Of a stretch of DNA of 49,690 bases, positions 1 to 49,690 are shown piece after piece. How positions within the stretch are numbered: the first letter of the stretch is position 1; the number at the start of each line of letters is the position of its first letter. The notes beneath the pieces are model-generated. The model searched no databases and was not told the DNA's origin. It saw only the letters and a program-made list of their open reading frames with translations. Position numbers and translations under genes: made by a program. This DNA is from a virus (lineage: Duplodnaviria > Caudoviricetes): IMG/VR virus record IMGVR_UViG_3300028585_000030, positions 1-49,690 of that record; one strand, 5' to 3'.

Positions 1-149
1 GCCCGAGGCACGGTCTCCCCCGTGGACGCCCGGCTCTCGCGCCTGCTCCGCCGCACGCTGCCCGAGTTCTACATCGCCATGTGGGCCTTCGGCTCGCTCG
101 GCGTGCTCGGCGGCGTCCCGGCCCTCCGGCAGACCTTTGGGCAGGACTA
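1..149 (+). repeat. Terminal direct repeat, left copy (assembly circularisation overlap)
   Basis: Matches 49542-49690 except at positions 10, 19 and 23. Confidence 0.95.
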
Positions 150-423
150 CGCGATCGGCCTCAGCTTCGCCCTCGCCGCGGCCTCCCTCGCGTGCTTCGC
201 CGGCATCGTCCTCCCCGCGCGCCTGTCACGCTTCGAGCTCTACGGAGCGGGCGCCCTCGGGGGCCTGCTCATCCTCTACGCGATCGCCGTCCTCATCGCC
301 GGGCTCACGACGGGCGACCTCGGCCGCACCGCCGTCGCCGCGGCGATCTACGGGATGTCGACGCTGCCACGATGGCGCGTCACCGACGTCGCGCGCGAAC
401 GAAGGGTCCACGGATGGAAGTAG
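1..423 (+). CDS. 4-TM membrane protein of the lysis cassette, 3' part; true start is GTG 49491 across the circular junction
   Basis: Four hydrophobic segments; frame continues from 49491 (MRSVLGGVRR...AEDARLSRLL); follows the holin by a GTGA overlap. Confidence 0.75.
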   Translation, partial: ARGTVSPVDARLSRLLRRTLPEFYIAMWAFGSLGVLGGVPALRQTFGQDYAIGLSFALAAASLACFAGIVLPARLSRFELYGAGALGGLLILYAIAVLIAGLTTGDLGRTAVAAAIYGMSTLPRWRVTDVARERRVHGWK

Positions 424-950
424 CAGCAGCAGCCCTCCCCGCCGGCTTCGACATCCCGCCGGGCGTCGCCGGCGTCATCGCGTCCGTGTGCGTCCTCATC
501 GGCATCGTCTACCAGGCCCGCCGCGCCGACAAGCGCGCGAAGTCCGACGAGACCGCGGAGCCCGTGCCCGAGGTCGCAGTACCCGCCGCGCCCGTGCCAC
601 CGCCGAACGCCGACATGGACTTCGTCCGCTACGTCCGCGAGGAGGTCGCGAGCGCGGTCGCCCGCGAGACCGCCGCGCTCCGTGCCGAGCTCGACGACCT
701 CCGCGAGCACTTCGGCGCCGTCGCCGGCAAGCTCGCCCGCACTCGACAGGCATTCCGCGAGTTCATCCGCGATGTCTACGAGCTATGGCCCGCCGGGCCC
801 GTGCAGCCCCCGCACGTGCCCGGTCACGTCCGCACCCTCCTGCTCGAGGACGACCTCGACGGCACTCTGTCGCGCGCCGAGGTGCGCGACAGGGTCGCGA
901 CCGATCGAGCAGTCCGCGAATCCACCACCGAACCTGACAACTACGGCTAG
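414..950 (+). CDS. Single-TM membrane protein with coiled coil (lysis accessory)
   Basis: ATG 414; N-terminal TM ([17 protein letters not shown]), basic patch, then heptad-like segment; located in lysis cassette. Confidence 0.65.
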
Positions 951-958
951 GAGACCTC

Positions 959-2383
959 ATGCCCGAGCAGCTCGCTCCCCCGGTCGCCCCGAACGGGCGT
1001 GTCGTCCGTCGCTTCACCGCGGCGGACGGCACGCCCGCGAGCGGCGCCGTGATCTTCACACCCCGCGCGACGTCGGCCGTGCCCGGCGCCGCGATCGTCG
1101 ACGCCTCGGTCGTCGCCGAGCTCGACGCCGAGGGGTGGATCAGTCAGGACCTCGTCGCCTCCGAGCAGGACGGCACGTTCCGCACCTACGTCGTCGCGCT
1201 CCGCGGTGTCTACTACGGCTTCGACCAGGAGACCGCGCCGGCCTTCGACATCGTCGTGGCCCCCGGCGAGGTCCTCGACCTCGGCGAGGTGACCCCCGTG
1301 CCGCCGAGCTTCGGGGTCGCCCTCGTCGTCGACGAGTCGACCGCGATCCGGGCCGAGCTCGCCGCGACGTCGTCCGAGGTCTCGGCCGCGCGCGCCGAGA
1401 GCGCCGCCGATCGCGCCGAGGCCGGCGGAGGAGGCGACGGCAGCGGCACCGTGGGCCCCGCAGGCCCGGCCGGCCCCCGCGGCCCCGAGGGGCCCGCAGG
1501 AGAGCCCGGAGCGACCGGAGCTCGTGGCGCGGACGGCGCGACGGGTCCTCGCGGCCTCGACGGCCCCGTGGGCGCCACCGGCTCCCCGGGCACCGCCGGC
1601 CCGAAGGGTGAGACCGGCCCGGCCGGCCGTGACGGCAAGGATGGCGCCACCGGTGCCACCGGCCCCCGCGGCGAGACCGGCGAGGCCGGCCCCGTCGGTC
1701 CGGCCGGCCCCGCAGGCGGAGGCGACGGCACGGGCACGGTCGGCCCTCAGGGACCCGCCGGCCCGGCCGGTCCCGCCGGCGCGGACGGCGCGACCGGCCC
1801 CGTGGGCCCGGCCGGCCCCGAGGGCCCCCGAGGTGAGACCGGGGCCGCAGGTGCCGACGGAGCCCGAGGCGCAACCGGCCCGGACGGCCCGCAGGGGCCC
1901 GCAGGAGCCGACGGGACCGCCGGGGCGACCGGAGAGCGCGGACCGACCGGCCCCGAGGGCGCAGAGGGGCAGCAGGGGCCGCGGGGGATGACCGGTGCCG
2001 ACGGGGCAACGGGCCCTCGAGGGCCGATCGGCGAGACCGGCGCCACCGGTCCGACCGGTGCCACGGGGCCCGCCGGCGCGGATGGCGCGACGGGAGCGAC
2101 CGGAGGCGCCGGCAAGGATGGCGTGACGGGCGCCACGGGCCCGGCCGGTAAGGATGGCGCGGCCGGCGCGAAGGGTGACACCGGGGCCGCCGGGACGGCG
2201 GGCGCCACCGGTGCCACGGGCGCCACGGGGCCGACGGGTCCGACCGGTCCGACGGGCTCGGCCGGCTCGACGGGGCCGACCGGCCCGCAGGGGGCGACGG
2301 GCAACGTCCTCCTCCTGCCCGCAGGCGCCACCGCGACCCCCACGACGACGCCGGCGGGCACGCTCGTCGCCTACAGGAGCTAG
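959..2383 (+). CDS. Collagen-like (Gly-X-Y) minor tail/fibre protein
   Basis: AGGAG RBS; long GXY run about 1450-2300 with a GGGDGTGTV interruption; globular N-terminal domain. Confidence 0.85.
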
Positions 2384-2386
2384 GCC

Positions 2387-3991
2387 GTGGCGTACACGAT
2401 GCCCGCGCGGCGGACCCCGAGCTACACGGTCCTCTCGGGCACGCAGCACGTGTGTGCGTTCGACAGCTCGATCGCGGTCGGCGACCTCATGGTGCTCGTC
2501 ATCGAGCAGGTCGCCTCAGCGACGTCGCCGGCACCGACGGGTTGGGCGCTTCGGGCCTCGAACACGCACAACTCGCGAGCCCTGTTCGTGTTCACGAAGG
2601 TGCGCGAGACCGACGAGACCGGGGTCACCGTGACCCGGTCGACGGCCGGCGCGGGCAAGGCGACGATCGCGGCGCTCGGGTCGGCTAGGACCGATCCGAG
2701 TACGTGGGTCATCGGCGCGATCAAGGGGCGCGCGCAGAGCCCCGCGGACACGAACGTGCAGACGACCGCCTTGAGCATCACGACGACTCAGGCGAACACG
2801 ATGGTCCTGTCGATCTTCGGCGAGGCGACGACGACGAACGAGACAGCGACGCCGCCCACGGTCGCCGGGGCGACGTTCTGGCACTACGCGCCGCAGACTC
2901 AGGCGAGCTCCGAGATTGAGACCGTCCTGCTCGCCTACGAGGAGATGGCGGCCGCGGGCGCGACGGGCAACACGGTCGCGACCTACCAGAACGTGCAGGC
3001 GAGCAACGGCGCCGGCGTTCAGATCGGGTTCCCGGGAGTCGAGACCACCGCGCCGATCATCCCGAAGCTCGCGGCGAAGGCGGCCGACGGCGCCGGCGGC
3101 ATCATCGACGTCGGCCTGGTCGGCTACGACGGGTCGGCCGAGGTCGCCCTGGCGAAGGTCGAGTACGTGCACGGCGGCACGATGGTCCCCGACCTCGACC
3201 GCACCTCGCGGGTGTGGACGATGGGGCACCGAGGCGGGTCGCTCGACTACCAGGAGCACAGTGCTCGGGGCTACGTCGAGTGCGCGATCAACCACCTCGA
3301 CGTGTTGGAGTTCTCGGTGGCCATGAGCTCCGACGGGGTCCTGTTCGGGCTGCACGACGACACCCTGAACCGGACTTCGTCGAGCCTAGGGTCGACCGCT
3401 GTGAAGCCGGGCGATCGGACGTGGGCGCAGATTCAGGCACTCGTCCAGGACCTGCCGAACCGGGGCGACTCCCGGTTCACCACCGCGCCCTACCTCAGCC
3501 TCGACGACTTCGTCGCGCAGTGGGCGAATTCCCACACCCTCATGTTCGACCCGAAGGTCCTCAGCACCGCGCAGCGGAAGGTGCTCATGGCCCGGCTGCA
3601 ACAGATCCCGGACTATCAGCGGCGGGTCCTCGGGAAGTACTACACGACGGGCACCGCGATCGCCGACGAGTTCCACGCGATCGGCTGCAAGGTGTGGGGC
3701 TACAGCTACACCGCCGACCTCGGGACGTTCCCGAACGGCACCGGCACCGGCCAGCCCTTCGTCGTGCGGACCGACAGCAGCAGCACCGTCGGTACGGCGT
3801 CGAAGTGGGACTACCTCGGCCTCGAGTACACCGCCGACGATCGGGCGTGGGCCGCGATGCTGCAAGTGGCCGGCTCGAAGAAGGTCGTCGCGCACATCGT
3901 GCCGACCGCGGCCGCGGCGACGTCGGCCGTCGCGAAGGGCGCCCGAGCCCTGCAAGTCTCGGGAGTCCGATCGGTCTCCGCCGCCTACTGA
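2387..3991 (+). CDS. Two-domain protein: beta-rich N-terminal domain plus glycerophosphodiester phosphodiesterase (GDPD) domain; probably virion-associated
   Basis: GDPD motifs GHRGG, EHS, LEFSV..SSDGV.FGLHDDTLNRT. Confidence 0.8.
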   Translation: MAYTMPARRTPSYTVLSGTQHVCAFDSSIAVGDLMVLVIEQVASATSPAPTGWALRASNTHNSRALFVFTKVRETDETGVTVTRSTAGAGKATIAALGSARTDPSTWVIGAIKGRAQSPADTNVQTTALSITTTQANTMVLSIFGEATTTNETATPPTVAGATFWHYAPQTQASSEIETVLLAYEEMAAAGATGNTVATYQNVQASNGAGVQIGFPGVETTAPIIPKLAAKAADGAGGIIDVGLVGYDGSAEVALAKVEYVHGGTMVPDLDRTSRVWTMGHRGGSLDYQEHSARGYVECAINHLDVLEFSVAMSSDGVLFGLHDDTLNRTSSSLGSTAVKPGDRTWAQIQALVQDLPNRGDSRFTTAPYLSLDDFVAQWANSHTLMFDPKVLSTAQRKVLMARLQQIPDYQRRVLGKYYTTGTAIADEFHAIGCKVWGYSYTADLGTFPNGTGTGQPFVVRTDSSSTVGTASKWDYLGLEYTADDRAWAAMLQVAGSKKVVAHIVPTAAAATSAVAKGARALQVSGVRSVSAAY

Positions 3992-4001
3992 TCCGCCCCG
4001 C

Positions 4002-4054
4002 ACACGACAGCGCCCCCCGACCTCATCCGAGGCCGGGGGGCGCTTTCGTCGTGT
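4002..4054. terminator. Bidirectional intrinsic terminator between convergent genes
   Basis: Long hairpin acacgac..cgccccccg-acctcatccgaggc-cggggggcg..tttcgtcgtgt. Confidence 0.8.
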
Positions 4055-4061
4055 CCGGGGT

Positions 4062-5156
4062 CTAGCTCTCGTCCTCCACGGAGTCGAGGGCGACCTGGCG
4101 GCGACGGGCGACGAGCACGGCGCCGAGGCCGAGCAGCGCGAGCCCGAGCGAGCCACCGACGGCCGCCCACAGGTTCGCGGTCGAGCCGGTGAACGCGAGA
4201 CCGTCAGGGGTCTCAGTCGACGCGACCGCGGCCGGGGCCGGGGTCTCGGCCGGCACGATCACCGCGGCGGGCGCCGGGGTCTCCGTCAGGACGGGGGCGA
4301 TCGTCACGGGCGTCGTCGGCTCGGCCGTGGGCTCCTCGACGGGGGTCTCCTCGACGGGCGTGCTCGGCGTCGTGGGCTCCTCGACGGGCGTCGTCGGCTC
4401 GTCAGTCGGCGGGGTCACCACCGGGGGCTCCTCCGTGGGGCAGTTGCCGACCGAGGCGAACGACCACGAGCGGTCGCCGGCGGTCACCGTGTAGGTGCCG
4501 TCGATCGGCTGCAAGCGCGTGCCGTCGGCGTCCGTGTGCACGGCCTCGCCGGCGGGGACGACGAAGGTGACGCCCTGCACGAGGTAGGTGACCTCGGCCG
4601 TGCTCGCCGTGTTGTCGAGGACGAACGCCCCGCCGTCGCACGTGATGTAGTCCTGGACCCGCGGCTCGACGACGACGACGGGCGGCGTCACCACCGGCGG
4701 CTCGACGGGGGGAGTGACGACCACCGGGGGCTCCACGGGCGGGGTCACGACGACCGGGGGCTCGACCGGAGGCACGACCACCGGCGGCTCGACGGGCGGC
4801 GTCACGACCGGGGGCGGCGTGATGCAGGAGGCGGGCGTGGCGCCGGTCTCCGTGAACGAGTAGCGCGGGCCGTCCGAGCTCACGACGCTCACCGTCCAGT
4901 CGTGGCGCGTGTTCGGGGCGAAGTTGACCGAGTCCTGGAAGCCCTCGGCTCCGAAGGTGGCCGACCAGGCCGTCTTGCCGTCGACGACGGCGGTCGTCGT
5001 CGAGCCGGCGGGGTAGCCCTGTAGCTGCAGAGCTATCTGGGTGCACGACGTCACGAACGTCGGCGTGTGGGCCTGTGCGGCCTGCGGGGCGGCGACGACG
5101 CCGAGGATGGCGAGCAGCCCGACGCCGTAGGGCGCGAGCTTCGTGAGGCGGTTCAT
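4062..5156 (-). CDS. Secreted sortase-anchored (LAFTG) Pro/Thr-rich cell-surface protein
   Basis: AGGAGA RBS before ATG 5156; Sec signal ending AAQA; PPVVTPPVE repeats; C-terminal LAFTG, hydrophobic helix and RRR. Confidence 0.85.
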   Translation of the reverse strand: MNRLTKLAPYGVGLLAILGVVAAPQAAQAHTPTFVTSCTQIALQLQGYPAGSTTTAVVDGKTAWSATFGAEGFQDSVNFAPNTRHDWTVSVVSSDGPRYSFTETGATPASCITPPPVVTPPVEPPVVVPPVEPPVVVTPPVEPPVVVTPPVEPPVVTPPVVVVEPRVQDYITCDGGAFVLDNTASTAEVTYLVQGVTFVVPAGEAVHTDADGTRLQPIDGTYTVTAGDRSWSFASVGNCPTEEPPVVTPPTDEPTTPVEEPTTPSTPVEETPVEEPTAEPTTPVTIAPVLTETPAPAAVIVPAETPAPAAVASTETPDGLAFTGSTANLWAAVGGSLGLALLGLGAVLVARRRQVALDSVEDES

Positions 5157-5206
5157 GAGGTCTCCTGTGATCGAGGTGATGGTGGTTCTGCCTAGAGGGG
5201 CAGCCC

Positions 5207-5231
5207 CGCCCCCTGACGATGCCAGGGGGCG
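5207..5231 (-). terminator. Hairpin between leftward genes
   Basis: cgccccctg-acgatgc-cagggggcg stem-loop. Confidence 0.5.
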
Positions 5232-5242
5232 AGACAACGCCG

Positions 5243-5668
5243 CTAGAGCCGGCGGAGGTTCGGGTAGTACATCTCCTCGAAGGCCGGGAGCGTCATGCCC
5301 TTACTCGTGCCGTATCCGGCGAAGTCGCTCGCGAACATCGCGATCGAGGTGCGGCAGCTCGTCCGCTCACGGGCGTAGGCGAGCGCCTCGTCCCATGCCG
5401 CGTTCCTGACCTCGCGGGGGGTCGGTTGCTTGCCGACCGTGAGGCCCTCGACGACCGTGACGCCGACGAACTCGGGCAGGGCGGTCACCGGCCACACGTA
5501 GTAGCCGTCGTCGTCGAGCACGCCGCCGAGGGTGTAGTCGGGGTCGAGCCCGAGGGCTCGCAGGTCGTGCTCGCCGACGTAGAGCCCGGGGGCCGGAGCT
5601 TCGACGGGGGTGACGCCTTCGACGGCGTAGGCGTGCGGTGCGAGGTTGGCGAGCGAGATGAGCAGCAT
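5243..5668 (-). CDS. Hypothetical protein (leftward operon)
   Basis: AGGAGA RBS; phage-typical codon usage on the minus strand. Confidence 0.7.
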   Translation of the reverse strand: MLLISLANLAPHAYAVEGVTPVEAPAPGLYVGEHDLRALGLDPDYTLGGVLDDDGYYVWPVTALPEFVGVTVVEGLTVGKQPTPREVRNAAWDEALAYARERTSCRTSIAMFASDFAGYGTSKGMTLPAFEEMYYPNLRRL

Positions 5669-5696
5669 GAGGGGTCTCCTGACGAGTCGAGTCGAG

Positions 5697-5987
5697 CTAG
5701 ATCGTGTAGCGGGCGGCGGCGGTCTCGAGGCCGACCAGCAGCGCGGCGAGCAGGTCGGCGGGGCGGGCGACCTCCTCGACGGCCATGAGCAGGTCGACGG
5801 CGTCGCGGGCCGCGGCGTACAGGCTCGGGCGCGGCTTCACGAGGCGGACGAACATCGCGGCCGCCAGGACCTCCTCGCCGGCGACGGAGATGAGCTCGGG
5901 CTCGTTGTCCAGGGCGAGCTCGACCGCGGTCTCGGCGATGCCGTGACGGACCGGGATGGCGAGCAATTCGAGCGGCGTCGTGGTCAT
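5697..5987 (-). CDS. Hypothetical protein (first leftward gene)
   Basis: AGGAG RBS; codon usage. Confidence 0.7.
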   Translation of the reverse strand: MTTTPLELLAIPVRHGIAETAVELALDNEPELISVAGEEVLAAAMFVRLVKPRPSLYAAARDAVDLLMAVEEVARPADLLAALLVGLETAAARYTI

Positions 5988-6004
5988 GGTGGCTCCTGTT
6001 GTTC

Positions 6005-6124
6005 GGGCGGATCGTGGTTGGTGTCATGAGTCTCACACAAGTCACGTCGTGACGCAACTAGTCACGAAAAGACGTGAGCGAGTCTGATTCGTGCTATGTT
6101 CGTCATCACAACCACGATCCGCCC
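6005..6124. promoter_or_regulatory. Divergent promoter/operator region
   Basis: Leftward TTGCGT(6057-6052)-17-GAGACT(6034-6029); rightward extended -10 TGcTATGTT (6092-6100); palindrome GTCACGtCGTGAC 6041-6053; 16-bp inverted repeat 6005-6020/6109-6124. Confidence 0.7.
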
Positions 6125-6145
6125 TCACCACCTACAGGAGCACTC

Positions 6146-6787
6146 ATGACTCGCACCGACGACATCGCAGCAGCCCGAGCAGCCGACGAGCGCATCGCCG
6201 AGGTGTGGGGCATCTACTGGGATGCCGTCGACGAGCAGGTCGCCCCCGCCGTCCTCAGCGTCCGCGAGGCCCGCCGACTCGCGAAGCACGCCGCCGGCCG
6301 CAACGCCGAGCGTGCCGCCGCAGCGCAGACCCGCCTCGAGGCCGCGATCGCCCGCGAGGATGCCGCCCGCGAGGCCGTCCGCCCTCTCCGCGACGCCGCC
6401 CGCACCCTCGACGACGAGCTCTATACCGGGTGGACCCGCTTCTACCTCGTGCAGCACATCCACTCCTCACAGTCGTGCTCCTCGTTCCGCCCGACGACGC
6501 GCGTCGGATGGCTGCCGAAGCTCTCCGGCCTGACCGAGGCCGAGGCCGTCGCCGCCCACGGCTCGATCCTCTGCACGAAGTGCTTCCCGAGCGCCCCCGT
6601 CGAGTGGACGGACGGCCGCGGCGCCACGGACGACGGCACGTGCCCCGGCTCCGGCACCCCGGTCTCTCTCGCGCCGAGCTCGCGCCGTGGCTACGCCGCC
6701 GGCAACTGGGCCGAATGTCCCGAGTGCGGCAAGCGCGTCGGCATGCCCGGCTCCGCCGCGAACGTGCGTAAGCACGCCCGCCCCTGA
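6146..6787 (+). CDS. Hypothetical protein with Cys/His metal-binding motifs (first rightward gene)
   Basis: AGGAG RBS; HIHSSQSC, CTKCFPSAP, CPGSG...CPECG. Confidence 0.75.
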   Translation: MTRTDDIAAARAADERIAEVWGIYWDAVDEQVAPAVLSVREARRLAKHAAGRNAERAAAAQTRLEAAIAREDAAREAVRPLRDAARTLDDELYTGWTRFYLVQHIHSSQSCSSFRPTTRVGWLPKLSGLTEAEAVAAHGSILCTKCFPSAPVEWTDGRGATDDGTCPGSGTPVSLAPSSRRGYAAGNWAECPECGKRVGMPGSAANVRKHARP

Positions 6788-6794
6788 CCCCCAC

Positions 6795-6818
6795 GGGGGC
6801 CGCCGACCGGCGGCCCCC
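6795..6818 (+). terminator. GC-rich hairpin after the first early gene
   Basis: gggggccgcc-gacc-ggcggccccc; no U-tract. Confidence 0.5.
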
Positions 6819-6843
6819 TCCCCCCTCACCCCCAGGAGAGACC

Positions 6844-7098
6844 ATGACCACCACCACCTCGCCGGCCACCGGGCCCGCGCCCCTCCGCGAGACCGTCCGC
6901 AACAACATCCGAGTCGAGATGGCACGGCGCAGCATGAGCGGCCCCGACCTCGCGGCCGCGCTCGACGTCGCGCCGTACTGGGTCTCGCGCCGACTCGCCG
7001 GCACCATCGCGATCGACCTCGCCGACCTCGGCATGATCGCCGCGGCCCTCGACACGACGCCCGCGCAGCTCGTCACCGAGACCGAGGAGCAGTCGTGA
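6844..7098 (+). CDS. XRE/Cro-like helix-turn-helix protein
   Basis: NIRVEMARRSMSGPDLAAALDVAPYWVSRRLAG...DLGMIAAALD fits the HTH_XRE pattern. Confidence 0.85.
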   Translation: MTTTTSPATGPAPLRETVRNNIRVEMARRSMSGPDLAAALDVAPYWVSRRLAGTIAIDLADLGMIAAALDTTPAQLVTETEEQS

Positions 7099-7286
7099 GG
7101 CGCCTCGCCGTCGGCCTGCTCCTCATCGTGCTCGCCGTGCCCGTCGGCCTCACCGTGCCGACCGCGACCGCGAACGGCCAGACCGTCCTCGCCGTGCTCA
7201 TCCTCGTCGCCGGCGCCTACCTCGCGCTCACCTCGACCGTCGTCGACCACTCCGCCCGCCCTCGCCGCCGGCGCCGCCGCTCATGA
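7095..7286 (+). CDS. Small 2-TM membrane protein
   Basis: GTGA overlap; two hydrophobic helices and an Arg-rich tail. Confidence 0.6.
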   Translation: MRRLAVGLLLIVLAVPVGLTVPTATANGQTVLAVLILVAGAYLALTSTVVDHSARPRRRRRRS

Positions 7287-7528
7287 GCACCATCACGCTC
7301 CGCGACCTCTGCAACCAAGACGACGGCGGCGCCCCGTTCGTGATGTCGGGCACGCTCGAACAGGCGATCGCGTACCTCGACGGCCCGGTCCGCCGCGACA
7401 CGCGCGCCGAGGACGTGCAGGTCGTCGACGCCGTCGTGGCCGAACTCCGCTCCGGTCAATTCGACTCCGGCGCCACCGGCGCGACCCGCCTCGGCGTCGA
7501 GCTCACACGAAGCGGAGCGGACTCGTGA
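7283..7528 (+). CDS. Hypothetical protein
   Basis: ATGA/GTGA translational coupling on both sides. Confidence 0.65.
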   Translation: MSTITLRDLCNQDDGGAPFVMSGTLEQAIAYLDGPVRRDTRAEDVQVVDAVVAELRSGQFDSGATGATRLGVELTRSGADS

Positions 7529-8142
7529 CGACCTGGCGCGTCGTCGGCGTCGACCTCAGCATGGCCAACACCGGCGTGTGTGTCATCCGCATCGGCTCCG
7601 GGCTCGAGGCGGGGCTCTACAGCGTCAAGACCACCACCGACCGGTTGCCCGAGAACGCCGACCCGTACCCGCACCTCCGCAACCGGCTCCGCACGATCGT
7701 CGCGCGCATCCTCCGCGCCGGCCGCTTCGAGCGCGCCGACGACGAGCTCACCCTGTGGGTGCTCGAAGGGCCTTCCCTCGGCTCCGGGACGAAAGAGAAG
7801 CAGGCTCACCAGCACACGCGCGCCGGGCTGTGGCACATCCTCTACAACCAGCTCGCCCTCGACGGCTTCGTGGCCGTCGTCCCGCCCAAGACCCTCAAGT
7901 CCTACGTCGCCAAGAATGGCAACGCCGACAAGGTCAAAATGATGGAGGCCGCCGTCGGGCGGGCCTTCCCTGGCGTGAACTTCCGAGGTGACGACAACCT
8001 CGTCGACGCCTACGGACTGGCAGCCATGGGCTGCCGTGAGCTCGGCTATCCGGTCGAGCCCTCCCCGCAGCGGATCAACCCGGGCGCCCTCGCGTCCGTC
8101 CGTTGGCCCGCTGCCATCTCACTGAACAGGAGCACTACATGA
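7525..8142 (+). CDS. ruvC: RuvC-like Holliday junction resolvase
   Basis: VVGVDLSMANTG, VLEG, VPPKTLK..AKNGNADK, DNLVDAYGLA motifs. Confidence 0.85.
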   Translation: MTTWRVVGVDLSMANTGVCVIRIGSGLEAGLYSVKTTTDRLPENADPYPHLRNRLRTIVARILRAGRFERADDELTLWVLEGPSLGSGTKEKQAHQHTRAGLWHILYNQLALDGFVAVVPPKTLKSYVAKNGNADKVKMMEAAVGRAFPGVNFRGDDNLVDAYGLAAMGCRELGYPVEPSPQRINPGALASVRWPAAISLNRSTT

Positions 8143-8516
8143 GCGACAAGAAGCCCGCGCTGAAGGCGGCGACACCGAACGACGAGGACGCGAACGCCCT
8201 CAAAGGGGACGCCGCGCACGACTTCCTCACCGAGCGGTTCACCGACCCGACGAAGGCGAACCGCGTCCTGATCGTCGCGGTGGCCCGAGTGACCGAGGCC
8301 GGCGGGCACGATGACGCCGGCGCCCGGATCACGAAGTACCGCCTGGATCACATCGAAGCGGCCTTCACGGAGGGCGACGAGAAGAAGCTGGCCGACCTCC
8401 TCGCCCGCATGAGCAAGACCCGGACGCAGAACAGCACGGTCGCGGCTCTGCAGGACCCGGTCGAGGACACCCCCCTGGCCGGCGTCGACGACGAGCTCAA
8501 CGACACGACCGACTAG
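8139..8516 (+). CDS. Hypothetical protein
   Basis: AGGAG RBS; ATGA overlap. Confidence 0.7.
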   Translation: MSDKKPALKAATPNDEDANALKGDAAHDFLTERFTDPTKANRVLIVAVARVTEAGGHDDAGARITKYRLDHIEAAFTEGDEKKLADLLARMSKTRTQNSTVAALQDPVEDTPLAGVDDELNDTTD

Positions 8517-8590
8517 CTCAACCCGGGGCGCCGGCGGCCACGACCGGCGCCCCCTCCACCTCATCACCACGAACAGGAGCACCACGCATC

Positions 8591-9865
8591 ATGAAGATCA
8601 CGCAGATCACCGCAGAGAACTACAAGCGGGTCACGCTGGCCACCATCAACTTCGAACCGACCGCATCGGGCGTCGTCGCGCTCATGGGCCCGAACGAGTC
8701 CGGCAAGTCGTCCACCCTCGACGCCTTCGAGGCGCTCATCGCCGGCCGGAAGGCCCCGAAGGTCTCGAAGCCGATCCACAAGGGCGCCGCGAAGGGCCGG
8801 ATCGTCGCGACGTTCCAGGAGGACGACGGCACCGAGCTCGTCGTCGAGCGGGTCTACACCGACAAGGGCACCACGATCACCGTGCGGCAGAACGGCCTGA
8901 AGGTCGCGAAGGCCGACGACATCCTGGCTCGGCTCTACAGCCACGTCGCCCTCGACCCGCTCGCGTTCGCGAACCTCGACAGCGAGAAGCAGGCCCAGAC
9001 CCTGCTCCGCCTCGTCGGCTTCGACCCGGCCGAGCTCGACGAGAAGCGGGCGAACCTCTACGCGACCCGCACCGACGTCGGCCGCGACGTGAAGCGCCTC
9101 ACGGGGCAGCTCGACGGGTTCCCGCCGGCGGCCGAGGTCGGCGAGCGCATCGACATCGCGGCCACCGCGGCCGAACTCGACCGAGGCGTCGAGCAGCACC
9201 AAGCAGCCGACCGGCTCCGGGCATCTGCGGACGCAGCATTGCAGGCGCACGGCGACCTAGTCGGCAACGTAGAGCAAGCCCGCGAGGCGCTAGCGCGCAC
9301 CGAGGCGACCCTGGCCGACTGGTCGACAACGCTCGTCGAGCGCGAGGCCGCGGCCGACGCTGCCGAGGCGGCACGCCCCGACCTCGCTCCGCTCCGCGAG
9401 AGGATCGCAACCGCCGAACAGCACAACGCGGCGATCGCCGAGCAGGAGCGCCGCGCGACGGTCGCCGGCGAGCTCGCGACGACCGCGGCCCGCTTCGCCG
9501 AGCTCACGACCAGCATCGAGGCCGTCGACGTCGAGAAGCGGAAGGGGTTCGAGGAGCACCCCATGCCGGTGCCCGGCCTCACCATCGACGAGGACGGCGA
9601 GGTCCTCCTGGACGGCACCCCGTTCTCGCAGACCTCGGCCGGCGGCAAGCTCCGTACGTCGGTCGCGATCGCGATGGCCCTCGCGCCGCACCTCCGCGCC
9701 ATCCTCATCCGCGACGGCAGCCTGCTCGACCAGCGCAACCGCGACATCATCGACCAGCTCGCCCGGGACAACGACTTCACCGTCCTCATGGAAATCGTCG
9801 ACGAGAACGCGCCCGCCGGCGTCGTGTTCGAGGACGGCCACATCGCCCGCGAGGTGACCGCGTGA
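8591..9865 (+). CDS. SMC/RecN/SbcC-like AAA ATPase
   Basis: ENYK, Walker A GPNESGKSS, central coiled coil, signature SAGG, Walker B ILIRDGSLLD. Confidence 0.9.
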   Translation: MKITQITAENYKRVTLATINFEPTASGVVALMGPNESGKSSTLDAFEALIAGRKAPKVSKPIHKGAAKGRIVATFQEDDGTELVVERVYTDKGTTITVRQNGLKVAKADDILARLYSHVALDPLAFANLDSEKQAQTLLRLVGFDPAELDEKRANLYATRTDVGRDVKRLTGQLDGFPPAAEVGERIDIAATAAELDRGVEQHQAADRLRASADAALQAHGDLVGNVEQAREALARTEATLADWSTTLVEREAAADAAEAARPDLAPLRERIATAEQHNAAIAEQERRATVAGELATTAARFAELTTSIEAVDVEKRKGFEEHPMPVPGLTIDEDGEVLLDGTPFSQTSAGGKLRTSVAIAMALAPHLRAILIRDGSLLDQRNRDIIDQLARDNDFTVLMEIVDENAPAGVVFEDGHIAREVTA

Positions 9866-10242
9866 TCGAGTACGGGCCTACGGCCATCACCATCCCGATC
9901 GCCGACCTCCCCGAGGTGCAGATCGGCGAGGAGCCCTACGGCAACGGGGCGCGCGTCGCCGTGCCCCGCCGGATGACCTACGGGTCCGACGAGGCGGTCG
10001 ACACCGCTCTCCGCGAGGTCGCGGCCGTCGCGCTGTGGCGCATCGCGCACACCGCCGAGGTCCGCCGCGTCGTCGAGGCGCGCGAGGCCGCAGAGGAGGC
10101 GAGCCTGGCCGAAGCCATGCGCGCCGCCCTCGGCCCGGCCGCGTCCCGGATCGCGCCGGCGACCCTCGCTCGTGCTGCACGCGCGCTCCGCGAGGACGAC
10201 AACGGGGTCCGCGTCTACGTCAGGACGGAGGAGACCTCGTGA
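9862..10242 (+). CDS. Hypothetical protein
   Basis: GTGA coupling; codon usage. Confidence 0.65.
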   Translation: MIEYGPTAITIPIADLPEVQIGEEPYGNGARVAVPRRMTYGSDEAVDTALREVAAVALWRIAHTAEVRRVVEAREAAEEASLAEAMRAALGPAASRIAPATLARAARALREDDNGVRVYVRTEETS

Positions 10243-10442
10243 GCTTCTTCCTCGCCGCCGTCGGCGTCGTCGTGTTCATCGTCGGAGTCCTCCTCGCGGT
10301 CGGCGCCCTCGGCGGGATCCCCACCTACCGCCGCGAGGCCGGCCGAGCTCGCCGCAAGACTCTCGCCGTGATGATCGGCGCGGGCGTCATCGGCCTCGTG
10401 CTCATCGCCGCCGGCTCGATCCTCATGACGGGGGGAGCATGA
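10239..10442 (+). CDS. Small 2-TM membrane protein
   Basis: GGAGG RBS; two hydrophobic helices. Confidence 0.6.
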   Translation: MSFFLAAVGVVVFIVGVLLAVGALGGIPTYRREAGRARRKTLAVMIGAGVIGLVLIAAGSILMTGGA

Positions 10443-10672
10443 GCAACTCGATCGGCCTCCGGCTCGCCGACCTCGTCGGGCACCTCGACCTCGACTCCGC
10501 GGAGGCGCGGGCCGCCCGCGACCGGCGCACCGCCGAGCAGGAGAAGCACCTCGAGGCGCGGCGGGAGCGAGACAGCCGGCGCCGCGCCGCGACGGTCATC
10601 TCGCAGCAGCAACGCGACCAGACGAACGCACGACGACGCGCCCTCCGGGCGCAGAGAGAGAGCACATCATGA
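10439..10672 (+). CDS. Hypothetical basic protein
   Basis: GGAG RBS; ATGA couplings. Confidence 0.6.
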   Translation: MSNSIGLRLADLVGHLDLDSAEARAARDRRTAEQEKHLEARRERDSRRRAATVISQQQRDQTNARRRALRAQRESTS

Positions 10673-11307
10673 GCGAGTGGCCCTCCGGCCTCACGGTCGG
10701 ACCGATCCGAGAGTGGCCGGGCGTGCTCCGGTCGCCCGTCGAGCGGGTCCGATCCCCGTTCGCGTCCACCCTGTCGACGACGCTCGCGCTCCTCACGCGC
10801 GAGGTGTACCACCTCGTCGACACGGCAGCGCAGCAGGCGAGCGGCGAGCTCCTCGTGGCGATCGACCCCTCGCGGTTCACGCGCGACGGTCGCCCCTACG
10901 CCGCGGCGAAGGCGGCCCACCCGGGCGTCGTGTTCTCGCTCGACACCCGCCACGGTCACCTGTCCTACCCGTGCGACCGGTTCCCGACCTGGCAGGACAA
11001 CCTCAGGGCGATCGCGCTCGCGCTCGAAGCTCTCCGCAAGGTCGACCGCTACGGCGTCACGGCGCACGGGCAGCAGTACCGCGGGTTCCTCGCCCTCGAA
11101 GCGCCGGCGGCCGGTGACTCCGTCGACGACGCCGTCGCCGCGCTGGCCCTGCTCTCGGGGCTCCGCGTCGTCGAGGTGGAGGCGTCGCCCGCCGCGGCCG
11201 TGCGGAAGGCGCAGCGGGTCGCGCACCCCGACCACGGCGGCACGCGCGACCAGTGGGACGCGCTGACCGTCGCGACGAACACCATCCGGGCGGCGGGGCT
11301 CCTGTGA
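10669..11307 (+). CDS. Phage DnaJ-like (C-terminal J-domain) protein
   Basis: PCDRFPTWQDNLRAIALALEALRKVDRYGV segment and C-terminal HPDHGG. Confidence 0.85.
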   Translation: MSEWPSGLTVGPIREWPGVLRSPVERVRSPFASTLSTTLALLTREVYHLVDTAAQQASGELLVAIDPSRFTRDGRPYAAAKAAHPGVVFSLDTRHGHLSYPCDRFPTWQDNLRAIALALEALRKVDRYGVTAHGQQYRGFLALEAPAAGDSVDDAVAALALLSGLRVVEVEASPAAAVRKAQRVAHPDHGGTRDQWDALTVATNTIRAAGLL

Positions 11308-11897
11308 TCCCCGCCGGCCACCCGCTCCGCGAGCTCGTCGTGGCGGACTCTCGCGACCGGCCGGCATGGCTGGCCGCTCGCGAGGGCCGCTTCGGCGGGT
11401 CGGACGCCGCCGGCTTCGCCAAGCTGACCAGCGCCCCGCTGTACCTCAAGGCGAAGCTCGGCGAGCCCTTCGGGGGCAACCCCTACACCCGCCACGGGAA
11501 CGAGCGGGAGGCGCGGATGCTCGCCGCCTACCACCTCGACCAGAACACCCTCATGTTCCGCCACCCGGACCGCCCCGAGCACGTGTCGACGCCCGACGCG
11601 GTCCTGGTGACGGCGGCCGGCGAGACCATCATCGCCGAGGCCAAGACGACCAACAAGCCGTTCACCTCGGCGCCGCCGCGGTACTGGCGGCAGATGGTTT
11701 GGAACATGTACGTCACCGGAGCGACCCGGTGCCTGTTCATCTGGGAGACCCACGAGGGGTTCCGCGCCCTCGACCTAGAGCCCGAGTCGCTGTGGGTTCT
11801 GCACGACCTCGACGAGGCAGCCCGCCTCGTCGCCATCGCCGACCGTGTCCAAGAGGGCATGGCGTCGGCTCGACGGTTCCGAGAGGACCTCTCATGA
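11304..11897 (+). CDS. YqaJ/lambda-exonuclease family protein
   Basis: WLAAR..FGGSD, HG..RE, STPD, EAKTT, YWRQM.W.MYVTG. Confidence 0.85.
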   Translation: MIPAGHPLRELVVADSRDRPAWLAAREGRFGGSDAAGFAKLTSAPLYLKAKLGEPFGGNPYTRHGNEREARMLAAYHLDQNTLMFRHPDRPEHVSTPDAVLVTAAGETIIAEAKTTNKPFTSAPPRYWRQMVWNMYVTGATRCLFIWETHEGFRALDLEPESLWVLHDLDEAARLVAIADRVQEGMASARRFREDLS

Positions 11898-13192
11898 GCA
11901 CTGACCTCGTCCGCCACTCCACCAGCTACAGCCGCATGGGCCTGCAGCAGCGCACCGCCTACGCGCACACCATCAGCGGCGCCGCTGACATGATCCCCGC
12001 CGGCCTGAACGACAAGGCGACCGGCCGCCCCTCGCCGGCGAAAATCTTCCTGGTCCTCGAGACCGGCTCCATGCTCGGGCTCGACCCCATGGCCGCGTTG
12101 CAGGGCATCGACGTCATCGAGGGCCGCGCGACGATCGCGCCGCGGCTCATGCTCGCCCTGATCCGCGCAGCCGGCTACCGGGTCAAGATCACCGAGCGCG
12201 GCACGGTCGAGGGCGGCGACTTCGGGGTCCACGTCAAGGCGTGGGACCCGGCCGACCCCGAGGACTCCGAGGAGGCCACCTTCACGATCGCGATGGCCGC
12301 CCGCGCCGGGCTCTGCACCTACACGCTCGACCAGCAGACGGGGCAGTGGACGGTCAAGGCCCGTTCGACGCGCGGCAACCCGCTCCCGTGGGAGATGTAC
12401 CCCGAGGACCTCACGCAGTGGCGCGCGGTCTCCCGGATGGGTAAGCGCGGGTTCGGGCACATCCTGCTCGGCATCGCCTACACGCCCGAGGAGCTCGAAG
12501 CCGTCGTCGGCGAGGACGGCACTCGCGCCGACGTCGTCGACACCGAGGCCGAGGCCGCGACGGTCCTCCGCATCAAGGCGCTCGACGACCGGCAGGACCT
12601 GCGGGTGCTCTACAACGAGCTCCGCTCGGCCGACCAGCTCACGCCGACGATCGAGCGCGAGCTGGACGCCCACCTCATGACCGTCACGAAAGACAGCCGG
12701 CCCCCGCAGGCCGGCCGCCCCGGCCACACCGGAGACCCGGCGATCGATGGCCCGCAGCAGATCGACGCGGCGCCCGCGCCCGACGACGAGCCCGTCGACG
12801 GCGAGCCCGAGCACGACGAGCACCCGCCGACCGACCGCGGCGCCGACGAGGAGCACGACTACGCCGAGGAGGTCCCCGCCGGCAGCACGGTCACGGCCGG
12901 CGGCGTCATCGTCGCGCAGGTCGAGCGGCACGAGGTCGCCGAGCCGGCGCCGCTGATCCCCGAGGAGGAGCTGCCCACGGCCGAGCAGGAGGCCGAGACT
13001 GCACGGCTCGCCGCGCTGCACGCCCCCGAGGCGCCCGCCGGCGACGAGTTCGACGCCGCGGCTCTCGCCGCCCACCCGACGCTCGACGACGCCACCCGAG
13101 CCAACATCGCCGACCTCGCGCGCCGCGCGGCCGCGAACACCGGAGCGCCCCGCCGCGGCTTCAACGCCTCCGCGATGGGTGGCACGAAGTGA
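11894..13192 (+). CDS. RecT/Redbeta-like single-strand annealing protein with long acidic C-terminal extension
   Basis: G..LGLDPM.ALQGI.VIEGR, W..YPED...WRA, G.AYTPEEL; adjacent to exonuclease. Confidence 0.75.
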   Translation: MSTDLVRHSTSYSRMGLQQRTAYAHTISGAADMIPAGLNDKATGRPSPAKIFLVLETGSMLGLDPMAALQGIDVIEGRATIAPRLMLALIRAAGYRVKITERGTVEGGDFGVHVKAWDPADPEDSEEATFTIAMAARAGLCTYTLDQQTGQWTVKARSTRGNPLPWEMYPEDLTQWRAVSRMGKRGFGHILLGIAYTPEELEAVVGEDGTRADVVDTEAEAATVLRIKALDDRQDLRVLYNELRSADQLTPTIERELDAHLMTVTKDSRPPQAGRPGHTGDPAIDGPQQIDAAPAPDDEPVDGEPEHDEHPPTDRGADEEHDYAEEVPAGSTVTAGGVIVAQVERHEVAEPAPLIPEEELPTAEQEAETARLAALHAPEAPAGDEFDAAALAAHPTLDDATRANIADLARRAAANTGAPRRGFNASAMGGTK

Positions 13193-14664
13193 CCGACGAC
13201 GCCGCGCCCGTCGTCCACTACCAGGAGGGCCCGGTAACGCTGATCCACGGCAACTGCCTCGACGCCCTCCGCGAGATGCCCGACGCGAGCGTGGACGCCG
13301 TCATCACCGACCCGCCCTACGGCCTCGCGAACACGACGCCCGGCCGCGTCGTCGAGACCCTCACCCGGTGGGCGGCCGGCGATCGCGAGTTCATCCCCGA
13401 GGGCGCCGGGTTCATGGGCCGGCGGTGGGACGCGTTCGTCCCGCCGCCGGCGGTGTGGGACGAGTGCTATCGGGTCCTGAAGCCGGGCGGCCACCTGCTC
13501 GCCTTCGCCGGCGCCCGGACCTTCGACCTCATGGGGATCAGCGTGCGGTTCGCCGGCTTCGACATCCGCGACGGCATCGCGTGGCTCTACGGCTCCGGGT
13601 TCCCGAAGTCGCACGACGTGAGCAAGGGCATCGACCGCCTCGACGCCGCGGAGGCGCGGCACGCCCGCGCGCAGCACTTCACCGCGTGGATGAGGACGAC
13701 CGGCCTGACCTCGGCCCGGATCAACGAGCTCACGAACACCGACATGGGCGGCCACTACCTCACCGACAAGAGCCAGCCGCACGTCGCGACCGCGGACCTG
13801 TTCGACGTGCTCCGGCCGCACATGCCCGAGGTCCCCGAGGACATCGAGCAGCTCGTGGCCGAGCGCACCGTCGAGTCGCAGAACTACGCGGCGCGCGCGG
13901 TCACCGGGCAGCACACGAAGCCCGCGGCCGCGCAGGTGTGGCGCAACAACGTCGACGGCGGCGGCATCGCGCCGGCGACCGAGCGGCGCGACGAGGCGCA
14001 CACCGAGGAGGCGCGACGCTGGCAGGGCTGGGGCACCGCACTCAAGCCCGCATTCGAGCCGATCGTGGTCGCCCAGAAGCCGTTCCGCGGGACCGTCGCG
14101 GCGAACGTCGTCGCGCACGGCACGGGCGCCATCAACATCGACGCGAACCGCATCGGCACCGAGGGCGGCGAGACCACGGGCAAGGGCCGGTGGCCGGCGA
14201 ACATCGTCCTCGACGAGTCGCAGGCGGCCGAGCTCGACCGGCAGGCGCCGACCGCCGGCGCGAGCGGCCGCGCCTCCGGGCCGACCCTGGCCGGCGCGAC
14301 GTCGGGCACCGTCGCCTACGGGGCCCGCGGAGGCACCGACATCCCCGCCCCGTTCTACGGCGACACCGGAGGCGCCTCGCGCTTCTTCTACGTCGCGAAG
14401 GCGCCGGGGTCCGAGCGCCCCGAGGCGGAGGGCACGATGCACGCGACCGTCAAGCCGCTCGCGCTCATGCAACGCCTCATCAGGCTCGTCACGCCGCCCG
14501 GCGGGACCGTCCTCGAACCGTTCGCCGGCAGCGGCACGACGCTCGAGGCGGCCCTCCGCGAGGGGTTCGACGTCGTCGGGATCGAGCGCGAGGCCGAGTA
14601 CCTCCCGCTCATCACGCAACGCCTCGACCGTCACCACCCCCAGACCCTGTTCGGTGACCTGTGA
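13189..14664 (+). CDS. DNA N6-adenine/N4-cytosine methyltransferase (beta class)
   Basis: Motif IV DPPY near N-terminus; H.TVKP and motif I EPFAGSGTT near C-terminus. Confidence 0.92.
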   Translation: MTDDAAPVVHYQEGPVTLIHGNCLDALREMPDASVDAVITDPPYGLANTTPGRVVETLTRWAAGDREFIPEGAGFMGRRWDAFVPPPAVWDECYRVLKPGGHLLAFAGARTFDLMGISVRFAGFDIRDGIAWLYGSGFPKSHDVSKGIDRLDAAEARHARAQHFTAWMRTTGLTSARINELTNTDMGGHYLTDKSQPHVATADLFDVLRPHMPEVPEDIEQLVAERTVESQNYAARAVTGQHTKPAAAQVWRNNVDGGGIAPATERRDEAHTEEARRWQGWGTALKPAFEPIVVAQKPFRGTVAANVVAHGTGAINIDANRIGTEGGETTGKGRWPANIVLDESQAAELDRQAPTAGASGRASGPTLAGATSGTVAYGARGGTDIPAPFYGDTGGASRFFYVAKAPGSERPEAEGTMHATVKPLALMQRLIRLVTPPGGTVLEPFAGSGTTLEAALREGFDVVGIEREAEYLPLITQRLDRHHPQTLFGDL

Positions 14665-15050
14665 GCGGGACCGGCTTCACGCCTCAGCAGAAGGCGACCA
14701 TCCTGTTCCGCGACGGCGACAAGTGCGCGATGTGCGGCCGCCGCGCGACCGAGGCGAACCACCGCGCGAACCGCGGCGCCGGCGGCCACCGTGCGAGCAA
14801 CACCCTCGCGAACGGGTGCGCCATCTGCCACGAGTGCAACGGGGCCATCGAGTCCGACCCCGAGGCCGCCGAGCTCGCCCGGGCCCGCGGGGTCAAGGTG
14901 AGCCGCTACGAGGATCCCGCGCTCGTCCCGTACCTCTCGCCGCTGTACGGCGTGCCCGTCCTCCTCGACGAGGCCGGCGGGTTCGCCTTCGTCCCCACCA
15001 CCGCCCCGGTCGACCCGGCCGCGGTGCCTACACTGTCCCGGAACGAGTGA
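14661..15050 (+). CDS. HNH endonuclease
   Basis: RDGDKCAMCG, HR.NRG.GG, NGCAICHECN. Confidence 0.8.
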   Translation: MSGTGFTPQQKATILFRDGDKCAMCGRRATEANHRANRGAGGHRASNTLANGCAICHECNGAIESDPEAAELARARGVKVSRYEDPALVPYLSPLYGVPVLLDEAGGFAFVPTTAPVDPAAVPTLSRNE

Positions 15051-15051
15051 A

Positions 15052-15081
15052 GCCCCCGGCGAGTCAGACTCAGCCGGGGGC
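15052..15081 (+). terminator. Intergenic hairpin (terminator or processing stem)
   Basis: gcccccggc-gagtcagactca-gccgggggc. Confidence 0.55.
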
Positions 15082-15109
15082 ACGCCCGTCACAACCACGA
15101 TCAGGAGCA

Positions 15110-15349
15110 ATGCACATGCTACACACGCCCGACCCCGATTCCACAGCCCCTGTGGACAACACGCCGCGGATCGACGCCGCCGACGTCCGCACCCGCGAGC
15201 AGTACACCGCCCACGACTGGGAGGGCCTCGTCGAGCGAGCCGCCGCGATCCGCGACGAGTCGATCGCCGCCGTCGAGCTCCTCTCGAACGCGGCCATCGG
15301 CGCCGGCTGCAACCCGGTCCGCATCCGCATCGCAGCGGGAGTGCTCTAG
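15110..15349 (+). CDS. Hypothetical protein
   Basis: AGGAG RBS before ATG 15110 (or 15116). Confidence 0.6.
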   Translation: MHMLHTPDPDSTAPVDNTPRIDAADVRTREQYTAHDWEGLVERAAAIRDESIAAVELLSNAAIGAGCNPVRIRIAAGVL

Positions 15350-16212
15350 TGCCTGCCGACGTCGCCGCTGACCAGTACTTCGCGATCGTCCCCGAGTGGG
15401 TCCTGGACGACACCCGCACCGCGAACGCCGTCAAGCTCTACGCACTCCTCCGCAGGTACGCCGACAAGGCGAGCGGCGAGGCGCACCCGTCGCGCCGCAC
15501 CCTGGCGACGCGCATGCGGTTCTCCCGCCCGCAGACCATCGACCCGATCATCGACGAGCTCGTCGAAATCGGCGCCGTCGTCGTGCACGAGCGGTGGACG
15601 GAGGCCGGCGACCGCGACTCGAACGGCTACACCGTCATGAGCACTCCGCCGAACAGGGTAGGCGCTCCGCCCGCACGAGGGGGAGTACCGGAGACCGCAC
15701 AACAGGTGGGCGCTCCGGCCGCACACAAACCAGAGTCACCAGAACCAGAGTCAGATGAACCAGAGAACACCCTTGCCCACGGCGGAGCCGCGGGCCTGCT
15801 CGGGGGCATCGAAGTCGAGGAGACCGACCCCGTGCTCGACAGCTTCGAGCGGGCATGGAAGGCGTGGCCCCGGTCGGAGTCGCGGAAGGCCGCCCTGCGG
15901 TCCTACCGCATCGCCGCCCGGAGCCTGCCCGTGACCGCCCTCGAGCGATTCACGATCGCGTGGGCCGAGGGTGCCTCCGCAGTGATCGCCGCCTCGACGA
16001 CGCCCAAGGAGCAGAAGTCGCGCACGCCCTACCTCGTGTCGTGGCTCAACGGCGAGCGGTGGACGGAGGCCCCCCCGGTCCCCGACCGCGACGTCAACGC
16101 CGCTCGGGGCGAGGCGCAGCGGTCCGACCTCGGCCGCCTGGCCGCACAGCTCGACGCAGCACAGCAGGCCGGCCTCGACGCCGGCACGACACCGAAGGAG
16201 CTCCGCCCGTGA
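15349..16212 (+). CDS. Replication initiator (N-terminal winged HTH, lambda O-like architecture)
   Basis: FAIVPEWVL...A.KLYALLRRYAD...AHPSRRTLA; C-terminal F...WKAWPR...K.A...P....WLNGERW. Confidence 0.85.
   Translation: MPADVAADQYFAIVPEWVLDDTRTANAVKLYALLRRYADKASGEAHPSRRTLATRMRFSRPQTIDPIIDELVEIGAVVVHERWTEAGDRDSNGYTVMSTPPNRVGAPPARGGVPETAQQVGAPAAHKPESPEPESDEPENTLAHGGAAGLLGGIEVEETDPVLDSFERAWKAWPRSESRKAALRSYRIAARSLPVTALERFTIAWAEGASAVIAASTTPKEQKSRTPYLVSWLNGERWTEAPPVPDRDVNAARGEAQRSDLGRLAAQLDAAQQAGLDAGTTPKELRP
15639..15770 (+). promoter_or_regulatory. Putative replication origin (iterons inside the initiator gene)
   Basis: Direct repeats aacagg.(t/g).ggcgctccg(c/g)ccgcac at 15652 and 15701, followed by A-rich accagag repeats 15729-15770. 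Confidence 0.6.
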
Positions 16213-16682
16213 GCATGGACAACCAGCAGGTCGCCGAGGTCCTCGCCCTCATCAGCCGCCACGACCGCCGCCACCTCGGCGACACCGACGCCGACAAGCT
16301 CCGCATGATCGACGAGTGGCGCCGGATGATCGGGCACAACGACTACAGCGACGCCATGAACGCCGTGATCGCGCACAAGGCGTCATCGACCGAGTACCTC
16401 GAACCGGCGCACGTGAACGCGATTTGCAAGGCGCGGCGGGAGGCGCGGCGGGCGGCCGAGCACCACGAGGCCCTCGTCCCGCCGAACCGCGAGGACTTCC
16501 CGACCATCCCCGCCGACATCGATCGAGCCCTCACGAGCTCGTGGAATGACCCGGTCCGGTACGCGGCCGCGGAGGCACGGCTGAACGAGTTCCTGGACTT
16601 CGCCGGGTTCCCGCGGGTGCACAACACGTTCCGCGGGCTCTCGCCGGTCGGCTCGGGCATCGACGAGCGGCCCCGGTCGTGA
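16209..16682 (+). CDS. Putative helicase loader / replication accessory protein
   Basis: Directly after initiator; V..VL..I...D.R....W...I....Y.DA..AV.AH....EYLEPAHV pattern. Confidence 0.6.
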   Translation: MSMDNQQVAEVLALISRHDRRHLGDTDADKLRMIDEWRRMIGHNDYSDAMNAVIAHKASSTEYLEPAHVNAICKARREARRAAEHHEALVPPNREDFPTIPADIDRALTSSWNDPVRYAAAEARLNEFLDFAGFPRVHNTFRGLSPVGSGIDERPRS

Positions 16683-16852
16683 GCATCGCCGCGATCCTCC
16701 GCCTCATGGCCCGCCGCGAGGAGGACGACCAGGGCTCGATCGTGTCCGTCATCTGCGTCATCGGGTGGCACGGAGAGCCGTGCGACGCCGCCCGCGAGCA
16801 GTCGGCGAGCCGCGTGCCCTGCTCCTGCTCGTGCCACGGAGCGACGTCGTGA
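16679..16852 (+). CDS. Small Cys-rich hypothetical protein (57 aa, absent from the ORF track)
   Basis: GTGA coupling at both ends; C...GWH...C...CSCSCH. Confidence 0.55.
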   Translation: MSIAAILRLMARREEDDQGSIVSVICVIGWHGEPCDAAREQSASRVPCSCSCHGATS

Positions 16853-17244
16853 CTGCCGACCACGGCCGGCACGCGCTGCCCTGGTACGACCGCCGGCAGC
16901 CCGCCGTGCTCACGGCCGCGGCCCGCCGGCACGGCCTCCGCACGACGCCCCGCCTCGGGCAGTGGCTGGACATCCTCGACGGGGCCGCCCCCGTGGCCCA
17001 CGCCCGGTTCTCCACCAAGGGGCAGCTCGCCCGGGCCTACGGCTTCACCGTCACCGGCAAGCGGGTCGACTTCTACGTCGCCGGCTTCGGCACCCCCCGC
17101 GAGGTCCTCGACCTCATCACCGAGTGGCTCGACCTCGGCCGCCCCGACGAGCCGGCCACCACCCCCACCAACCCCGTCACAACCACCCCCGAGCGCGAGC
17201 ACCTCGCCGAGGTCCTCCCGTTCCGACCCAGGAAGCACTCATGA
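16849..17244 (+). CDS. Hypothetical protein
   Basis: GGAG RBS; couplings. Confidence 0.6.
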   Translation: MTADHGRHALPWYDRRQPAVLTAAARRHGLRTTPRLGQWLDILDGAAPVAHARFSTKGQLARAYGFTVTGKRVDFYVAGFGTPREVLDLITEWLDLGRPDEPATTPTNPVTTTPEREHLAEVLPFRPRKHS

Positions 17245-17693
17245 TCGCCCTCACCGTTCGTCAGCCCTACGCCGCCCGCATCGTCGCCGGCGTCAAGACC
17301 ATCGAGAATCGCAGCCGCGGCACCCGACTCCGCGGGCAAGTCCTGATCCACGCCGGCGGCTCGATCCACAAGCGGTTCGCCATGAACGAGCGCGACCCGC
17401 TCCTGCAGGCACGGGAGGTCGGCATGCTGCCCCGCTCCGCGCTCGTCGGCGTCGTGCAGCTCGTCGGCGCCCACCACGCCGACACCTGCCCCGACGTCGA
17501 GGCGTGCACGCGCGCCGGCGGCGAGCGCCCGACCCGCGATGAGCCCGACGTCTGGCACTGGGAGCTCGCCGACGCCGTCCGCTTCGCGACGGAGGTGCCC
17601 CGGATCAAGGGCCAGCTCGGGTTCTGGGCGCCCGACGACCGCGGGCAGGACCTGGCCGCGACCGCGCTCCGCGAGGCGACCTCTCGTGTGTGA
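17241..17693 (+). CDS. ASCH domain protein
   Basis: ALTVRQPYA..IVAGVKTIENR...RG.VLIHAG...GQLGFW. Confidence 0.9.
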   Translation: MIALTVRQPYAARIVAGVKTIENRSRGTRLRGQVLIHAGGSIHKRFAMNERDPLLQAREVGMLPRSALVGVVQLVGAHHADTCPDVEACTRAGGERPTRDEPDVWHWELADAVRFATEVPRIKGQLGFWAPDDRGQDLAATALREATSRV

Positions 17694-18024
17694 CTCGTGC
17701 GCCGAGACCTTCGCCGCGTTCGTCGCGTCGCTCGACCCCGCCGAGGTCGAGCGGGAGCGCATGACCCCGCCGGCGCCGTCCGAGCACTTCGGCTCCCCGC
17801 AGTCCCGCCGGCAGCACGCCGAGCACGCCGCGAGGGCGGCCGTGTTCTGGCAGCAGGCCGAGCTCGTCGCCGCGATCCGCGCCGAGCGGCAGCGCGTCGA
17901 CGAGGGGTTCGTCGAGGCGATCCGCGAGGCCCGCCGGCTCGGCAGGCCGTACCCGCGCACCCCGATTGCCGAGACTCTCGCGCATCACCGGGCAGAATCA
18001 CTAGCAGGAGGACGAGCCGCATGA
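17686..18024 (+). CDS. Hypothetical protein
   Basis: Codon usage; ATGA coupling to next gene. Confidence 0.55.
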   Translation: MCDSCAETFAAFVASLDPAEVERERMTPPAPSEHFGSPQSRRQHAEHAARAAVFWQQAELVAAIRAERQRVDEGFVEAIREARRLGRPYPRTPIAETLAHHRAESLAGGRAA

Positions 18025-18278
18025 CCGAGACACCGAAGCCGAAGAATCCCGGCACATTCCACGCGCTGCACGTGACCGCGGCGCATGGGACCCACCTGCA
18101 CATCAACACGCGCGCGACCGACGACGAGGTCCGCCGTGTCGGCAAGGCCGCTCGCGCGTTCCTCGGCGACGACCGGCAGGCCCCGTCCGGGTTCGCCGTC
18201 GGGTTCTACCCGTTCCGCGTCGACCGGGACGGCAACGGCTACCCCGGCCGCCGCGTCGACCGGATCGAGCCCGCATGA
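18021..18278 (+). CDS. Hypothetical protein
   Basis: AGGAGG RBS. Confidence 0.65.
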   Translation: MTETPKPKNPGTFHALHVTAAHGTHLHINTRATDDEVRRVGKAARAFLGDDRQAPSGFAVGFYPFRVDRDGNGYPGRRVDRIEPA

Positions 18279-18439
18279 TCGCCGAGCACTTCGGCGAGTG
18301 CGCGGACTGCACCCGCCCGATCCGCCCGGGCGAGCGCATCGTGAGCAGCACGCTCGGGTGGGTGCACGCCTCCTGCCCGACCCCGCCCCCCGTCTGCCCC
18401 GAGTGCTGGCTCGAGCAGCCGTGCGGGTGCGACTCGTGA
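18275..18439 (+). CDS. Small Cys-rich Zn-binding protein (54 aa, absent from the ORF track)
   Basis: CADC...HASC...CPEC...CGC; coupled at both ends. Confidence 0.55.
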   Translation: MIAEHFGECADCTRPIRPGERIVSSTLGWVHASCPTPPPVCPECWLEQPCGCDS

Positions 18440-19227
18440 CGGCTGCCCGGGTGTGCGTCACAAACCTCGTCCCCGACCTCCGCTCCTGCACCGTGCACGG
18501 GCAGCACCTGGCGCACTGTGATGGACACGCGCGACGCTGGAACGCCCGCACGGAGCGCCTCGACATCCTCGACAGCGAGTGCCGCGGGTGCGTCCCTCGC
18601 CCCGCCGAGGCCGGCTACCTGTGCTATGACCACCTCGTGAAGTTCGACAACGCCGTCGAGGAGGCGACCGAGCTCGTCGCGTTCATCTGGGAGGACGGCG
18701 GCAACGGGGTCCGCGACGCGAACGACGGAGGCAGCGCCGGCGCCGGCCCCCGGTGGCCCCTCACGGAGGCGCGGATCCGCGCCGAGTGGATCGCGGCCGC
18801 CCTCGACAACACCGCCCGCACCTACTGGCTCGACGACGTCGACCTGACCTACCTCGACGCCCGCAACCTCATCCCGACCGGGTCGACCGCGGCCTACGCC
18901 GCGGCCGTCGTCCGCGAGCTCGCGACGAACGTGAGCGCCGCCCGCGCCGAGCTCATCGCGAAGCCGCGCGGCGCCGAGGCCGCGGTCCGCGCGACTGCCG
19001 TGATCCAAGCCGGCTACCGCCTGTTCCCCCTCGTCGAGGCCGAGCATCGGGTCGGCGGCGTCCGCTGCCCGAACTGCCAGCAGGCCCGCCTCATCTGGTC
19101 GCCGCCCCTCATGCACCGCGACGACGTCACCATCAAGTGCGACGCCTGCGGGCACATCGAGCGGCAGGAGTGGTTGGAGCAGTACGCCGCGGTGATGCAG
19201 CTCCGCCCGGTCCGGGTGCAGCGGTGA
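18436..19227 (+). CDS. Zn-ribbon protein, possible transcription regulator
   Basis: CRGC.P..A..GYLC..H N-terminal motif and CPNC...CDACG C-terminal ribbon. Confidence 0.6.
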   Translation: MTAARVCVTNLVPDLRSCTVHGQHLAHCDGHARRWNARTERLDILDSECRGCVPRPAEAGYLCYDHLVKFDNAVEEATELVAFIWEDGGNGVRDANDGGSAGAGPRWPLTEARIRAEWIAAALDNTARTYWLDDVDLTYLDARNLIPTGSTAAYAAAVVRELATNVSAARAELIAKPRGAEAAVRATAVIQAGYRLFPLVEAEHRVGGVRCPNCQQARLIWSPPLMHRDDVTIKCDACGHIERQEWLEQYAAVMQLRPVRVQR

Positions 19228-19358
19228 CCAGCCGGGCGAAGCGCATCGCGGACCCGACCGTGTGCGACGAGTGCGGCCACCCGGTCGAGCTGCACCGCTC
19301 GACCGGGTGCCTGTGGCTCCTCGGCTCCGGGTGCCGCTGCCCCTTCGACCTCCGCTGA
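19224..19358 (+). CDS. Small Cys-rich protein
   Basis: CDECGH...H...C......CRC. Confidence 0.5.
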   Translation: MTSRAKRIADPTVCDECGHPVELHRSTGCLWLLGSGCRCPFDLR

Positions 19359-19376
19359 CCCTCGCGCGTGTCCCCG

Positions 19377-19405
19377 TAGCGGGGGGCGCGAAAAGGTGGC
19401 ACACT
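19377..19405 (+). promoter_or_regulatory. Putative promoter for a leaderless transcript
   Basis: TAGCGG-17-(TGG)CACACT; GTG start 7 nt after the -10 element; no RBS. Confidence 0.45.
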
Positions 19406-19412
19406 GACCCTC

Positions 19413-19643
19413 GTGACAGATCAGCAGCGCCGGTTCCTGACCGTGAAGATGGCCGCCGAGGACCTCGGCACCAGCCCGGGCGTCGTCTACCGGTGGCTCC
19501 GCGAGACCACGACGGAGCAGGTGAGCCGAGAGACTCACCGGCTGCCAGTCGGCCACCGCTTCGTCCCGAAGCTCGTCGTCGACGTCCTCGCCCTCGGGCG
19601 GTACCGGGACGGCATCACGAACGGCCGCCCCCGCAAGAGCTAG
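19413..19643 (+). CDS. Excisionase/MerR-like HTH DNA-binding protein
   Basis: FLTVKMAAEDLGTSPGVVYRWLR; C-terminal AT-hook-like GRPRK. Confidence 0.7.
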   Translation: MTDQQRRFLTVKMAAEDLGTSPGVVYRWLRETTTEQVSRETHRLPVGHRFVPKLVVDVLALGRYRDGITNGRPRKS

Positions 19644-19694
19644 ACCAGCAGCACCAAATCAACCACGATCGCCCCGAACATCAGGAGCCCCCTC

Positions 19695-19976
19695 ATGCCC
19701 TACACCGCACACGACGCCCGCACACGCCTCGCCGCGTTCCTCGTCCTCGTCGAGCAGCGCCCCCGATTCCAGAGGGCCCTCTACCGGACCCGCGAGTTCT
19801 CGATCGAGGACGGCCTGGACGGCTTCACCGTCTACTTCAACGGCCTCGGCATCGGACCGATCGAGCCGAACAGCGTCCCCGCCGCCCTCGAAGCTCTCCG
19901 CGACGTCGACGCGATCGCTGACCTCTACGACGGCGACGAGTCGGCCGCCCGCGCGGGAACGCTGGACGTCCTGTGA
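19695..19976 (+). CDS. Hypothetical protein
   Basis: AGGAG RBS. Confidence 0.65.
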   Translation: MPYTAHDARTRLAAFLVLVEQRPRFQRALYRTREFSIEDGLDGFTVYFNGLGIGPIEPNSVPAALEALRDVDAIADLYDGDESAARAGTLDVL

Positions 19977-20266
19977 GCCGCTCACCGCTGACCGCCCCCG
20001 AGCTCGCCCTGCTCCGGGTCGCCCTACAGCAGCACGGCAGCGGCGTCGGCCTCACCGTCGAGCGGCTCGCGACCCTCACCGTCGTCGGCCGCGGCATCCT
20101 GCTCAACTCCACGAACCGCACCCGCTACGCCGGGCACGTCGCCGAGCTCGTCCGGTTCGGCCTGCTCGCGCTCGAGGAGGGCGTCGAGCTCTCCGGGTCC
20201 GAGCTCGTCGGCATCACCGACGAGGGCCGCGAGACCCTCGCCGAGCAGCAGGGGACCCGGCTGTGA
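19973..20266 (+). CDS. Hypothetical protein, possible winged helix
   Basis: L...GLL.......ITDEGRE wing-like end. Confidence 0.5.
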   Translation: MSRSPLTAPELALLRVALQQHGSGVGLTVERLATLTVVGRGILLNSTNRTRYAGHVAELVRFGLLALEEGVELSGSELVGITDEGRETLAEQQGTRL

Positions 20267-20523
20267 GCGCCGCCGACGTGCAGGCCGCCACCATCGAGGG
20301 CATCGACCTCGACGCCGTGGTCCCGTGCCTCGCCGACGGGTGCCCGACCGGAGCCGTGTGGGCGGCCCGCTGCCCCGCGTGCCCGCGGGAGGTCACTGTG
20401 TGCGACCACCACCGCACGGCCGTCGACCTCGCAGCGACGATGCTCCGCGATAAGTACCCGACCACGCAGTGCGCGGGATGCAACACGTGGACGCCGACCG
20501 AGTTCGATTGGCGATCGCTGTGA
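20263..20523 (+). CDS. Cys-rich Zn-binding protein, tandem paralog 1
   Basis: DLDA.V.C...C...CPAC...C..H...CAGC...W..L. Confidence 0.7.
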   Translation: MSAADVQAATIEGIDLDAVVPCLADGCPTGAVWAARCPACPREVTVCDHHRTAVDLAATMLRDKYPTTQCAGCNTWTPTEFDWRSL

Positions 20524-20786
20524 GCACCGCGACCGAGGAGCGCGCCGACGTCGTCGAGCTCGTGGTCGACCTCGACGCCGACGTCATCTGCAACGCCCCC
20601 CGCGGGTGCGACCGGGTCGCCGAGTGGGTCTACTACTGCCCCGCCTGCCGTGACCCCTGGCTTGCCTGCTCCTGGCACCGGATGGCGCAGGACGTGCACC
20701 TGGCGACCAACCCGCCGTTCATCCTGCCCGCGTGCTCGAAGTGCGAGGCGGACCTGCCTCGCGTCATCCCCTGGCGCCCGCTGTGA
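20520..20786 (+). CDS. Cys-rich Zn-binding protein, tandem paralog 2
   Basis: Same Cys pattern; GTGA coupling. Confidence 0.7.
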   Translation: MSTATEERADVVELVVDLDADVICNAPRGCDRVAEWVYYCPACRDPWLACSWHRMAQDVHLATNPPFILPACSKCEADLPRVIPWRPL

Positions 20787-21049
20787 GCACCGCGACCGGA
20801 GAGAGCGTCGAGGTCGTCGTCGATGTCGACCTCGACGCGGAGGTGCCCTGCACCGTCACGATCGACTGCCCCCGCCCCGGAGTCGTCGCCGGCAGGTGCG
20901 CCGGGTGCCGCAAGATCAGCACCGCGTGCGAGCCGTGCAAGGAGTACCTCGACGTCGAAGCGCGATTGTGCAGGCTCATCGGCGCCGGCCTCGCGTGCGC
21001 CGAGTGCGACCACCTGTTCCCCTACCCGCTCGTCTGGCTCCCCCTCTAG
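20783..21049 (+). CDS. Cys-rich Zn-binding protein, tandem paralog 3
   Basis: Same Cys pattern; GTGA coupling. Confidence 0.7.
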   Translation: MSTATGESVEVVVDVDLDAEVPCTVTIDCPRPGVVAGRCAGCRKISTACEPCKEYLDVEARLCRLIGAGLACAECDHLFPYPLVWLPL

Positions 21050-21080
21050 CCCCTCACCACGATCAGACAGGACACCGAAC

Positions 21081-21641
21081 ATGACCGCCACCCTCGACAC
21101 CCTCCAGGCCGCCTTCCGCGGCGTGCTCGACGACGACCGCGCCGCGGCCCTCGCCCGCCTCGCGTGCGACGCGATCGCCGCCTCCGCCGGCGGCGACTGG
21201 CGCGTCGTCCGCGTCGACGAGCACGGCTACGACGTCGGCGCTCGCCCCGCGCCGGCGCCCGAGCACGAGACCGCTCGCGACGCCGCCGCCGTCGCACTCG
21301 CCGGCGCCCTCGACTGCACTCGCGTGTGGGAGGCGTGGGGCTACGGGACGATGGGCCCCGACGACTTCGTCGAGCTCGCCGAGCAGCCCGAGCGCCTCGA
21401 GGAGGTCGTCACGGCCGTCGCCGCGGCCCTCGCCCGTGAAGCGACGAGCGGCCTCCCCACCGCCCTCGTCAAGGAGCCCGACGGCATCACCGTCAAGAAG
21501 TGGTCGGCCTCGCAGATCATGTGCGACGACCACCAGCCGAAGCAGCACCGCGACGGCAAGCCGCCCTGGTGCCAGAAGTGCGGCCGCACCGCCGGCGGCG
21601 TCCACCACGACGACCTCGGCATGCTCGGGCGCGCACGATGA
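21081..21641 (+). CDS. Hypothetical modular phage protein
   Basis: DCTRVWEAWGYGTMGPDDF segment plus C-terminal C..H.P.QHRDGKPPWC..CG. Confidence 0.65.
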   Translation: MTATLDTLQAAFRGVLDDDRAAALARLACDAIAASAGGDWRVVRVDEHGYDVGARPAPAPEHETARDAAAVALAGALDCTRVWEAWGYGTMGPDDFVELAEQPERLEEVVTAVAAALAREATSGLPTALVKEPDGITVKKWSASQIMCDDHQPKQHRDGKPPWCQKCGRTAGGVHHDDLGMLGRAR

Positions 21642-21880
21642 GCGCCGCGCTCGTGGCCGAGCTCCGCGCCGAGGCCGAGAAGATGTGGGAGCAGTCCCTA
21701 GCCACCAAGGCGACGCACAACCGGGCCGAGCTCCGTCGCCGCGGCAAGCTCATCAAGGCCGCCGCGGCCGCGCTCGAAGCCGCCGACCGCGACCACCGGC
21801 AGCACGTCGAGGAGGACGGCTACGTCTACAGCGGGTGCGACACCTGCACGGCGATCCTCGCCGAGGAGCAGAAGCCGTGA
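21638..21880 (+). CDS. Hypothetical protein
   Basis: ATGA/GTGA coupling. Confidence 0.6.
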   Translation: MSAALVAELRAEAEKMWEQSLATKATHNRAELRRRGKLIKAAAAALEAADRDHRQHVEEDGYVYSGCDTCTAILAEEQKP

Positions 21881-22194
21881 CCGAGCCCGCCGGCTGCCCG
21901 ACCCCCCGCGACGTCGCCGAGCGCCTCGCCGAGCAGGCCCGCCGCGAGCTCGCCCGCCGCCTCGCGGTCGTGCGATGGAACGAGCAGCTCGAAGCCGTCG
22001 TCGACATCGTCCTCGACGCCGAGGAGGCCGGCCGGGGCGTCATCATCACGACGACGGCCTGGCCGCCCACGATCGTCGCCCGCTCGACGACCTACGTCGG
22101 CCCGGGCCGCGCCGCCATCTTCCGCACCGATCACGTCGACCCCCGACCGATCTTCCGCACCATCCGCACCGACAACCTCAGGAGAACAGCATGA
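21877..22194 (+). CDS. Hypothetical protein
   Basis: GAGGAG RBS; coupling. Confidence 0.55.
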   Translation: MTEPAGCPTPRDVAERLAEQARRELARRLAVVRWNEQLEAVVDIVLDAEEAGRGVIITTTAWPPTIVARSTTYVGPGRAAIFRTDHVDPRPIFRTIRTDNLRRTA

Positions 22195-22463
22195 CCACCA
22201 CCGTCCACAAGTTCGTCGTCGAGGCGGCCGACGCCCCGCAGATCGTGCACATGCACGAGACCGCGACCGTCGTCCGCGTCGAGCCGCACCCGAGCAGCGC
22301 CGGCCACCTCGTGTTCTGGGCGATCGTCGACACCGAGGCGGAGCCGAAGGCCCGCACGTTCGTCATCACCGGCACCGGGCACCCCGTGCGGCCCGGTCTC
22401 ATCTACGTCGGCACGGCCGTCGGCCCCGTGTTCGTCTGGCACATGTGGGAGGCCGTCGCATGA
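22191..22463 (+). CDS. Small conserved-type phage protein (W..VD....R.F...GTGHP....YVGT....FVWH.W)
   Basis: AGGAGA RBS; motif pattern typical of a small phage family. Confidence 0.65.
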   Translation: MTTTVHKFVVEAADAPQIVHMHETATVVRVEPHPSSAGHLVFWAIVDTEAEPKARTFVITGTGHPVRPGLIYVGTAVGPVFVWHMWEAVA

Positions 22464-22747
22464 TCCCGACCCCTCGCCGCAACCCATGGGCCCCGATCTT
22501 CTGGGTGATCCTCGTCCTCTGGATCGTCGCCCTCATCGCGCAGCGCATCACCGACGCGAACGCCTTCGCGTGGGCCGGCCTCGGGCTGACGATCGGCCTC
22601 GTGGTCGTCTGGTCCCTCGAGCGTCACTTCGAGGCCGAGTCTGCCCGCATCGTGGCCATGGCCGTGTTCGGCCGTGACCAGGAGGCCGCGTGGCTCCGGG
22701 GCTACGACTCGGGCGTGGTCGCCGAGCGCCGGAGGCAGCAGCGATGA
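22460..22747 (+). CDS. 2-TM membrane protein
   Basis: Two hydrophobic helices. Confidence 0.65.
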   Translation: MIPTPRRNPWAPIFWVILVLWIVALIAQRITDANAFAWAGLGLTIGLVVVWSLERHFEAESARIVAMAVFGRDQEAAWLRGYDSGVVAERRRQQR

Positions 22748-23115
22748 GCCGCCGGCAGAAGCGCGACACGAGGACCGTCACCTTCGTCGGCGGCCCCCGT
22801 GACGGCACGAGCGACCAGGCTCCCCGCGAGGCCGACGGGGTCCTCGACCAGACGGCGACGCCCTACGCCTTCCACCGGTACGCCGGCCCCGTCGGCGGCG
22901 GCTCGGCCGTGTTCACCTACGAGGGGCTCGTCGACCCCGACGGCGCCCCCACGACGATCGCGGCCGCGGTCGCCCTGTTCGAGTCCGAGATGGGCGAGGC
23001 GATCGCCGCGGCACGGGACACCGACGCCGCCTCCGGCGCCGACGGGATCGCGCTCGAACTCGAACGCGACGCCGAGATACGCGCCCGCGAGACCTTCGGG
23101 GGTGGCCGCCCGTGA
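22744..23115 (+). CDS. Hypothetical protein
   Basis: F.GGP.DG motif; couplings. Confidence 0.6.
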   Translation: MSRRQKRDTRTVTFVGGPRDGTSDQAPREADGVLDQTATPYAFHRYAGPVGGGSAVFTYEGLVDPDGAPTTIAAAVALFESEMGEAIAAARDTDAASGADGIALELERDAEIRARETFGGGRP

Positions 23116-23948
23116 GCCCCTACATCGCACCGCGCACCTCGGGCGAGATGATCGAGCGCCTCCGCCGCCACTACATCAAGCCGGGCGACCCCTTCGCCGG
23201 CGGCGCGTTCCTCACCGAAGTCGCCCTAGGCGATCGCCGTGCCGACGCCCTCTACGTCGGGTTCGCGAGCTCGCGCGGCGAGCACCTCATCGGCCACGAG
23301 GTCAAGGTGTCCCGCTCCGATTGGTTGCACGAGCTCGACCAGCCCGAGAAGGCCGAGAAGTGGGCCACCGAGTGCCATGCCTGGTACGTCGTCGCCCCGT
23401 CGACCGCGATCGTGCACGTCGCCGAGGTCCCCCACGGCTGGGGCCTCATGGTCCCGAACTCCCGCACCCGGACCCGCCTCGACATCGTCAAGGCGGCCGA
23501 GATACACCTAGACCGGCGCCCGTCGTGGGCGGCCACTCACGCGATCATCAAGAAGCAGGACACGATTCGCGCGCAGCTCGTCGGCGAGGAGAGCCGCAAG
23601 GTCGACGCGAAGCACCGTGGCGCGATCCTCCGCCTCGAACAGCGGGTCCGCGAGCTCGAAGCCGCAGCCCTCACCGACCAGCGAGCAGCCCGAGGGGCTC
23701 TCGCCATCGAGGAGGCTCTAGGAGCGAAGGTGAGCGCACCCGGCTACGGCGATCCCGCGCTCGTGTTCCCGGACGGCAGCCCGCTCAACTCCCGCGAGCT
23801 CGTCGCCACCCTCGCGACGTTCCTCGCGACGACGGCCACCGAGCGGAACGAGCTCGCCTCCTGGCGCATCCGCGACCTCACGCACACGGCCGAGTCTCTC
23901 CGGGCCGCGGCCGACGCCGCCGAGAAGGCAGCCGAGGTCCTCCGGTGA
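23112..23948 (+). CDS. MmcB-like PD-(D/E)XK nuclease with C-terminal coiled coil
   Basis: TEV...RRADAL...GHEVKVSRSDW..EL..PEK...W.V.AP...E.P.GWGL. Confidence 0.75.
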   Translation: MSPYIAPRTSGEMIERLRRHYIKPGDPFAGGAFLTEVALGDRRADALYVGFASSRGEHLIGHEVKVSRSDWLHELDQPEKAEKWATECHAWYVVAPSTAIVHVAEVPHGWGLMVPNSRTRTRLDIVKAAEIHLDRRPSWAATHAIIKKQDTIRAQLVGEESRKVDAKHRGAILRLEQRVRELEAAALTDQRAARGALAIEEALGAKVSAPGYGDPALVFPDGSPLNSRELVATLATFLATTATERNELASWRIRDLTHTAESLRAAADAAEKAAEVLR

Positions 23949-24295
23949 CCGCCGCAGCGCGCCGGCGGTTCGACCTCATGCTCGCCGTCGTCGAGCACGA
24001 CGCGACCGGGATGCCCGAGGCCGAGACCGCCCTCGAGGGAGCCCGGGCCGTGCTTCGCAAGCACCCCGACATCCCCCGCGGCGCGGCCCGCCTCGACGCG
24101 GCCGAGCAGCTCATGGCCGCCCGCCGCAGAGTCGTCGAGGAGTTCGGCGACGCGATCACAGACTGGGCGGAGGTCACGGCCGCGGCCACCGCCGCGATGG
24201 CCGAGTGGCAGCGCCTGTCCGCGGTCCTCGCTGACCTGTTCACGATCGAGCGGGACCCCGACACCGGGGTCTACCGGAAGCGGTACGGAGCATGA
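23945..24295 (+). CDS. Hypothetical protein
   Basis: GTGA/ATGA coupling. Confidence 0.6.
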   Translation: MTAAARRRFDLMLAVVEHDATGMPEAETALEGARAVLRKHPDIPRGAARLDAAEQLMAARRRVVEEFGDAITDWAEVTAAATAAMAEWQRLSAVLADLFTIERDPDTGVYRKRYGA

Positions 24296-24531
24296 CCGAG
24301 CCCACCTACGCCGAACTCATCAACCGGGCCGCCCCGCAGGCCCGCCCCCTCAGCCGCCGAGAGTGGCTCGTGTGGGCGTGCATCGTCGCCGGCATGACCC
24401 GCGGGCAGGCCGGCGAGTCCCTCGGCATCAGTGTCGAGACCGTCGCGACGTACCTCAAGCGGGTGCACATCAAGCTCGGGACGACAGGCCGCGGCCGCAC
24501 CGCGCTCGACAGGCCGGTCGACCATGACTGA
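24292..24531 (+). CDS. Stand-alone LuxR/GerE-family HTH regulator
   Basis: LSRRE..V....AGMT..Q.GESLGISVETVATYLKRVHIKLG. Confidence 0.85.
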   Translation: MTEPTYAELINRAAPQARPLSRREWLVWACIVAGMTRGQAGESLGISVETVATYLKRVHIKLGTTGRGRTALDRPVDHD

Positions 24532-24712
24532 CTCCGAGCCGTTCGCCTACACCTGCCCCCTCTGCCCGTTCTCGTTCGTCGGCCGCAACCTGTGGGCCTT
24601 CGACAGGGCGATCGCCGTCCACGACCACCTCGAACACGGCGCCCCGCTGCACGGCGGCGACGGCGTCGTCCCCACCGATCCGCCACAACCACCATCAGGA
24701 GAGACACCGTGA
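24524..24712 (+). CDS. Small C2H2-like Zn-binding protein
   Basis: CPLC......H..LEH. Confidence 0.5.
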   Translation: MTDSEPFAYTCPLCPFSFVGRNLWAFDRAIAVHDHLEHGAPLHGGDGVVPTDPPQPPSGETP

Positions 24713-25041
24713 AGCAGAAGAAGCACGACCGACTGGTCCGCGAAGCCGTCGCCCGAGCCGTCGCCGAGGCCCTCGCGCAGAGGACCGCGGAGGCCGTCGA
24801 GGCGAACACCAGGCGGACCGCCGAGCAGACCCGCGAGGACCTCGCCCTCATCGCCGCCGGCATGATCCCCGTCCGGGTTCTCCGCCGCTACGCGCTCCGC
24901 GGCAGCGCGAACCTCGTCCACGAGTTCGGCCGTGACATGCCACCCGAGACCACCTACTCCGTCCGGTTCCTCGGCTCCGACCCCGTCGTCGACGCCGCGT
25001 TCCGCGCGATCGACGCGGACCCCGACGAACTCCCGTTCTGA
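24709..25041 (+). CDS. Hypothetical protein with acidic C-terminal DPDELPF tail
   Basis: AGGAGA RBS. Confidence 0.65.
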   Translation: MKQKKHDRLVREAVARAVAEALAQRTAEAVEANTRRTAEQTREDLALIAAGMIPVRVLRRYALRGSANLVHEFGRDMPPETTYSVRFLGSDPVVDAAFRAIDADPDELPF

Positions 25042-25064
25042 CCACGACCACCAGGAGGCACACC

Positions 25065-25562
25065 ATGACCGACCAGCCCGTATCCACCCTCACCGTGCGC
25101 GGCCTCACCGCCGTCGACCTTCGCCGGGTCCTCGGCGTGATCCCGCTCCGGCCCGGCATCAGCATCGACGCGACCATCCCGCACGCCGAGCCCGCGCCCG
25201 ACGCTGATCCGCTCGTCATGCCGCCCACCATCACCGTCGCCGAGCTCGCGACCTACATCGTCGGGTTGCGGCCGGCGCGGGTGGCACTCGTCGCCCCGGC
25301 CGGCTCCCGCAGCAGCGCCCTCGGCAGCCTCGAAATGCTCGCCGTCATGCTCGGCTCCGAGCGGATCAAGAGCTACCAGCGCACGAACGGCCGGGAGGTC
25401 GTCGAGCTCTCGACCGGGCACACCGTGGCCGTGACCACCGCCGAGGAGGAGACCCGCCGCGGCGACGCCGCCACCGTCGTGTTCGTCGTGGCGCCGCGCG
25501 AGTACACCGCCGCGATGCACGCGCTCACTGCCACCGTCCCCTCGTTCACCCTCAACGACTAG
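25065..25562 (+). CDS. Protein with a degenerate terminase-ATPase-like C-terminal half
   Basis: AGGAGG RBS; gapless by-eye alignment to this phage's TerL (NG...RG...RE spacing conserved). Confidence 0.6.
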   Translation: MTDQPVSTLTVRGLTAVDLRRVLGVIPLRPGISIDATIPHAEPAPDADPLVMPPTITVAELATYIVGLRPARVALVAPAGSRSSALGSLEMLAVMLGSERIKSYQRTNGREVVELSTGHTVAVTTAEEETRRGDAATVVFVVAPREYTAAMHALTATVPSFTLND

Positions 25563-25571
25563 GAGCACGCC

Positions 25572-25937
25572 ATGACGACCAACAACCTCAACCTCATTGC
25601 GGCCCGAGCGGATGCCGCTTCGCCCGGCCCGTGGACTGTTGCCGGCGGCGAGCAGGACCTCGAGACCGGCACATGGGCCCCGACAGAAGTGATGGGCCCG
25701 CGCTGGCCGAACGACGAGGACTCTGAGTTCATCGCTCACGCGCGGCAGGACGTGCCCGCCCTCGTCGACGAGGTGCGCGAGCTCCGCGAGCTCGTCGCCG
25801 CGATCCGCTCGACAGGCGGCCTCCCGATCGACGAGTGGTGGCAGGCGATCCGGCAGCTCATCAGGGACCGCGACGCGCAGGAGGCCGTCGACCTCGTCGC
25901 CGCGACGACGGGCCCCGGATCGGAGCCGTGCTCGTGA
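25572..25937 (+). CDS. Ead/Ea22-like phage protein
   Basis: I.ARA.AASPGPW ... D.EFIAHARQDVPALVDEVRELR. Confidence 0.65.
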   Translation: MTTNNLNLIAARADAASPGPWTVAGGEQDLETGTWAPTEVMGPRWPNDEDSEFIAHARQDVPALVDEVRELRELVAAIRSTGGLPIDEWWQAIRQLIRDRDAQEAVDLVAATTGPGSEPCS

Positions 25938-26485
25938 CCGGCTTCTTCCTCTCGGCCGACTACCTCATGGGCTCGCCGTGGCTCCGGCAACTCCTCTCCG
26001 TCCGCGTCCGGCCGACGCCCGTCGTCCCCGTCGGCACGCCGATCCGAGTCGTCACGGGCGACATCTACGCGCACCCGCTCGACATCATCGCGATCGAGCA
26101 CCGCAACCCCCACGACCGCCTCGACGCCTCCGGGAAGTGGTTCGCCGAGCAGATCGCCGACCGGTTCGACGCCGCGGCCGCCCGCCTCGTCGACGCCGGC
26201 CGCTCCGACCGAGCGACCATCATCGCGAGTGACGTCAGCACCCGGACCGACTACGAGAGCCTCAGGGGGCAGACCGAACTGTTCCGCGAGTACCTACAGC
26301 ACGCCGGCCCCTACCCCGGGACCCCGACGAGCAGGCACGGGCACGGCATCGCGATCGACCTGCACCACGTCGACCGCGAGCCCTGGCACTTCACGCACCC
26401 GACCCCGGACACCATGACCGTCGACGAGGCCGACGCCGTGTTCCGCGAGCTGCACCGGCGCAGGAGGGGCCGGCCCCGTGCATGA
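25934..26485 (+). CDS. Protein with a degenerate M15 (D-Ala-D-Ala peptidase-like) motif set
   Basis: TSRHGHGIAID...REPWHF. Confidence 0.6.
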   Translation: MTGFFLSADYLMGSPWLRQLLSVRVRPTPVVPVGTPIRVVTGDIYAHPLDIIAIEHRNPHDRLDASGKWFAEQIADRFDAAAARLVDAGRSDRATIIASDVSTRTDYESLRGQTELFREYLQHAGPYPGTPTSRHGHGIAIDLHHVDREPWHFTHPTPDTMTVDEADAVFRELHRRRRGRPRA

Positions 26486-26768
26486 GTTCGCGGTCGACCT
26501 CGCCCGCACGACCGCGCTCCGCGAGCTCGCGCAGGCAGCCGACCGCCTCGCCGTGCAGCACTTCGCCGCGACCCCGCTCTACCTCGCGACGATGCTGACG
26601 ACGCGCGTGCTGCCCCGCACCATCACGATCGAGCACGACGAAGCACAGACCATGGACGAGGCCCTGTACTCTGTGCGCCGCCTCACCTGGATCGTCGAGG
26701 GGCCGGTCTACACTGACCGCGTCGAGGAGCTCCTGGAAGCACATCGACGGGCACAGCGCGACCCCTGA
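26478..26768 (+). CDS. Hypothetical protein
   Basis: AGGAGG upstream; codon usage. Confidence 0.55.
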   Translation: MHEFAVDLARTTALRELAQAADRLAVQHFAATPLYLATMLTTRVLPRTITIEHDEAQTMDEALYSVRRLTWIVEGPVYTDRVEELLEAHRRAQRDP

Positions 26769-26780
26769 TCGTCGCCCGCC

Positions 26781-26817
26781 CACGACGCCCCCGGCCTTCG
26801 CTCCCGGGGGCGTTGTG
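26781..26817 (+). terminator. Intrinsic terminator ending the early/middle operon
   Basis: cacgacgcccccgg...ccgggggcgttgtg hairpin. Confidence 0.7.
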
Positions 26818-26849
26818 CTGTGCGAAGCCACAACATCTAGTGCTTCGAG

Positions 26850-26878
26850 TTGCGTGATCCTACAAAACGTGGCACTGT
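26850..26878 (+). promoter_or_regulatory. Putative promoter
   Basis: TTGCGT-17-(TGG)CACTGT in an AT-enriched intergenic region; same -35 hexamer as the leftward promoter. Confidence 0.55.
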
Positions 26879-26967
26879 CCTCGACTAGATGGGTGACAAG
26901 TGCACCCGGACGAGGATCAAGGGAACAGGCCCGGCAGTGAGATGACGGCCCCTAGTACCTGCCTCAC

Positions 26968-26999
26968 AAGGCCCGCCGGTCGCGATACCGGCGGGCCTT
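26968..26999 (+). terminator. Perfect 13-bp hairpin in leader (terminator or attenuator)
   Basis: aaggcccgccggt-cgcgat-accggcgggcctt. Confidence 0.6.
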
Positions 27000-27028
27000 C
27001 CTCATCCCCGGACCACGACGGAGGCACC

Positions 27029-27346
27029 ATGACCGACAGCGCGCTCGCACGAGACCTGCTCCACGCCCTCGACCACCACGGCCACACCTCGCCGGCCGAC
27101 GTCGTCGACGACGTGCGCCGCATCATCGCCGACCACCAGGCGAACGCCGCGGCCGCGGTCCTGACCGACCCCGCCCTCAACATCCTCGCCGAGCTCACCG
27201 CCCACGTCGGCCGGATCGCGGTCAACACGACGCGTGTCCCCGAGCACGTGCCCGCCGAGAAGGTCCTCGAGCGGTGGCCCCTGCGGATGCACGAGGAGAT
27301 GGCGGTCCCCTACGTCCGGTCGCTCGGGATCGAGGTCGACGAATGA
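27029..27346 (+). CDS. Hypothetical protein
   Basis: GGAGG RBS before ATG 27029. Confidence 0.65.
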   Translation: MTDSALARDLLHALDHHGHTSPADVVDDVRRIIADHQANAAAAVLTDPALNILAELTAHVGRIAVNTTRVPEHVPAEKVLERWPLRMHEEMAVPYVRSLGIEVDE

Positions 27347-27582
27347 GCCCCCGCGAGAAGGGCGCCCACCTCCCGCCCCTCACGTCCGAGCAGGCGTCGC
27401 AGCTCTCGGCCGTCCACGGCTTCATGCAGCAGCCGAGCATCCTCAGCATCAACCACGGGATCAACACCGATCCCACGGTCATGCAGCTCATCGGGGCCGA
27501 CCCGTGCGCCGCGTTCGGTCACCGGTGGGCGTACCTCGCAGCCGGCGGAGTCGAGTGCGACCGGTGCGGGGCCCGACGATGA
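27343..27582 (+). CDS. Small Cys-containing protein
   Basis: C..FGH.W......C.RCG. Confidence 0.55.
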   Translation: MSPREKGAHLPPLTSEQASQLSAVHGFMQQPSILSINHGINTDPTVMQLIGADPCAAFGHRWAYLAAGGVECDRCGARR

Positions 27583-27827
27583 GCGGCCTCATCGGCCGGC
27601 TCCTGCCGATCATCGGCCACCGACCCGACCCCGTCGCCCGCCCGTGGCTCTGGTACGTGGGCCGCGCCCACGGGTCGATCCTGTACCCGCACCCTCACGC
27701 GCACACCTTCCGACCCCGCCTGCACATCAGCCGCCGCGGCCTCCGCCTGTTCGTCGTCAAGGTGTGCATCACCGGCGCCATGATCCTGTGGGACCGCGAC
27801 CGCGCTGCCATCTGGGAGCGGTCATGA
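27579..27827 (+). CDS. Hypothetical protein
   Basis: ATGA couplings. Confidence 0.5.
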   Translation: MSGLIGRLLPIIGHRPDPVARPWLWYVGRAHGSILYPHPHAHTFRPRLHISRRGLRLFVVKVCITGAMILWDRDRAAIWERS

Positions 27828-28009
27828 GCCGCGGCCTCGGGCACATCGCCGACCGGGTCGCCCTCGCCGTGGTCCGGGCAGCAGCCCGGCAGCGCGAGAC
27901 CGAGCTGCAGGGCATCCGGCAACGGGCCCGTGCACGGGAGACCCGGGACCAGCGCCCCGCCCTGCGGAGCATCCCCGGGGGCAGGCTCCCCGGGGGCCCC
28001 CGAGCATGA
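27824..28009 (+). CDS. Hypothetical basic protein
   Basis: GGGAG RBS; ATGA couplings. Confidence 0.45.
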   Translation: MSRGLGHIADRVALAVVRAAARQRETELQGIRQRARARETRDQRPALRSIPGGRLPGGPRA

Positions 28010-28356
28010 CCCCCCGCCCCGACAACGGGCTACCCCCCCGCCGGCCCCGCCCTCAGGCCACCCCCACCGGCATCGACGTGCCACCGTGGGGCGGACGCCG
28101 CGCACAGGAGGCCCTCGCACAGGTCAAGGCGAGGGGCCGGCGCGCGTCCCTGCCATGCGTCATCTGCTCACAGCCCATCGACTACGGCCTGACCTATCCA
28201 CACCAGGACTCGTGCAGCGTGCAGCACGTGAAGCCACGCAAGCGGTACCCCGAGCTCACGTGGGACCCGCGCAACTGGGAGCCATCGCACCTCGTCTGCA
28301 ACAAGCAGCAGGGCGAGCGCGACGCACCACCGTCGCTCGGCATCACGTCACTCTGA
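28006..28356 (+). CDS. Packaging-associated HNH endonuclease
   Basis: CVICSQPID...SVQHVKP....PEL..DP.N...SH..CN; just upstream of terminase. Confidence 0.85.
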   Translation: MTPRPDNGLPPRRPRPQATPTGIDVPPWGGRRAQEALAQVKARGRRASLPCVICSQPIDYGLTYPHQDSCSVQHVKPRKRYPELTWDPRNWEPSHLVCNKQQGERDAPPSLGITSL

Positions 28357-28402
28357 CCGAGGCACGAGCAGCACGCACACGAGAGCGCAGAGGAGCGAGA
28401 CC

Positions 28403-28597
28403 GTGAACGAACACCGCACACGCACGAACCGTCGCGACGACTGGGAGCGCCACACCGGTGACGCCCTAGCACGAGCCCTCGACGCCGACCTCCTGCACGC
28501 CGCAACCCGCCCGACCAGCACGCCCGCACCCGCCCCGACGTCGATCCGCGGCCGCGCAACGCCCACCGGAACCACGCGCCCGCAGGGCGAGCGATAA
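28403..28597 (+). CDS. Hypothetical protein
   Basis: GAGGAG RBS; weak coding signal. Confidence 0.4.
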   Translation: MNEHRTRTNRRDDWERHTGDALARALDADLLHAATRPTSTPAPAPTSIRGRATPTGTTRPQGER

Positions 28598-28763
28598 TTT
28601 TGCCCCGTCACCCCCTGCCCCGCCCCTTCGGATGGGGTAGGGGGGTGGCAAAAAATCTGGGATCCCCTCGCAGCGGAAGATTGCCGCCGGGACCTCCCTC
28701 TCCCCCCCGGGTTCTCCCCGCGGGTCGCACACGCGCGCGATGATAACGCCGAGGAGTCGAAGC

Positions 28764-29066
28764 ATGGACGTTGGAACGCCGAAACCGCCCCCGTCAGAGG
28801 GACGAAAAGTGCCCGAAATCGCGGCCGGAGACCTCGAATCGGCCCGAATCGGGGGACATCGGCCCGGAATCGGCTCGAATGAGGTCGGCACGTTCGCCGG
28901 TTCGGCCGTCTGGGCCTACTCGTGCCCCTGCGGGTGGTCGATCCGGTCCGGTCACCGCGCCGACTTCGATCGACGGGTCCTCCTGCACGACGAGGGGCAC
29001 TCGATCGAGCTCGACGAGGTCCTCACGGGCGCCGACTGCCCCTGCGGGTGCGGGCTGCCCGCATGA
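28764..29066 (+). CDS. Hypothetical Cys-containing protein
   Basis: GAGGAG RBS; CPCGW...H..H, CPCGC. Confidence 0.5.
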   Translation: MDVGTPKPPPSEGRKVPEIAAGDLESARIGGHRPGIGSNEVGTFAGSAVWAYSCPCGWSIRSGHRADFDRRVLLHDEGHSIELDEVLTGADCPCGCGLPA

Positions 29067-29458
29067 CCCTGCTCGAAGAGACCGACAAGGCGATCGCCGC
29101 AGCTCCGCACCTGCTCGACCCCCGCTACGCGGGGTCGCTGCAGGCCCTGCGGATGCTCGCCGGCAAGGCGGACCAGTGGCACAAGATCGTCGAGTACGCC
29201 ATCGAGGACATCGAGGGCGCCGACGGTCGCCGGCGGCCGGCGGTCCCGCAGAACGACAACACCACCCTGGCGAGCTACGCGAAGCTCTCCGAGCAACTCG
29301 GCCTGACCCCGATCGGCCGCAAGACCCTCGACGGGGTCGGCGGCGCGAACGGCGGGGCAGCATCACCAGCAGGCAAGACCGACGGCGCAGAGGAGGCGGG
29401 CACCAGTGGCAAGACGGGAAAGCTCGGCCTCATCACCCCGATCAGCGGTCCTAGATGA
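29063..29458 (+). CDS. terS: Terminase small subunit
   Basis: Position before TerL; DN.T...Y.K....LGLTP.GR motif. Confidence 0.8.
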   Translation: MTLLEETDKAIAAAPHLLDPRYAGSLQALRMLAGKADQWHKIVEYAIEDIEGADGRRRPAVPQNDNTTLASYAKLSEQLGLTPIGRKTLDGVGGANGGAASPAGKTDGAEEAGTSGKTGKLGLITPISGPR

Positions 29459-31283
29459 CCCCCGCGACGGCTCCTACCACGACGACGTCGTGCACGAGGG
29501 CTGGGAGCAGCTAGAGCCCGGCAAGCGGTACGGCCGCGCCGTGCCGCGCGTGTTCACCCCGCCGCTCCGCGAGCTCGTGCCCGAGGTCCGCGACGAGAGC
29601 GGCCGGATCACGCAGGAGGCGACGTCGTGGGGCTACCGCGTGATCGTGTTCGCCGCGGTCGTCCTCGAGATACGCCTCATGCCCTGGCAGAGGTGGCTCC
29701 TGATCCACATGCTCGAACTCGACCGCCGGGGCCGGCTTCGGTTCCAGACGGTCGTCGTGCTCGTCGCCCGGCAGAACGGCAAGTCGACCCTGTCGCAGGT
29801 CCTGTCCCTGTGGTTCATGATCGAGGCGAAGTGGCCCCTGGTCCTCGGGACCGCGCAGGACCTGACCACCGCCGAGGAGGTGTGGGAGGGCGCCGTCGCC
29901 CTGCTCGAAGATGACCCCGAGCTGACGACGCTGATCGCGAAGCTCTCGCAGCGCAACGGCAAGAAGATGGTCACGCTGACGAACGCGACCCGGTACCTCG
30001 TGAAGGCCGCGAGCCGGAAGGCCGGCCGCGGGCTCTCGGGGAACCTGATCCTCCTCGACGAGCTCCGCGAGCAGCAGAACTGGGCCGCGTGGGGCGCGAT
30101 CACGAAGACGACGAACGCGCAGACGGAGAGCCTCATCGTGGGGCTCTCGAACGCCGGCGACATCACGAGCGTCGTCCTCCGGTACCTCCGGCTCCTCGCG
30201 CACAAGGCGGTCGGCGACCCCGACGGCCTCCACCGCGACGTGCTGGGCGTGCTGCCCGGCCCGTCCGTCGTCGACGTCGACCCGATCGACCCCGAGGACG
30301 AGGACGAGGTCGACGAGCTCCTCGACGAGCTCGAACAGGACGAGGACACCCTGTTCCTCGCGGAGTGGTCGGCCATCCCCGGCATCGCCGTCAAGGATCG
30401 CGACGGCTGGGCGCAGGCTAACCCGGCCCTCGGGTACCGCGTGCAGGAGCGCAAGATCGCCGGCGACGCCCGCACCGACCCCGAGTGGATTTTCCGCACG
30501 GAGGTCCTCTGCCAGTGGTCGGACTCGACCCTCGAGGGGCCCTTCGCTCCCGGCTCCTGGGAGCAGGGCACGAACGAGCCGGTGCAGGCGACCGACATCG
30601 ACGGCGAGCCGCTCGTCGACGAGGACGGCAAGCCGGTCCCCGAGCTCGACGAGCGCGGTGCCCCGATCGTGCGCGAGGCCGACAAGATCGTCGGCCGGTT
30701 CGACGTGTGCATCGACCAGAGCAGCGACCGCGGCACCGTGTGGATCGTCGCCGTCGGCACCCGCCGCGACGGCAAGCAGCACGCCGAGGTCATGATCGGC
30801 CTGCCCGGCACCGACCGGGTCTCCGACTTCCTCCTCGACCCGGTCCGCCGCAGCCGCATCAACCGGGTCACCGGGCAGTGGCGAGGCGCCCCCATCAGCC
30901 TGTTCATGGCCGAGCTACAGAAGGACCCGAAGTTCCCTCTGGAAGTCGTCGAGTGGCAGGGCGGCGCCCTCACCGGAGGCACCGGCCTCCTCCTCGACGC
31001 CGTCCGTGACGTCACGGTCCGGCATCACAAGCAGCCCGCCCTCGACATCGCCGCAGCGACGGCCGTTCTCAAGCAGCTCGGCGGCGAGCAGGTCATCGAC
31101 CGGTTCGCCTCAGAGTCGGACGTGTCGCCCCTGATCGGCATGGCCGGCGCGCTGTGGCTCCACCGGCAGCGCAAGACCGCGCCGCCGCCTCCCCCGCCGC
31201 CTCCGGCGGTACTCCGCAAGACCGACGACGGCTCCGCCGGCGGGAACACCCTCACGGGTGACCTGTCCCGGATGTCGTTCTGA
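29406..31283 (+). CDS. terL: Terminase large subunit
   Basis: AGGAGG RBS; LMPWQ, Walker A VARQNGKS, Walker B ILLDE, coupling motif SNAG, W.QANPALG, FRTE.LCQW. Confidence 0.95.
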   Translation: MARRESSASSPRSAVLDDPRDGSYHDDVVHEGWEQLEPGKRYGRAVPRVFTPPLRELVPEVRDESGRITQEATSWGYRVIVFAAVVLEIRLMPWQRWLLIHMLELDRRGRLRFQTVVVLVARQNGKSTLSQVLSLWFMIEAKWPLVLGTAQDLTTAEEVWEGAVALLEDDPELTTLIAKLSQRNGKKMVTLTNATRYLVKAASRKAGRGLSGNLILLDELREQQNWAAWGAITKTTNAQTESLIVGLSNAGDITSVVLRYLRLLAHKAVGDPDGLHRDVLGVLPGPSVVDVDPIDPEDEDEVDELLDELEQDEDTLFLAEWSAIPGIAVKDRDGWAQANPALGYRVQERKIAGDARTDPEWIFRTEVLCQWSDSTLEGPFAPGSWEQGTNEPVQATDIDGEPLVDEDGKPVPELDERGAPIVREADKIVGRFDVCIDQSSDRGTVWIVAVGTRRDGKQHAEVMIGLPGTDRVSDFLLDPVRRSRINRVTGQWRGAPISLFMAELQKDPKFPLEVVEWQGGALTGGTGLLLDAVRDVTVRHHKQPALDIAAATAVLKQLGGEQVIDRFASESDVSPLIGMAGALWLHRQRKTAPPPPPPPPAVLRKTDDGSAGGNTLTGDLSRMSF

Positions 31284-31300
31284 CCGAGAGGACCTCCCAG

Positions 31301-32701
31301 ATGGCCGACGAGCCGAAGGTGCCCGCGACCGCGAAGGCCGCGAAGGCGTACCAGACAGAGGGCGGCGCATGGTGGGCGGGTCTCGACCAGAACGAGAACA
31401 CGCCCGAGCTCGTGTGGCCCCGATCGATCGAGGTCTACGACCTCATGAGGCGCACGGACCCGCAGATCCTTGCGATGTTCCGCGCGGTCACCCTGCCGAT
31501 CCGCCGCACGCAGTGGCGCATCGAGCCGAACGGGGCCCGCGCCGACGTCGTCAAGCTCGTCGCGGAGGACCTCGGGCTCCCGATCGTCGGCGACGACTCC
31601 ACGACGCCGCGGCACCTGAACCGCACGCGCGACCGGTTCGACTTCGCCGACTACCTCCGGCTCTCGCTCCTGAAACTCGTGTTCGGCCACAGCTTCTTCG
31701 AGCAGGTGTACCGGATCGAGCGGACCCCTACCGGCGCCCGTCAGGCCCGCCTCGGCAAGCTCCTCTGGATTCCGCCGCGCACCATCGGCGAGGTGAAGGT
31801 GGAGAGCGACGGCGGGCTCGCGCACATCAAGCAGCGCGAGGCGAAGAACGGGGTCAAGATCGAGGTAGGCGAGCTCGTCGCGCACGTGTCCGACCGCGAG
31901 GGCGGCAACTGGCTCGGCCAGAGCCTCCTCCGTCCGGCCTACAAGTTCTGGATTCTCAAGGACCGGCTCCTCCGCGTGCAGGCGCAGACGGTCGAGCGGA
32001 ACGGCATGGGCGTCCCCACGTTCACCGACCGCGACCACACCGCGAGCGGGCAGCTCGAACCGGACGAGGTCGCCGCCCGCGAGCAGGCCGGCATCGCGGC
32101 GGGCCTCGCGATCGCTCGCGCGTTCCGGTCGGGCGACACCGCCGGCGCCGCGCTCGTGAACGGACAGAGCCTGACCCTCAACGGCGTCGCCGGCAAGCTG
32201 CCCGACGCCATGACCCCGATCCGGTACTACGACGACCAGATCGCCCGCGCGTTCCTGGCGAACTTCCTCAGCCTCGGCGGCGACGACTCCACCGGGTCCT
32301 ACGCCCTCGGGAACACGTTCCGGGACTTCTTCACGATGAGCCTCGACACCGTCGCGTTGGAGTTCGCAGCGATCACGAACCAGCACGTCATCGAGGACCT
32401 CGTGGACCTCAACTTCGGCCGGGACGCGAAGGCGCCGCGGCTCGTGTTCGAGGACATCGCCTCGCAGCACGCCATCACCGCCGAGGGCATCCGAGCTCTC
32501 GTCGAGTGCGGCGCGCTGACCCCCGACGACGACCTCGAGGCGTACCTCCGCGACACCTCGCACCTCCCGAAGCGGGACCCGGACACTGCCCGGGTCAAGG
32601 CGCCCGCCGCGGCGCCGACCGCACCCGACCCGGCGCCCGCCGGCGACCCCGACACCGACACGGACACCGACACCGCCGACGGCGGAGAGGAGACATCATG
32701 A
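31301..32701 (+). CDS. Portal protein (DUF935/Mu gp29-like)
   Basis: E..PEL.WP.SI.VYD.MRRTD.Q, G.SLLRPAY..W..KD.L.R, ERNGMGVP, GSYALG. Confidence 0.9.
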   Translation: MADEPKVPATAKAAKAYQTEGGAWWAGLDQNENTPELVWPRSIEVYDLMRRTDPQILAMFRAVTLPIRRTQWRIEPNGARADVVKLVAEDLGLPIVGDDSTTPRHLNRTRDRFDFADYLRLSLLKLVFGHSFFEQVYRIERTPTGARQARLGKLLWIPPRTIGEVKVESDGGLAHIKQREAKNGVKIEVGELVAHVSDREGGNWLGQSLLRPAYKFWILKDRLLRVQAQTVERNGMGVPTFTDRDHTASGQLEPDEVAAREQAGIAAGLAIARAFRSGDTAGAALVNGQSLTLNGVAGKLPDAMTPIRYYDDQIARAFLANFLSLGGDDSTGSYALGNTFRDFFTMSLDTVALEFAAITNQHVIEDLVDLNFGRDAKAPRLVFEDIASQHAITAEGIRALVECGALTPDDDLEAYLRDTSHLPKRDPDTARVKAPAAAPTAPDPAPAGDPDTDTDTDTADGGEETS

Positions 32702-34056
32702 CCGGACGCACGCCCCTCGGGCTGCCTCAGAACGTCACGCCCCGCGCGTGGTTCCGCATCGAGGACCACTCGCAGAGCCGGCCCCGCGGCGAGGGCGACA
32801 CGACGGCCGCCGTCTACGTCTACGACGCGATCGGCGGCTGGTACGGCGTCGAGGCGTCCGCGTTCGTGGCCGAGCTCTCGGCCCTCGACGTCGACCACAT
32901 CGACCTGTTCGTGAACAGCCCCGGAGGCGACGTCTACGACGCGATCGCCATGACGAACGCACTCCGGCGCCACCGGGCGACCGTGACGGCCACCGTCGAC
33001 GGCCTGGCCGCCTCCGCGGCCTCGTTCCTCATCACGGCCGCCGACGACATCGTCATGAGCCCGAACAGCGAGCTCATGGTCCACGACGCCTGGGGCATGG
33101 CGATCGGCAACGCCGGCGACATGCGCGACTACGGAGACCAGCTCGACCGCATCAGCGACAACATCGCGAGCATGTACGCCGCGCAGGCCGGCGGCGAGAC
33201 CGCCGACTGGCGCGCGATCATGCTCGCCGAGACCTGGTACTCCGCCGAGGAGGCGGTCACCGCCGGCCTCGCGAACCGAGTCGAGGGCGCCGACGGGACC
33301 GACGTCGACGGCGACGAGGCATCGAACCTGTTCGACCTGTCCTCGTTCGCGCACGCCGGCCGTCGCGCCGCTCCCGAGCCGCTCGCCCCCGCGGCGATCG
33401 CCACCGCTCGCCGTCGCATGGCGGCCGAGCTCAACTACTCCCCCGAGGTCATCGAGGCGCGGATCGCCGCGCAGATGACCGAGCGGCGGAACACGCATCC
33501 GGCCGCGCCGGGTGACACCACCCCCACCAACACCAACAGAACGGAGGTCGCCCCTGTGGACGACACCACCACCCGGGGAATCATGGACCGGCTCGGCATC
33601 CCCGCCACCACGGCTCTCCTCGAGCCCGCCGCCCTGTTCGCCGCCATCGACGAGGTCGTCGCCGAGCGCCCGGAGGCCCCCGCGGCCGCCGCGGCGTCGC
33701 GCGAGCTCCCCGAGGGCGTCGTGACGATCGACGCCGGCACGCTGGCCGACCTGCAGGCCGCGGCCACCCTCGGCGCGGAGGCTCGCGCCGAGCAGGTCGC
33801 CGCCCGCCGGCTCGCCGTCGTGAACGCGGCCATCGACGAGGGCCGGATCCCCCCGGCTCGCGCCGAGCACTGGGTCGCGCAGCTCGCCGCCGACGAGGAC
33901 GGCGCCACCGCGACGCTCGCCACCCTGGCGCCGGGCACGATCAACACGGCCGCCAAGACCGTCGTCGGAGGCGCCGAGCAGTCCGGCGACGACGACTCGC
34001 TCTACAACCGGATGTTCCCCAAGACCAGCGACACCGACACCACGAAGGGGGCTTAG
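32698..34056 (+). CDS. ClpP-type prohead protease fused to scaffold domain
   Basis: NSPGGDVYD, DGLAASAAS, MVHDAW, ETWYSAEEA..AGLA; C-terminal AI.EGRIPPA..EHW scaffold. Confidence 0.9.
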   Translation: MTGRTPLGLPQNVTPRAWFRIEDHSQSRPRGEGDTTAAVYVYDAIGGWYGVEASAFVAELSALDVDHIDLFVNSPGGDVYDAIAMTNALRRHRATVTATVDGLAASAASFLITAADDIVMSPNSELMVHDAWGMAIGNAGDMRDYGDQLDRISDNIASMYAAQAGGETADWRAIMLAETWYSAEEAVTAGLANRVEGADGTDVDGDEASNLFDLSSFAHAGRRAAPEPLAPAAIATARRRMAAELNYSPEVIEARIAAQMTERRNTHPAAPGDTTPTNTNRTEVAPVDDTTTRGIMDRLGIPATTALLEPAALFAAIDEVVAERPEAPAAAAASRELPEGVVTIDAGTLADLQAAATLGAEARAEQVAARRLAVVNAAIDEGRIPPARAEHWVAQLAADEDGATATLATLAPGTINTAAKTVVGGAEQSGDDDSLYNRMFPKTSDTDTTKGA

Positions 34057-34059
34057 CTC

Positions 34060-34422
34060 ATGGCTGACCCGAAGCAGTACACCCCGAAGTTCCGTCCCGG
34101 GCAGGACGTCGGCTACCGCGCGACGGCCGACGTCCGCGCCGGCCGCATCGTCGAGGTCACGGGCGACACCGCTGTGGCCGAGGCCGCAGCCGGCTCGACC
34201 AAGACCGTCGGAATCGCGGCCACCACCGTGAAGGCCGGCGAGCTCCTCCTGGTGATGTCGGGCGGCGTGCAGCGCCCCCTGGCCTCGGGCGCGATCGCCG
34301 CGGGTGACCGCGTCGCCGCGGCCGCCGGTGGCACGGTCGCAACCGCCACCACCGCAACGATCGGCACGGCGATCGCCGCAGCCGCCAACGGCGCCCAGGC
34401 GCTCATCAAGCTCGACAAGTAA
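34060..34422 (+). CDS. Capsid decoration/cement protein (DUF2190-like)
   Basis: Ala/Gly-rich, ASGAIAAGD.V.AAAGG.V; between scaffold and MCP. Confidence 0.8.
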   Translation: MADPKQYTPKFRPGQDVGYRATADVRAGRIVEVTGDTAVAEAAAGSTKTVGIAATTVKAGELLLVMSGGVQRPLASGAIAAGDRVAAAAGGTVATATTATIGTAIAAAANGAQALIKLDK

Positions 34423-34437
34423 GGGAGACCCCGCAGC

Positions 34438-35370
34438 ATGTACACCTACCCCCCGGCCGCTCCGCGGCTGAACGAGGACCTGACTGCCGTCGAGGTTCAC
34501 CGGTTCCTGCAGACGCCCGAGCTCGTCGCTCGCCGTGCGCAGGAGCTGGCCCTGCACCGGTTCATCGCTGACTTCCTGCTCACGGGTCGGCTCCGCGCGC
34601 TCGGCGGCGTCGTCCTGTACGAGGACGGCACCGAGCCCCTGTTCGCGAACGACCGCAGCGAGGCGATCCCCGCAGGCGGCGAGTACCCCCTGACCAGCTT
34701 CGAGAGCAACCAGATGGCTGCCGCGCAGACGGTCAAGTGGGGCCTGGACCACGAGATCACCGACGAGAGCATCACGCGCCGGATCGACGAGCCCGTGACC
34801 AAGGCTTTCCGCGGCCTGACCAACACCCTCGTCCGCGACATCGACTCGATCGCGCTCGCCGTCATCGCGGCGCGCGTGCAGGCGACCGAGGCGGCCACCG
34901 CCCCCTGGGAGGACGACGGCAAGGCGATCATCAAGAGCGTGCTCCGCGCGAAGGCCCGCCGTGAGGCGGCCCTGGTCGGCGAGGCGTACGACTTCAACAC
35001 GATCGTCCTGCAGCCGGAGGCTCACGCGCTCGTGTCGGCCGAGCTCATCAACTCGGGGCAGCTCCGCGACCGCGGCTCGGACGCGATCGCTACGGGCGTC
35101 ATCCCGAACGTGCTCGGCCTCAACTGGGTCACGTCGACCCACGTCCCGTTCTCCGACCCCTTCTTCGTCGACCGCGACCAGCTCGGCGCGATGGCCGACG
35201 AGAAGATCGAGAGCCCCGGCTACGTCGCGGCTGACAACGGGGTCGGGATCGAGACGAAGGCGATCCGCAACGACGACAACGACAAGTGGAAGGTGCGCGC
35301 TCGCCGCGTGTGCGTCCCCGTCGTCACCAACCCGAACGCCGGGTTCCGCCTCACCGGTACGGGCCTCTAG
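34438..35370 (+). CDS. Major capsid protein
   Basis: Synteny; E.I..GGEYP, KWG....ITDE.I.R pattern of HK97-fold MCPs. Confidence 0.9.
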   Translation: MYTYPPAAPRLNEDLTAVEVHRFLQTPELVARRAQELALHRFIADFLLTGRLRALGGVVLYEDGTEPLFANDRSEAIPAGGEYPLTSFESNQMAAAQTVKWGLDHEITDESITRRIDEPVTKAFRGLTNTLVRDIDSIALAVIAARVQATEAATAPWEDDGKAIIKSVLRAKARREAALVGEAYDFNTIVLQPEAHALVSAELINSGQLRDRGSDAIATGVIPNVLGLNWVTSTHVPFSDPFFVDRDQLGAMADEKIESPGYVAADNGVGIETKAIRNDDNDKWKVRARRVCVPVVTNPNAGFRLTGTGL

Positions 35371-35396
35371 GCCCCCGAGAAACAGGAGAACAGATC

Positions 35397-35849
35397 ATGA
35401 CGAAGATCGTCACGGGCGCAGCAGTCGTCCTCAACATCGGCGGCGAGTCGCGGTACCTGTACCGCGGCTCGCCCGTCCCCACCGGCGCCGACAAGGGCGA
35501 CCTGGAGCACCTCACGAGCCTCGGCCTCATCGCCGACGAGTCGACCCCCGCGGGCGACGACGCCATCGACAACGCTCTCGCCGAGCCGTCGACGGCGTGG
35601 ACGGTCGAGCAGCTCCGCACCTTCGCGGACGGCAAGCAGATCGACCTCGGCAAGGCCCGCAGCAAGGTCGACCTCGTCGCCGCCATCAAGGAGGCGCGAC
35701 CGATCACCGACCCGACCGTCGTCGTCGTGCAGGCGCCGGCGACCCCGGCGACGCCCGGCGAGCCGAGCGGCGAGACCGAGCCCGCCACCGTCGACCCCGA
35801 CGGCGGCGAGACCAGCACCGAGACCGGCTCCACGCCGGCCGGCGAGTAG
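35397..35849 (+). CDS. Head-associated protein with small HeH/Rho-N-like motif
   Basis: AGGAGA RBS; PSTAWTVEQLR.FA....IDL....K.DL. Confidence 0.6.
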   Translation: MTKIVTGAAVVLNIGGESRYLYRGSPVPTGADKGDLEHLTSLGLIADESTPAGDDAIDNALAEPSTAWTVEQLRTFADGKQIDLGKARSKVDLVAAIKEARPITDPTVVVVQAPATPATPGEPSGETEPATVDPDGGETSTETGSTPAGE

Positions 35850-35863
35850 CGAGGAGGGGCGTC

Positions 35864-36349
35864 ATGCCGAACAACACCTGGACGAAGCCGACGGACATCG
35901 TCGCGGTGTGGCGCCCCCTTCGCCCGGCGGAGTCCGCTCGGGTCGCCGGCCTGATCGGCTTCGTCGAGCGGGCCATCCGCCGCGAGTGGCCCGACGTCGC
36001 GAAGTGGATCGCCGAGAGCCGTCTGAGCGTCGAGGACGTCCAGGACGTCGTCGTGTGGATGGTCCTGCCGATCCTCGCGCCCGACGTCGACCTGCCGGTG
36101 AACGCGAAGTCCTGGCAGGACACGAGCGGCAGTGAGTCGCGCTCCGTGACCCTCGACAGCCCGACGGGGCCGCGCCTCCTGACCTTCGCCCCGTGGATGG
36201 TCCGCGTGTTCGAGGGCGTCACGGGCGCGACGCCGGCGCCCACGGGCGGGCAGCCGGCCGGCGGTGGCTTCGGCGACCCCGGCTACATCGGCGGCCTGTT
36301 CGAGTCGTCGCAGATCGAGCGGAGGTGGCCCCGTGGCGCTGCACAGTGA
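35864..36349 (+). CDS. Head-to-tail adaptor
   Basis: GAGGAGG RBS; DI...WRPL...E..R...LI pattern; synteny. Confidence 0.75.
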   Translation: MPNNTWTKPTDIVAVWRPLRPAESARVAGLIGFVERAIRREWPDVAKWIAESRLSVEDVQDVVVWMVLPILAPDVDLPVNAKSWQDTSGSESRSVTLDSPTGPRLLTFAPWMVRVFEGVTGATPAPTGGQPAGGGFGDPGYIGGLFESSQIERRWPRGAAQ

Positions 36350-36659
36350 GACCGTGACCGTGATCGAGCGGACCGAGGACGGGGTCGACTCGCACGGCCT
36401 CCCGAAGATCACCACGACGCGGCACGTCGTCGAGCTCGTGAACGTGCAACCCCTCAGCGGCGACAGCGGCGACAGCCTCGGCGAGCACGTGCCGATCACG
36501 GGTCTCTGGCGCGTGTCGACCGACTCCCCGGAGGACTGGATCCGCCACGAGGACGCGGTCGAGTGGCGCGGGCAGACCTACGAGGTGTGGCGCGAGCCGT
36601 CGACCTTCTGGGCCATCAACCCCCACACGGAGTTCCTCATGACCAAGACGAGGGGGTGA
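36333..36659 (+). CDS. Head-to-tail stopper
   Basis: GGAGG RBS; VQP...D.VEWRG..YEV; synteny. Confidence 0.7.
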   Translation: MALHSETVTVIERTEDGVDSHGLPKITTTRHVVELVNVQPLSGDSGDSLGEHVPITGLWRVSTDSPEDWIRHEDAVEWRGQTYEVWREPSTFWAINPHTEFLMTKTRG

Positions 36660-36985
36660 CCGTGGCTACCCCGAGAGTCGTCGTCACGAAAGACCTCATC
36701 CGAACCGCCATGAACGACCCGGCGGTCCGGGCCGAGCTCCGCAGCCTCGGCCGCGCCGTCATGGACGAGGTCGAGCGGGAGGCGCGAGCCGCCGGCCTGA
36801 TCGAGTTCGCCGACGGGGTCCGCCTCGAGACCGGGCAGCGGCCCGGCACGAAGTCGCCCGAGGGCCTCGCCCGGCCCTTCGCCCGAGTACTCGTCGCTTC
36901 GGCCGACGCGCTACAGCAGGAGTACGGCGACGTCGGGGTCGAGAAGCAGGCCATCCTCCGCCGAGCCGCGGCGGCTTTCTCGTGA
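36656..36985 (+). CDS. Neck/tail completion protein
   Basis: EYG......ILRRAA C-terminus; synteny. Confidence 0.65.
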   Translation: MTVATPRVVVTKDLIRTAMNDPAVRAELRSLGRAVMDEVEREARAAGLIEFADGVRLETGQRPGTKSPEGLARPFARVLVASADALQQEYGDVGVEKQAILRRAAAAFS

Positions 36986-37377
36986 GGATCGAGGGCAAGT
37001 GGCCGAGCGCCGAGCTCGCGGTACTCCGGTGGCTCACCGAGCAGCTCGCGGCCGACGGCGGCCCGGCGGTCACCGTCCGAACCGAGCTCTCCGCGCAGTG
37101 GTCCGGCCTGACCGTCCTCGTCGAGCAGACCCCGGGCCGAGGAGGCGCCGCCTACGACGGGCTCGCGTCCGTCGACGTGACCGCCTTCGGCCCCGACCGG
37201 GTCGCCGTGGGCGAGCTCGTGGCCCGCATCGAGCCCCGCATGGTCGAGCTCCCCGGCCGAGGCGCCGTGATGATCGACGACGTCGAGCAGTCGCGGGCCT
37301 TCGGCTTCATCCCCTACGCCAACCCCGGCGTTCGGCGGTCCGTGGCGACCTACGTCCTCACGTCCCGCCCCCAATGA
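36982..37377 (+). CDS. Tail terminator
   Basis: Synteny before major tail protein; PY.NP.VRR..ATY. Confidence 0.7.
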   Translation: MRIEGKWPSAELAVLRWLTEQLAADGGPAVTVRTELSAQWSGLTVLVEQTPGRGGAAYDGLASVDVTAFGPDRVAVGELVARIEPRMVELPGRGAVMIDDVEQSRAFGFIPYANPGVRRSVATYVLTSRPQ

Positions 37378-37481
37378 CCGGACCCGGCACCCGCCGAGTC
37401 TGATCGGCCCCCGCGCACCGCGCGCAGGGGGCTCCACCCTGCCGACCGCACCCCCGCGGCCGGCCTTCCCAGGAGGTAAGA

Positions 37482-38141
37482 ATGTCCCCCGGAGCAACCG
37501 TCGCCGATCAGCTCGTCGACAACAACTCGCAGATCCGCAAGCACGGCACGCAGCTCATGGCGATCGCCGACGGCTCGGCCGCCGTGCCGTCGTCGTTCTG
37601 GTCGATCGACACGACCACCCGTGCAGGCAAGACCCTCGTTCTCCCGAACCTGCTCCCCGCGGGCTACGTGAACATGGGCTACATCACCACGGACGGCATC
37701 AGCGAGAGCCGCGACGTCGGCTCGTCCGACCTCAACATGGTGCAGGACATCGAGCCCGTGCGGTCCGACATCGAGACCCTCACGCGCACGCTGCAGGTCA
37801 CCTTCGGCGAGTCCTCGTCGTGGACGAAGGCGCTCGCGCACAACATCCCGGTGAAGGACTGGCCGGCGACGAAGTCGAGCTCGTTCGCCTACCACGACGG
37901 GGCGGTGAACGAGTTCCCGTACTACCGCATCCTGATCCTGACTCAGGACGGGGTGGGCGACGCCGCGGTGTACCGCGTCGAGTTCGCCTACCGCGCGAAG
38001 ATCACCGACATGGGTGACCGCACCCTCAACCGAACCGACGCGGAGACCACCCAGCGCACCTTCACCTGCTACCGGGACGAGGTCGTGGGCAAGTCCTACT
38101 CCGAGCTCTCGGAGCCGGCGGTGCGCAACACCACCGCGTAG
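37482..38141 (+). CDS. Major tail (tube) protein
   Basis: AGGAGG RBS; GYITTDGI, EPVRSD motifs; synteny. Confidence 0.85.
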   Translation: MSPGATVADQLVDNNSQIRKHGTQLMAIADGSAAVPSSFWSIDTTTRAGKTLVLPNLLPAGYVNMGYITTDGISESRDVGSSDLNMVQDIEPVRSDIETLTRTLQVTFGESSSWTKALAHNIPVKDWPATKSSSFAYHDGAVNEFPYYRILILTQDGVGDAAVYRVEFAYRAKITDMGDRTLNRTDAETTQRTFTCYRDEVVGKSYSELSEPAVRNTTA

Positions 38142-38230
38142 CGAGACCGGGGGGCGGCGGCTCCGTGATGGGGTGCGCCGCCGTCCCCCTCCCCACCTCA
38201 TCGACCTCATCAGAATCGGAGACACACACC

Positions 38231-38584
38231 ATGACCACCAACACCGACGCCAAGCGCAACGCCCGGTACTCCCGTCAGGCCGTCAAGGCCAAGCTTCAGG
38301 AGACCCTCAGCACCAACGGCTCGTTCGAGTACCTCATCAACGAGGACGACGAGAGCAGCCTGATCGTGCTCCCCCACCCCTTCTTCTACGACAAGGCGAC
38401 GAAGCAGGCCCTGAGCGAGCTCGCAGCCGACGACGAGGAGGGCCGCGCGAAGGTCCGCCTGGGCGAGGAGCAGTACGCCAAGCTCGTCGAGCTCGGCGGC
38501 GACGGAGCCGACATCGACATGGTCTACCTGACCGTCCAGCGCGACTCCCAGGACGCTCTCGCCGAGGGCCCTTCGAAGAAGTAG
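38231..38584 (+). CDS. Tail assembly chaperone (G-like)
   Basis: Between major tail and tape measure genes. Confidence 0.8.
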   Translation: MTTNTDAKRNARYSRQAVKAKLQETLSTNGSFEYLINEDDESSLIVLPHPFFYDKATKQALSELAADDEEGRAKVRLGEEQYAKLVELGGDGADIDMVYLTVQRDSQDALAEGPSKK

Positions 38585-39081
38585 AGGCCCGGGTCGGCGC
38601 GTTCCTCGCCGATCGCGACCCGAGAGACCCGGCCGCCCTCATGGTGCGTGCCGTGGTCCTCGGGTCGCTCGCCGACCTCTACTTCGACGAGCTCGAAGGC
38701 TCTCTGGCCGCCGAGTTCGCACCCCGGGACCCGCTCGCCGAGTTCATCCGGTCCGAGCTCTCTCTGCGCGCCCTGCGGGTCCTGGTCGAGACCCTCCCCG
38801 CGACGTCGTCCCTCGCCCGCGCTCGCGCCGGCAACACGTGGACCGACGCCGAGTGGATCGCGCACGACATCGACTGGCAGCTCCGGCAGCTCATCGCGCT
38901 CACCTACAACGTGAACAGCGAGAAGGGCAAGAGCGCGCCCGACCCGACGCCGCTCCCGACGCCCCTCGACGAGGGCAACATCGTCGACGCCGTCGAGCTC
39001 GAATACCGCGACCAGCAGCGCGCCGAGATGGACGCGCTGGCCGAACGCATGTTTCAACCCCCCGCAGCACTGACCGAATAG
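38566..39081 (+). CDS. Tail assembly chaperone extension (T-like), -1 frame
   Basis: Overlapping ORF in the -1 frame without its own strong RBS; LSLR.LRVL...LP..S...W...E motif. Confidence 0.7.
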   Translation, partial: GPFEEVEARVGAFLADRDPRDPAALMVRAVVLGSLADLYFDELEGSLAAEFAPRDPLAEFIRSELSLRALRVLVETLPATSSLARARAGNTWTDAEWIAHDIDWQLRQLIALTYNVNSEKGKSAPDPTPLPTPLDEGNIVDAVELEYRDQQRAEMDALAERMFQPPAALTE

Positions 39082-39092
39082 GAGGCCCGCCC

Positions 39093-42000
39093 GTGGCCGG
39101 TTCCGCCGTATGGGTCGACGTGCTCCCCTCCATGGGGAAGTTCTCGACCAACCTGACACGCGACGCGAGCTCGGCCGCGGCGACCGCCGGCGTGGCCGCG
39201 GGTCGCTCGTTCGACGGCGGCTTCGCCGACGCGAGCGGGAAGGGCTCGGCCGCCGGCAAGATTCTCGGCGGGATCGCCGGCGCGACCGCCTCCGCGGCGA
39301 AGGTCATCGGCGGCGGCATCGCCGGCATCGGCCTCGCCGTGGGCGGGCTCTCCGCGCAGAAGGGCCTCTCGAGGCTCCTCGACATCGACGACGCGCAGGG
39401 CAAGCTGAAGGGGCTGGGGCACTCCGTCGACGGCATCGCGACGATCATGGATAGCGCCCTGGCGTCCGTGAAGGGGACGGCCTTCGGGCTCGGGGACGCC
39501 GCGACGGTCGCCGCCTCCGCAGTCGCCGCCGGCATCAAGCCGGGGCAGGACCTGACGAAGTACCTCAGCCTCACGGCCGACGCCGCCACGATCGCGGGCA
39601 CCTCGCTCGACGAAATGGGCGCGATCATCAACAAGACGACGAGCACGGGCAAGGTCTACACCGACAACCTCAACCAGCTCGCCGACCGCGGCATCCCGAT
39701 CTTCCAGTGGCTACAGGAGGAGTACGGCACGAGCGCCGAGGGGCTCTCGAAGATGGTCAAGGAGGGCAAGGTCGACGCCGAGACCTTCCGCCGCGTCATC
39801 GAGGAGAACATCGGTGGGGCGGCCCTCGCCTCCGGGCAGACGGTCCGCGGCGCCTTCGCGAACACCGGTGCAGCCTTCGGCCGGCTCGGCGCGATGTTCC
39901 TGAAGGGCGGGGTGCAGGCCGCGCCCGTCCTGTTCACGGCCATCACCGGAGCCGTCGATCGCGCCGGGACCGCCCTGGCGCCCTTCGCCGACGCCCTCGG
40001 GGTCAAGGTCGTCGCCGGGCTCACGGCCGTCGCCGGATGGATCGACCGCGTCGACTTCCAGAAGATCGTCGACGGCGCCTCCGGGCTCTACGACCTCATC
40101 GTCGGCGGCGACTTCTCGGGCAAGCTCACGAACGCCTTCGGGTTGCAGGAGGACTCCGGCTTCGTCGACTTCATCCTGACCGCGCGCGACGCCATCTCCG
40201 GGCTCTACAGCCTGGTCGTGGGCGGCGACTTCACCGGCGCCTTCGCGCGGGCCTTCAACGTCGAGGAGGACTCCCCGGTCGTCGGCATGATCCTCGACGT
40301 CCGCTCCGCCTTCGGCGACCTGTTCTCGGCCATCGGCAGCGGCGACCTCGACGGGGCGAAGGCTGCCCTGGGCGGCATCGCCGACGCCGGCGGACCGCTC
40401 TCGTCGCTCCTCGGCAGCGCGGCCGGCGGGTTCGGGCAGATCGCCGGCGCCGTCGGCGACCTGTTCGTCGCCGGCCTGCCCCTGATCCCGGCCCTCATCG
40501 ACGCCGCGGCGCAGGTGATGGGCTTCCTGGCCGACAACAGCAGCCTGGTCCTCCCGATCATCATCGCGATCGCCGCCGGCTTCGTGCTCTACCGCACGAG
40601 TCAGGTCGCCGCGAACGCCGCGATGGTCGCCGGCCTCCCGATCCGCGTCGCCTCGATCGCCGCCGACGTCGCGCGCACGATCGCGCTCAACAACTCGACG
40701 AAGGCGACCATCGCGCAGATGGGTATCGAGAAGGCGTCGGCCGGCACCCGCATCGCGGCCACCGGCTCGATCACCGCGGCGACCGTAGCGACGAACGGGT
40801 TCGGCTGGGCGCAGCGCGCGTCCGCGGTCGCCTCCGCGATCGCCGCGGGCGGCATGCGCCTCCTCGGCGGCGCCGTCCGCTTCGCGCTCGGGCCGATCGG
40901 TCTCATCATCACGGCCGTCGGCCTGCTCGTCGCCGGAGTCATCTGGGCCTACAACAACGTCGGCTGGTTCCGCGACGGCGTCAACGGCGCTTTCGCCGGG
41001 ATCATGGTCGCCGTGCACGCCCTCGGCGACGCCGGGGTGTGGCTGTGGGAGAACGCCCTGAAGCCGGCCTGGGACGCGATCGCGGCCGGGGCGACCTGGC
41101 TGTACGAGACCATCCTCCGGCCGGCCTTCGACGGCATCTCGATCGCCGTGCAGGCGGTCGGCGCCGTCGTCGGCATCTACATCGGCGTCTGGGTGACCAT
41201 CTTCCAGGCGATCGGCACCGCGGCCGTCTGGCTGTGGCAGACCATCCTCGAGCCCGTTTTCTCCGGGATCGCGGCCGTCGTGTCGTGGTTCTGGTCCGTC
41301 GCCTCGGCCGTGTTCGACCTGCTCGTCCACGTCCTCGTGTTCGTGGTCGGCGCGGCCGTGACCTGGCTCTGGGAGTCGATCATCTCGCCCGTGTTCACCT
41401 GGATCGGTGACAAGGTCTCGACCTTCTGGCTCGGGGCGCAGATCGTGTTCGGGGCCCTGGTCTCGTTCGTCCGCGACACCCTCGGCGCCGTTTTCTCGTG
41501 GCTGTGGGACTCGATCATCTCCCCCGTTTTCACCTGGATCAGCAACCGCATCGACCTGTTCTGGACCGGAGCCCAGATCATCTTCGCGGCCGTGACGGGG
41601 TACGTCCGAGACACCCTCGGGCCGATCTTCACCTGGCTCTACGAGAACGCAATCCGCCCGGCGTGGGACGGCATCAGCTCGGCCATCTCGACCGTCTGGG
41701 GCTTCATCTCGCCGATCTTCGACAAGCTCAAGACCGTCATCATGACGGACCTGCCTAACGCCTTCACGACCGGACGCGACGCCATCGGCACCGCGTGGGA
41801 AGGGCTAAAGGAGCTGGCGAAGGCCCCGATTAAGTTCGTCGTCGACACGGTCATTAACGACGGGCTCATCGGCAACTTCAACAAGGTCGCGGACTTCTTC
41901 GGCTCGAAGAAGATACCGACGATCAAGCTCCCGGACGGGTTCGCCGGCGGTGGCATCATCCCGGGCTATCAGTCGCAGAAGCGCGACGACGTGATGATGC

Positions 42001-43061
42001 CTATGAGGCGGGGCGAGGGCGTCCTGGTCCCCGAGGTCGTCAAGGGCCTCGGCCCCGGGTTCGTCCACTCCCTGAACGCCGCGGGCAACCGAGGCGGCGC
42101 CTCCGCAGTCCGCTCGCTCGCCACCGTCCGCCCCGGCCTCGCCGAGGGTGGCATCGTCGGCGGTGCGATCGACTGGGTGCGCAACGCGGCCGACGCGGCC
42201 GGGCGCTTCGTGTCCGACCCGCTCGGCACGATGTCGAGTGTGATCGACGGCCTCACGGCGCAGATTCCCGGCGCCGAGGGGCTCGTCGCTCTCGCGAAGG
42301 GCGCCACGGGCAAGCTCGTCGAGGCAGCGGTCGACGCCATCAAGGGGCTCATGCCCTCAGGAGGCGCGGCCGGCGCGATCGGCAGCAACGGCAGCCTGCC
42401 CGCCGGCATGTTGCAGCGCGTGGCGAACTTCACCGGAGGCCCCGGCGTCGGACCCATGGGCGGCTACCTCCGCAGCGACGCCGCCCGGGCGCTGCAACTC
42501 GCCGAGTCCGCGAAGGGCGGGCCGCTCGCCCTGACCGAGGGCTACCGCGACCTCGCCTCGCAGCAGATGAGGTGGGCGCAGTTCCGGGCCGGCACGGGCA
42601 ACCTCGCCGCGGCGCCTGGCACCTCGAACCACGGGTACGGGCTCGCCGGCGACTTCGCCACGAGCGCCCAGGGGTGGCTCCGCACGAACGGGCCCCGCTT
42701 CGGGTGGTACCCGACGGGCCTCGGGTTCTCGCAGCGGGAGCCGTGGCACTTCGACTACAAGGGCAAGGCCGACACCTCCGCCGGGATGCACGAGGGCGGC
42801 GTCATCGAGCCGACCCTGTACGACGAGGGCGGGGTCCTGCCCCGCGGTGTCTCCGTGATCGCGAACCGCACTCGCAAGCCGGAATACAACCTGCCCGAGG
42901 GCCGGCTGATCGACGTCGTCCGCAAGGCGTCGGCCGCCGAGCTCGGCGAGCAGGGGCCCCTCATCGGGTCGCTCACCTTGCAGAGCTCGGGCGACCTCCA
43001 CGAGGACCTCGCCGAGGTCAACCACAACATCCGCACCCTCAGGAGAGGAGGTCGACCGTGA
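39093..43061 (+). CDS. Tape measure protein with C-terminal M15-family peptidase
   Basis: AGGAGG RBS; tape-measure N-domain (VKGTAFGL, LNQLADRGIPI), Trp-periodic repeats, GYR...PGTSNHGYGLAGD...EPWH. Confidence 0.92.
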   Translation: MAGSAVWVDVLPSMGKFSTNLTRDASSAAATAGVAAGRSFDGGFADASGKGSAAGKILGGIAGATASAAKVIGGGIAGIGLAVGGLSAQKGLSRLLDIDDAQGKLKGLGHSVDGIATIMDSALASVKGTAFGLGDAATVAASAVAAGIKPGQDLTKYLSLTADAATIAGTSLDEMGAIINKTTSTGKVYTDNLNQLADRGIPIFQWLQEEYGTSAEGLSKMVKEGKVDAETFRRVIEENIGGAALASGQTVRGAFANTGAAFGRLGAMFLKGGVQAAPVLFTAITGAVDRAGTALAPFADALGVKVVAGLTAVAGWIDRVDFQKIVDGASGLYDLIVGGDFSGKLTNAFGLQEDSGFVDFILTARDAISGLYSLVVGGDFTGAFARAFNVEEDSPVVGMILDVRSAFGDLFSAIGSGDLDGAKAALGGIADAGGPLSSLLGSAAGGFGQIAGAVGDLFVAGLPLIPALIDAAAQVMGFLADNSSLVLPIIIAIAAGFVLYRTSQVAANAAMVAGLPIRVASIAADVARTIALNNSTKATIAQMGIEKASAGTRIAATGSITAATVATNGFGWAQRASAVASAIAAGGMRLLGGAVRFALGPIGLIITAVGLLVAGVIWAYNNVGWFRDGVNGAFAGIMVAVHALGDAGVWLWENALKPAWDAIAAGATWLYETILRPAFDGISIAVQAVGAVVGIYIGVWVTIFQAIGTAAVWLWQTILEPVFSGIAAVVSWFWSVASAVFDLLVHVLVFVVGAAVTWLWESIISPVFTWIGDKVSTFWLGAQIVFGALVSFVRDTLGAVFSWLWDSIISPVFTWISNRIDLFWTGAQIIFAAVTGYVRDTLGPIFTWLYENAIRPAWDGISSAISTVWGFISPIFDKLKTVIMTDLPNAFTTGRDAIGTAWEGLKELAKAPIKFVVDTVINDGLIGNFNKVADFFGSKKIPTIKLPDGFAGGGIIPGYQSQKRDDVMMPMRRGEGVLVPEVVKGLGPGFVHSLNAAGNRGGASAVRSLATVRPGLAEGGIVGGAIDWVRNAADAAGRFVSDPLGTMSSVIDGLTAQIPGAEGLVALAKGATGKLVEAAVDAIKGLMPSGGAAGAIGSNGSLPAGMLQRVANFTGGPGVGPMGGYLRSDAARALQLAESAKGGPLALTEGYRDLASQQMRWAQFRAGTGNLAAAPGTSNHGYGLAGDFATSAQGWLRTNGPRFGWYPTGLGFSQREPWHFDYKGKADTSAGMHEGGVIEPTLYDEGGVLPRGVSVIANRTRKPEYNLPEGRLIDVVRKASAAELGEQGPLIGSLTLQSSGDLHEDLAEVNHNIRTLRRGGRP

Positions 43062-43939
43062 AGGACTGGACCCTCGCGTTCCCGAGCTCGGGCATCTACC
43101 AGGCCGAGGCGCTCACGTTCGGGTCGCCCCGCAGCCGGTACGTGATGACCGCGATGCCGGCCGTGGACTCCCCGGAGTTCACGACCGACGACACCTCGAA
43201 CGTCCGCGCCGACGGGATCACCTTCGGCACGGACGCCCTCGGGTCGACCACGGTCTCGTTCGCCCTCGAAACGAACGGGGTCACGGATGACGACGGGGTC
43301 GAGCTCTACGAGGAGCTCCGGCGGACGTGGCGAGCCGACGCGGTGCGGCTCGACCCGGGCAAGGTCGCCACCCTGACCTCGCACCACGGCCGGCGTGCGT
43401 TCGGGCGGCCGCGGCGCATCAGCCGTGACGCCCGGTTCTCGCACGTCGGCCGGTCCGCGGTGACCGCCGACTTCAAGACCGTCGACGACCTCTGGTATGG
43501 GCCCGAGCGGAGCGCGGAGGTGAAGCTGATCCCCGAGCTCGGGGGCGGCCTCACCGCCCCGCTCGTGGCCCCGCTGACCACCACCGCGTCGTCGGACCGG
43601 TCGACGTACATCGACGTCGGCGGCAAGCTGCCGACGTGGGCGACGATCGAGGTCTACGGCGACATCGTCCGCCCCGAGGTCGAGGTCGTCGGCGTGCTCC
43701 GCATGACGTGGGACCTCGCCCTGGCCTACGACCAGAAGCTCGTCGCCGACGCCCGCCCGTGGGTCCGCTCGATCCTGCGGAACGGCGAGAGCGTCGCCGG
43801 CTCCGTGTCGCGCGACTCGACGAGCATCCTCCGCCTCCTGCTCCCCCCGGGGCGCTACCCCCTCGCCCTCCGGGGCGCCTCACAGTCCGGCACGGCCCGC
43901 GCGATCGTGCGATGGTCCGACGCCTTCACCACCTACTAG
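43058..43939 (+). CDS. Distal tail (Dit-like) minor tail protein
   Basis: Immediately after TMP; WRAD..R..PG, GRPRR, D.RPW.R. Confidence 0.75.
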   Translation: MKDWTLAFPSSGIYQAEALTFGSPRSRYVMTAMPAVDSPEFTTDDTSNVRADGITFGTDALGSTTVSFALETNGVTDDDGVELYEELRRTWRADAVRLDPGKVATLTSHHGRRAFGRPRRISRDARFSHVGRSAVTADFKTVDDLWYGPERSAEVKLIPELGGGLTAPLVAPLTTTASSDRSTYIDVGGKLPTWATIEVYGDIVRPEVEVVGVLRMTWDLALAYDQKLVADARPWVRSILRNGESVAGSVSRDSTSILRLLLPPGRYPLALRGASQSGTARAIVRWSDAFTTY

Positions 43940-43952
43940 CAAGGAGCTCAAC

Positions 43953-44930
43953 ATGCTCGATCCCGTTCCGTGGTTCGTCGGCGGCGGCGCCGTCCACTCC
44001 CCCGAGGTCGCCCGCCTCCTCGCCTACGCGGCGACGGCCGGCGCCGAGGGCATCATCGAGCCGACCGACCTGAAGGTCGCTCCGCTCGCCGTCCCCGGGC
44101 AGAGCATCCGCGTGCTCCCGGGCGCCGGCGTCATCAAGTCGCGCGCGGCGAGCAACGCCCGGCAGAGCTACATCGCGAGCAACCCGACCGAGACCGCGGT
44201 CGGCGTCACGGCCACGGGCTCGGGCGCCGGCCGCTCCGACCTCGTCGTGTTGCAGATCGAGGACCCGAACGTGTCCGGCTCCGGCTGGCCCGTGCCTGCC
44301 GACCGCGCCGCCGGCCCCTACGTGTTCGCTCGGATCATCCCGAACGTCCCCGCGGGCACGACGCGCCTGCAGGACGTGTCCGGCTACGCCGGCCGCAGCG
44401 CGATCACCCTCGCCCGCATCGACCTGCCCGCCTCCACGGCGACGGTCACGGCCGGCATGATCGTCGACCTCCGCAAGATGTGCCAGGCCCGCACAGCGCG
44501 GTTCTACGACGTCGACGCCGGCTCCGGCGGACGCCTCACCACGAACGCACAGGCGCAGTGGCCGACGAACGTCCGTCAGGTCGAAATCCCGGAGTGGGCT
44601 ACTCACTTCATCGGCAAGGTCGGCCTGAACCAGCTACAGCAGACGGGCGGCAACGTCTACGTGAAGGTGGCGGTGGCCCTCGGCCCCGACGGCAGCGCCG
44701 TCAACTCGTCGGACACCTACATCGACAACGACCTCCCGAGCGGCGCGACCGGCCGGGTGAGCGCGACGGTCCTGATCGGCGCCGCGGTCCCCACCGCGTT
44801 CCGCGGCACCCGGCAGCGGTTGCAGATCATCAGCACCCGGCAGAACGTGAGCAGCGACCCCGGCTTCGTCGACGCGGCCGCCGGCTCGCAGATCGAGTGG
44901 GACATCCAGTTCTCCGAGCGGCCCTCGTGA
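43953..44930 (+). CDS. Minor tail protein
   Basis: GGA.HS.E.AR.LAYA, RSDLVV..IEDP, LARID.PAST.T.T..MI.DLR. Confidence 0.75.
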   Translation: MLDPVPWFVGGGAVHSPEVARLLAYAATAGAEGIIEPTDLKVAPLAVPGQSIRVLPGAGVIKSRAASNARQSYIASNPTETAVGVTATGSGAGRSDLVVLQIEDPNVSGSGWPVPADRAAGPYVFARIIPNVPAGTTRLQDVSGYAGRSAITLARIDLPASTATVTAGMIVDLRKMCQARTARFYDVDAGSGGRLTTNAQAQWPTNVRQVEIPEWATHFIGKVGLNQLQQTGGNVYVKVAVALGPDGSAVNSSDTYIDNDLPSGATGRVSATVLIGAAVPTAFRGTRQRLQIISTRQNVSSDPGFVDAAAGSQIEWDIQFSERPS

Positions 44931-46003
44931 GCACGAGGTACATCGCCCAGAGGGTCCTCACGGGCGAGGTCATCGACTGGGCGGTCCCGATCGCGACCGA
45001 CGGCGGCACTCAGGAGCTATCCGCCGTCGGCTCGCTCTCCGGGACCGTCGCCCCGGACACCGGCGCCATGCGCGCCCGGGACGGCCGCCTCGTCCTCGAG
45101 GAGTGGGGCACCTTCCTCTATGAGGAGACCGACGACGAGATCCGTTGGGGCGGCCTCGTCATCAGCTCCGGGTGGAAGGGCCGCGAGTGGTCGGTGGAGT
45201 GCGCCGGCTTCACGACCTACGCGACCGGTACCCCGTTCACCGGCGAGCTCGTGTCGGCGAGCATCGACCCCGTCGACGTCGTCCGCCGCATCTGGGCCGA
45301 CGTGCAGGCGGGACCCGACAGCGACCTCGGGCTCACCGTCGTCGGTCCGACGTCGACGGGCGTCCGCCTCGGGACGGCCGAGGACCCCTACGAGCTCGTC
45401 TGGTACAACACGCCCGACTGCGGGAGGGAGCTAAGCGACCTCGCCAAGGATGCCCCGTTCGACTTCACGGAGCGGCACTACTGGCAGGGCGACACCATCC
45501 GGCACGAGTTCGTCATCGGGTACCCGCGCCTCGGCCGCCGGCGCACCGACCTCACGTTCCTACAGGGCGTCAACATCACGGCGAACATCGAGCCCGGGAT
45601 CGGCGGCGACGACTTCGCGAACGGCGTCATCGGCCTCGGCGCCGGCGAAGGCCGCGGCGCGGTCCGCCGCGAGACCTCGAAGCGGGACGGCCGGCTCCGG
45701 CGCACGAAGGTCCTCGCCGCGAAGGACGTCACGCAGGAGGCGCGGCTGGACGCCATCATCCGCGACGAGCTGCAACGCCGGCAGTCGGGCGCCTCCGTCG
45801 CCTCGATCACCGTCGTCGACCACCCGAACGCCCGGGTGGGCTCGTGGGCGATCGGCGACGACATCCTGGTCACGGGCGAGCTCCCGTGGCTCGGCCGCTA
45901 CGAGGAGTGGCACCGCATCATCGGCTGGGCGCCGTCCAGCCCGACGCGGGGCGTGTTGAAGCTCGCCCTGTCCGACTCATTCACCTACGGAGGCACCGCA
46001 TGA
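44927..46003 (+). CDS. Minor tail / baseplate hub protein
   Basis: RYIAQR.LTGE..DW, GYPRLGRRR.DL.F..G.N, GAGEG. Confidence 0.75.
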   Translation: MSTRYIAQRVLTGEVIDWAVPIATDGGTQELSAVGSLSGTVAPDTGAMRARDGRLVLEEWGTFLYEETDDEIRWGGLVISSGWKGREWSVECAGFTTYATGTPFTGELVSASIDPVDVVRRIWADVQAGPDSDLGLTVVGPTSTGVRLGTAEDPYELVWYNTPDCGRELSDLAKDAPFDFTERHYWQGDTIRHEFVIGYPRLGRRRTDLTFLQGVNITANIEPGIGGDDFANGVIGLGAGEGRGAVRRETSKRDGRLRRTKVLAAKDVTQEARLDAIIRDELQRRQSGASVASITVVDHPNARVGSWAIGDDILVTGELPWLGRYEEWHRIIGWAPSSPTRGVLKLALSDSFTYGGTA

Positions 46004-47901
46004 GCGAACAGTCCGACCTCGCAGCCCTGGTCGTCGAGCTCCTCGGCCGGATCGAGGCGCTCGAACGCGCCGGCCGCTTGCAGCACTCCACCGTCGAGGT
46101 CGACGGGCAGCCGATCGCGCTGCCCGTCGGTCTCGGCGCCGGGGTCGCCGCCGGCGCCGCGATCCCCGGCCTCGAGGAGGGTCTCGCGACCGCTCGCGTC
46201 GAGGTCGAGGCCGCAGGTCAGGCAGCGGACGCCGCGGTGATCGCCGCGGCGAAGGCGAGCGCCGACGTCGCCTCCGCGCAGGAGGACATCGATGCCGCCC
46301 TCGCCGACGTCGACGGCCGGGTCTCGCAGGCGAGCGCGGACGCCTCGGCCGCCTCGCAGCGCGCCGACGCCGCGAAGTCCTCGGCCGACGCCGCCACCTC
46401 GGCCGCCGGCACCGCGGAGCAGGCAGCTCGTGACGCCGCGGGGGTCGCGGCCGAGAAGGGCCTGACCATCTATCAGGTGTCGGCCCCGACCGGCGCGCGC
46501 GCGGTCCCGCAGAACCTGTGGATCGACATCACGAACGGGGCGAACACCCCGAACCGGTACGACACCTCGACGAGCAAGTGGGTGCCGATCACCGACAAGG
46601 CCGCCACCGACGCCGCCGCGGCCGCCGCCGTAGCGAAGTCGGCCGCCGACACGGCGAAGGCCGCAGCGGCCACCGCGCAGTCGAAGGCCGACCAGGCGGC
46701 CGCCGCCGCGTCGACCGCGCAGACGACGGCGAACGGGAAGAACACGATCACCTACCGGGCGTCGCCGCCCACGACGAGCGACGTCGGCGCGACGGTCGGC
46801 GATGTGTGGTTCATCCGCTCGACCGCGACGGGCATCCTGACCGGGCAGTACGAGTGGACGGGCCCGACGAACGGCTGGCAGCAGCGCATGGTGGGCGACC
46901 TGCTCATCGCGAACCTCGACGCCGGCAAGCTGACCGCGGGCTACATCGCCGCGGCACGGATCGCCGCTGACACGATCGTCGCGACGATGCTCGCCGCTGA
47001 TGCTGTCCTCGCGCGGAACATCAAGGCCGGCGAGATTGTGGCCGGCAAGCTGGCCGTCGACTCCGTCGTCGCCGCGAACATCGTCGCCGCCACGATCACA
47101 GGTGACAAGCTCCTGGCGAACACGATCACCGCCCGGGAAATCAAGGCCGGCACGATCACCGCCGACCTCCTCTCGGCCGACGCGATCAACGGCAAGACGA
47201 TCACCGGTGTGACCATCATCGGCGCCACCTTGCAGGCGTCGGGCAGTTCTGACTCCGCGGCCATCAACATCGACAAGTACGGCATCTCCATCTCCCCCAC
47301 ACAGGGGGGGCAGGTCAACGGCCGTCTCTCCGCTCTCTCGACTGCGGTCGGAAGCATCTTCGACATCGAGGGGCCTCCCCCCGTTGTCCCCGAGGCGAAG
47401 CAGGCTCGCCTGCGGATGCACGGCGGCCCCAACTCGTCATTCACGCAGCAGGTCGACATGACCTTCTTCGGTCGTGTCGGGTTCGGCGATTGGATCAGGA
47501 CCACCGACCTCCGCAGCGTGGCAACGGGCACCGAGAATCTCCTGAACTCGATCCAGTCGCAGATGTTCGTGGCGAACCAGGCCGCCCTCCCCGCGTCGAC
47601 AACGGCTAACGGGACCAGGACGGCGAAGAAGGTCCCGGCCGACTCGTCAAGGATCATCCGCAAGCTCCGGTACATCGAGCTCAACCTGAACGGCTCCGGC
47701 CTGCCGAACAACGGGACCCGGCTCTCGTTCGACAGCGCGTTCCCGAACGAGTGCCTGGGCGTGTTCATGACCACCGTGTTCGGCTCGGGTATCGCGCCGG
47801 TCATCAACGGCAGCAACATCGACCGGGCCGGCTTTCAGCCAATCTGGGCCGGGCAGGGCGCCACGACTGTCGGTCTCCTCTACGAGGCGATCGGATGGTA
47901 G
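46000..47901 (+). CDS. Tail fibre / receptor-binding protein
   Basis: GGAGG RBS; Ala-rich coiled coils, I.A..I.A pentapeptide-like repeats, distinct C-terminal tip. Confidence 0.75.
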   Translation: MSEQSDLAALVVELLGRIEALERAGRLQHSTVEVDGQPIALPVGLGAGVAAGAAIPGLEEGLATARVEVEAAGQAADAAVIAAAKASADVASAQEDIDAALADVDGRVSQASADASAASQRADAAKSSADAATSAAGTAEQAARDAAGVAAEKGLTIYQVSAPTGARAVPQNLWIDITNGANTPNRYDTSTSKWVPITDKAATDAAAAAAVAKSAADTAKAAAATAQSKADQAAAAASTAQTTANGKNTITYRASPPTTSDVGATVGDVWFIRSTATGILTGQYEWTGPTNGWQQRMVGDLLIANLDAGKLTAGYIAAARIAADTIVATMLAADAVLARNIKAGEIVAGKLAVDSVVAANIVAATITGDKLLANTITAREIKAGTITADLLSADAINGKTITGVTIIGATLQASGSSDSAAINIDKYGISISPTQGGQVNGRLSALSTAVGSIFDIEGPPPVVPEAKQARLRMHGGPNSSFTQQVDMTFFGRVGFGDWIRTTDLRSVATGTENLLNSIQSQMFVANQAALPASTTANGTRTAKKVPADSSRIIRKLRYIELNLNGSGLPNNGTRLSFDSAFPNECLGVFMTTVFGSGIAPVINGSNIDRAGFQPIWAGQGATTVGLLYEAIGW

Positions 47902-47957
47902 ACCGAACACCAGGGGCGAGCCGACCGGCCCGCCTCCACTCCATCGAAGGGCAGCAC

Positions 47958-48134
47958 ATGAGCGACACCACCGCGCAGCGCGTCGAGCCGGCAGCAGCCG
48001 AGCTCCTCGGCGCCGGCACGACGATCATCACCGAGGGCGACATCGAGGGCACCCCCCTCGAATGGTTCGACCAGGGCGGAGAGCACGACGGCGAGCACGT
48101 CGAGACTCCGACCGTGAAGCGGGGCACCCCGTGA
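47958..48134 (+). CDS. Small acidic hypothetical protein
   Basis: GAAGGG RBS; GTGA overlap with endolysin. Confidence 0.45.
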   Translation: MSDTTAQRVEPAAAELLGAGTTIITEGDIEGTPLEWFDQGGEHDGEHVETPTVKRGTP

Positions 48135-48967
48135 ACGTCGACGCGCTCTCCGTCGTCGCGCGAGCTCGCGCGTACCTCGGCCGGCAGATTTTCCCGCAGG
48201 GCATGTGCCTCAACTTCGTGTGGCGCATGGTCGGCTCGATCAACTCCGTCCCGTCGAAGCAGGGCACCCTCACCACCGCCCTCTCGGCATGGAACTCGTC
48301 GGACTACAAGCACCACGGCGATCGCAACCCGCCGGTGGGCGCGCTCTGCTACTTCGGGAGCTCGCCGACTCGGACCGACCGCAACAAGCACGCCGGCGAC
48401 GTCACCATCTGGGACGGCTCGGCTCTCATCTGCACCGACGCGAGCGGCGCCACCGTCGGTCGCATGAGCATCGCCGCGCGCGAGCGGCAGACACAGCGCC
48501 CGTACCTCGGATGGACCGAGGACCTCGGCGGGCACCGTCTGCAATTCGCCCGCGTCATCACCGCTGGGGCAGTCGCCGCAGCGATCAAGGCAGTACCCAC
48601 CTCGAACGGAGACAACATGATCCAGCTCATGATCGTCGGAGGCCCCGCGAACGGGACCGTCCTCGACCTCGCCCCCGGCTACATGCACCACTCGGGCAAC
48701 ACGGCGGAGGCCGACATCACCCGCAACGTCATCAGCAACCCGGACGAGCGCCACAACGTCGGGTGGGAGGACTTCAAGCGGGTCGCCCTCGGCCACGGCA
48801 TCGATCGACAGTTCACCGACGCCGGTGAAGCTGGCTTCGTCAAGAAGATCGACGGCGCCCCGTGGGGCGGTCTCTGGTCCGAGGAGCGCGCCATCCACCA
48901 GCGCCTGACCGGCATCGAGAACAGCCTCAAGGCCCTCGCCCCCGCCCCGTCCACCCCCGCGAAGTAG
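48131..48967 (+). CDS. Endolysin (CHAP/NlpC-P60-like N-terminal domain)
   Basis: GMCLNFV, A.SAW, PP.GA..YF, YLGWTEDL.G; position before holin. Confidence 0.75.
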   Translation: MNVDALSVVARARAYLGRQIFPQGMCLNFVWRMVGSINSVPSKQGTLTTALSAWNSSDYKHHGDRNPPVGALCYFGSSPTRTDRNKHAGDVTIWDGSALICTDASGATVGRMSIAARERQTQRPYLGWTEDLGGHRLQFARVITAGAVAAAIKAVPTSNGDNMIQLMIVGGPANGTVLDLAPGYMHHSGNTAEADITRNVISNPDERHNVGWEDFKRVALGHGIDRQFTDAGEAGFVKKIDGAPWGGLWSEERAIHQRLTGIENSLKALAPAPSTPAK

Positions 48968-48975
48968 GAGACACC

Positions 48976-49494
48976 GTGAACACCACCGCACAGAAGTACG
49001 CCCCCGCCCTGCTCTCGTTCGTCGTCCTCGTGGTCGGCGGGCTGCAGGCCGCAGTCGCGGCCGGCCCCCTCACGTGGGTCGCCCTCGTCCAGCTCGCCAT
49101 CCTCACCGTCACGACCGGGTCGACCTACCTCGCCCCCCTCGCCGGCGAGAAGTGGCGCGGCGCCATCAAGATCGGCCTCGAGCTGGCAGGCATCGTGCTC
49201 GTGCTCGCGCTGCCCTACGTCGTCGCGGGCGGCATCACGCCGGCCGAGGTCCTCCTGGTCGTCGTAGCCGTCATCAAGGCCGGCGCCGCGCAGCTCGGCG
49301 TGGTCATCCGCACCGACCCGACGATCGCCCCCGCGGTCATGCGCGGCCCGGCCGGCCCCTCGGGCCCGCAGGGCCCCACCGGCGTCATGGGAGCGCCCGG
49401 CCGCGACGCCGACCGCGTGCCCGACGGCCCCGATCACCGCGCCGGCGACGTCGACTACCTCGGCGTCCCGTCCTCGCGCGACCCCGAGCTGTGA
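48976..49494 (+). CDS. Holin-like 4-TM protein with short collagen-like tail
   Basis: AGGAGA RBS; four hydrophobic segments; follows endolysin. Confidence 0.7.
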   Translation: MNTTAQKYAPALLSFVVLVVGGLQAAVAAGPLTWVALVQLAILTVTTGSTYLAPLAGEKWRGAIKIGLELAGIVLVLALPYVVAGGITPAEVLLVVVAVIKAGAAQLGVVIRTDPTIAPAVMRGPAGPSGPQGPTGVMGAPGRDADRVPDGPDHRAGDVDYLGVPSSRDPEL

Positions 49495-49690
49495 GAAGCG
49501 TCCTCGGCGGGGTCCGCCGCGTGGCCCGCGCGTCCATCTGGGCCCGAGGCTCGGTCTCCGCCGAGGACGCCCGGCTCTCGCGCCTGCTCCGCCGCACGCT
49601 GCCCGAGTTCTACATCGCCATGTGGGCCTTCGGCTCGCTCGGCGTGCTCGGCGGCGTCCCGGCCCTCCGGCAGACCTTTGGGCAGGACTA
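49491..49690 (+). CDS. 5' part of the membrane protein that ends at 423 across the junction
   Basis: GTGA overlap with holin stop; open frame runs into the terminal repeat. Confidence 0.7.
   Translation, partial: MRSVLGGVRRVARASIWARGSVSAEDARLSRLLRRTLPEFYIAMWAFGSLGVLGGVPALRQTFGQD
49542..49690 (+). repeat. Terminal direct repeat, right copy
   Basis: Matches 1-149 with 3 mismatches. Confidence 0.95.

Follow-up and report, generated by a model that had tools for sequence, protein, structure and literature searches.

Several enterobacterial phages encode small, stand-alone proteins that resemble the ATPase core of the large terminase subunit (TerL), namely, vs.8 of T4, Ksap1 of Dhillonvirus and Ksap2 of Stephanstirmvirinae; these proteins are reported to be lineage-restricted, their native function is open and, when tested, they activate Avs2 and do not block it (PMC13601566; PMC11564622). 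The 2026 paper among these treats what small terminase-like phage proteins do as an unanswered question, and it states that the TerL ATPase domain alone activates EcAvs2 and Upx, that Avs2 and Avs3 contact the terminase-bound ATP, and that activation of Upx mostly survives catalytic mutations (PMC13601566). For the actinophage Adephagia, a terminase-like structural note has been published on the early gene product gp85, which its authors judged not confident, along with a Foldseek match of gp3 to TerL (5e-3) (PMC11373665).

The window analyzed here is a virus record of 49,690 bases, with completeness rated at 100%, whose TerL is nearest to those of Arthrobacter phages such as Ryan (53% identity). 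A stretch of this window (24709-26485), located inside a run of non-structural genes, contains four ORFs on the + strand, denoted A to D (Table 1), and is situated 1.5-3.3 kb ahead of an HNH-type gene and the packaging genes. A preliminary description had read this stretch as a candidate decoy module, a cluster of inactive duplicates of late proteins from the same phage, with likenesses to the portal (A), TerL (B) and the peptidase domain of the tape measure protein (D). Of the three claims, the one on B holds fully.

Table 1. Positions of ORFs A to D and of the downstream genes and domains discussed in the text (window coordinates)
Feature	Position	Strand	Description
ORF A	24709..25041	+	110 aa; function not assigned; gene with relatives, not portal-like
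ORF B	25065..25562	+	165 aa; stand-alone pseudo-ATPase, homologue of the TerL ATPase core
ORF C	25572..25937	+	121 aa; common phage accessory family; between B and D; absent from the preliminary description
ORF D	25934..26485	+	183 aa; stand-alone, shortened M15/VanY-type zinc peptidase homologue
HNH-type gene	28006..28356	+	label from motif reading of the translation; precedes the packaging genes, ~2.4 kb 3' of B
TerL, intact	29406..31283	+	Walker A ARQNGKS at 120-127, R208, Walker B D218-E219
TerL segment homologous to B	29850-30113	+	about residues 149-236
Mu-like portal	31301..32701	+	PF06074, E 8.9e-46; reference for the portal likeness of A
Tape measure protein	38838-43061	+	contains a VanY/M15 domain
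VanY/M15 domain in tape measure protein	42477..42764	+	PF02557, E 3.5e-6, above the curated cut-off; reference for D

Between positions 22000 and 29500, no sigma-70 promoter and no excess of terminators were detected. Upstream of ORF A, we observed a gene for a 278-aa protein (23112-23948; phrog_14517, E 3e-51; 'DNA repair protein' family phrog_5429, E 3e-19), a LuxR/GerE-type HTH gene (24292-24531; PF00196, E 3e-10) and, directly adjacent to A, a 62-aa protein with a CxxC motif and two histidines (24524-24712). On the other side lies ORF E (26478-26768, 96 aa), which carries many indels in one related contig where D is conserved, and the gap 3' of it contains two GC-rich inverted repeats, possibly regulatory (about 26784-26813 and 26968-26999). 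A DNA repeat links ORF C (25787-25852) to an upstream gene (17859-17924; 69 columns, 80% identity, E 1e-7), and the same translated match at 37-69 and 49578-49610 suggests a short terminal repeat, the record being classed as linear.

Direct pairwise comparison of B with the TerL of the window yields a weak signal (z 3.0, p 0.01; hhalign probability 2%), and no notable similarity between B and terL was found at the DNA level. Among the 80 pairs scored, B with TerL did no better than the spurious pair of D with TerL (z 3.1), so z values near 3 were not accepted as evidence of homology. The first lead came from a library scan in which phrog_6910 faintly matched both TerL and B (the latter at an E of only 0.091). 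Searched over four genomes, phrog_6910 retrieved B (E 1.4e-3), the TerL of each genome, and small, stand-alone genes of phages Eesa (E 5e-13) and Ryan (E 1e-7); matches at E <= 1 also appeared in 2 of 14 control genomes. A family profile of 16 stand-alone proteins, constructed with neither B nor any full-length TerL, placed B at the top of the 693 frames of the window (E 9.4e-5), with TerL next (E 0.011); none of 2000 shuffles of B reached the score of the actual sequence, and in profile-profile comparison with hhalign, the family matched B and TerL at E 2.3e-5 each. Reciprocally, a profile of the TerL ATPase core, which included 7 of 13 TerLs, that of the window among them, and left out the six missed by the motif pattern, ranked B second of the 693 frames (15.9 bits, E 3.7e-4), with the next frame at 3.2 bits. 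The AlphaFold model of B has a mean pLDDT of 61, with core blocks at 72-84, and the top 50 viral matches to it in a Foldseek search include 19 named terminases and 14 proteins of 103-155 aa (best E 8.6e-5). Because the alignment behind the model contained family members and no full-length TerL, the matches to the family are partly circular, and those to terminases less so. Atlas features of B agree with this likeness. When PDB sequences were searched with B, with D and with the family profile, nothing meaningful was matched. The reciprocal profiles and the Foldseek search thus bear out the TerL likeness, and B is a homologue of the TerL ATPase core.

This core occupies about residues 58-160 of B, behind an N-terminal extension of roughly 55 aa that is modeled with low confidence. 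The strand-helix-hairpin core leading into the Walker B strand is homologous to that of the TerL ATPase domain, and both the NG hairpin (N108-G109) and the RG motif (R132-G133) are retained. Unlike TerL, B lacks the GK[ST] of Walker A in the TerL-core alignment, has lost the Asp-Glu of Walker B (VVFVVAPRE vs LILLDELRE), and contains neither the lid nor the nuclease, as the ORF stops about 25 residues past the Walker B strand. A GGAGG ribosome-binding site precedes B, and its GC3 is 0.96. Both of its close relatives (89% and 79%) are intact, full-length and share the start and end of B. In wider searches, none of A, B and D had a tblastn match at E <= 1 among 50,697 phage records, pattern scans of viral contigs for the same three ORFs found nothing, and a metagenome scan for B recovered the identical locus only; a viral scan for the TerL returned one match, at 100%.

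Proteins similar to phrog_6910, stand-alone and 110-190 aa long, are widespread in phages of Actinobacteria. Four seeds matched 48, 37, 99 and 187 phage records, respectively, with overlap between the sets and many true terminases in the last of them. On the profile evidence, B is a divergent member of this family: Eesa gp1, Ryan gp2, SanaSana gp31, Bipper gp131, Ohgeesy gp84 and Adephagia gp85 have in common with B the core, the NG hairpin and the RG motif, and, as with B, the proteins stand alone in phages that possess an intact TerL. B differs from them by far greater divergence (16-26% identity to family members), by its N-terminal extension, and by its location several genes upstream of the packaging module. 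Among 23 hand-picked members, not one has both the Walker A GK[ST] and the Walker B DE intact, whereas RG is kept in 19, as it is in B; NG and RG, which are TerL-specific, persist across very divergent members. The family is kept even in genomes of 15-17 kb. Most of the 23 members (16) lie within three genes of terS/terL or of a terminal HNH gene, the other 7 are away from packaging genes, and some adjoin Cas4 or RtcB genes. Annotations vary from hypothetical protein to AAA-ATPase, DNA helicase, DNA binding protein and terminase; of the members named above, gp85 alone has a published structural hint of terminase likeness.

Some individual family members deserve mention. Three proteins annotated as AAA-ATPase (L016:3444-3824, L030:2465-2881 and L033:1252-1698) keep Walker A and have DD in place of DE, which suggests forms that bind ATP without hydrolyzing it. 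In P0028 (207 aa), an HNH domain is fused ahead of the TerL-like part; as just one sequence shows this, on a contig of 1330 bp, the fusion could be a read-through or an assembly artifact. Adephagia gp3 (L035:476-730, 84 aa) might be a second, shorter TerL-like fragment that covers only the stretch from RG to Walker B (profile E 0.04-0.05); it is not part of the 23-member count.

In a tree of 39 rows and 126 columns, from which the gp3 fragment was left out, the branch of B is long and unresolved, and it falls outside the clade, itself fully supported, that holds the TerL of the window. The topology with B and its own TerL as sisters was rejected (p-AU 0.026), and those placing B with all the small stand-alone proteins (p-AU 0.37) or with the wider clade of six TerLs (p-AU 0.19) were not. 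Given the rejection of sisterhood, a recent self-duplication is an unlikely origin, and B is unlikely to be a recent copy of the TerL of this phage. In the same tree, a single supported clade unites Bauer gp2, Zucker gp1 and AbbyDaisy gp1, and the AbbyDaisy TerL groups apart. We further compared the slot of B with related contigs from 4 of the 17 listed runs, aligned on 24500-26800. In both contigs that bridge the slot, it is filled by other DNA (785 and 642 letters), with A and D sequence kept on the flanks; the replacement may encode a very divergent homologue of B. Since the slot is swapped in both cases, B is not co-inherited with A and D, and A, B and D form no fixed module.

ORF D presents a different case. 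A profile of five M15 domains from outside the window, run over the same 693 frames, ranked the tape measure protein first and D second (E 1.2e-5; 0 of 2000 shuffles), so that its M15 likeness, too, is genuine. The motif pattern SxH-x6-D...ExWH, characteristic of M15B/VanY peptidases (PF02557; phage endolysin and tape-measure domains), occurs only in the frames of D and the tape measure protein. In D, it comprises S133-x-H135, D142 and E149-P-W-H152, so that all three zinc ligands and the catalytic Glu are present. These roles, and that of the arginine discussed below, are those established for M15 enzymes, and the PDB alignments are consistent with them. In P0005, a relative 84% identical to D, H135, D142, E149 and H152 are unchanged and several neighboring residues vary; its profile score is 8.8 bits vs 20.8 bits for D. 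Unlike M15B/VanY peptidases, D falls below the Pfam cut-off and has only 6 residues between the Asp and the Glu, compared to 27-34 in 6 of 6 references, a loss of 21-28 residues that removes the helix and strand between the Asp and ExWH. The catalytic Arg of the GYR motif is ambiguous: MAFFT places E108 at this position, and the alternative is R104, which is kept in P0005 and lies 31 residues before H135 (25-34 in the references). Structure models of D are poor (AlphaFold pLDDT 34; atlas model pLDDT 0.44, no fold match), no strongly hydrophobic segment is present, and a genome scan for D found nothing; D resembles clusters of stand-alone viral proteins of 149-160 aa (scores 0.92-0.93). The preliminary description took both enzyme-like copies to lack catalytic elements, which is correct for B, with its missing Walker A and Walker B Asp-Glu, and mostly incorrect for D. 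As the zinc ligands and catalytic Glu are retained, we do not call D dead: it may be a minimal active or an impaired peptidase, and it is most likely a minimal zinc peptidase or a peptide-binding protein with a role of its own.

ORF C belongs to a common accessory family (phrog_1667, E 7.5e-10; phrog_722, E 1.1e-9). The similarity of A to the portal C-terminus had to be abandoned as a chance resemblance: the BLASTP alignment (E 0.23) involves another segment, shuffled sequences score on average as high in local alignment (z -0.03), and family scans found no portal family match. A is nevertheless a real gene, being carried by related contigs.

What might B do? Our tentative reading, the likeliest of those considered though we give it somewhat less than an even chance, is that B acts as a non-catalytic competitor for host proteins that detect terminase, with A, C and D being separate accessory genes. 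Under this scenario, B would retain the surface that the beta-sheet and helices of the ATPase core form, would hold no ATP, and is devoid of lid and nuclease. It could thus partly fill the pocket of a sensor of the Avs or Upx type without making all the contacts required for activation, and so would shield the real TerL produced simultaneously or later. Rapid divergence and a patchy distribution would fit a host-directed role, as would the swappable slot and the lack of ties to the cognate TerL. By analogy, the activation of Avs2 by Ksap1, Ksap2 and vs.8 speaks against B being a blocker, as do the activation of EcAvs2 and Upx by the isolated ATPase domain and the tolerance of Upx activation to most catalytic mutations; those three proteins come from enterobacterial phages, and vs.8 is reported to keep Walker A and Walker B, whereas B has neither (PMC13601566; PMC11564622). 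Also against the competitor reading, B is an outlier of its family, with its low identity to the other members, long branch and marginal phrog_6910 match, and the proximity of most members to terS/terL or HNH genes, together with the HNH fusion, fits a packaging role equally well. The broader proposition, that actinophages widely carry terminase decoys that block Avs- or Upx-type sensors without activating them, is speculative and, in our estimate, rather unlikely; the decoys would make up a graded pseudo-ATPase family, which at one end has forms that bear Walker A and carry Asp instead of the catalytic Glu and at the other end bare cores like B.

An actual packaging role, the main rival reading, which we regard as improbable though deserving serious consideration, would make B a regulator: a half-subunit, bound to TerL or to the HNH cofactor, that caps the assembly of the motor or the cleavage of ends, or sets their timing. 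It would act by way of the RG arginine that B has kept, possibly the face of a trans-acting finger. Apart from the gene neighborhood and the P0028 fusion, the persistence of RG in B and most of the family is consistent with such a function. A trans-acting arginine finger is documented for R139 of phage P74-26 (PMC5727402; 10.1101/080440). The RG arginine may correspond to R139, a tentative equivalence that depends on a Walker B numbering (D149, E150) not found in those passages. In HK97, however, the finger-position residue K140, which our alignment places three residues before the RG position, is reported to be dispensable (PMC9410871). Moreover, the members do not track the cognate TerL, 7 of the 23 are away from packaging genes, Adephagia gp85 is early, the slot of B is swappable, and the fusion is known from that one short contig.

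To much the same degree improbable is a repurposed fold, with a role outside terminase mimicry, such as binding of another host or phage protein, a nucleic acid or a nucleotide, and with any recognition by Avs incidental. The private N-terminal extension of B and the location of some members beside Cas4 or RtcB genes are compatible with repurposing, as is the suggestion by Evans et al. that Ksap1, Ksap2 and vs.8 may be anti-defense proteins directed against other systems (PMC13601566). No alternative partner or conserved neighbor was found, however, and the persistence of the TerL-specific NG and RG motifs speaks against this reading. That B is a decaying, functionless remnant of a captured terminase gene seems very improbable: its very long branch, the existence of only two close relatives and its absence from related contigs could be read that way, but the relatives are full-length with shared ends, the GC3 and ribosome-binding site are those of a well-kept gene, and the family is retained in minimal genomes. 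Least credible of all, and largely refuted, is a single co-inherited decoy module in which A, B and D would imitate the portal, the terminase and the tape-measure peptidase. In its favor, B and D lie within 1.4 kb of each other, both have genuine homologues in the late gene products of this phage, and A and D stay together in relatives. Against it, A is not portal-like, D keeps its metal site, B is replaced in both bridging contigs, its sisterhood to its own TerL is rejected, and the ordinary accessory gene C intervenes between B and D. The view of the locus as a cluster of inactivated late-protein copies is not supported on the same grounds, the literature passages covered mention no defense that senses M15 domains, and the idea of mimicry survives for B only, not for a three-gene cluster.

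In the literature covered, from which most subscription papers are absent, neither this actinophage family nor any inhibitor of Avs that mimics terminase was found to be described, and passages of the EVADES preprint (10.1101/2025.06.06.658234) mention no such family or inhibitor. Small terminase-like phage proteins are already known, with their function open; the dead mini-terminase family in actinophages is real and testable. Terminase is a near-universal trigger of bacterial pattern-recognition defenses, and the family described here, large and confined in these data to actinophages, has lost its catalytic motifs by degrees and is represented in the cultured, tractable phages Adephagia, Eesa, Ryan and Whytu, in which the decoy and packaging-regulator ideas are separable. 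The findings also suggest that, in these phages, one non-catalytic family lies behind several annotations as 'AAA-ATPase', 'DNA helicase' or a second 'terminase'. If the broader proposition of widespread decoys is true, these proteins would exemplify a general form of counter-defense by PAMP mimicry, which could also explain the existence of vs.8 and the Ksap proteins.

Follow-up and report, generated by a model that had tools for sequence, protein, structure and literature searches.

A probable P-loop-less homologue of the large terminase ATPase core encoded ahead of the intact terminase genes of a phage

The window analyzed here, the whole 49,690-nucleotide stretch of IMG/VR virus record IMGVR_UViG_3300028585_000030 (Caudoviricetes), encodes a 165-residue protein, P0001, that on the combined evidence of profiles and a predicted fold is very probably homologous to the ATPase core of the large terminase subunit (TerL). 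Judged by its sequence, P0001 would not act as a TerL: the P-loop, the Walker B aspartate and catalytic glutamate, the lid, and the nuclease domain have all been lost, and an NG hairpin and an RG pair are kept. As the best explanation of this gene, we tentatively favor a decoy for terminase-sensing defenses that would be made ahead of TerL.

The P0001 gene and its genomic context

The contig represents a whole circular phage (its ends overlap) with a GC content of ∼72% and the gene order HNH, terS, terL, portal, and then a block of head-tail genes. Its own 625-residue TerL, with a Walker A motif at residue 121 and the Walker B DE at residues 218-219, is closest to the TerLs of Arthrobacter and Microbacterium phages (identity of 45-54%), so an actinobacterial host is likely. 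Between 95 and 100% of the sampled words of the contig were present in three leaf-litter runs, one of which is possibly the source run. The features discussed below are as follows.

25065..25562, + strand: gene for the terminase-ATPase-like protein P0001, 165 aa (ORF call, GC3 of 0.96, same-length variants P0003, P0004, and P0034)
25053..25058, + strand: Shine-Dalgarno sequence AGGAGG, 6 nt before the ATG (from sequence)
25065..25229, + strand: P0001 residues 1-55, N-terminal extension, predicted with low confidence as strand-helix-strand (pLDDT block means of 48-64)
25230..25559, + strand: P0001 residues 56-165, putative P-loop-less TerL ATPase-core domain (HMM, hhalign, pLDDT, Foldseek, VIA)
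25377..25397, + strand: P0001 residues 105-111, NG beta-hairpin (alignment to own TerL and HK97 TerL)
25458..25463, + strand: P0001 R132-G133, facing TerL R208-G209 and the P74-26 arginine finger R139 (alignment, spacing)
25476..25502, + strand: P0001 residues 138-146, Walker B strand with VA instead of DE, then RE (alignment to own TerL)
28006..28356, + strand: HNH endonuclease (Pfam HNH, E 1.3e-5; phrog_338, E 2.7e-20)
29063..29458, + strand: small terminase (Pfam Terminase_6, E 4.8e-7)
29406..31283, + strand: large terminase, intact (phrog_9, E 1e-59)

The arm that precedes the packaging block contains many small same-strand genes, among them that for P0001; this gene lies 3.5 kb from terS, with several small genes in between, and its end is 3.8 kb from terL. 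An earlier note had placed the feature at 25270..25562, which is in the same ORF but starts inside the gene, the true ATG being 205 bases earlier. The strong ribosome-binding site and the normal codon bias described there were both confirmed, with GC3 values of 0.96 for this gene versus 0.94 for terL. A contig from a second run matched positions 24600-26189 exactly, with zero differences; thus, the ORF is not an assembly error. When 5.8 billion proteins were searched, three were recovered from 421 candidates, namely P0001, P0003 (89%), and P0004 (79%), all of which are 165 residues long, align without gaps, and keep the start and stop. With P0034 included, three stop-free variants share the length of P0001 at identities of 79-89%, and these variants, along with dN/dS values below 1 in a related protein family (10 of 10 pairs, P0001 not among them), support the earlier suggestion that the gene is maintained. 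Compared to P0001, P0003 has 11 differences in residues 1-55 and seven in residues 56-165, and P0004 has 12 and 22, so that only in P0003 is the domain better kept than the extension.

A metagenome scan for the gene returned only the phage's own contig. In the interval 24950-25081, contigs from another two runs align with the upstream gene and then diverge at 25015 or at ∼25076-25081, hinting that this gene slot is variable between relatives. The runs compared yielded no allele of the gene that could serve for dN/dS. A sigma-70 promoter search found none, the repeats look like chance products of high-GC coding sequence, and the RNA contigs of two runs do not extend over the gene and are uninformative on its expression.

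Several other parts of the contig were recorded in passing. Two genes downstream of P0001, a 183-aa gene (25934-26485) without a family match begins with a PW-containing helix that recalls the TerL Q motif, yet this helix was undetected by a Q-motif HMM. Three adjacent small Cys-rich ORFs at 20263-21049 have N-termini that are alike, and two of them contain an 85% identical 48-nt repeat (20509 and 20772), suggesting tandem duplication. An opposite-strand gene block (4062-5987, within 1-6800) follows the tail and lysis region, and no integrase was recognized by eye among the called genes.

Likeness of P0001 to the TerL ATPase core

Residues 100-146 of P0001 (25362-25502) align without gaps to residues 176-222 of the phage's own TerL (29931-30071) with 11 of 47 positions identical; no other gapless diagonal of the pair is better. 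The alignment reported in the earlier note was thereby reproduced, as was its C-terminal continuation, which follows a two-residue gap. N108-G109, R132-G133, and R145-E146 stand opposite TerL N184-G185, R208-G209, and R221-E222, and V142-A143 stands opposite the Walker B D218-E219, so the retained NG, RG, and RE and the exchange of DE for VA were all read correctly. The absence of Walker A (GK[ST]) likewise held and extends to the P0001 variants. Taken alone, this pairwise likeness is marginal: Smith-Waterman shuffles against the own TerL gave p values of 0.0125 for P0001, 0.04 for P0003, and 0.42 for P0004, BLASTP of P0001 versus TerL did not report the diagonal (best E of 0.92), and hhalign of three sequences versus nine yielded an E of 0.054.

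Profiles provided a clearer signal. An HMM was built from the middle segments (residues 140-250) of 161 TerLs, comprising those from 160 fetched related loci and the phage's own. It scored P0001 at 15.2 bits (P 1e-6), P0003 at 17.4, and P0004 at 11.7, in the same register as the gapless alignment, and none of 20,000 shuffles reached the P0001 score (best shuffle, 10.4). The profile search against terminase ATPases proposed in the earlier note was thus significant. PHROG 6910 weakly matched both P0001 71-146 and the own TerL 174-235. In the ESM Atlas, 30 unnamed clusters were matched (the best three of 113-125 aa with scores of 0.92-0.93), and the nearest named matches were TerL ATPase fragments. 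Pfam, PADLOC, and NCBIfam gave no match to P0001, phmmer against 1.84 billion representatives returned the protein itself alone, and tblastn against 50,697 phages, along with searches of viral contigs and PDB sequences, found nothing beyond near-identical proteins.

The fold comparison pointed the same way, so that neither of the two outcomes that the earlier note had named as refuting its reading, a non-significant profile match and a different predicted fold, was obtained. The AF2 model of P0001 had a pLDDT of 74.7, with block means of 72-91 in domain 56-165; single-sequence AF2 of residues 59-165 was poor (pLDDT of 54) and displayed the same order of strands and helices as the later model. 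Terminases ranked first in both Foldseek and VIA, with NAT10 a close second, the first 15 PDB rows from Foldseek were all terminases, and the top structural matches in BFVD were stand-alone mini proteins. The view of P0001 as a pseudo-terminase ATPase fragment is therefore upheld as far as homology and fold are concerned, and it requires an amendment for the additional 55-residue N-terminal extension, which has no sequence match to the TerL N-terminus and no ESM Atlas match. Because the VIA ranges start at model residue 12-18 or 52, an eroded Q-motif/Walker A region was considered for residues 1-70; this candidate was rejected because it has no sequence support (8 of 60 shuffles score as high).

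P0001 ends at residue 165, without the lid and the C-terminal RNase H-like nuclease. A search of the contig for separate pieces that could act as partners (Q motif, Walker A, lid, or nuclease) was negative, and a reassembling split ATPase was therefore rejected; a terminase split into ATPase and nuclease genes is ruled out by the complete terL with both Walker motifs. By spacing, R132-G133 corresponds to TerL R208-G209 and to R139-G140 of P74-26 TerL; in the own and P74-26 TerLs alike, this Arg precedes the Walker B Asp by 10 residues. R139 is given as the P74-26 arginine finger in the accessible part of PMC5389665, and the RG of P0001 would thus occupy the arginine-finger position according to the alignment. 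The only PDB sequence relative of the own TerL is HK97 TerL, with which the NG turn aligns at K121/K122 (with an inferred chain numbering offset of 10); these lysines are said to line the DNA pore in the part of PMC9410871 consulted. In P0001, glutamates stand opposite the basic TerL K187 and the invariant R204, and the net charge is approximately zero; these glutamates and the lack of net positive charge argue against DNA gripping. A complex predicted for P0001 52-165, own TerL 40-385, ATP, and Mg scored 0.00, which carries no weight either way.

A family of stand-alone P-loop-less proteins

Iterated searches of the fetched loci with the TerL HMM yielded 31 ORFs, including duplicates, that encode small P-loop-less proteins (hereafter minis), and a profile search added 21 proteins. 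The loci, designated by L-numbers, had been fetched for their related TerLs and were thus chosen by terL. Minis comprise 94-190 aa and correspond to PHROGs 6910, 3167, 34977, and 2074, which matched 24, 23, 17, and 6 of 28 aligned minis, respectively; a TerL PHROG matched five, and no Pfam family matched any of them at E 0.01. With a mini HMM of 48 sequences, P0001 not among them, P0001 reached 25.0 bits (P 7e-10), compared with 13.2 for the highest-scoring shuffle and 3.9 for the own TerL. With hhalign, the mini family matched TerL at 95% (E 3e-8) and the P0001 group matched the mini family at 92%; the mini profile found no terminase among PDB sequences. When this profile was run over 401 genomes, it matched a single mini along with 15 frames of 426-562 aa; of six matches that were checked, five, including the strongest (E 4e-16), are TerLs by their matches to TerL PHROGs, and one is a RecD/Dda-like protein.

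Among 46 distinct minis, the R of the RG pair is kept in 37 and the G in 36, an Asp that starts the last core strand in 44, and a Phe in the hairpin meander in 42; P0001 has other residues at the Asp and Phe positions. A Walker A-like string and a hydrophobic-DE string each occur in one of the 46, neither at the motif position when read by eye, and Catdawg gp4, which is outside this set, keeps DE. Minis sit on very long tree branches, their mean column identity is 24-28%, and the N-terminal extensions of P0001 and of the minis of L039, L013, and L072 differ. Ten Nei-Gojobori comparisons yielded dN/dS values of 0, 0.62, 0.63, 0.41, 0.30, 0.49, 0.91, 0.51, 0.20, and 0.56, for pairs that are not independent and with a high GC3 that probably understates dS.

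Among loci that extend 5 kb or more upstream of terL, a mini match was present in 19 of 90; without the own contig and L118 (an uninspected opposite-strand match), minis occur in 17 of 89 related loci, and in 71 of the 89, with the same TerL type, none was found. With shorter loci included, the mini precedes terL on the same strand, at a distance of up to ∼4.2 kb, in 21 of 22 cases, often between an HNH gene and the gene in the terS position (terS being judged by position only); the exception is L115, where the mini is part of the tail region. When the whole of the 401 genomes was searched with PHROG 6910, all five short-frame matches fell less than 5 kb from a terL-sized match. The mini is gene 1 or 2 in many cultured Arthrobacter phages and gene 21 in Yavru, Whytu, and Piku, which are 15-kb phages with 22-23 genes. 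It directly abuts packaging genes in LittleTokyo and, by position, in L029, L054, and L083. It is far from terL in Catdawg, DirkDirk, and Stromboli; the distant locations, in phages of clusters O, L, and EB, are among early or middle genes. The accessible text of the cluster O paper (PMC4351075) contains no statement on Catdawg gp4.

The annotation of LittleTokyo gp1 as 'terminase large subunit, ATPase domain' indicates that annotators noticed the likeness. The annotation of that phage (L201:92-2322) treats the terminase as split, with gp1 as its ATPase half and gp3 as its nuclease half. Because gp1 scores as a mini (71.6 bits) and gp3 has a match to TerL over residues 37-584, the split is probably wrong.

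A copying of the phage's own terL was not borne out, as P0001 scored higher with the mini family (25.0 bits) than with profiles of its own TerL type (15.2) or of another type (8.9). For residues 96-165, the corresponding scores were 22.8, 17.8, and 9.7 bits. Nearly all minis (46 of 48) score higher on the HMM of 18 other-type TerLs than on that of the own type, although most adjoin an own-type TerL, and P0001 shows the reverse preference. A quick tree placed P0001 with its own TerL type (support of 82), a first tree placed it between the groups, and the tree in which it groups with the minis had an advantage of 9 log units and a p-AU of 0.67 (quick searches only). These sequence comparisons are consistent with P0001 being either a mini-family member on a long branch or the same fragment derived a second time. 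A bolder scenario, which we regard as doubtful, is that actinobacterial phages repeatedly excised this P-loop-less segment from distinct TerL lineages and retained it as a dedicated decoy that opens the packaging operon and is made immediately ahead of the motor it protects, with P0001 as an independent reinvention from its own TerL type; if true, it would represent a widespread counter-defense against fold-reading sensors.

Other small ORFs were observed at the fetched loci. L043 (8154-8815) and L186 (2494-3183) contain tandem pairs of diverged minis, one per subtype. By eye, the L025 mini (2177-2659) has a Q-motif-like PWQ piece at its C-terminus, in reversed order versus TerL, and a small ORF in L033 (7724-7993), two genes before the mini, opens with a terminase-type Walker A-like string that the Walker A HMM did not score. 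Small near-terL ORFs at L047:9379-9930, L010:8700-8975, and L039:5783-6268 have an RG and a hydrophobic strand, score below the mini threshold, and are possibly a shorter kind of fragment. A second kind of TerL-fragment gene was seen in stand-alone ORFs that match the Q-motif helix pair (TerL 72-108) alone, with E values of 1e-6 to 2.6:

L018:4791-5285, L008:2002-2730, L010:2035-2763, and L023:6677-7762: Q-motif-pair-only ORFs (first four)
L020:1789-2271, L070:1243-2118, L134:7150-7356, and L011:9140-9442: Q-motif-pair-only ORFs (other four)

Possible roles and relation to known systems

The tentative decoy assignment fits best because the copy is catalytically dead, accessory, fast-changing yet constrained, and usually ahead of terL. 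P0001 would be made and, if transcribed before terL on the same strand, would be present ahead of the real trigger. P0001 would present the shape, arginine loop ahead of the Walker B strand included, that is read by sensors of the Avs1-3/Upx type; lacking an ATP pocket, lid, and nuclease, it may bind the sensor and not fully switch it on. According to the accessible parts of PMC13601566, Avs2 and Upx read the TerL ATPase domain, Upx is activated by this domain alone and mostly regardless of the catalytic aspartates, EcAvs2 forms a salt bridge with terminase Arg154, seven residues before the Walker B D161, and the authors suggest that non-terminase look-alikes may be anti-defense proteins. The restriction of minis to 17 of 89 related loci, their rapid change under constraint, the doubled minis of L043 and L186, and their place before terL agree with a decoy, and the preference for another TerL type is more in keeping with a mimic of the general fold than with a protein that co-evolved with the phage's motor. 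Against it, all small TerL look-alikes tested so far (Ksap1, Ksap2, and vs.8) activate Avs2, as stated in the accessible text of PMC11564622 and PMC13601566; patchiness and speed of change fit other accessory roles too; co-transcription across the small genes before terS is only assumed; the promoter search and RNA contigs lend no help; the cluster O, L, and EB genes are far from terL; and presence in 15-kb phages could equally mean a packaging role.

Such a packaging role might be that of a dummy motor subunit, which we consider unlikely though worth weighing: P0001 would keep the arginine-finger (donor) face of TerL without the ATP-pocket (acceptor) face, dock on one TerL, and cap the ring, so as to delay assembly of the phage's own motor or to jam the motor of a competitor. 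The RG at the P74-26 R139 position and its retention in most minis, the minis that abut packaging genes, and their retention in 15-kb genomes agree with this, whereas the 71 related loci that lack a mini despite the same TerL type, the greater resemblance of minis to another TerL type than to the neighboring one, and the glutamates facing K187 and R204 do not; moreover, a classical arginine finger is missing from HK97 TerL, the sole sequence relative with a solved structure, according to the portion of PMC9410871 consulted. With a similarly low probability, an old TerL fragment may have been turned into a small module that binds something unrelated, be it a host protein or a nucleic acid, its TerL likeness being historical only. 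The differing N-terminal extensions, the early or middle gene locations in clusters O, L, and EB, the very long branches, and the near-zero net charge would suit an exapted fold, which leaves unexplained the strong tendency to adjoin terS/terL and the kept NG and RG surface motifs. We consider it very unlikely that P0001 is a decaying, functionless remnant of a partial terL duplication: the loss of every catalytic motif, the scarcity of close relatives (three proteins, and itself alone among the representatives), and the departure of related contigs at the gene's start could be read that way, but the variants keep their start, stop, and length without gaps, GC3 is 0.96, the ribosome-binding site is strong, the divergence from the own TerL far exceeds that of a recent copy, and dN/dS is below 1 in the mini family. 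Most improbable is derivation from another P-loop protein of similar fold, such as the TmcA/NAT10 helicase domain or RecD/Dda helicases; the 15 leading terminase rows, the five TerLs among the six checked matches, and the hhalign match of the minis to TerL all oppose it.

The decoy assignment matters because Avs1-3 and Upx detect the terminase fold, which is hard for phages to alter; what the known terminase look-alikes do is described as an open question in the consulted text of PMC13601566. A P-loop-less look-alike is now tied to a family in cultured phages of Arthrobacter globiformis, Mycobacterium smegmatis, and Microbacterium foliorum, so decoy and motor regulator can be told apart by direct tests. 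If a protein of the P0001 type caps TerL rings, it would be a natural inhibitor of the packaging motor.

Stand-alone terminase-ATPase look-alikes (vs.8, Ksap1/2) have already been published, and minis exist as unnamed PHROGs; a literature search of titles and abstract openings, covering few subscription papers, found no paper on the P-loop-less actinophage mini family. Compared to TerL ATPase domains, namely the own TerL (phrog_9), D6E (5oe8), T4 gp17 (2o0h/2o0j), P74-26 (4zni), and HK97 (6z6d), P0001 lacks Walker A, the Walker B DE, the lid, and the nuclease and has 165 rather than 625 residues. T4 vs.8 is similar in standing alone, in its homology to the TerL ATPase domain, and in coming from a phage with a normal terL; however, vs.8 keeps Walker A and B and activates EcAvs2 (as given in the accessible part of PMC13601566), whereas P0001 has neither motif. 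Ksap1 and Ksap2, from enterobacterial phages, are shown Avs2 triggers for which the accessible parts of PMC11564622 and PMC13601566 report no sequence homology to TerL. The minis of PHROGs 6910, 3167, 34977, and 2074, exemplified by Arthrobacter phage LittleTokyo gp1, Yavru gp21, and Elesar gp2, Mycobacterium phage Catdawg gp4 and DirkDirk gp92, and Microbacterium phage Stromboli gp29, resemble P0001 in their fragment boundaries, the missing P-loop, and the kept NG and RG; among them P0001 is an outlier, with a direct PHROG 6910 match of only E 0.09, no family Asp or Phe, a 55-aa extension, and an RE motif in common with its own TerL type.
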